Of a stretch of DNA of 24,000 nt, positions 1-24,000 are shown in pieces (within the stretch, counting starts at the first letter, position 1; the number at the start of each line of letters is the position of its first letter). Source of the DNA: Terriglobia bacterium (lineage in GTDB: Bacteria; Acidobacteriota; Terriglobia; 2-12-FULL-54-10); NCBI GenBank assembly GCA_963662495.2, contig CAXVYQ010000008.1:452903-476902 (forward strand). Reading direction: 5' to 3'. The notes below the pieces were generated by a model. That model was not told where the DNA came from and did not search any database. It worked only from the letters and a program-made list of their open reading frames with translations. The position numbers and the translations under genes were made by a program.

Positions 1-1
1 G

Positions 2-1033
2 CGGCTGAGCCGGACGGTTCACAACGCCGCAGCCGCATGGAGCCAGACGCAGCAGGTGCTGGCGGATGAGACCCCGGACGATACATCTGATTCTCCTGCT
101 TCCCCTTTGGCCGGCAACTCCTCCGCCATGGTGGAGGTCTATCAGTTCATCGCGAAGGTGGCGGATTCCGATGCCACGGTGCTGCTGGAAGGGGAGACCG
201 GAACGGGCAAGGAGCTGGTCGCGGGCCTGATTCATCAGGCCGGTGCGCGGCGGGACCATCCCATGATTGTCGTGGACTGCGGCTCGCTTCCCGCCTCGCT
301 GCTGGAAGCGGAACTCTTCGGCGCGGTGCGCGGCGCATATACGGGCGCTGACCGGGACCGGCGCGGCTTGTTCGAGGCTGCCGACGGCGGCACGGTTTTT
401 CTGGATGAGATCGGAGAGATGGAGCTCTCCTTCCAGCAGCGTCTGCTGCGTTTTCTGCAGGAGCGCGAGATCCGTCCGCTGGGCTCCTCTGCGGCGCGCA
501 AGGTGGATGTGCGCGTCATCGCGGCCACGAACCGCGACCTGCGCCAGTTCGTCTCGGAGAAAAAGTTCCGCGAGGATCTCTGGTACCGGCTCCAGGTCGC
601 CACGCTTCGCCTCGCACCGCTGCGGGAGCGCAAGGAGGATATTCCCGTTCTGATCGGCCATTTCCTCGCCAGCCTGCGCGCCCGCTCCGGCCGTCAGGTG
701 CGCCTCAGCGACGCGGCACTCGCCGCCGCGCGGGAATACTCCTGGCCCGGCAACGTCCGCCAGTTGCAGAACCTGCTGGAACGGCTCGCGATTCTGCATC
801 CGGGCCCCGTTGTGGAGCAATCCACTTTGCTGGAAACCCTCGCGGCGCTCGACCCGGCCACCGCCAGCCCGGCCGGCCCGGCTGGCGGCTCGCTCTCCTC
901 GGTTGAGGAAGATCACATCCGGAAAGTCCTGGAAGCCACCCACGGAAACAAGAGCCGGGCAGCCGAAATTCTCGGAATTGAACGAAAAACGCTCTATCGC
1001 AAGCTCGAAAAGATGCAGGGTGAGTCATCCTGA
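2..1033 (+). CDS. sigma-54-dependent transcriptional activator (bacterial enhancer-binding protein), 5'-truncated by the window edge
   Basis: The frame is open from nt 2, so the N-terminal sensory domain lies off-window. The AAA+ core has Walker A GETGTGKE, a GAFTGA-type loop (RGAYTGA) and Walker B FLDEIGEM. The C-terminus carries a Fis-type HTH (SRAAEILGIERKTLYRKLEK). Stop at 1031-1033. Confidence 0.9.
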   Translation, partial: RLSRTVHNAAAAWSQTQQVLADETPDDTSDSPASPLAGNSSAMVEVYQFIAKVADSDATVLLEGETGTGKELVAGLIHQAGARRDHPMIVVDCGSLPASLLEAELFGAVRGAYTGADRDRRGLFEAADGGTVFLDEIGEMELSFQQRLLRFLQEREIRPLGSSAARKVDVRVIAATNRDLRQFVSEKKFREDLWYRLQVATLRLAPLRERKEDIPVLIGHFLASLRARSGRQVRLSDAALAAAREYSWPGNVRQLQNLLERLAILHPGPVVEQSTLLETLAALDPATASPAGPAGGSLSSVEEDHIRKVLEATHGNKSRAAEILGIERKTLYRKLEKMQGESS

Positions 1034-1132
1034 CACACCGTGTTTCCTTGCGCCACGATTGATTCCGATGATTCAGAGTCGGTGGAATCCACTTCAAATT
1101 TTTTTTCAACGGGTTATGAGCAAGAGATGGTT

Positions 1133-1148
1133 TGGCATGGCGGTTGCA
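1133..1148 (+). promoter_or_regulatory. sigma-54 (-24/-12) promoter candidate
   Basis: TGGCAT-GGCGG-TTGCA matches the TGGCAC-N5-TTGCW consensus with exact GG-to-GC spacing (GG 1134-1135, GC 1146-1147). It is intergenic, 100 nt downstream of the EBP stop. It is the only correctly spaced match I found on either strand of the window. Confidence 0.5.
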
Positions 1149-1157
1149 ATAAGTGAG

Positions 1158-1276
1158 AGTGGTTCAAGACAAACGATTGACTGGCCAAACAGCACCGCGG
1201 ATCGGGAGGGACGAAGGGCTGCTCTCCCTTAAAAATGCGGATCCCGATTTGAGGGGCTGTTTGGCCCATCTTTTTT
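1158..1276 (+). ncRNA. candidate sigma-54-dependent small RNA (about 120 nt), uncharacterised
   Basis: The start is inferred about 11-12 nt after the -12 GC. No plausible ORF is present. A perfect 11 bp stem, GGCCAAACAGC (1183-1193) with GCTGTTTGGCC (1256-1266), is followed by CATCTTTTTT (T6 at 1271-1276). Inner helices include GGGAG/CTCCC (1204-1208/1224-1228), or alternatively ATCGGGA/TCCCGAT (1201-1207/1242-1248). Confidence 0.3.
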
Positions 1277-1351
1277 CCCCTAAAACCTTCTTTTTCTTCT
1301 CACGCAAGATTCGATAGCTTGGAGAACTCCGATTTTCCCGATCCCGGTCAA

Positions 1352-2113
1352 CTATTCACGGAAGGAAAACCGCAGCCGCGTTTTCCTGATCTGGATGACA
1401 TCGCCTTCACCCAACCGCAGCGGAGCGGTCAGGACCTCGGAGTTCACGCGTATCTTCCCTCCTCGGCCACCCCGGCCCCCCTGGTCCGAGGGTGCAATTT
1501 CAAAGTGGCGTCCACGGCGGGTGATCAGCGCGGCAACACGAGGCAGGAACCAGCCTTTAAGTTGTACGGACGCGCCCTGATCTTTTCCGATGATGCAGAT
1601 TTTGCTGGTCAGAATGTACTCTTCCTGATTGGTCTTACCGGCCAGCCGCACCAGGCAGGCCACATTTCCAGCGGAGGATTCCGAAGACCCTTCCTCGGCG
1701 ATCGCCGTGGCCTTGGCAAGAAATTCGCGGCGCTTTTTGGTATCGAGCACGACCGTCTGATCGGCGGCCGCCACCCCTTCCGATGCACCCGAGCCACCAG
1801 CCATCAGCATGCTGGCAGGCATGCCGCCGTCCTCGTGAAAAACGACCGTGTGTTTCCCGATGACGATCTCATCGCCTTCCTTCAGCGCGCTTTTCCTGAT
1901 CCGCTGGTTGTTGAGGAAGGTTCCGTTCAGACTGTTGAGGTCTTCAATAAAGAAGCGTCCCTCTTCAACGATCACCTTGGCGTGATGGCTGGAAACAGCA
2001 AGGTTATCGATGACAATTTCATTGCGGGGCGCCCGGCCGAGACCAATACTGGCCTTCTGCACCGGCAGTTCCTTTATAATTTTGCCTTCATATTGCAGAA
2101 CTAGATTTGCCAT
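1352..2113 (-). CDS. FHA domain-containing protein (canonical N-terminal FHA plus degenerate C-terminal FHA-like domain)
   Basis: The N-terminal region GLGRAPRNEIVIDNLAVSSHHAKV...LNSLNGTFLNNQRI...GDEIVIGKHTVVF is a typical FHA domain. The C-terminal region IIGKDQGASVQL...IRVNSEVL...GDVIQIRKTRLRF is FHA-like. SD GGGAGG lies 9 nt upstream of ATG 2113. Confidence 0.85.
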   Translation of the reverse strand: MANLVLQYEGKIIKELPVQKASIGLGRAPRNEIVIDNLAVSSHHAKVIVEEGRFFIEDLNSLNGTFLNNQRIRKSALKEGDEIVIGKHTVVFHEDGGMPASMLMAGGSGASEGVAAADQTVVLDTKKRREFLAKATAIAEEGSSESSAGNVACLVRLAGKTNQEEYILTSKICIIGKDQGASVQLKGWFLPRVAALITRRGRHFEIAPSDQGGRGGRGGKIRVNSEVLTAPLRLGEGDVIQIRKTRLRFSFRE

Positions 2114-2927
2114 TTCCGATTACCTCCCTGAACATTCCGATCCAGCGTCGCCACCCGGAGACGGGCGCAGGAATCAGGCGCAGGACAATGACCGTGGTAT
2201 TGTCCTCACCGCCCCTTTCATTGGCGAGTTCCACGAGCCAGTCGGCAACCTGTTGCGGGGTGCCGGGCTGAGTGAGTACCTCCGCGATTTCCTTGTCTGT
2301 AACCATGTGGGTCAGTCCGTCGGAACACAACAGGATCTGGTCTCCGGCGCCAACCCAGAGTTCATCCATATCCACTTCCACATGGGACTCCACGCCGAGC
2401 GCCCGCAGGATCACGTTGGACAGCTCGGACCGTTCGGCCTCTTCTTGCGTCATCACGCCCTGGCGGACCTGTTCCATCACCAGGGAATGGTCCTGCGTGA
2501 GTTGCTGCGGCTGGCGTTCGCGGAACAGATAGATTCGGCTGTCGCCCACATGCGCCAGGCTCATGATGTTGTCGATGATGCGGACCGCGACAACGGTGGA
2601 GCCCATGCCGTTGAGCTCGGGACGGGTGATGGCCTCTTGATAGATGATCCGGCTGGAGAGCCGAATGCCGCTGGCCAGGCGGTTGGTCGGCGCGGTGAAT
2701 TCCTCGATCCGGTTTCCCACAAACGTCTGCCCGGAACTTCCGGCCAAATCGATGCAATGCGCGAGCACCGTTTCCACCGCCATCCGGCTGGCGATTTCCC
2801 CGCCGGCCTGCCCTCCCATCCCATCGCAGAGGACAAACAGGTTCAAAGGAAAATCCACGCCATAGTGGTCTTCATTGTTGGTTCGCACCAACCCCACATC
2901 CGTCCGTGATCCAACGTCTATCTGCAA
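2088..2927 (-). CDS. PP2C-family Ser/Thr protein phosphatase
   Basis: PP2C motifs are present: TDVGLVRTNNEDHY, LCDGMGGQAGGEIAS, VGDSRIY, LLCSDGL and GGEDNTTVIV. The start is TTG 2927 with GGAGG 6 nt upstream. The 3' end overlaps the FHA gene by 26 nt. Confidence 0.9.
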   Translation of the reverse strand: MQIDVGSRTDVGLVRTNNEDHYGVDFPLNLFVLCDGMGGQAGGEIASRMAVETVLAHCIDLAGSSGQTFVGNRIEEFTAPTNRLASGIRLSSRIIYQEAITRPELNGMGSTVVAVRIIDNIMSLAHVGDSRIYLFRERQPQQLTQDHSLVMEQVRQGVMTQEEAERSELSNVILRALGVESHVEVDMDELWVGAGDQILLCSDGLTHMVTDKEIAEVLTQPGTPQQVADWLVELANERGGEDNTTVIVLRLIPAPVSGWRRWIGMFREVIGNGKSSSAI

Positions 2928-3427
2928 ACCGAGCCTCCATCGGCTCCCCGTTCAAACCCGGGCGCAACAACCCCGCGATTCCCGGAAACCGATTCTTTCC
3001 ACCGCACCGTGACACGACCTTGCCCCGCATGGCGAGCCACACCCATGGACCTATCTTCCATGCAAGCAGGCAAGCAAGCGCCGGGTCAGGATATTTCCCC
3101 TTAAATCAACTGTCTTTTCTGCAACACATGCCAACATTTTACAGGCATTCCCCTGGTCCTGGATGGTGTGCAGTGTTGTACATTCCTCATTCAGGACTCA
3201 GATCGGCCTCAGTCCCACCCGGGTCAGACCCGGTCGACCCGTCTCGGGATAACACGCCGAAATCGGGTCCCAGAGAGTTTCATCGGCTGGAGGACGCCAT
3301 CCGATAAGCATTGATTCCGGCTATTCGGGAGTCATCCATCTTGCTTCAGAATTCGATCTCAACCCGCGAGAAGGACCGGCGGGCAGGGATCACAAGAAAA
3401 TAACCCTTTGATTAGCAACAGCATATA

Positions 3428-3456
3428 TTGGTACGCTTGGTCCCATTTGGTATGCT
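3428..3456 (+). promoter_or_regulatory. sigma-70-like promoter candidate for the ABC operon
   Basis: TTGGTA-N17-TATGCT (-35 at 3428-3433, -10 at 3451-3456). It overlaps an 11-mer direct repeat, TTGGTAYGCTT, at 3428-3438 and 3447-3457. This would give a leader of about 160 nt. Confidence 0.3.
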
Positions 3457-3625
3457 TATCCTATGAACCTGCTGGGATAACGGCAGGCTCACTCACCACA
3501 CCCGGAGGCGTGGGCATCTTGTCGTTCAGGGCCAGAGGGGGGCGGTCCGGCGCAGGTGGTGAGTAACAGGGTTCGAAAATGACCTCATTCAAAATCTTTC
3601 AGCGAGCTTCGTGCAGGAGGAAGCA

Positions 3626-4651
3626 GTGATCGAAGTGCAAGGACTGACCAAGCGGTATGGGAAGACCGTTGCGGTGAATGACCTCAGCTTTTCAGTGGAA
3701 AAAGGCGAGGTCCTGGGCTTTCTGGGACCGAACGGCGCCGGGAAGACCACGACGATGCGCGTGCTGACCGGATACCTGCCGCCGACGACGGGGAAGGTCC
3801 GGGTGGCCGGCTACGATGTGATGGAGTCTCCGCTGGAGGTCAAGAAGCGGGTTGGGTATCTTCCGGAGACGCCGCCGCTTTACACCGACATGCGGGTGCA
3901 CGAAATGCTCGACTTTGCCGCCCGCATCAAAGGTGTCCCGGCCCGCCAGATCAAGACGCGGCGGGAGTACGTTGCTGAGAAAACGGCGATCACCGACGTG
4001 CTGAACAAGATCGTCGGGCATCTGTCGAAAGGCTACCGGCAACGGGTGGGACTGGCGGCCGCGCTGATTCACGATCCGGAACTGCTCGTTCTGGACGAGC
4101 CGACGGCGGGGCTGGACCCGAAACAGATTATCGAAACCCGGAAACTCATCCAGAGCCTGTCACGCGACCATACGATCATCCTGAGCACGCATATCCTGCC
4201 GGAGGCGGCCAACACCTGCAACCGGGTGATGATTATCAACGCCGGACATCTGGTCGCCGAGGATACGCCGGAGAACCTGACTCACCGGCTGCAGGGCTTT
4301 GAAACCATGCGACTGGTGGTGGAAGGGCCCCAGGAACCGGTGCGCGAGGCGCTGGCCGGGGTGGAGGGGGTCCACGAGGTCTCCCCGATTCCGATGCCCG
4401 GTGGCCGGGTGGAATTCTCCGTGCAGATGGCGCCAGAGCAGGACCGGCGAAAAGAACTGGCGCGCAAGGTAGTGGAAGGCGGCTGGGGATTGCTGGAGCT
4501 GCGGCCGACGGGCATGAGTCTGGAGGATATCTTCCTGAAGCTCACGACGAAGGATACGGCGGAGAGCGAACAGGCTCAACAGGCCGCGGCTGCCCCGGAG
4601 ACTCCGGAGGGAGGCGAGCCCGAAACGGCCGAGGAGGTAACAGAAGCATGA
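3626..4651 (+). CDS. ABC transporter ATP-binding protein (GldA-like, ABC-2 subfamily)
   Basis: Walker A GPNGAGKTT, signature LSKGYRQR, Walker B LLVLDEPTAGLD and an H-loop STH are present. I prefer the GTG 3626 start (AGGAGG at 3615-3620, 5 nt spacer) over GTG 3611 from the track. The C-terminal tail is rich in Ala, Pro and Glu. Confidence 0.9.
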   Translation: MIEVQGLTKRYGKTVAVNDLSFSVEKGEVLGFLGPNGAGKTTTMRVLTGYLPPTTGKVRVAGYDVMESPLEVKKRVGYLPETPPLYTDMRVHEMLDFAARIKGVPARQIKTRREYVAEKTAITDVLNKIVGHLSKGYRQRVGLAAALIHDPELLVLDEPTAGLDPKQIIETRKLIQSLSRDHTIILSTHILPEAANTCNRVMIINAGHLVAEDTPENLTHRLQGFETMRLVVEGPQEPVREALAGVEGVHEVSPIPMPGGRVEFSVQMAPEQDRRKELARKVVEGGWGLLELRPTGMSLEDIFLKLTTKDTAESEQAQQAAAAPETPEGGEPETAEEVTEA

Positions 4652-5430
4652 GAAACATCTGGACCATTGCCCGCAAGGAGATGAACAGCTATTTCCGGTC
4701 TCCGATCGGGTACTTCATCCTGGCGATCTTCGCATTCCTTTTCGGGTTCATCTATTACCGGTCGGTGGCCGATTTCATCTTCACGAGCCTGACCCGGGCA
4801 CAATACGCGCAGATGTATGGCCAATCCATGCCACCCATGAACGTGAACGAGATGGTCATCCGGGGACTGCTCAGCACCACCAGCTTTTTCCTCCTGTTCC
4901 TTGTGCCGATGATCACGATGCGTCTGTTCGCGGAAGAGAAAAAGACGGGAACCATCGAGCTGCTGATGACCTCCCCGATCACGGAGATGCAACTGGTCCT
5001 CGGAAAATTTTTCGGCTCGCTCCTCCTCTACTCCATCATGCTCGGCATCACCGTTCCGTTCATGATGATCCTGTTCCGCTACGGCAACCCGGACTGGAAG
5101 CCGGTGGTGGCGGGCTACCTGGGCCAATTGCTGCTGGGAGGAACGTTCATTTCCCTGGGGCTGATGTTTTCCACCTTCACTCGAAACCAGCTCATCGCGG
5201 CCAGTCTGACGTTTACCACCCTGCTGCTGCTCTGGGTCATCGGATTCTGGAGCCAGAGCTCGGGCTCCGCCTGGGCGCAGATCGCCAGCTATATCGCGAT
5301 CCTGACGCACATCGAATCCTTTACCAAAGGCGTGATTGAATTGAAAGATACGCTCTATTACCTGAGCGCGATCGGACTGGGGCTGTTCCTCTCCGTGCGG
5401 TCGGTGGAATCAACCCGGTGGAGGGCTTAA
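4648..5430 (+). CDS. ABC-2 type transporter permease (GldF-like)
   Basis: ATGA start/stop overlap with the ATPase gene. The protein is polytopic and hydrophobic (about 6 TM segments) with an N-terminus (IARKEMNSYFRSPIGY) typical of ABC-2 permeases. Confidence 0.85.
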   Translation: MRNIWTIARKEMNSYFRSPIGYFILAIFAFLFGFIYYRSVADFIFTSLTRAQYAQMYGQSMPPMNVNEMVIRGLLSTTSFFLLFLVPMITMRLFAEEKKTGTIELLMTSPITEMQLVLGKFFGSLLLYSIMLGITVPFMMILFRYGNPDWKPVVAGYLGQLLLGGTFISLGLMFSTFTRNQLIAASLTFTTLLLLWVIGFWSQSSGSAWAQIASYIAILTHIESFTKGVIELKDTLYYLSAIGLGLFLSVRSVESTRWRA

Positions 5431-5433
5431 CAG

Positions 5434-6837
5434 ATGAATCTGGGATGGAAGAGCAAAATGACGAGCCGCCAAACCAAGTACGGGCTGAACAGCCTGCTCT
5501 ACGCGCTGGCCGGAATTGCCATCGTGATCGTGATCAACCTGATCGCGGCTCGCGCCCCCACGCAGATCGGCGGCATGAACTTCGACTGGCGCTGGGACCT
5601 GACCAGCAATCAGCGGTTCAGTCTCTCGCAGCAGTCGGTGCAGATTCTGGCCGGTCTGGACCGGGACGTGGAACTGGTTTACTTCGCCCGGCAGGCCGAG
5701 CTGATAGGAATGCGGGATCTGCTGGAGCAGTACACAGCGCAGAGCCGCAGAGTCTCGGCCACCTACTACGACCTGGACCGGGAGCCGAACGAAGCGACCC
5801 GCTTGAACGTTACGGAATATGGAACCGTGGTGGTGGCGTCCGGCGACAGAAGCGAGCTGGCCGGCGGGGTGCGAGAGGAAGACATCACGAACGCGATGAT
5901 CCGGCTGCTGAAGGAAGAAGCGAAGGTGGTCTACTTCCTGCAGGGCCATGGCGAGAGGCAGATCGATTCCACCGAGCGGCGGGGCTACAGCGAAGTGAAG
6001 ACGGCGGTGGAAGAAATTAACTACGAGGTGAGGACGCTCTCCTTGCTGGAGGAAACTCCCACGATTCCAGGCGACGCCAGCGTGCTGGTGGTGGCCGCGC
6101 CGCAGACGGAGTTTCTGGATCCGGAGATCGCCGCCATCAAGGAATATATGATGAAAGGCGGGCGGGTGTTTTTCCTGATCTCCCCGCAGACGCCGGCCAA
6201 GCTGGTCAGCCTGCTGGGCGAGTTCGGGGCCGATATCTCGAACACGCTGGTGGTGGATATGAGCGGGATCGGAAAACTGTTCGGCACCGACGAGCTGATG
6301 CCGCTGGCGCTGGAGTATGAAGACCACGCGATCACGAAGGACATGGCGAACGTTGCGACGATGTTTCCTTTTTCCAACGCCGTGCGGGCGACCAGCGATT
6401 ACATGCCCGGAGCGGAGTTCCGGTTGCTCGCCAAGACCGCGAGCCAAACCTGGGCGACGCGCGACGTGGAATCCCGCGAAGTCAGCTTCCAGGAGGGCCG
6501 CGATCTGGAAGGACCCCTCGCGCTGGTCGGCGCGGGCTCCTTTCACGACGTCAACGATCCCGGCGCTCCGCAAGGGCGGTTCGTGGTATCGGGAAGCGCC
6601 GACCTGGCCAGCAACGCCATCCTGGGGTTTAATGGAAATCGCGACCTGTTCCTGAACTCCATGAACTGGCTCTCCTCCGATGAGGATCTGATCTCGATTC
6701 GTCCGACCGATCCGGAAGACCGGCGGGTGGATCTGACGCCGGGACAGTTATCGTTCATCTTCTATTTTTCGCTGGTGTTTGTGCCGCTGGCGGTGATCGG
6801 GACCGGACTGGGCGTCTGGTGGAAACGGCGTGGATAG
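5434..6837 (+). CDS. GldG-like ABC-transporter auxiliary component
   Basis: It starts 3 nt after the permease stop. It has an N-terminal TM, a large soluble region and a C-terminal TM (FIFYFSLVFVPLAVIGTGLGVWW). Size and position match GldG-family proteins, which follow ABC-2 permeases. Confidence 0.75.
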   Translation: MNLGWKSKMTSRQTKYGLNSLLYALAGIAIVIVINLIAARAPTQIGGMNFDWRWDLTSNQRFSLSQQSVQILAGLDRDVELVYFARQAELIGMRDLLEQYTAQSRRVSATYYDLDREPNEATRLNVTEYGTVVVASGDRSELAGGVREEDITNAMIRLLKEEAKVVYFLQGHGERQIDSTERRGYSEVKTAVEEINYEVRTLSLLEETPTIPGDASVLVVAAPQTEFLDPEIAAIKEYMMKGGRVFFLISPQTPAKLVSLLGEFGADISNTLVVDMSGIGKLFGTDELMPLALEYEDHAITKDMANVATMFPFSNAVRATSDYMPGAEFRLLAKTASQTWATRDVESREVSFQEGRDLEGPLALVGAGSFHDVNDPGAPQGRFVVSGSADLASNAILGFNGNRDLFLNSMNWLSSDEDLISIRPTDPEDRRVDLTPGQLSFIFYFSLVFVPLAVIGTGLGVWWKRRG

Positions 6838-6852
6838 CGTGGAGTTGCGGTA

Positions 6853-8391
6853 ATGAATGCTCGACATACAATCGGCGCTCTGGTGATTCTGGCAGTGCTG
6901 GGGGGCTTGCTCTATTTCGTCTACCAGCAGCCCGTGCCGGTAGATCCCAGGGCCATTCCCCGGGAGCCGCTGTTTTCCTTTGACCCCGAAGACATCGTGG
7001 AGTTCCGGCTGGAGATGGCGGCGGAGAGGCCGGCGAGCTTCCGTCGAATCGAGGAACCCCCAGCGGAAGCCGAGGGAGCAGAAGCAGAGGCGGCCGAGGC
7101 CGAGCCAGCAGCCGCGTCCTTCGATGAGCCGGAGTCGCAATGGGAGGTCCTGGAGCCTTCGGGGATCGACGCGGACAGCTATCTGGTCGAAGGATTTCTC
7201 GCTGAGTTCTATAAATTCCAGGCGGTGCCGCTCACAGGCGAGGTTGAGCCGGAGTGGGAAGCCTACGGCCTGGAAGAGCCGCAACGCAAACTGGAGTTCA
7301 AGCTGAAGGACGGCAACACGGTTTTGCTGGAGGTGGGAGAAGAAAATCCCAGCGGCTATGCGCGCTACGGCAGGCGCAATGGCGAAGGGCCGCTGCTGCT
7401 GCTCGACACGGAGGACAACAAGGCCCTGCTCGAGAAAACTCTTTTCGACCTCCGCGACAAAAGGATTCTGCCGATGGAGATGAACGCGGCGAATCGAATC
7501 ACGTTGCACTATCAGTTCGGCGACCAGGCCGCTGCTGCCGACGAGATGCAGCGGGCCCGGCAACTGGGCCTCTCCACACGGCCGGCGCGCATGGGCTTTG
7601 AGCGGGGTGAGGACGGCAACTGGAGGCTACGGGAGCCGCGGCTGCGAACCGACACGGGCGGGGCAACCTATCTGGCGACAATCTTGGCCGGAGCATTGAT
7701 GAAGAAGGTGGTCCAGGAGCAAGCAGAGGAGCAGGCCGGGGCGCTGGCGCCCTATGGACTGAACCGACCTCGGATACGGGTGGAGGTGAGCGGCCCGGAG
7801 GGCGAGGCGACGCTGCTGATAGGTGAGGAGACGTCCGAGGAAACATTGGATGCCACAACCGGGGATGCCACGTCCGATGGAAGTAATAAATTCTATTTCG
7901 CGAAAAATTCCCTCCGGCCGCACGTCTTCACCATCCTCAAAAACGTCTACGACCAACTGAACCGGGACCTGGAGTACTATCGCAACCGGTACCTGTTCGA
8001 CTTCGAGACCTCCAGCGCAACCCGCGTCGAAATCAACGGACCGACCGGCGAGCTTCTCTTTGAGCGGCGTGGGGCGGATTGGTACCGAGCGGGAATCCAG
8101 GAAACGCAGATGGCGGAACTGAAGGTGGATAACTTTCTGAACTCCATTCACTCGCTTCGCATACAGTCCTACGTCAACGATGCGCTGAATCAGTTCGCCA
8201 CCTACGGATTGAACGATCCCTGGGTGCGGGTCCGGGTAACCTTCGGCGAGCAGGGCCGGCAGGAGACCATCCTGTTCAGCCGCCAGGGAGAGAAGTTCTA
8301 CGGCGCGCGGGAAGGCGAGCCTTCCGTCTATGAGATGGCGCCACGGGAGCCGGAGATCATGGAAGGCAACCTGGAAGATCTGATCTCCTAG
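6853..8391 (+). CDS. DUF4340-like protein (N-terminal membrane anchor)
   Basis: It is the fourth gene of the operon. It has an N-terminal TM (IGALVILAVLGGLLYFVY) and a low-complexity EA-rich linker. The assignment rests on the recurrent GldG-DUF4340 gene order and general sequence character, not on a search. Confidence 0.6.
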   Translation: MNARHTIGALVILAVLGGLLYFVYQQPVPVDPRAIPREPLFSFDPEDIVEFRLEMAAERPASFRRIEEPPAEAEGAEAEAAEAEPAAASFDEPESQWEVLEPSGIDADSYLVEGFLAEFYKFQAVPLTGEVEPEWEAYGLEEPQRKLEFKLKDGNTVLLEVGEENPSGYARYGRRNGEGPLLLLDTEDNKALLEKTLFDLRDKRILPMEMNAANRITLHYQFGDQAAAADEMQRARQLGLSTRPARMGFERGEDGNWRLREPRLRTDTGGATYLATILAGALMKKVVQEQAEEQAGALAPYGLNRPRIRVEVSGPEGEATLLIGEETSEETLDATTGDATSDGSNKFYFAKNSLRPHVFTILKNVYDQLNRDLEYYRNRYLFDFETSSATRVEINGPTGELLFERRGADWYRAGIQETQMAELKVDNFLNSIHSLRIQSYVNDALNQFATYGLNDPWVRVRVTFGEQGRQETILFSRQGEKFYGAREGEPSVYEMAPREPEIMEGNLEDLIS

Positions 8392-8473
8392 TCCGCGCGG
8401 GAACACGCAGCAGCCGGGACACACGGGAGTAAAGAAAAGACCCGGTCCGGATGGTGAAGTTCTCTACATTGGG

Positions 8474-8836
8474 GTGGCGGGATTGACCGGCGTCCTGCTG
8501 CGTTACTGGCTATCGGGCTGGGTCGATCACTGGATGCATCAGCGGTTTGGTGGAACCTTCCCGCTGGGGACGCTGCTGGCGAATCTGGCCGGCTGCTTTG
8601 CGGCCGGGTTTCTGTTCCACTACCTGACGGAAAAGACCCTGCTGGACCCCCGGGTTCGCATCTCCATCCTGGTGGGACTGCTGGGAGGATTTACCACTTT
8701 TTCTTCCTACGCGGTTCAGACGCTCTCGCTGTTTCGTGACGGCGAAACCTCTTTGGCGCTGCTGAGCCTGACGGTCTCGAACGTGGGCGGGCTGGCGCTG
8801 GCCTGGGCCGGATACGAACTATCCCGCTCAATTTGA
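8474..8836 (+). CDS. crcB: fluoride ion channel CrcB/FluC
   Basis: The conserved GGFTTFSS motif is present in a small four-TM protein. The start is uncertain: CrcB-like sequence (VLYIGV) continues in frame upstream of GTG 8474 with no start codon (see findings). Confidence 0.85.
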   Translation: MAGLTGVLLRYWLSGWVDHWMHQRFGGTFPLGTLLANLAGCFAAGFLFHYLTEKTLLDPRVRISILVGLLGGFTTFSSYAVQTLSLFRDGETSLALLSLTVSNVGGLALAWAGYELSRSI

Positions 8837-8844
8837 GGAATGCG

Positions 8845-9165
8845 ATGGATGAATCCACGGAAGGAACTCTGCTCCGCATCTATGTGGGGGAAAATGACCG
8901 GGCCGGAAAACTTCCTTTACACGAGGCCCTGGTGCTGAAGGCGCGGGAGGCCGGACTGGCCGGAGCGACGATGCTGCGCGGCGTGGTGGGCTACGGCAGG
9001 GGAAGCGTGGTGCATACGGCGAAGATCTTCTCGCTGTCGGAAGAACTGCCCATGGTGGTGGAGATCGTGGATCGGACCGAGAAGGTGGAGCGGTTCCTCC
9101 CTGTTCTGAAGCAGACAGCTCCCTCCGCGCTGACCACGCTCGAAAAAGTCCGCATACTGAGCTGA
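8845..9165 (+). CDS. DUF190 domain protein (crcB-associated, PII-like)
   Basis: LLRIYVGENDR...PLHEALVLKAREAGLAGATMLRG..GYG is typical of DUF190, which commonly follows crcB. ATG 8845 is preferred (GAGGA at 8836-8840) over TTG 8833. Confidence 0.8.
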   Translation: MDESTEGTLLRIYVGENDRAGKLPLHEALVLKAREAGLAGATMLRGVVGYGRGSVVHTAKIFSLSEELPMVVEIVDRTEKVERFLPVLKQTAPSALTTLEKVRILS

Positions 9166-9350
9166 CGCGGCTGGCACGCTTGACGAACCCCTTCTCGGAA
9201 AAATGGTCGAATCTGAAAGCAGCCCTGGCACTTTACTTCGCGTGGTACAACTTCTGCCGGGTGCATCGGTCCATCCGGATGACACCTGCGATGGAGGCGG
9301 GAGTTTCAGATAGGAAATGGACTCTTGGTGATCTATTGGATGTTATTTAA
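9162..9350 (+). pseudogene. 3' remnant of a DDE transposase gene (IS1/IS1595-like C-terminal tail)
   Basis: The translation is LTRLARLTNPFSEKWSNLKAALALYFAWYNFCRVHRSIRMTPAMEAGVSDRKWTLGDLLDVI*. The RLTN.FS.K...YNF.R.H..L..TPAM..G motif is the conserved C-terminus of such transposases. There is no start codon or catalytic region, and the fragment abuts the DUF190 stop. Confidence 0.6.
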
Positions 9351-9366
9351 ACTTTACTAAAGTTTA
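9348..9366. promoter_or_regulatory. perfect 9 bp inverted repeat TAAACTTTA-c-TAAAGTTTA
   Basis: Read directly from the sequence. It is AT-rich, centred on 9357, and lies 42 nt upstream of the ATPase start codon. Confidence 0.4.
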
Positions 9367-9375
9367 TTGCCCTAA

Positions 9376-9395
9376 GAGATAAACTGAGATAAACT
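9376..9395. repeat. perfect tandem 10-mer (GAGATAAACT x2)
   Basis: Read directly from the sequence. It shares the TAAACT core with the adjacent palindrome and ends 12 nt before ATG 9408. Confidence 0.6.
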
Positions 9396-9407
9396 CGATA
9401 TATCTTT

Positions 9408-10583
9408 ATGGACCCACGCACAAATCCTTTCGCTCCGGGTGCTGGATCGCAACCCCCTGAACTGGCTGGGCGTGATGACATTCTGGAGAATGCGGACATC
9501 AAGCTGCACAGAATCCGGAACCAGAAACCGTCCAAAAGTCTGATATTAGTTGGGCTTAGGGGGGTCGGGAAGACCGTACTGCTAAACAGAGTTTTTGAAA
9601 AAGCCAGCCAAAGCGGCTATAAGGCTGTCCTGATCGAATCCACCGAAGACAAGGCACTCTCGGAGTTGCTTATTCCGCCATTGCGGCAAATCCTGTTTTC
9701 TCTGGATGCAATGGAAAACGCTAGTGATAAAGCAAAGCGTGGCCTGAGAGTTTTGGGAAGTTTCATCAAGGGTCTCAAGGCAAAAATTGGGGAATGGGAA
9801 TTCGGCTTTGCTACAGAACCAGGGACTGCGGATAGCGGAGACCTGGAAGCGGACCTCGGGGAACTTTTCGTTGCGCTGGGAGAGGCTGCCTTGGATCGCA
9901 AGACAGCAGTCGCGATCTGCGTGGATGAGCTTCAGTATCTGAATGAACAGGAAATGAGTGCCCTGATCATGGCAATCCATAAGATTAGCCAGCGAAATTT
10001 GCCGGTTATTTTGGTTGCAGCAGGATTGCCTCAAATACTTGGCCTCTGCGGAAAATCAAAATCTTATGCCGAGCGGCTTTTCGATTACCCGACTGTGGGC
10101 CCACTGTCTAGACCAGATGGGGAGCGTGCTTTACAAAACCCTGTTCGCGCTCATGATGTTGAATTTGAAAATAACGCAATAGCAGCAGTCTTGGCGGAAA
10201 CGCAGGGCTATCCGTATTTCATTCAACAATGGGGGCATGAGTCCTGGAATATTGCGAAAGATTCTCCGATTGGACTGGAAGATGTCCGAAAGGCAAGCAC
10301 GCTTGCAATTGGGAATCTGGATAGGAGTTTTTTCCGCGTTAGATTTGACCGTCTCACGCCCCGTGAGCGGGACTATCTTAATGCGCTAGCTAACCTCGGC
10401 TCTGGCAATCAGCGTTCTGGGGATATTGCTGCTGAACTTGGAGTCAAGCAACAATCCGTTGCTCCGATCCGTTCTTCTCTTATCAAGAAAGGGATGATTT
10501 ATAGTCCAGAATATGGCGATACTGCTTTTACTGTTCCGCTTTTCGGCGCCTTTATGACAAGAACGATGCCAAAGCAATCCTAA
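9408..10583 (+). CDS. STAND/ORC-like AAA ATPase with C-terminal winged-helix domain (Arch_ATPase-like), function unknown
   Basis: The N-terminal NPFAPGAGSQPPELAGRD lead-in is followed by Walker A GLRGVGKT and Walker B ICVDELQYL. The C-terminus LTPRERDYLNAL...SGDIAAELGVKQQSVAPIRSSLIKKGMI is wHTH-like. G+C is visibly lower, about 45-53% in hand-counted 60 nt lines versus about 60% in the flanks. Confidence 0.75.
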   Translation: MDPRTNPFAPGAGSQPPELAGRDDILENADIKLHRIRNQKPSKSLILVGLRGVGKTVLLNRVFEKASQSGYKAVLIESTEDKALSELLIPPLRQILFSLDAMENASDKAKRGLRVLGSFIKGLKAKIGEWEFGFATEPGTADSGDLEADLGELFVALGEAALDRKTAVAICVDELQYLNEQEMSALIMAIHKISQRNLPVILVAAGLPQILGLCGKSKSYAERLFDYPTVGPLSRPDGERALQNPVRAHDVEFENNAIAAVLAETQGYPYFIQQWGHESWNIAKDSPIGLEDVRKASTLAIGNLDRSFFRVRFDRLTPRERDYLNALANLGSGNQRSGDIAAELGVKQQSVAPIRSSLIKKGMIYSPEYGDTAFTVPLFGAFMTRTMPKQS

Positions 10584-10702
10584 CCACCCAGCATCGCACA
10601 TTTCGGACACCACCAATTGCCACAACAGGCTACCGGAACCATTGCGGATGCGGGTAAAATGGGCCGTGGCCTCGCGCCACGAACAATCTCCTGAAAAGGA
10701 CA

Positions 10703-12118
10703 ATGACCTCGATGACGAACGGCAAGACATTATTCGACAAGATCTGGAACCGGCACGTGGTGGTGAATGAGCCGGAGTATCCCACCGTGCTCTATATCGA
10801 CCTGCACCTGATCCACGAAGTTACTTCTCCGCAGGCCTTTCAGTCGTTGCGCGAAAAGGGCCTCCAGGTGCGGCATCCCTCCCGCGTTGTCGCCACGATG
10901 GACCACAGCATTCCTACCAAGGACCGCTCGCTGCCCATCGCCGACCCGATGGCCGCCAACCAGATTCGCCAACTGGAGGAGAACTGCCGGCAGTTCGGGG
11001 TGCCGCTGTTCGGCATGAACAGCGATTTTCAGGGCATCGTACATGTCATCGGACCGGAGCTGGGACTGACGCAGCCGGGCATGACGATTGTCTGCGGCGA
11101 CAGCCACACCTCCACGCACGGCGCCTTCGGGGCTCTGGCGTTCGGCATCGGCACGACCGAGGTGGAGCACGTGCTGGCGACCCAGTGCCTGTTGCAGAGA
11201 AAACCGCAGACCTTTGAAGTTCGAGTCAACGGGGCGTTGCAACCCGGCGTTACGGCCAAGGACATCATCCTGGCTCTCATCGCGCGCAACGGCGTGGGCG
11301 GCGGCGTGGGCTGCGTCTTCGAGTTTACCGGCAGCGGAATTCAATCCCTTTCGATGGAAGAGCGGCTGACGATCTGCAACATGTCGATTGAGGGCGGTGC
11401 GAAAGCCGGCCTGATTGCTCCCGACGACACGACCATCGAATACATGGCCGGCAGGCCGTACGCGCCAAAGGACGCTGCCTGGGACGAGGCCGTGCGGTAC
11501 TGGAAGAGCCTGCCGAGCGAGCCGGACGCCCCGTTCGACAAATCCATCACCATGGAGGCGGGCGAGCTGGAGCCGATGGTTACCTACGGCACCAATCCCG
11601 GCATGGGGATTCCGGTAACGGGAGTGATCCCGCAGCCCGATTCCCTCTCCGATGCATCGTCGCGAAAAGCCCTGGAGCACTCGCTCGAATACATGGCCCT
11701 GGAGCCGGGAAAACCGTTGCTGGGCCATCCAGTGGATGTGGTCTTCATCGGCAGTTGCACGAACTCGCGCATCTCGGACCTCCGCGCGGCGGCGCAGATC
11801 CTGAAAGGGCGAAAAGTGAGTCCGAGCGCGCAGGTGCTGGTAGTTCCCGGATCGCAGCAGGTGAAGCGTCAGGCGCAGGAGGAAGGATTGCCCGAGATCT
11901 TCCGGGAGGCGGGCTGCGATTGGAGGGAGCCGGGTTGCAGCATGTGCCTGGCGATGAACGGCGACGAGCTGCGGCCGGGGCAGTACTGCGTCTCGACCAG
12001 CAACCGGAACTTCGAGGGACGCCAGGGCAAGGGCGGCAGGACGTTTCTGGCCAGCCCACTCACGGCGGCAGCCTCCGCGATTGCCGGAAAAATCGCCGAC
12101 GTCCGGACTTTGCTCTAA
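10703..12118 (+). CDS. leuC: 3-isopropylmalate dehydratase large subunit
   Basis: [10 protein letters not shown]......[32 protein letters not shown] and the Fe-S Cys ligands (GSCTNSR, GCSMCL) are present. The start could also be ATG 10712. Confidence 0.95.
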
Positions 12119-12163
12119 TAAAACCGCAAAAATATGATCCGGGAACCGGACCCCGCTTCCCGC

Positions 12164-13387
12164 TTAACTGACCCAGTTAGCGTAGTCGAACTGGGGTTTT
12201 TCCTCTTGATGGGTTTCCCCGGCGCGGGAGATGGCGAGCTTGGTGGCGAGAGGCCCGATCATCTCGAAGACGATGATCGAGGAAAGGATCACCGCCGTAA
12301 TGACGGTGCTGAATTCGGGAAACCGCCGGCTGACCGACAGGGTCAACCCGATGGCCAGTCCCGCCTGCGTCATCATGCCGAAGCCCAGCCAGGCCGGTAT
12401 CTTCCCGCCGAAGCCGACCAGCCTCGACCCCACACTCGTTCCGACGAACTTTCCCACCATGCGGCATCCCATATAGATCGCACCCAGCACACCGATCGAA
12501 CTGAGCAGGGAGATATCCAGATCGGCGCCCGCGATCACGAAGAAGATTGCATATAAGGGTGGATCAGTCTGTTCCAGCGCCTGGAACAGGGAACGGCTGC
12601 GGGTGGAAAGATTCACCATCGTGGCCCCCACGGCAAGGCTTGCCAGCAAAGGGGACAGCTCCAGCCAGATCGCGACTCCCACGCAGAGAAGCACGCAGCC
12701 CACCAGCAGAATCAGCGACTCCCCGTGCTCGACGACCTGGGAACCCCAGGTTGCCAGCAGCAATCCGATCAGATAGCCCAAAGCAACGGAACCCACCAAT
12801 TGCCACAGCAGCGGGTAGATGGACAGGTAGAGCGACAGCCAGATGGAGGTGGTCTCGATCTGCAGGATGCCGGTGATTTCTATCAACGTGGCAACGAGGC
12901 TGAAGGCAACCAGACAGAGCACGTTATTGGTGGCGATGACGCCCATGAGGGTGTCGCTGAACGGGCCGCTCGCATTGGACTCCCGCATGACCATCAACGT
13001 GGAGGCGACGGCTGTTTCCATGGAGATGGCGCCCAGCAGCAGAGCCACCTGCCAGGGCGCCCCGTTCAAGATGGCCCCGGCCGTTACCAGCACGAAGGCC
13101 AGGCAGGATTCGATCAGAGTGAGCGAAAGCAACTGGCGTCCGACGGTCCGGATGCGGCTGAACTCAAAGACCGATCCCACCGAAAACAGGATCAATCCCA
13201 AAGTAACCTCGCTGAAGATGCTCAGTGTGTTCAGGTTCTCGTGGCTGACCCAGCCGAGCACGGATGGACCCAGCACGACGCCGGCAACGATGTAGCCGCT
13301 GACCTCCGGAATGCGGAGAAACTTGACCAGATGGCCGGCCAGCAACGCCAGAAGCAGGATGATTCCCAATGAGGCTAATTCATTCAT
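12164..13387 (-). CDS. cation:proton antiporter (CPA2 / Na+-H+ exchanger family), no KTN domain
   Basis: The N-terminus LLLALLAGHLVKFLRIPEVSGYIVAGVVLGPSVLG is typical. The 407 aa protein is polytopic. Confidence 0.85.
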   Translation of the reverse strand: MNELASLGIILLLALLAGHLVKFLRIPEVSGYIVAGVVLGPSVLGWVSHENLNTLSIFSEVTLGLILFSVGSVFEFSRIRTVGRQLLSLTLIESCLAFVLVTAGAILNGAPWQVALLLGAISMETAVASTLMVMRESNASGPFSDTLMGVIATNNVLCLVAFSLVATLIEITGILQIETTSIWLSLYLSIYPLLWQLVGSVALGYLIGLLLATWGSQVVEHGESLILLVGCVLLCVGVAIWLELSPLLASLAVGATMVNLSTRSRSLFQALEQTDPPLYAIFFVIAGADLDISLLSSIGVLGAIYMGCRMVGKFVGTSVGSRLVGFGGKIPAWLGFGMMTQAGLAIGLTLSVSRRFPEFSTVITAVILSSIIVFEMIGPLATKLAISRAGETHQEEKPQFDYANWVS

Positions 13388-13443
13388 AACACGCTAGGGC
13401 ACGCTAAAATCCGTGAGGCCAGTTACAGCCGCTTACGGCCAGC

Positions 13444-14781
13444 TTAAGGGATTAACAGTCCGATATGCTTGCTGCCGCGGTCCACCACGACAAAGGCCGG
13501 CCGCCGCTCGGGCGAGTCCAGCAAACTCAAAACTTGAGCCGGTCCACGCACCACCGTGTCGCCGATGCGCAATACACGGTCTCCAGCATGCAGCCCCGCC
13601 TCGGCCGCCGGGCTCCCCGGTACCACCGACTCGATCCGATATCCCGGCGCCGGGCCGGTAAGAATCAGTCCGGCGCCCGGCGCAAGTTGTCCGAACTCCG
13701 TCTCCGGTTGGGTTGGTGGACCGACTGGAATTCTCACGCGGCTGCCACTCCTCAGAATCTCCAACTCCAACGGCTCATCCTCCGGAGCAGGCGGAGCGGA
13801 ACCGAATAAGGGCTGCAGTTCGCTGATCTGAATCACCGGCCGGTCCCCCAGCGAAAGGATCAGGTCGCCCGGCGCCAACCCCAGCCGTTCGGCGTGCGAG
13901 CCCTTCCAGACCTCGCGGATCAGAAAACCCTCCCTGGAATTGAAATAGGCGATCTCGTCTTCATCCAGCATGTCCATCCGGATTCCGAACCGCCATAACA
14001 ACCTGCTGGTATTGCTGTTGGCCAGCAGCAACACGGCATCCACTTCCGCGGCCGCCATCGCCACGGCCTCTGCTTCGCACTGAATAACGATGGCAACCAG
14101 AGCGCCCTGAATGTCGAACAGTCCGGCGCCCAGCATCTCCAGGCCAAGTGGATGACTCGTCAGGACTACTCGCAATTGCCGTCCCTGGCATGTGGCGATG
14201 GAAGGGCCTGCGAACCATCCGGGCGAGAAAACATATTCTCCGGAGGATTGCCGGGAAATGGCCAGCAGCCAGTCGCCCAGCTTCAGGTCGCGAGTGGAAC
14301 GCATCACCGGGGGCGGCGTCGTTACGATCGGCGGCGCCCGCAGCAGCGCCACGGGCAACAGGGGCGAGGCAGCGTCGATCTGTGCAATGGACGGCGTATC
14401 ATTGTCTGTGATCCAACGCACGGTCTCCGGCACGAAACCACCCCGCACCGCGGCGACGATTGTTCCACCATCGTCCCAGAGAACACCGCTCCCGTCGAAC
14501 TCTTCCAGCCGGACCACGTGGCGGGAAAGCTCCGCGCTGAATTCGGAGAAATATTCGCTCATGTCCTGAAGCGAGGTCCGCGCCGCGGCTCGACGCAACC
14601 GGGTGAGCTCGGTCTGGGAAACGGGCTGTTGCTCCACCGGCTGATCGGCCGGACGCAGCAGGCTGCCGACCAACAGGATCAGACCCGCGGCCAGGGCCAG
14701 TATGCCGATATAGCGGAGATTGGGCCGGTCGTCGGATTTTTCTTGCCGCTCCTGCGTCATGGCATGATTATGCCTGTCCAT
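13444..14781 (-). CDS. membrane-anchored HtrA/DegP-like protein with two PDZ domains and an apparently inactive protease domain
   Basis: An N-terminal TM is followed by a trypsin-like region (GSGVLWDDGGTIVAA..., ...GAGLFDIQGALVAIV). Two PDZ-like segments follow (SHAERLGLAPGDLILSLGD and GSPAAEAGLHAGDRVLRIGD). By manual alignment, the triad positions are not His, Asp and Ser. Confidence 0.7.
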   Translation of the reverse strand: MDRHNHAMTQERQEKSDDRPNLRYIGILALAAGLILLVGSLLRPADQPVEQQPVSQTELTRLRRAAARTSLQDMSEYFSEFSAELSRHVVRLEEFDGSGVLWDDGGTIVAAVRGGFVPETVRWITDNDTPSIAQIDAASPLLPVALLRAPPIVTTPPPVMRSTRDLKLGDWLLAISRQSSGEYVFSPGWFAGPSIATCQGRQLRVVLTSHPLGLEMLGAGLFDIQGALVAIVIQCEAEAVAMAAAEVDAVLLLANSNTSRLLWRFGIRMDMLDEDEIAYFNSREGFLIREVWKGSHAERLGLAPGDLILSLGDRPVIQISELQPLFGSAPPAPEDEPLELEILRSGSRVRIPVGPPTQPETEFGQLAPGAGLILTGPAPGYRIESVVPGSPAAEAGLHAGDRVLRIGDTVVRGPAQVLSLLDSPERRPAFVVVDRGSKHIGLLIP

Positions 14782-14949
14782 CCGGCACGCTCACAACGGA
14801 ATTAATTTTGGGGTAGTGTCTCAGTTCAAAATATTGCGGGGATTTCGCCCGTTCCCAATTCGAAGTGACCCAATTCTACAGGGCGATGATATGCTGGACG
14901 GGAGCGGTGGTCCTCCCACCGACGACACCCGTTAATGGACGTGAGGATC

Positions 14950-15564
14950 ATGGAACCGTTTACCCGTCTGACCAGTCGCATCGTTCCCGTGCCGAACGAT
15001 AATATCGATACGGACATCATCATCCCGGCCCGGTATCTGAAGGTTACCGACAAGGCGGGGATGGAGAACTATCTGTTCCGCGACTGGAGGTTCGATTCGT
15101 CCGGGAATCCGATTCCCGATTTCATTCTCAACCAGCCCCGCGCACAGGGGGCGCGAATTCTGCTGGCCGGGAGAAATTTCGGCACCGGCAGCTCGCGCGA
15201 GCATGCCCCGTGGGCGTTGACCGCCTTCGGTTTTCGCGCCGTGATCAGCACATCGTTCGCGGACATCTTCCGCGGCAACGCGCTGAAGAACGGGCTGCTC
15301 CCCGTCGTTGTTCCGGAGGAGGTTCACGCGGAACTGTTCCCGATGGTGGAAGCCGACACCGGGATGGAACTCTCCATCGACCTCGAATCTCAGACGCTGG
15401 AGATTCCCGGCGGCAGGAAGGTTCCCTTTCCCATCGATACATTTTCCAAACGATGCCTGCTCGACGGTGTCGACCAGCTTGGCTACCTGGTGAAGCAGGA
15501 AGCCCACATCAGCGACTTCGAATCGGCGCACCCGGCCCCGGTCGATACGCTGTCCACCCCGTAG
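14950..15564 (+). CDS. leuD: 3-isopropylmalate dehydratase small subunit
   Basis: MEPFTRLTSRIVPVPNDNIDTDIIIPARYLK and GRNFGTGSSREHAPWAL are present. ATG 14950 gives the canonical N-terminus; the track start 14935 is 5 codons longer. Confidence 0.9.
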   Translation: MEPFTRLTSRIVPVPNDNIDTDIIIPARYLKVTDKAGMENYLFRDWRFDSSGNPIPDFILNQPRAQGARILLAGRNFGTGSSREHAPWALTAFGFRAVISTSFADIFRGNALKNGLLPVVVPEEVHAELFPMVEADTGMELSIDLESQTLEIPGGRKVPFPIDTFSKRCLLDGVDQLGYLVKQEAHISDFESAHPAPVDTLSTP

Positions 15565-15877
15565 GGCATCGCGATTCAAAACTGTTCTGTCTCTATTCTT
15601 GTAAGCCGGCCTTGGTGAAACCGTCCGATCGTTACCACCGGAGGCCGCCGCTTCCGTTGCGCCAGACTCACCTCCACCCGGGCGAAGTTCCGCCAGTTAT
15701 CCAGGCCGGGATGAGTGAAATACAACGACTGGTCCGGTAGATTTTTCACGGGATTTGCTCTGCCGGGCTGCGGGGTTGGCATCGTTCCATGGCTTCGAGC
15801 GCGCGCTTACCGGAAGCTGCCCCCGCCCCGAACCGGGGCAGGACGATGCCCGGACTGAGATGGCCGGCGCGGGTTGC

Positions 15878-16336
15878 TTACCGGCCCAGCTCGGCCAGAA
15901 CTTCCTCGGCGTGTCCGTCCGGCTTGACCTTGGGGAAAATCTTCTGAATCTTCCCCTCGCCATCGATGAGGAACGTCGTCCGCTCGATTCCCATCACCGT
16001 CTTGCCGTACATGTTCTTCTCTTTCAAAACGCCGTAGTCGGCCGCCATCCTGCGCTCCACGTCGCACAGCAGGGGAAAGTTCAGGTCGAATTTTTCCTTG
16101 AACTTCGTCTGGGCGGCCGGGGTATCGGGACTCACGCCGAGGACGGGCACCTTTTGACTCTTGAACTTCGGATACAGATCGCGGAACCCGCGAGCCTCCA
16201 CCGTTCAGCCAGGAGTATCGGCTCTGGGATAAAAGTAGACCACCACGGGATGGCCCTTGAAATCCGCCAGGCGAACCGTATTTTCGGCGTCGTCCTGCAA
16301 CTCGAATTCCGGCGCCGCCTGTCCTTCCTGCAACAT
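15878..16336 (-). CDS. bcp: Bcp/PrxQ-type peroxiredoxin with in-frame TGA (16207-16205) at the peroxidatic position; putative selenoprotein
   Basis: Track ORFs 16205..16411 and 15878..16201 share one frame and are separated only by TGA+ACG. Joined, they read ...VVVYFYPRADTPG[TGA]TVEARGFRD..., collinear with Bcp YFYPK..TPGCT..AC..RD. ATG 16336 has GGAGGGAG 5 nt upstream, and the total of 152 codons is a normal Bcp length. Confidence 0.7.
16176..16196 (-). promoter_or_regulatory. SECIS-like hairpin downstream of the in-frame UGA
   Basis: On the minus strand the sequence is GGCU-CGCGG-GUU-CCGCG-AUCU: a 5 bp GC core plus U-A, G-C and G-U closing pairs. The stem starts 8 nt after UGA, and the G/U-containing apical loop starts 17 nt after UGA. 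Confidence 0.4.
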
Positions 16337-16373
16337 AGAATCTCCCTCCGTCCTGTAACTTATCTCGCGAAAC

Positions 16374-17891
16374 CTAGTCCGTCCGCTCCAGTTCCTGCTG
16401 GAGCAGATCATTCACCTTCTTCGGATTCGCCTGTCCCCGGGTCTCCTTCATGACCTGTCCCACGAAGAAACCGATCAGCGTGGTTTTTCCGGCCCGGTAC
16501 TGTTCCAGTTGTTTCGGACTCGCCGCGACCACCTTCCGGACAATCTCCAGAATCTGGCCATCGTCGGTGATCTGCTTCAGGCCCTGCTCCTCCACGATCT
16601 GCCGCGCGCTCTTCGAGGTGGTGAACATCTGCTCGAAGACGCCCTTGGCCATCTTCCCGGAGACCGTTCCCTCATGAATCAGCGCAATCAGCTCCGCCAG
16701 CTCCTCGGCCGGAATGGGCGAGTCGCCGATGGTCTTTCCGGCGCCGTGCAAAGCTCCGAGAAGTTCCACCATGACCCAGTTGGCGGCCAGTTTCGTGTCC
16801 GGAGAGTTTTTCGCCACCCGCTCGTAGAAGTCCGCGAGGTCCTGCGAATCGGTCAGCACGGCGGCATCGTAGTCGCGCAAACCGTACGCCTGGATCAACC
16901 GGAACCGCTTCTCATCGGGGAGTTCCGGCACGCCACGGCGGATCTCGTCCCGCCACTCGTCGCTCACGATGAGCGGCTGCAGATCGGGTTCTGGAAAATA
17001 GCGGTAGTCGTGCGCTTCTTCCTTGCTGCGCATGCTTTCGGTCCGGCTGTGCTGTGAATTCCAGAGCCGCGTCTCCTGCACCACCTTGCCGCCCTCATCC
17101 ACAAGCCGCATCTGCCTTTCGATCTCATACTCCAGGGCGCGCTCCACAAAGCGGAACGAGTTCAGGTTCTTCACCTCCGCCTTGGTTCCCAGCTCCTGCT
17201 GGCCCCGCGGCCGGACACTCACGTTGGCGTCGCAGCGCAGGCTGCCCTCTTCCATGTTGCAATCGGAGACGTCCAGGTAGAGCAGCGTCTGCTTCAGCCG
17301 CGTCAGGTATTCGTGAGCTTGCGGAGGACTGGTAATATCAGGCTCGCTGACGATCTCCACCAACGGCACGCCGCTGCGGTTCAGGTCCACGTAGGTTTTC
17401 CTGTGGGAGTCGGCGAACCCGTCGTGGATGCTCTTGCCCGCATCCTCTTCCATGTGCAGCCGCGTGATGCCGATCTTTGTCTCCTCGCCACTGCCAAGCA
17501 CCAGCAGCCATCCATGCTCGGCCAGCGGCAGATCGAACTGCGAGATCTGGTATCCCTTTGGCAGATCGGGATAGAAATAGTTCTTCCGCGCGAAGATCGA
17601 GCGCTGATTGACGCGGCAATTCAGCGCCAGCGCCGCTTTCACGGCCATGGCGACCGCCTCGCCGTTCAGCACCGGAAGCGCGCCCGGCATGCCGAGGCAA
17701 ACCGCGCAGGTATTCTGATTGGGGGGCGCGCCGAACCTGGTGGAGCAGGCGCAGAATATCTTGGATGCGGTCCGTAGCTGGACGTGCACCTCCAGCCCGA
17801 TGACGGGTTCGTACTTCTCCCGCAACGCTTCCATCTGACCCTTTTTGACTTCCGTCACTCCCATAACGACAGCTTTTCCTTCTGCTCGCAA
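16374..17891 (-). CDS. gatB: Asp-tRNA(Asn)/Glu-tRNA(Gln) amidotransferase subunit B
   Basis: YEPVIGLEVHVQL.T.SKIFC.C.. and the conserved core and C-terminal YqeY-like tail are present. The coordinates give the maximal ORF (TTG 17891). ATG 17834 (MEALREKYEPVIGLE) gives a more canonical N-terminus. Confidence 0.92.
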   Translation of the reverse strand: MRAEGKAVVMGVTEVKKGQMEALREKYEPVIGLEVHVQLRTASKIFCACSTRFGAPPNQNTCAVCLGMPGALPVLNGEAVAMAVKAALALNCRVNQRSIFARKNYFYPDLPKGYQISQFDLPLAEHGWLLVLGSGEETKIGITRLHMEEDAGKSIHDGFADSHRKTYVDLNRSGVPLVEIVSEPDITSPPQAHEYLTRLKQTLLYLDVSDCNMEEGSLRCDANVSVRPRGQQELGTKAEVKNLNSFRFVERALEYEIERQMRLVDEGGKVVQETRLWNSQHSRTESMRSKEEAHDYRYFPEPDLQPLIVSDEWRDEIRRGVPELPDEKRFRLIQAYGLRDYDAAVLTDSQDLADFYERVAKNSPDTKLAANWVMVELLGALHGAGKTIGDSPIPAEELAELIALIHEGTVSGKMAKGVFEQMFTTSKSARQIVEEQGLKQITDDGQILEIVRKVVAASPKQLEQYRAGKTTLIGFFVGQVMKETRGQANPKKVNDLLQQELERTD

Positions 17892-17927
17892 GTCTCTCTC
17901 CGGTTGCCAGACGCGCGGCGGAGCGGT

Positions 17928-18206
17928 CTAGTAGGGAGGCTTCAGAATCGTAAACTCGAACTCCGCCGGGTCGAGATTCCGGCTCCGCAGTTGTGCAATG
18001 CACTCGGCGGAACTGCTTCCGGCCGCCTCGACATTCTGGATGCGGACGTCCACGTACTCCGCGCCTTCCTCACCGGACTTCTCCTTGGTCGGCTTGTACT
18101 GGCGGCGGGCCACCCACTGGTTGGCGTACTCCAACCGCTCGGCCAGACTCAATTGATCCACATTGCGGCCCAATAGGGCTGACTTGCTCTGACTGTTTTC
18201 TGACAT
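17928..18206 (-). CDS. hypothetical small protein (92 aa)
   Basis: This is a clean ORF 36 nt upstream of the gatB maximal ORF on the same strand, with no better competing frame. I recognise no family. Confidence 0.45.
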   Translation of the reverse strand: MSENSQSKSALLGRNVDQLSLAERLEYANQWVARRQYKPTKEKSGEEGAEYVDVRIQNVEAAGSSSAECIAQLRSRNLDPAEFEFTILKPPY

Positions 18207-18578
18207 GATCGTTATGCTCGCTCTATCCCATCTTCCCGCCTGTGATTGGCTTCTGGCGACACCGGCGCGCGGTTGCTATCCGCGCCCGGCTCCGTCCCCT
18301 GATCGCCCGCGGGAAACGTTTATTATCCTAGCCTCGGCCCGTCCCTGCAAGGCCTTTGTGTCCCGGACCGGCATTCCGGCCGGATTTACGCCCGAAACTG
18401 CGTCCCAGTAAGCGAAAAGACGAGCGCCCGAGTGAGCGAAAGGATCCGCCGCTCCTGGAAAACCGCATTTGCCCAGCCTTGCCGGTTTCATCACCGACCG
18501 GCCTGTTACATTAAACAACACCTGTTTTTCACTGGCTCTCAACAATTGCCGCTCCGCTGTTTTATACTTGCCCGAGAA

Positions 18579-19199
18579 ATGGCAGACAATTTCCAGAAAA
18601 CAATCGCGGTCGATTGTGCGCTCCTGCTTCCTGTCCCAGCCGAGGAGAGGGTTCGTTCCCTCAACGCGCTCCTGTACGCGGAACAGCCGGATGGCTTCGA
18701 AATCGATGCCACTCACCTGGCTCACATCAGTCTCGCGCAGATGTTCGTCCGCCGCTCGGACCTGTTGCCGCTGATCGAGAAGTTCCATTCCATTCTCAGC
18801 GAACAGCACCCCTTGCCGATGCGTGTTTCGCGGGTCGCCACGCGCGACTCCACCGTTTCACTCCTGCTGGACCGCTCCCTCGAGCTGGCCCGGCTGCACG
18901 CCCGGCTCCTGGACTCCTGCAAGACGCTGGAGACAACGGGAGACCGGGATTCCTTCTATGGCATCGACGAGCAGGCCCCTGATCGCGACAGGGAAAGACC
19001 CCGGGAAAGAGACGTCCAGTGGGTCAGCCATTTTCGCCAGGCCTCCGCTTACACGAAGTTCGTGCCGCACATTACGCTCGGGCTGGGAACAGCCCCGGCC
19101 CCGAATATTTCTCTGGAATTTACCGTGAACCGGGCGGGCCTGTTTCATCTCGGCCGCTTCTGCACCTGCCGCGCGGTTCTGCATGAGTGGCATTGGTAA
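18579..19199 (+). CDS. 2H phosphoesterase superfamily protein (LigT / cyclic phosphodiesterase-like)
   Basis: Two H-x-(S/T)-x motifs sit in hydrophobic context: LAHISLAQ and VPHITLGL. I prefer ATG 18579 (MADNFQK) over the longer track ORF from 18432. Confidence 0.65.
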   Translation: MADNFQKTIAVDCALLLPVPAEERVRSLNALLYAEQPDGFEIDATHLAHISLAQMFVRRSDLLPLIEKFHSILSEQHPLPMRVSRVATRDSTVSLLLDRSLELARLHARLLDSCKTLETTGDRDSFYGIDEQAPDRDRERPRERDVQWVSHFRQASAYTKFVPHITLGLGTAPAPNISLEFTVNRAGLFHLGRFCTCRAVLHEWHW

Positions 19200-19265
19200 A
19201 ATCGCCATGTTCCCCGGTCTGTGTTTCTCTTCGAATGCAACACGGACCCCACAAGGAGGTGGATT

Positions 19266-19652
19266 ATGCGTGGTTTGATGAGTCTTTTCGGGCTGCTGAT
19301 CGTCCTGGCGGTTGGAAATTATATCTATCGGTCCTACTTCACCGGCCCCGGTGATGTAAGCATGGGAACGGGCAATGTCCGCGCCGCCGCCGACATCACC
19401 GGAGTTACCGGCGATCTGCTGGGGATGGCCCAGGCCGAACGAGCCTACTTTGCCCTGAATGGCAGATACGCCACGCTCGAGCAACTGGTCGCGAGCGGCG
19501 ATCTGACCAGAGATCGTTCCCGTGGCAGCGACGGCTATTCCTATGCCGTACGATTCTCGGAGCGCAGCTTCACCATCACGGCCACCTACAGCGGACCGGC
19601 GCAGATGCCGGGCCTGTCCATTGATGAGTCCATGCAGGTAACCCAATTCTGA
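19266..19652 (+). CDS. small membrane-anchored or secreted hypothetical protein (pilin-like C-terminal region, no prepilin motif)
   Basis: A strong SD, AAGGAGG (19253-19259), lies 6 nt before ATG 19266. An N-terminal hydrophobic helix LMSLFGLLIVLAVG is present. Confidence 0.65.
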   Translation: MRGLMSLFGLLIVLAVGNYIYRSYFTGPGDVSMGTGNVRAAADITGVTGDLLGMAQAERAYFALNGRYATLEQLVASGDLTRDRSRGSDGYSYAVRFSERSFTITATYSGPAQMPGLSIDESMQVTQF

Positions 19653-19780
19653 TGCCGCCCCTTGCCGGTACTATGCATAAAGATGTCACAACCCATCTGT
19701 TTTACCCTTGGCAGAGACCGCCCCGGTCTCCTATGCTCATTAGCATCGGCATTCGAAAGGCCGGATAAGGGAGTAATCCG

Positions 19781-20305
19781 TTGCTGAGGACCAGAGACTA
19801 TCGTGATGCGCCGGTTCCCGTCCGGATGACCTGCCGGTTCTCCAACGGCATCATGCTCAGCTATTACGCCCGCGTGATTACCACCAGCAAATCGTCGATT
19901 CATCTGATGTCGGCGAACCCCTTTGAACACGGTGTGCAGTTGAATCTTGTAGCCCCGTTTCTCAACGGCATCGTCAGTTGCCGGGTGTATCGCGTCCGCC
20001 GGTCCGAAATCGACCGGTCTTTGTTTGACCTGGAGTTGCGCGTCGTGAAAGAGCTGGGCATGGAGAAAGATGACGAGGCCCGTCTCTCCCCGCTTTCTTT
20101 GGAGCAGCTCACGGAGACCACCGGGCAGCTCGCGGACCAGCTGGAAAAGTCCATGGAAACACCGTTTCGCAAAATCATCCGTAATCTCCCTGAATCGGAG
20201 CGCCATCCATTTTTGATGGCATCCATCACCGCCGTCTCCGCCCTGATGCAGGAAAAGGGTTACTTGGATCTCCAGCACGCTCTGCTGGCGGTTCAGGAAG
20301 GATAA
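19781..20305 (+). CDS. PilZ-like protein, degenerate c-di-GMP motifs
   Basis: The start is TTG 19781 with AAGGGAG 7 nt upstream. It is paralogous to the next gene (shared V/I-x-TTS-x-x-S block), but the RxxxR and SxxG positions are altered (T-R-D-Y-R and S-I-H-L). Confidence 0.55.
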   Translation: MLRTRDYRDAPVPVRMTCRFSNGIMLSYYARVITTSKSSIHLMSANPFEHGVQLNLVAPFLNGIVSCRVYRVRRSEIDRSLFDLELRVVKELGMEKDDEARLSPLSLEQLTETTGQLADQLEKSMETPFRKIIRNLPESERHPFLMASITAVSALMQEKGYLDLQHALLAVQEG

Positions 20306-20311
20306 ATACAC

Positions 20312-20866
20312 ATGGCAGCCGACAAAACCAACAAGAGGCGCCGCAGCGAGCGCGTCCCCGCCAGGCACCGTATGATGCTGATCGTCCAGGGACCCAGCGG
20401 CGCCGCCATCCTGAAGGAGATCGTCACCACTTCGGAGATATCCCGGCACGGCACCAATATCCGCGGCCGCCAGCCGCTTGAGGTCGGCTGGACCGGAAAC
20501 ATCATCCAACTCAGCTCCTGCCGGCAGGCCCCGATGCGGGTCGCTTGGCATGATCCTTCCGAATCCCAGGCCGGCTATTTCGATACCGGGATTGAAATAC
20601 TGACCCAGGAGGATTTCTGGGGAAGAAGTTTCGACGATTACCGGGGTTCCGCGGAACCGTCCGATGTCGTGATTGAAAACGCCGGGGTGGGATCGGCCGA
20701 GTTTCTCGAGCTCATCCGGCGGGCCGATGGCTCGCCGAAGGGACAGAAGCTCCTGGAAACTTTGTGGTGCGCTCTTGTCGAGCAACTGGAGGAACGCCGC
20801 GTCTTGAACCGCACGGAGATGATCCACAAGCTTCGCAGCCTGGGCGTTTCGCTTTCTTCCGATTAG
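20312..20866 (+). CDS. PilZ domain protein (putative c-di-GMP receptor)
   Basis: It has N-terminal RRSER (RxxxR) and EISRHG ((D/N)xSxxG-like) motifs at PilZ-type spacing. GC3 is high in this frame. Confidence 0.65.
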   Translation: MAADKTNKRRRSERVPARHRMMLIVQGPSGAAILKEIVTTSEISRHGTNIRGRQPLEVGWTGNIIQLSSCRQAPMRVAWHDPSESQAGYFDTGIEILTQEDFWGRSFDDYRGSAEPSDVVIENAGVGSAEFLELIRRADGSPKGQKLLETLWCALVEQLEERRVLNRTEMIHKLRSLGVSLSSD

Positions 20867-20905
20867 CCCGCTCCCCCCGCTTGTCCGTTTCGTTCCGCTT
20901 CCGAT

Positions 20906-22000
20906 CTACTCCGGGCTGAAGGTGATTCCGATCCCTGTCGTCAGCAGAATATCGTTTCGTTCGCGGCCCGGCAGCGGGTTGCTCAGGAACCGGTCGCTCA
21001 CCGAGATCTGCCACAGGAGCCACTGGTTCAGCCGCGTATCTGCGCCGCTGTCGAAGGCCATCCGGTATTGGCCGAAATCGGTCAGATTCAGATAGCTGCT
21101 GAACTTCTGCCGCAGCGTCAGAACGGAATTGGCCTTGTAGGCCATCTCATCGGAGAGCACCGCTTCCCTGGAGGTCCTGTTCAGTCCGGTGGAAAAGAAC
21201 TCGCGGTTCATCGAGGAGCCGCCGGAGATTTCCAGCCGGAACCGCTCCGAATCGGCCACCTTGTAACCGAAGCCGCCGGCTGGCGCGAACCGCAGGTCCA
21301 GGTCCTGGAACTCGTCGAACTCCAGGTCCGTGGAGCCGAAGACAAACCATCGCGGCGACAGGTTCAGGCTGTACCGGATACCGCCGCGGATGGCGTTCGC
21401 CGTCACCAGGGACTCGCCAGCCGCGTCGTCGTTTCGCGCATAGACGGAGGTGAAACTCACGCTGGTCTTGTCCCGCGTCGTCGCCCGGAAAACATCCGAC
21501 CCCAGGTTCAGCGTCTGCGTGTTGGAGTTGCCCTGAGCTTGCGAATATCCGATTCTCGCCGCCCCGGCCCACAGATCGGTCAGCCGCGGATTGCGGAACC
21601 GCTCGATCCTCTCCTCATAGAGGATCTGTTCGGCCTCGGACCGCACGAATGCGATTCTGTCTTTGCGCGCCGTCACCGTTCCGGTATCCGCTCCGGTATC
21701 CGTCATGGTAACGCTGTAGTCTCCCTCCGAGCCGCTCACCCGCCCGGCCAGCACCTGCCCGTCTTTGAGGCCCACATAGAGCGTGCGGTCCGTCTCGATC
21801 GCGGTAACAGCCTCCCAGGGCAGTTGCAGTTCGCCGGCATACTCGGTTCTCACCCATAGCTTGCCGCCCTCGGTTCTGATGATCTCGCCCGTCAGCCGGT
21901 CTCCGTTTTCGAGCGACACCGTGGCGGCCAAACCCGCCTGACCTGCCAGCCCCGCCCCCATCATCAGCAATATCCATCCCATCCATCGCCTGGTCTTCAC
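20906..22000 (-). CDS. DUF481 (YdiY-like) outer-membrane beta-barrel protein
   Basis: A signal peptide (MKTRRWMGWILLMMGAGLAGQAGLAA) is followed by the N-terminal SLENGDRLTGEII... motif. The barrel region is IGYSQAQGNSNTQ...RFAPAGGFGYKV...GIGITFSPE. I prefer the GTG 22000 start (AAGGA upstream) because the track start 22102 would overlap the smc terminator. Confidence 0.75.
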   Translation of the reverse strand: MKTRRWMGWILLMMGAGLAGQAGLAATVSLENGDRLTGEIIRTEGGKLWVRTEYAGELQLPWEAVTAIETDRTLYVGLKDGQVLAGRVSGSEGDYSVTMTDTGADTGTVTARKDRIAFVRSEAEQILYEERIERFRNPRLTDLWAGAARIGYSQAQGNSNTQTLNLGSDVFRATTRDKTSVSFTSVYARNDDAAGESLVTANAIRGGIRYSLNLSPRWFVFGSTDLEFDEFQDLDLRFAPAGGFGYKVADSERFRLEISGGSSMNREFFSTGLNRTSREAVLSDEMAYKANSVLTLRQKFSSYLNLTDFGQYRMAFDSGADTRLNQWLLWQISVSDRFLSNPLPGRERNDILLTTGIGITFSPE

Positions 22001-22100
22001 AATGTCCTTTCCTTTCCCGGCTGTCTCCAATTGGGAAATTTTGCTCACATCATTTTCCGGCAACCACTTCCACCGGCGGCCCGTCCCGCTCCATCGCGCC

Positions 22101-22132
22101 AAACAAAAAACGGCACGGGGATACCGTGCCGT
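22101..22132 (-). terminator. Rho-independent terminator of smc
   Basis: A perfect 9 bp stem, ACGGCACGG/CCGTGCCGT (22110-22118/22124-22132), has a 5 nt loop. On the minus strand it is followed by TTTTTTGTTT, 38 nt after the smc stop. Confidence 0.8.
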
Positions 22133-22169
22133 CTCTGTGAAAATACTGCCTCTAAAGCTTCCGAGCCTC

Positions 22170-24000
22170 TCAGGCCACCGCCTCGGCCAGCAGCCGCGAA
22201 CCCGGTATCGTCGTCGCCTTGCCCGCCTCGAAGCGCACCGAGACGATCTTCGAGACTCCCGGCTCCTGCATCGTTACTCCGTAGAGCACGGAAGCCATGC
22301 CCATCGTCCGTTTGCTGTGGGTTATCAGGATGAACTGCGTATCCGCGCTCATCTCCTGGACGATCTCGGTGAACCGCCCGATGTTGGCATCGTCCAGCGG
22401 GGCATCCACCTCGTCCAGCACGCAGAATGGGCTCGGCTTGTAGCGGAAGATGGCCAGCAACAGCGCAATCGCCGTCATGGCCTTCTCGCCGCCCGAGAGC
22501 AGCAACACGCTCTGCAGCCGCTTGCCCGGCGGCTGCGCGACAATCTCGATCCCCGCGTTGTTGGGGTCCTCGGCCTCCATCAGCCGCAGCATCCCCTGGC
22601 CGCCGCCGAACAGCCGTGTGAACATCTGCTGGAAGTTCGCGCCCACCTCTTCCAGCGCCTCCCGAAACTGCTGGTTGCAGATCGTGTCGATCTGCTCAAT
22701 CGCCTGCGTCGTGTCCTGGATCGCCTCGAGCAGGTCCTGGCGCTGGCGGTCCAGAAACTCGTGCCGCTCGCGGCACTCCTCGAACTCCTCGAGCGCCATC
22801 ATGTTGATCGGCCCCAGGTTGTCGAGTTTCTTTTTCAGCGTCCGGTGATTCTCCTCCGCCGCCAGCAGTGCTTCGGCCTCCAGTACGGGGATCTCCTCAC
22901 CGGCCAGCGTCTCCAGCTCCACCTGCAATTCGTTCCGGCAGGTCTGCAACATGTAATCCAGGTCCGACTGCAACCTGGTCAGATGCACTTCCACTTCCGT
23001 CTTCCGCTCGCGGGCCTGCTCCACCTCCGCCCGCATCGACTGTAACCGCTGGTCCAGCTCCGCCACCCGTTGCCGGTGCTCGTCGCCGATCCGCTGCAAC
23101 TCGGCCAGCCGCGCCGCCAGTTGGCCGGATCGCTCCTCCGCTTCGGTTACCTGCAACTCCAGCTGCGGGTTCGCCTCCACCAGTCCCACGCGGTTACTTC
23201 TCCACTGCTCGCACTGGCGTTCGAGCTCCCTTCGACGGCTCGCCAGCTCTGCTATGCCCTGTACCAAACGCTCCACATTCCCCGCCGCCGACCGGCGTCT
23301 CTCCTCGAGTGCCGCCAGCCGCCCGCGCTGCTCTCCCTCCAGATCCTGCGCCACCTCCCGCGCCTTGCTCAGCTGCACCATGAGGTCCGCCAGGTCGCTG
23401 GTTTCCGTTTCCATCTCCGCCCGTGCGGCTTCGCGTTCCGTAATCGCTGTCCGGTCTTTTTCCAGTTGCTCGGCCGAACGCTCTGCTTCCGCCCGCAGGC
23501 GCTCGCGCTCCAGCGTTCCCAGCGTCACTCGCTCGGCCGCCCGCTCCGTCTCGCCGGTTGCTTCGCGGAGGTCCCGCTCGGCCAGCATCAGATTCCGTTC
23601 GCACTCCCGCTCTTCCTGCGTAACCCGCTGCATCTCGGCCTGCTGCTGCTCCAGCCTGCTCACCGTCTGCTCCAGCGCGTCCACGATCCGCGCAGTGGCC
23701 ACCTCCTGTTTTTCCACCTCCATCGTCAGGACACGGAACTCCCGTTTCAGCGCCAGCGGTCCCTGGCTGTCCTGCTTGCCGGCTGAGACCAGCGCCCCCT
23801 GAAACCAGTTCCCCTCGCGCGTCAGAAAACAGAATCCCGGATGCTGGGCGGCCAGCAAGCGGCCCTGCTCGGCATCCGGCACCAGGTAGCAGCGTTCCAA
23901 CTTCGGCAGCACGCTGACTGGCACGGAGGAGAATCCATTCGTGAAGCGGACGCAACTGGCCAGCGAGCGGACTGTCCCGGCGGGGAAGGAGCCGGTGTCA
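22170..24000 (-). CDS. smc: chromosome segregation protein SMC, C-terminal half (5' end beyond the window)
   Basis: Long coiled-coil sequence is followed by the signature LSGGEKAMTAIALL, Walker B FCVLDEVDAPLDDAN and ITHSKRTM. The frame stays open from 23924 to nt 24000. Confidence 0.92.
   Translation of the reverse strand, partial: DTGSFPAGTVRSLASCVRFTNGFSSVPVSVLPKLERCYLVPDAEQGRLLAAQHPGFCFLTREGNWFQGALVSAGKQDSQGPLALKREFRVLTMEVEKQEVATARIVDALEQTVSRLEQQQAEMQRVTQEERECERNLMLAERDLREATGETERAAERVTLGTLERERLRAEAERSAEQLEKDRTAITEREAARAEMETETSDLADLMVQLSKAREVAQDLEGEQRGRLAALEERRRSAAGNVERLVQGIAELASRRRELERQCEQWRSNRVGLVEANPQLELQVTEAEERSGQLAARLAELQRIGDEHRQRVAELDQRLQSMRAEVEQARERKTEVEVHLTRLQSDLDYMLQTCRNELQVELETLAGEEIPVLEAEALLAAEENHRTLKKKLDNLGPINMMALEEFEECRERHEFLDRQRQDLLEAIQDTTQAIEQIDTICNQQFREALEEVGANFQQMFTRLFGGGQGMLRLMEAEDPNNAGIEIVAQPPGKRLQSVLLLSGGEKAMTAIALLLAIFRYKPSPFCVLDEVDAPLDDANIGRFTEIVQEMSADTQFILITHSKRTMGMASVLYGVTMQEPGVSKIVSVRFEAGKATTIPGSRLLAEAVA

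Follow-up and report, generated by a model that had tools for sequence, protein, structure and literature searches.

The question raised by this locus is what a sigma-54 promoter could drive in a gap between two convergent genes. The locus lies in a window of 24,000 nt, one strand of DNA from a Terriglobia bacterium (GCA_963662495.2 CAXVYQ010000008.1:452903-476902), and all coordinates are counted from the first letter of this window. The initial annotation had placed the promoter in a 318-bp gap between an EBP gene and a convergent FHA gene, and the ORF ends bear this out, the EBP stop being at 1033 and the FHA stop at 1352. The flanking genes are:

1..1033, + strand: 3' part of the EBP gene, encoding an NtrC-family response regulator/sigma-54 activator (Pfam Sigma54_activat, AAA_lid_14 and HTH_8)
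1352-2113, - strand: FHA-domain ORF, convergent with the EBP gene; a PP2C phosphatase gene is next

The full-length EBP, 459 aa, is encoded in strain L081 (99% identical, 1.67-Mb ENA contig), which was reached via P0001, a protein 99% identical to the window FHA protein, the exact sequence of the latter not being on record. The gene order in L081 is a gene for a 233-aa protein, a CHASE2-HisKA kinase, the EBP, the gap, and the convergent FHA and PP2C genes. Translation of the EBP reveals the receiver Asp (SDIYL), Walker A (GETGTGKE) and Walker B motifs, the GAYTGA loop and a Fis-type HTH. Neither the EBP nor the CHASE2 kinase reached an NCBIfam equivalog cut-off.

Relatives of the locus were gathered with both flanking proteins. 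Full-length orthologs of the window FHA protein are numerous and are labelled Acidobacteria or Terriglobia, and an FHA-anchored metagenome scan yielded 80 PP2C-FHA loci. Only in one of them, L082, is the EBP gene adjacent; thus, the FHA gene is an incidental neighbour, and the PP2C-FHA loci lacking the EBP were reused as a negative control. A scan of a genome collection with the partial EBP protein retrieved, among the matches listed, paralogs from many phyla with at most 57% identity, and the RNA element described below is absent from the loci of those listed paralogs. Using the full-length EBP as a query, we obtained about 75 clusters at least 60% identical to it, and DNA was taken for orthologs at 60-72% identity. 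This gave 11 distinct ortholog loci (L082, L162, L163, L164, L165, L166, L169, L170, L172, L174 and L171); L166 is identical to L167 and L168, and L172 is nearly identical to L173. The contig of P0135 contributed neighbour genes only, without DNA. The resulting homolog set is small (10-11 sequences) and includes the close pairs L082/L162 and L169/L172.

The promoter itself is readily located:

1133-1148, + strand: sigma-54 promoter TGGCAT-GGCGG-TTGCA (TGGCATGGCGGTTGCA), with the -24 GG at 1134-1135 and the -12 GC at 1146-1147

It agrees with the TGGCAC-N5-TTGCW-like consensus at 10 of 11 positions, and its GG and GC are 12 nt apart, with 10 nt between them. By itself, such a motif is not significant: when at most one mismatch is allowed, the 24 kb yield one match where 0.81 would be expected, and when at most two are allowed, they yield seven where 10.6 would be expected. 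Among the orthologs, the spacer sequence is variable and GG-N10-GC is invariant (11/11 loci), so that the canonical promoter with exact -24/-12 spacing, as first annotated, is present and has counterparts in every ortholog locus retrieved. The variants are TGGCAT...TTGCA, TGGCCC...TTGCT, TGGCGG...TTGCT, TGGCAC...TTGCA, TGGTCT...TTGCT and TGGTTA...TTGCA; a weaker promoter, TGGGCA...GTGCT, is found in L169/L172. In all 11 loci a fixed distance of 14-15 nt separates the -12 GC from a conserved GTTCA, and this spacing places the start site at about 1158/1159. The 5' end of the small RNA would therefore lie near A1158/G1159.

Two elements upstream of the promoter deserve consideration:

1023..1036, no strand: palindrome AGTCA-TCC-TGACAC (AGTCATCCTGACAC), a candidate upstream activator sequence that overlaps the EBP stop codon
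1081..1107, + strand: weak hairpin GGTGGAATCCAC followed by TTCAAATTTTTTTT, found in a scan for terminator-like structures; its sequence is not conserved

Counted upstream from the -24 GG, the palindrome of the window starts at 111 bp and its TGACAC half-site at 103 bp, within the range of about 80-200 bp usual for EBP-binding sites. Its consensus is WGTCA-N3-TGACAC, and in seven loci it starts 108-111 bp upstream of the GG; the TGACAC half-site is positioned 100-103 bp upstream of the GG in 9/11 loci. This spacing to the promoter holds though the distance from the palindrome to the EBP stop ranges from 0 to about 100 nt. In L164 the palindrome is shifted by about 35 bp, and in L171 it was not found. 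No second site of this type occurs in the window, since the two hits obtained represent the two strands of one palindrome. The pattern WGTCRNNNYGACW is present in 12 of the 15 RNA-carrying loci versus 4 of the 159 loci without the RNA. Judged by this conservation, the palindrome at 1023-1036 is likely the activator site. The initial annotation had instead considered GATTC/GAATC half-sites for this role. These sites do occur in the window (GATTC at 1061 and 1070, GAATC at 1085, with a T8 tract at 1100-1107), but they are window-specific and not conserved in the homologs, and were rejected as activator sites in favour of the palindrome. The 1081-1107 element may serve as the terminator of the EBP gene and/or as an A/T tract aiding the bending of the DNA that separates activator site from promoter. 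In 4/11 loci the stretch from palindrome to promoter includes exact IHF consensus matches; none is found in the window, which has the T8 tract only, and an IHF-type site is left as a possibility.

Downstream of the promoter, the predicted RNA is composed of an unpaired 5' segment and a long hairpin with three tiers of helices:

1158..1276, + strand: predicted small RNA, about 118 nt long, running from the putative start A1158/G1159 to the end of the U-run
1158..1180, + strand: single-stranded 5' segment AGUGGUUCAAGACAAACGAUUGA, the proposed target-pairing seed
1183..1193, + strand: 5' strand of P1 (GGCCAAACAGC), the outer/terminator stem, perfect over 11 bp with 1256-1266
1198..1207, + strand: 5' strand of P2 (CGGAUCGGGA) in the minimum-energy fold, pairing with 1242-1251
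1214..1230, + strand: P3, the hairpin at the apex (AAGGG-CUGCUCU-CCCUU), whose C/U-rich loop plus 3' strand (GCUCUCCCU) are conserved
1235..1241, + strand: internal-loop motif AUGCGGA, consisting of invariant columns in the 10-sequence alignment, with unpaired probability of 0.59-0.91
1242..1251, + strand: 3' strand of P2, pairing with 1198-1207
1256..1266, + strand: 3' strand of P1 (GCTGTTTGGCC), pairing with 1183-1193
1271..1276, + strand: terminator U-run, T6 after CATC

The 5' segment, with the consensus nGUGGUUCAARACARACGAUUG, is nearly invariant, and most of the invariant or near-invariant alignment columns fall within it. Its mean unpaired probability is 0.54-0.75, compared with 0.35-0.44 for the whole RNA. 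The hairpin hosts two conserved unpaired motifs, the internal loop AUGCGGA and the apical GCUCUCCC; the P3 loop has an unpaired probability of 0.54-0.83. Conserved sequence blocks thus coincide with those predicted to be unpaired. A model based purely on a 5' seed assigns no role to the two loop motifs, which leave room for protein binding.

The perfect 11-bp helix and the terminator-like T-run on the + strand, both pointed out initially, have fared well in the comparison. Among homologs, P1 is 10-14 bp long and wholly different in sequence, yet its pairing is kept by covariation, and in all homologs the stem leads into a T-run, which in L172 is interrupted (TTTCTTTT). P2 likewise displays compensatory changes (GAUCGGG/CCCGAUC versus CUGCCGGG/CCCGGCAG versus GCCAGG/CCUGGC). 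Two further features proposed for the hairpin are present in the window, namely, a GCGGATC direct repeat (1197-1203 and 1237-1243) and 'mutually exclusive' inner helices (the alternative pairing GGGAG/CUCCC). Neither is found in the homologs, and both were rejected as functional features; the 5' copy of GCGGATC corresponds to a P2 strand, and the 3' copy to the AUGCGGA loop plus P2.

The stability of the fold is not decisive. The 120-nt stretch folds with -46.9 kcal/mol (z = -2.96 versus shuffles), and the minus strand folds about equally well (z = -3.24). As the promoter motif, taken alone, is not beyond chance, the case rests on comparative evidence. We therefore assessed covariation in a MAFFT alignment made from sequence only, with no structure fitted, for which RNAalifold gave a consensus of 22 pairs. 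The homolog search and covariation check suggested in the initial annotation returned the element in 11/11 loci and compensatory changes in 15/22 consensus pairs, the latter counted over sequences that include close relatives and have an effective number of 2.16. Paired cells amount to 93.2%, compared with 71.9% in shuffled alignments (0/500 reach the observed value) and 30-50% when partners were slid by 1-3 columns. The 15 pairs changed on both sides compare with 9.6 for shuffled and 4-7 for slid partners, and the covariation score is 0.655 versus 0.243 and 0.09-0.18, respectively. Furthermore, G-U cells outnumber A-C cells 29 to 5. This excess of G-U, together with the U-run present on the plus strand only and the promoter, assigns the RNA to the + strand.

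These results bear on an alternative in which there is no RNA gene, the hairpin with its T-run being the EBP terminator or an insulator between convergent genes and the sigma-54 motif having arisen by chance. The non-significance of the motif alone and the stable fold of the minus strand would be compatible with such a view. Nevertheless, we regard it as highly improbable, since GG-N10-GC is retained in 11/11 loci at a fixed spacing from the conserved 5' block, the palindrome of the activator site is conserved as well, and about 40 invariant nucleotides in the loops and 5' tail would be superfluous for a terminator. In addition, the window has a separate terminator-like hairpin closer to the EBP stop codon. 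Both the promoter and the helices are thus conserved in relatives, where their lack of conservation had been named as evidence against an RNA gene.

To follow the element beyond the alignment, a covariance model, R1, was built from ten sequences (effective sequence number 2.16). In the window it matches 1158-1272, with 96.7 bits on the + strand versus 23.4 bits on the - strand. Scores across the ortholog loci are 75-108 bits, with a weak 22.8 bits for L171, which carries a diverged copy of the RNA unit. No R1 match was found in 80 EBP-paralog loci, nor in about 78 FHA/PP2C loci without this EBP. In all 11 distinct ortholog loci retrieved, which are acidobacterial and have EBPs 60-72% identical, the RNA unit is located directly after the EBP stop on the same strand, at a distance of 127-228 nt; in the same-species strain L081 the element also lies right after the EBP gene. 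Other neighbour genes differ between loci, leaving the EBP as the constant partner. Paralogous EBP genes provide an informative contrast: sigma-54 promoters behind them lead to a ribosome-binding site and an ORF, often for a pilin, whereas at this locus the promoter is followed by a terminator, without an ORF.

The downstream neighbours also allow us to consider whether the element works in cis, as a leader or attenuator that governs read-through into a downstream gene on the same strand. The neighbours are a gene for a ~117-aa protein followed by FHA and PP2C (L163, L164 and the P0135 contig), a toxin-antitoxin island (L162 and L082), CoaE (L166 and L174), a TonB-dependent receptor (L169), a P-type ATPase (L172) and a BNR protein (L171). 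At the CoaE, P-type ATPase and BNR loci the same-strand gene is within 30-300 nt, which would favour a leader. However, the downstream genes are unrelated between loci and are convergent in the window, L163, L164 and L169. Moreover, of all the helices the terminator stem has the greatest stability and the best support, and there is no conserved anti-terminator alternative. A leader function is therefore very unlikely. No sigma-54 promoter was found upstream of the ~117-aa neighbour gene in relatives.

Likewise, the transcript could be imagined to code for a small protein, given that AUGCGGA contains a conserved ATG and that mechanically called ORFs overlap the element (1153-1317, 54 aa). Inspection of the window and homolog sequences revealed no conserved ORF. 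Translation from the AUGCGGA ATG gives MRIPI-stop in the window and an unrelated 60-aa ORF in L082, indels among the homologs do not keep to multiples of three, a Shine-Dalgarno sequence is lacking, and the ATG is buried in the hairpin. Of the readings considered here, coding is the one to which we give the least credence. Taken together, the linkage to the EBP gene in 11/11 loci, the covariation and the lack of a conserved ORF support the original proposal of an ORF-less, sigma-54-driven small RNA controlled by the adjacent EBP. As far as sequence comparison can tell, the gap very probably contains a real and conserved small RNA gene that has a sigma-54 promoter and is linked to a two-component system.

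The RNA was also compared with described families. A search of the whole window against Rfam 15 returned 0 matches at gathering score, in agreement with the initial remark that the element was not recognised as any described RNA family; at E-values up to 10, the sole match in the region 900-1500 was a chance snoRNA. The AANAANAA motif, of the CrcZ-type A-rich kind, was not seen in the RNA by inspection. We found no relevant paper in a literature search joining Acidobacteria, sRNAs and sigma-54/RpoN. The predicted RNA is a new family, its wiring being of a known kind and its sequence and fold without a match.

Based on these observations, the two-component system whose genes lie just upstream appears to have the independent ~118-nt non-coding RNA gene as its direct output. 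We infer from sequence that the element is transcribed, that it depends on this EBP as its activator, that its exact 5' end is as given above and that it acts by base-pairing, the last being what the architecture alone suggests. A predicted promoter of its own and a Rho-independent terminator bound an ORF-less stretch in the 50-300 nt size class of stand-alone, trans-acting sRNAs with Hfq-type architecture, and the first 22 nt, nearly invariant and mostly unpaired, have the properties of a seed. In the proposed mechanism, the NtrC-type response regulator would be phosphorylated by the CHASE2 sensor kinase and would bind the palindrome AGTCA-N3-TGACAC, which precedes the start site by about 130 bp. 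DNA looping would then bring the regulator into contact with the sigma-54 polymerase at TGGCAT-N5-TTGCA, and the open complex would form. The transcript would begin near 1158/1159 and stop at the long hairpin and U-run (1183-1276). It would act in trans, with the unstructured, conserved ~20-nt 5' segment (GGUUCAAGACAAACGAUUG) pairing with target mRNAs, while the terminator hairpin and U-tail would confer stability and likely provide a handle for a chaperone. We lean towards this mechanism in full, including trans base-pairing with mRNAs, and consider it reasonably probable.

The mode of action could be different even if the sigma-54-driven RNA is real. Thus, the RNA might bind or sequester a protein through its AUGCGGA and GCUCUCCC loops, with no mRNA pairing, in the way that CrcZ titrates Hfq/Crc, and CsrB and RsmZ titrate CsrA. 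Sequence-specific recognition is suggested by the presence of two invariant motifs, predicted to be unpaired, within an otherwise freely covarying hairpin, and AUGCGGA includes a GGA core. In addition, a duplex-energy scan for targets, covering 3-24 kb of flank per genome, produced no convincing mRNA target: no target site was recurrent, the sole outlier was the antisense strand of the RNA itself, and a 10-12 nt match at window position 20801 is within chance (about 0.7 expected by our own estimate). On the other hand, each motif is present in a single copy, whereas known sponge RNAs have several, the 5' tail is the most conserved and most accessible block, as in seed-type sRNAs, and ~118 nt is a usual length for base-pairing sRNAs. 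We accordingly consider protein sequestration unlikely.

A more far-reaching reading may also be put forward. The kinase and regulator may constitute a single-output module with the RNA as its sole direct target, and small mobile toxin-antitoxin cassettes may use the 3' half of this RNA's gene as an insertion hotspot; we offer this combined reading as speculation, and consider it rather unlikely. tRNA and tmRNA genes are insertion hotspots for mobile elements, and a comparable hotspot here would account for the toxin-antitoxin island of L162 as well as for a target duplication of 155 bp in L082. If the single-output module were real, the entire environmental response of this system in uncultured soil and sediment Acidobacteriota would be post-transcriptional.

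An EBP gene next to its small RNA had been described initially as a known arrangement, with nla19/Pxr among the examples, and published systems bear this out (PMC5568312, PMC10562864, PMC3333781). In Pseudomonas, crcZ lies immediately downstream of cbrB and has an RpoN-dependent promoter activated by CbrB (PMC10562864). As in our locus, the order is kinase (CbrA), NtrC-family regulator (CbrB) and then the sRNA immediately downstream. CrcZ is about 400 nt long, has several A-rich CA motifs and functions as an Hfq/Crc sponge. By contrast, the RNA described here is ~118 nt with a single hairpin, the sensor domain of the kinase is CHASE2, and there is no sequence or Rfam similarity to CrcZ.

In Myxococcus xanthus, the 108-nt pxr is situated downstream of nla19 and has its own sigma-54 promoter, with an enhancer partly in the 3' end of the regulator gene (PMC5568312). 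[quoted passage not shown] The position directly after a sigma-54 response-regulator gene and the possession of its own sigma-54 promoter are shared with our RNA, a likeness in layout that does not by itself speak for homology. The RNA here differs in having an unpaired 5' tail and one long three-tier hairpin, and has no Rfam match. R1 and Rfam searches of myxobacterial loci of related activators revealed no shared element, and when paralog loci, myxobacterial ones among them, were scanned with Rfam for RNAs resembling Pxr, the only matches were tRNAs.

[quoted passage not shown] The GlmY-GlrK/GlrR (QseE/QseF) system resembles ours in its NtrC-type regulator and palindromic TGTC/GACA-type sites. 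glmY is located upstream of its two-component genes, and GlmY operates by protein mimicry (RapZ). Here, one TGTCA-N3-TGACA palindrome is found, and there is no sequence similarity to GlmY. The Qrr RNAs of Vibrio are sigma-54/EBP-dependent, about 100 nt long and of the Hfq-type base-pairing kind, and represent the main or sole output of their phosphorelay; qrr1 adjoins luxO and is divergent from it. Qrr has four stem-loops and is included in Rfam, whereas our RNA has no match there. Finally, in Desulfovibrio vulgaris, Dv_sRNA2 is located just downstream of DVU0679 and is the mapped binding target of this regulator; its sigma-54 promoter is predicted, and the layout is conserved in relatives (PMC3333781). 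As far as can be compared by description only, this is the same layout as here, in another phylum.

For specialists the arrangement will be unsurprising, yet it opens a first, well-defined way into RNA regulation in an important and poorly studied phylum. It supplies a concrete candidate regulatory RNA, complete with promoter type, candidate activator, candidate binding site and structural model, all conserved in a clade whose members have come almost exclusively from metagenomes. The Acidobacteriota rank with the most abundant bacteria of soils. R1 could be used to annotate the family, and the RNA offers an entry point to what the CHASE2 system senses. The RNA shares its wiring with CrcZ, Pxr, Dv_sRNA2 and GlmY, and, as far as these could be compared, not their sequence, size or fold, and extends the design of kinase, sigma-54 response regulator and adjacent sRNA to another phylum. 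The occurrence of such wiring in CbrAB-CrcZ, Pxr, GlrKR-GlmY, LuxO-Qrr and DVU0679-sRNA2, and now in this phylum, supports the view that it either arose repeatedly or is ancient.

Beyond the predicted sigma-54-promoted small RNA, the window carries a pair of genes convergent with its activator gene, and an open reading frame lies antisense to one of them:

Window 1352-2927, minus strand: PP2C phosphatase and FHA protein genes (also at the metagenomic loci L083-L161)
Window 1319-2104, plus strand: 261-aa ORF, exactly opposite the FHA gene

The genes for the phosphatase and the ~245-aa FHA protein overlap and form a tightly linked pair, which was found together in most of the acidobacterial loci examined (~67/81). 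The FHA protein has a well conserved C-terminal segment of ~150 aa that contains no Pfam domain. In all likelihood, the 261-aa ORF merely shadows a GC-rich gene (a shadow ORF) and is not a target of the sigma-54 promoter.

A protein-coding counterpart of the small RNA layout is seen in loci of paralogous activators from several phyla (L002, L009, L022, L051 and L079). Here, a strong sigma-54 promoter located just after the activator gene precedes, within 0-500 nt of that gene, a prepilin-like gene (N-terminus KGFTLIELLIV), which it would drive.

In relatives, a conserved gene for a protein of ~117-124 aa separates the small RNA from the FHA gene and is convergent with the small RNA:

L163 4645-4998
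L164 4813-5172
L082 2951-3325

The protein looks exported and ends in KKAExIEKLAEKIKNRxKNL. It matched no Pfam family, the sole match being a sub-threshold one to Metal_resist (ZraP/Spy-like) in L164, and no sigma-54 promoter was found upstream of its gene. The gene is missing from the window (1277-1351).

Two other features of the window were recorded farther downstream:

Window 8474-9165, plus strand: CrcB fluoride-channel gene together with a DUF190 gene
Window 9408-10583: AAA_16/AAA_22 ATPase gene

Despite the presence of CrcB, no Rfam match to the fluoride riboswitch reached the gathering score anywhere in the window. The ATPase gene lies inside a G+C dip (0.51-0.53 at 9001-11000 versus ~0.60 elsewhere), and this segment may represent acquired DNA.

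In two of the related loci, toxin-antitoxin-type cargo adjoins the 3' end of the small RNA:

L082 3333-4556, minus relative to the locus: toxin-antitoxin genes with flanking duplication
L082 3949-4323: Gp49/HigB-like toxin gene, right after the small RNA
L082 3581-3952: HTH antitoxin gene, right after the small RNA
L162 4835-6929: ParE-toxin pair, GrpB gene and more HTH genes, directly after the small RNA

In L162, the second such case, these genes take the place of the FHA/PP2C neighbours. A HigB-like pair is also located upstream of the L162 kinase gene. The L082 toxin and antitoxin genes are bracketed by a direct duplication of ~155 bp (3333-3487 and 4400-4556; 76-92% identity across three reported repeat segments), which starts within the 3' half of the small RNA and ends at the hairpin CCCCACACGTGC...GCACGTGTGGGG. 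No integrase was seen. The region resembles an insertion in which part of the small RNA gene, its 3' end, became duplicated, much as islands at tRNA genes duplicate the 3' end of the gene they occupy.

Follow-up and report, generated by a model that had tools for sequence, protein, structure and literature searches.

The question raised by this locus is whether a TGA triplet at the catalytic codon of a peroxiredoxin gene has put an end to the gene or is read as selenocysteine (Sec). The gene lies on the minus strand of a 24,000-nucleotide stretch of acidobacterial DNA, referred to here as the window, and the list of open reading frames cuts it into two pieces, 16205..16411 (68 aa) and 15878..16201 (107 aa). 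The initial annotation proposed that these pieces are one frame broken only by a TGA, that the TGA occupies the codon of the peroxidatic Cys of a Bcp/PrxQ-type enzyme, and that it is recoded. The first of these points is confirmed directly in the sequence, where one frame extends from 16336 to 15878 with the TGA at 16207-16205 as its sole interruption. Conservation of the UGA in diverged orthologs, purifying selection 3' of it, and a hairpin that is under synonymous-site selection in TGA-type genes only together support the reading as Sec, and we consider it very probable that minus-strand 16336..15878 is a functional selenoprotein gene for a thiol peroxidase of the Bcp/PrxQ type, in which UGA at the peroxidatic codon 44 specifies Sec.

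The gene and its product

The joined 152-aa product contains the stretch YFYPRADTPG-U-TVEARGFRD, and its active-site motif reads P37-R-A-D-T41-P-G-U44. With Cys in place of U, the protein exceeds the curated cut-off of NCBIfam NF006960, "thioredoxin-dependent thiol peroxidase" (162.7 bits against 140), and reaches 140 bits on Pfam AhpC-TSA (cut-off 26; E = 4.6e-41). The nearest solved structures are the PrxQ/BCP chains 5enu, 5iph and 3gkk of the PDB, to which it aligns collinearly and over the full length with E values from 9e-37 to 1e-31. By the PxxxTxxC motif and the homolog alignments, the stop falls exactly on the peroxidatic Cys, as had been proposed; column 44 is occupied by Cys in all 118 Cys-type homologs and by TGA in all 116 of the Sec type. 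Arg119 we take to be the conserved active-site arginine of peroxiredoxins, a role assigned from established knowledge of these enzymes. The features of the locus are collected in Table 1. A scan for promoters and terminators around the bcp gene returned nothing beyond the expectation from shuffled sequence.

Cys-type Bcp/PrxQ proteins, such as E. coli Bcp, Xanthomonas campestris PrxQ (3gkk/5iph) and the Burkholderia-type protein 5enu, have the same Pro/Thr/Arg active site and the same size, but their peroxidatic residue is Cys rather than Sec, and they have no SECIS. Their resolving Cys is located either at +5 (alpha2) or at C84 of the X. campestris protein, equivalent to position 80 here; the window protein has neither of these and has Cys91. 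The Arg that had been noted in place of the +5 resolving Cys is indeed present (CGC at 16192-16190). The +5 Cys is not obligatory, 1-Cys BCPs being accepted members of the family, and Arg49 does not exclude Bcp/PrxQ membership.

Table 1. Features of the bcp locus, in window coordinates
Feature	Position	Strand	Basis and remarks
Sec-type bcp/prxQ, complete	15878..16336	-	152 codons plus TAA stop at 15880-15878; NF006960 score and MLQEG N-terminus
Start codon ATG	16336-16334	-	N-terminus MLQEG common to full-length homologs
Shine-Dalgarno GGAGG, predicted	16345..16349	-	8 nt 5' of the ATG; sequence read directly, function putative
UGA, codon 44, predicted Sec, peroxidatic residue	16205..16207	-	PxxxTxxU motif; lines up with the catalytic Cys in every homolog
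Codon 41, ACT (Thr) of PxxxTxxU	16214..16216	-	Also present in the solved PrxQ structures aligned to it
Codon 49, CGC (Arg) at the +5 resolving-Cys position	16190..16192	-	Also 5' side of the SECIS stem
Codon 91, TGC, sole cysteine in the protein, candidate resolving residue	16064..16066	-	Cys49/Cys91 exclusivity; putative role
Codon 119, Arg of GIERTTF	15980..15982	-	"GIER" kept in alignments to PDB PrxQ chains
SECIS upper stem-loop UCGCGG / GUU / CCGCGA	16179..16193	-	6 bp; 3-nt loop 16187-16185, G first; -8.0 kcal/mol alone
Extended SECIS hairpin including lower stem	16169..16203	-	MFE -16.6 kcal/mol; lower stem less conserved across the family
gatB	16374..17864	-	Directly upstream, 37-nt gap; Pfam GatB_N and GatB_Yqey; possible co-transcription unit

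An RNA hairpin downstream of the UGA

A GC-rich hairpin with a GUU loop had been described about 8 nt past the UGA, with its loop at 17 nt, and it is found as described at 16193-16179. Numbered from the U of the UGA, the stem is formed by U15-G20 and C24-A29 around the loop G21-U22-U23; the lower stem begins 7-8 nt, the upper stem 11 nt and the loop 17 nt after the UGA. The published model of the bacterial SECIS (bSECIS) has an apical loop of 3-9 nt on an upper stem of 4-16 bp, a G within the first two loop positions that is usually followed by G or U, a distance of 16-37 nt from UGA to apical loop, and an MFE of -7.5 kcal/mol or lower (PMC13188914). The hairpin agrees with this model on all four counts, having a 3-nt loop on 6 contiguous bp, a G-U-U loop with G in first position, a distance of 17 nt, and energies of -8.0 kcal/mol (upper stem-loop alone) and -16.6 kcal/mol (extended form). 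The claim of bacterial SECIS geometry thus stands.

Folding was one of the checks suggested at the outset, and its outcome is divided: the hairpin forms, but as a lone sequence it is unexceptional (z = -1.8), with 9-12 of 200 shuffled sequences folding as well. It is therefore only through comparison with other genes, for which Cys-type bcp, phylogenetically narrow and mostly from Acidobacteriaceae, serve as controls, that the hairpin is distinguished from chance. A strict implementation of the bSECIS model passes 61 of 126 Sec-type genes and none of 57 Cys-type genes. A more pointed comparison is confined to genes that encode the identical residues GFRD, 73 of the Sec type and 41 of the Cys type. 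The Gly codon is GGG in 66/73 Sec-type genes against 4/41 Cys-type genes (Fisher p = 2e-18), where GGG makes up 20% of the Gly codons in the window's own genes; the Phe codon is UUC in 73/73 against 21/41 (p = 3e-11), and the local MFE is -11.75 against -7.49 kcal/mol (p = 1e-10). The loop nucleotide G21 is selected at a synonymous site.

Pairing between positions 20 and 24 tells the same story, with G-C in 77 Sec-type sequences, G-U in 1, A-U in 14 and A-C in 8 (p = 1e-10), compared with p = 1.0 for covariation in the Cys type. Genes with GAG at codon 50, in place of GGG, switch to the synonymous Phe codon UUU and so preserve the 20-24 pair. Within the window's lineage both Sec-type species have an unchanged hairpin, and the covariation signal thus comes from the wider family. 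Across that whole family only 63.8% of cells are paired in a 9-bp consensus, a level that none of 500 shuffles reaches; the margin is a modest one, as certain sub-lineages place their hairpin elsewhere, an example being GGAACUC-CGGGAU-GAGUUCC. The folding energy of the entire +4..+60 region, a blunt measure, does not tell the Sec type from the Cys type (p = 0.10). Rfam, which offers no usable model of this SECIS, returned chance-level snoRNA and miRNA matches only, both for the whole window at the gathering threshold and for 15800-16400 at E <= 10. RNA structure downstream of the UGA is maintained by selection.

The SECIS elements of E. coli fdhF and fdnG are the experimentally defined examples from bacteria, with an upper stem-loop 11 nt from the UGA and an apical G-U. 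The window hairpin resembles them in lying within the ORF directly after the UGA, in its 11-nt placement and in its G-U loop, but has no sequence similarity to them, a 3-nt GUU loop and no bulged U, and its binding by an acidobacterial SelB is predicted.

Conservation of the TGA and constraint on the frame

A database search retrieved two clusters of exactly 107 aa, P0003 (99% identity) and P0117 (88%). The contigs from which they derive come from assemblies of seven other samples and have the arrangement of 43 aa, stop and 107 aa in a gatB-bcp-leuD synteny. Throughout these assemblies the entire frame, TGA included, is identical or nearly so, the triplet being kept at loci L001-3, L004 and L205-207. 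As had been anticipated, gene callers report the fragments, and public databases hold separate 43-aa and 107-aa pieces named "peroxiredoxin Q/BCP".

The first alternative to be weighed is that a Cys-type bcp was put out of action by mutation of TGC to TGA and that the downstream ORF is decaying. Such a change requires a single transversion, no Sec machinery lies within the window or about 26 kb around the locus, and at 67-72% identity the closest Cys-type relatives, P0002, P0005 and P0014, show TGC and lack a G-loop hairpin (-9.4 and -9.8 kcal/mol). These relatives share the SMC...gatB-bcp...leuD-leuC synteny and are positional orthologs of the window gene. Comparison of the window with its diverged, 88%-identical ortholog weighs against decay: the two differ at 45 of 459 nt, yet the TGA is kept and there is no indel, no frameshift and no further stop. 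By the Nei-Gojobori method (window versus L001), omega is 0.049 upstream of the TGA and 0.159 downstream, at a dS of about 0.37 (0.35 downstream), and synonymous changes exceed nonsynonymous ones downstream of the TGA (p = 1.2e-6). Sequence past a true nonsense mutation would escape such constraint, so that an omega of 0.16 argues that the gene is not a pseudogene. Both of the comparative checks that the initial annotation had called for, an ortholog alignment at the TGA column and a search for purifying selection 3' of it, have thus come out in favour of recoding.

The wider family points in the same direction. A scan of metagenome contigs with the degenerate pattern F-Y-P-x-x-x-T-P-G-TGA-T gave at least 120 matches; among the matches listed, 119 of 120 are Bcp homologs with 33-65% identity to the window protein, and these 119 unrelated TGA-type genes are intact, their frame remaining open past the TGA for some 100-115 codons and closing at the normal C-terminus. 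Among the best 80 genomic Bcp loci in species-representative genomes, 10 have the TGA, in Acidobacteriaceae, Terriglobia, Ca. Sulfotelmatobacter and Ca. Korobacteraceae. Synonymous constraint that preserves the hairpin is, moreover, confined to TGA-type genes. The downstream constraint, the intact family and the 20-24 covariation effectively refute inactivation, which we regard as very unlikely.

Close relatives with TGC and without the hairpin had been named in advance as grounds for rejecting recoding. They were observed, in P0005 and P0014, and are not valid grounds, because pairs of Sec and Cys homologs are the norm for selenoproteins (PMC1794560). At this locus gatB flanks 11 Sec-type and 10 Cys-type bcp genes. 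A neighbour-joining tree, weakly supported and based on biased sampling, places the window protein alone as a Sec form among the 15 Cys forms of its clade, and the same tree, with the same weak support and bias, has at least seven Cys/Sec changes overall. Published work on peroxiredoxins inferred five Cys-to-Sec events and repeated Cys/Sec conversion (PMC1794560), with which the tree pattern agrees.

The selenocysteine machinery and selenium-free readings

The use of Sec in Acidobacteria is documented for Solibacter usitatus, which has SelA, SelB and a Sec-containing FdhA (PMC1794560 supplement), and for Occallatibacter riparius (PMC12013277). Neither selA, selB and selD nor tRNA-Sec was found in the window or within about 26 kb around the bcp locus, and ARAGORN detected neither a tRNA in the window nor a tRNA-Sec among 209 loci. 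In 1.2 Mb of loci, an E. coli SelD sequence, used as a homology probe, and the S. usitatus SelA probe gave no match. The S. usitatus SelB probe, taken like that for SelA from the supplement of PMC1794560, gave in the same 1.2 Mb a sole match at L072, a 654-kb contig of Ca. Sulfotelmatobacter. The matching ORF carries the domains SelB-wing_3 (4e-19), SelB-wing_2 (3e-13) and Beta-barrel_SelB, has TIGR00475 as its best NCBIfam match, and is separated by 1.7 kb from a TGA-type bcp that has the motif UTVEARGFRD and a SECIS core, GAGGCUCGCGGGUUCCGCGA, that is identical to that of the window.

This arrangement bears on a second alternative, in which the UGA is read through with no involvement of selenium, by near-cognate insertion of Trp, Cys or Arg that is stimulated by the hairpin or otherwise independent of SelB, to give a full-length but Sec-free protein. 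Read-through of stop codons stimulated by downstream structure does exist in bacteria, and Sec insertion in the window protein is itself deduced. Against this, the hairpin has the SelB-type signature of the bSECIS model, with a small loop, G followed by U, and 17-nt spacing; with Trp or Arg as the peroxidatic residue, catalysis would be lost, yet the protein is under purifying selection; and in L072 selB stands beside an identical SECIS and bcp. We judge selenium-free read-through to be highly improbable.

Still less probability attaches to the notion of a split gene, whose 43-aa and 107-aa products, the second started at GTG 16201, reassemble or act independently. A GTG does occur two codons past the TGA and both pieces are annotated by gene callers, but codon 46 encodes I, A, K, T, N or V across the family, which leaves no conserved restart codon, the catalytic residue would be lost, and the TGA falls always exactly on the Cys column.

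Genome-wide reassignment of UGA or an error of sequencing or assembly, to which we assign a negligible probability, is already refuted, since TGA ends the genes for a sigma-54 activator, an ABC ATPase (in an ATGA start/stop overlap) and an SMC protein, 3 of the 14 genes in the window, where homology predicts their ends, and is identical here in independent assemblies from 8 samples. Because TGA is a normal stop in these other genes, UGA has undergone no genome-wide reassignment, and a scan of the window for other TGA-interrupted genes gave only off-frame, low-complexity artefacts that its 60% G+C content gives rise to. The recoding is site-specific.

We therefore return to Sec insertion, and to how it would operate here. 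The hairpin 11 nt past the UGA would be bound by the C-terminal winged-helix domain of a SelB that carries Sec-tRNASec, the UGA would be decoded as Sec in this organism with no termination, and translation would run on to the TAA at the end of the frame to yield the 152-aa protein. The selenolate of Sec44, placed by Thr41 and Arg119, would then attack the peroxide and become a selenenic acid, for whose resolution there are two candidates, Cys91 as the sole cysteine and thioredoxin acting directly. The same RNA element would account for the +5 residue, in that codon 49 lies within the SECIS stem and a change from UGC to CGC would turn a U.G pair into C-G.

Arginine at +5 and the candidate resolving residue

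Codon 49 lies on the 5' side of the stem, opposite the codons for Arg52 and Asp53, such that UGC (Cys) gives the pair U16.G28 and CGC (Arg) gives C16-G28; in the family, 68 sequences have U.G and 43 have C-G. Arg is found at +5 in 25 of 116 Sec-type proteins compared with 2 of 118 of the Cys type (p = 7e-7), and it is encoded as CGC in 25/27 cases, where CGC accounts for 28% of Arg codons locally. The +5 resolving Cys is absent from the window protein and from 70/116 of its Sec-type relatives. To judge from these codon counts, a single-base change that made the SECIS more stable, and was favoured for it, seems to have cost the protein its resolving Cys.

Among Cys-type relatives a protein nearly always has either Cys49 or Cys91 but not both, the former alone occurring in 79 proteins, the latter alone in 32, both in 5 and neither in 2. 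With Arg at position 49 and Cys91 as the only cysteine, the window protein thus has Cys91 as its candidate resolving residue; 29 of the 116 Sec-type proteins have no other Cys at all, and a resolving residue may consequently be dispensable. Cys91 stands at the end of the "FPLLCD" strand, a location that differs from both PrxQ sites described so far (+5 and X. campestris C84, position 80). A fuller account can be offered only tentatively, and we think it somewhat doubtful: selection for a tighter SelB-binding stem may have driven UGC to CGC at codon 49 and so deleted the canonical resolving Cys, leaving the lineage to rely on Cys91 and a Se-S bond with Sec44. If this were true, the Cys49/Cys91 exclusivity (79/32/5/2) would define a third class of atypical 2-Cys PrxQ.

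Relationship to known Sec-peroxiredoxins

That the class itself is already known, as the initial annotation recognized, is amply documented, Sec-containing peroxiredoxins with a TxxU motif having been catalogued since 2005 under COG1225, the COG of bcp (PMC4326396). The Sargasso Sea survey of 2005 listed 43 sequences assigned to COG1225 (PMC1088965), an analysis of bacterial genomes in 2006 found 12 (PMC1794560), the GOS survey of 2008 found 253 (PMC2398784), and the family also appears in a 2026 review (PMC13188914). These catalogued proteins (COG1225/PF00578) share with the window gene the domain family, the PxxxTxxU motif, Sec in place of the peroxidatic Cys, a bSECIS within the ORF with G in a small apical loop, and widespread Cys homologs. 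What sets the window gene apart is its soil/groundwater acidobacterial lineage, the gatB-bcp-leuD locus, Arg at +5 and Cys91. It is a new member of the Sec-peroxiredoxin family, as judged by the identity of its motif, COG and Pfam family.

PrxU of Eubacterium (Peptoclostridium) acidaminophilum is the only biochemically characterised Sec-peroxiredoxin, according to the account of Sohling et al. 2001 given in PMC13188914. The window protein resembles it in having a peroxiredoxin fold, Sec at the peroxidatic position and thioredoxin dependence, the last of which is predicted in the present case. Orthology to PrxU is ruled out by a score of 38.8 bits on NCBIfam NF040737 (cut-off 270), the two belonging to different peroxiredoxin subfamilies, and the use of Sec in the two proteins arose independently. 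The thiol peroxidase Prx-SUH (NCBIfam NF045827) was likewise considered and ruled out, at 27.3 bits against a cut-off of 298.

Significance

That the window gene is a real selenoprotein gene is well supported, and the points that it adds are an amino-acid change apparently driven by the SECIS and a possible resolving site at Cys91. The family was catalogued two decades ago in metagenome surveys, and current understanding is not overturned. The split records in public databases do have consequences, as the catalytic residue is missing from the protein entry and the selenium dependence of the organism is overlooked. An RNA element inside the coding region constrains the choice of codons and, to judge by Arg at +5, even that of amino acids. 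The same TGA is carried by about one-eighth of the most similar genomic Bcp loci and by at least 120 metagenomic contigs, which suggests that Sec-containing Bcp is a common antioxidant enzyme in the Acidobacteriota of soil and groundwater, and that the availability of selenium may affect the peroxide defence of these bacteria.

Database record and genomic context of the Sec-type Bcp

In public gene calls, the window-lineage selenoprotein is split into pieces of 43 and 107 amino acids (database proteins P0003, P0117 and P0121-P0123; loci L001-L004 and L205-L207), and the catalytic residue is therefore absent from every database entry for it. The 107-residue piece carries the JGI name "peroxiredoxin Q/BCP".

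On contig L072, from a Ca. Sulfotelmatobacter MAG, a TGA-type bcp (2984-3456) lies 1.7 kb from selB (5182-6429, minus strand), with a gene for DNA-3-methyladenine glycosylase between the two. The selB product has winged-helix and beta-barrel domains of the SelB type. The SECIS core of this bcp is identical to that of the window.

Metagenome contig L111 (Ga0126369_10040826) encodes, on its minus strand, a Sec-type Bcp with a C-terminal fusion of about 260 amino acids matching PatG_D and PatG_C (C-terminal region of the PatA/PatG cyanobactin maturation protease, TIGR03895; 1.6e-87). Such a selenoperoxiredoxin fusion is unexpected.

In L208 and L209, both Cys-type relatives, the leuC and leuD genes adjoin each other, whereas two minus-strand genes intervene in the window, which suggests an insertion or rearrangement in the window lineage. 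Despite the presence of crcB, no fluoride riboswitch was found in the whole window (Rfam, gathering threshold).

Coordinates of codons and genes (window positions unless stated)
Feature	Position	Strand	Remark
crcB (fluoride channel)	8483-8836	+	
DUF190 gene	8845-9165	+	follows crcB
leuC	10703-12118	+	
Na+/H+ exchanger gene	12164-13387	-	between leuC and leuD
PDZ serine protease gene	13444-14781	-	between leuC and leuD
leuD	14935-15564	+	
bcp codon 91	16064-16066		"FPLLCD"
bcp codon 49	16190-16192		+5
L111 fusion gene	spans match at 2748-2779 of L111	-	

Possible resolving cysteine and SECIS variation

A Cys at +5 and one at position 91 are almost mutually exclusive across 118 aligned Cys-type homologs (79/32/5/2). 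The resolving-Cys sites described for PrxQ are +5 and C84 of Xanthomonas, the latter corresponding to window position 80; the near-exclusivity suggests that in some Bcp proteins the resolving Cys would be located at neither.

The Sec-type sub-lineage with the motif UTIEGQ[EK]LRDEF (loci such as L088, L101, L123, L142, L154 and L156) is without the GUU hairpin and has another, e.g. GGAACUC-CGGGAU-GAGUUCC, about 5 nt farther downstream. Thus, at least two SECIS designs exist in the Sec-type Bcp family. Among Cys-type bcp genes (loci among L005-L084), 4 of 57 still show, where the SECIS would lie, a 3-nt loop with G first on a stem of 5 bp or more. Remnants of Sec-to-Cys reversion are known in other families (PMC1794560), and these stems may be such remnants.
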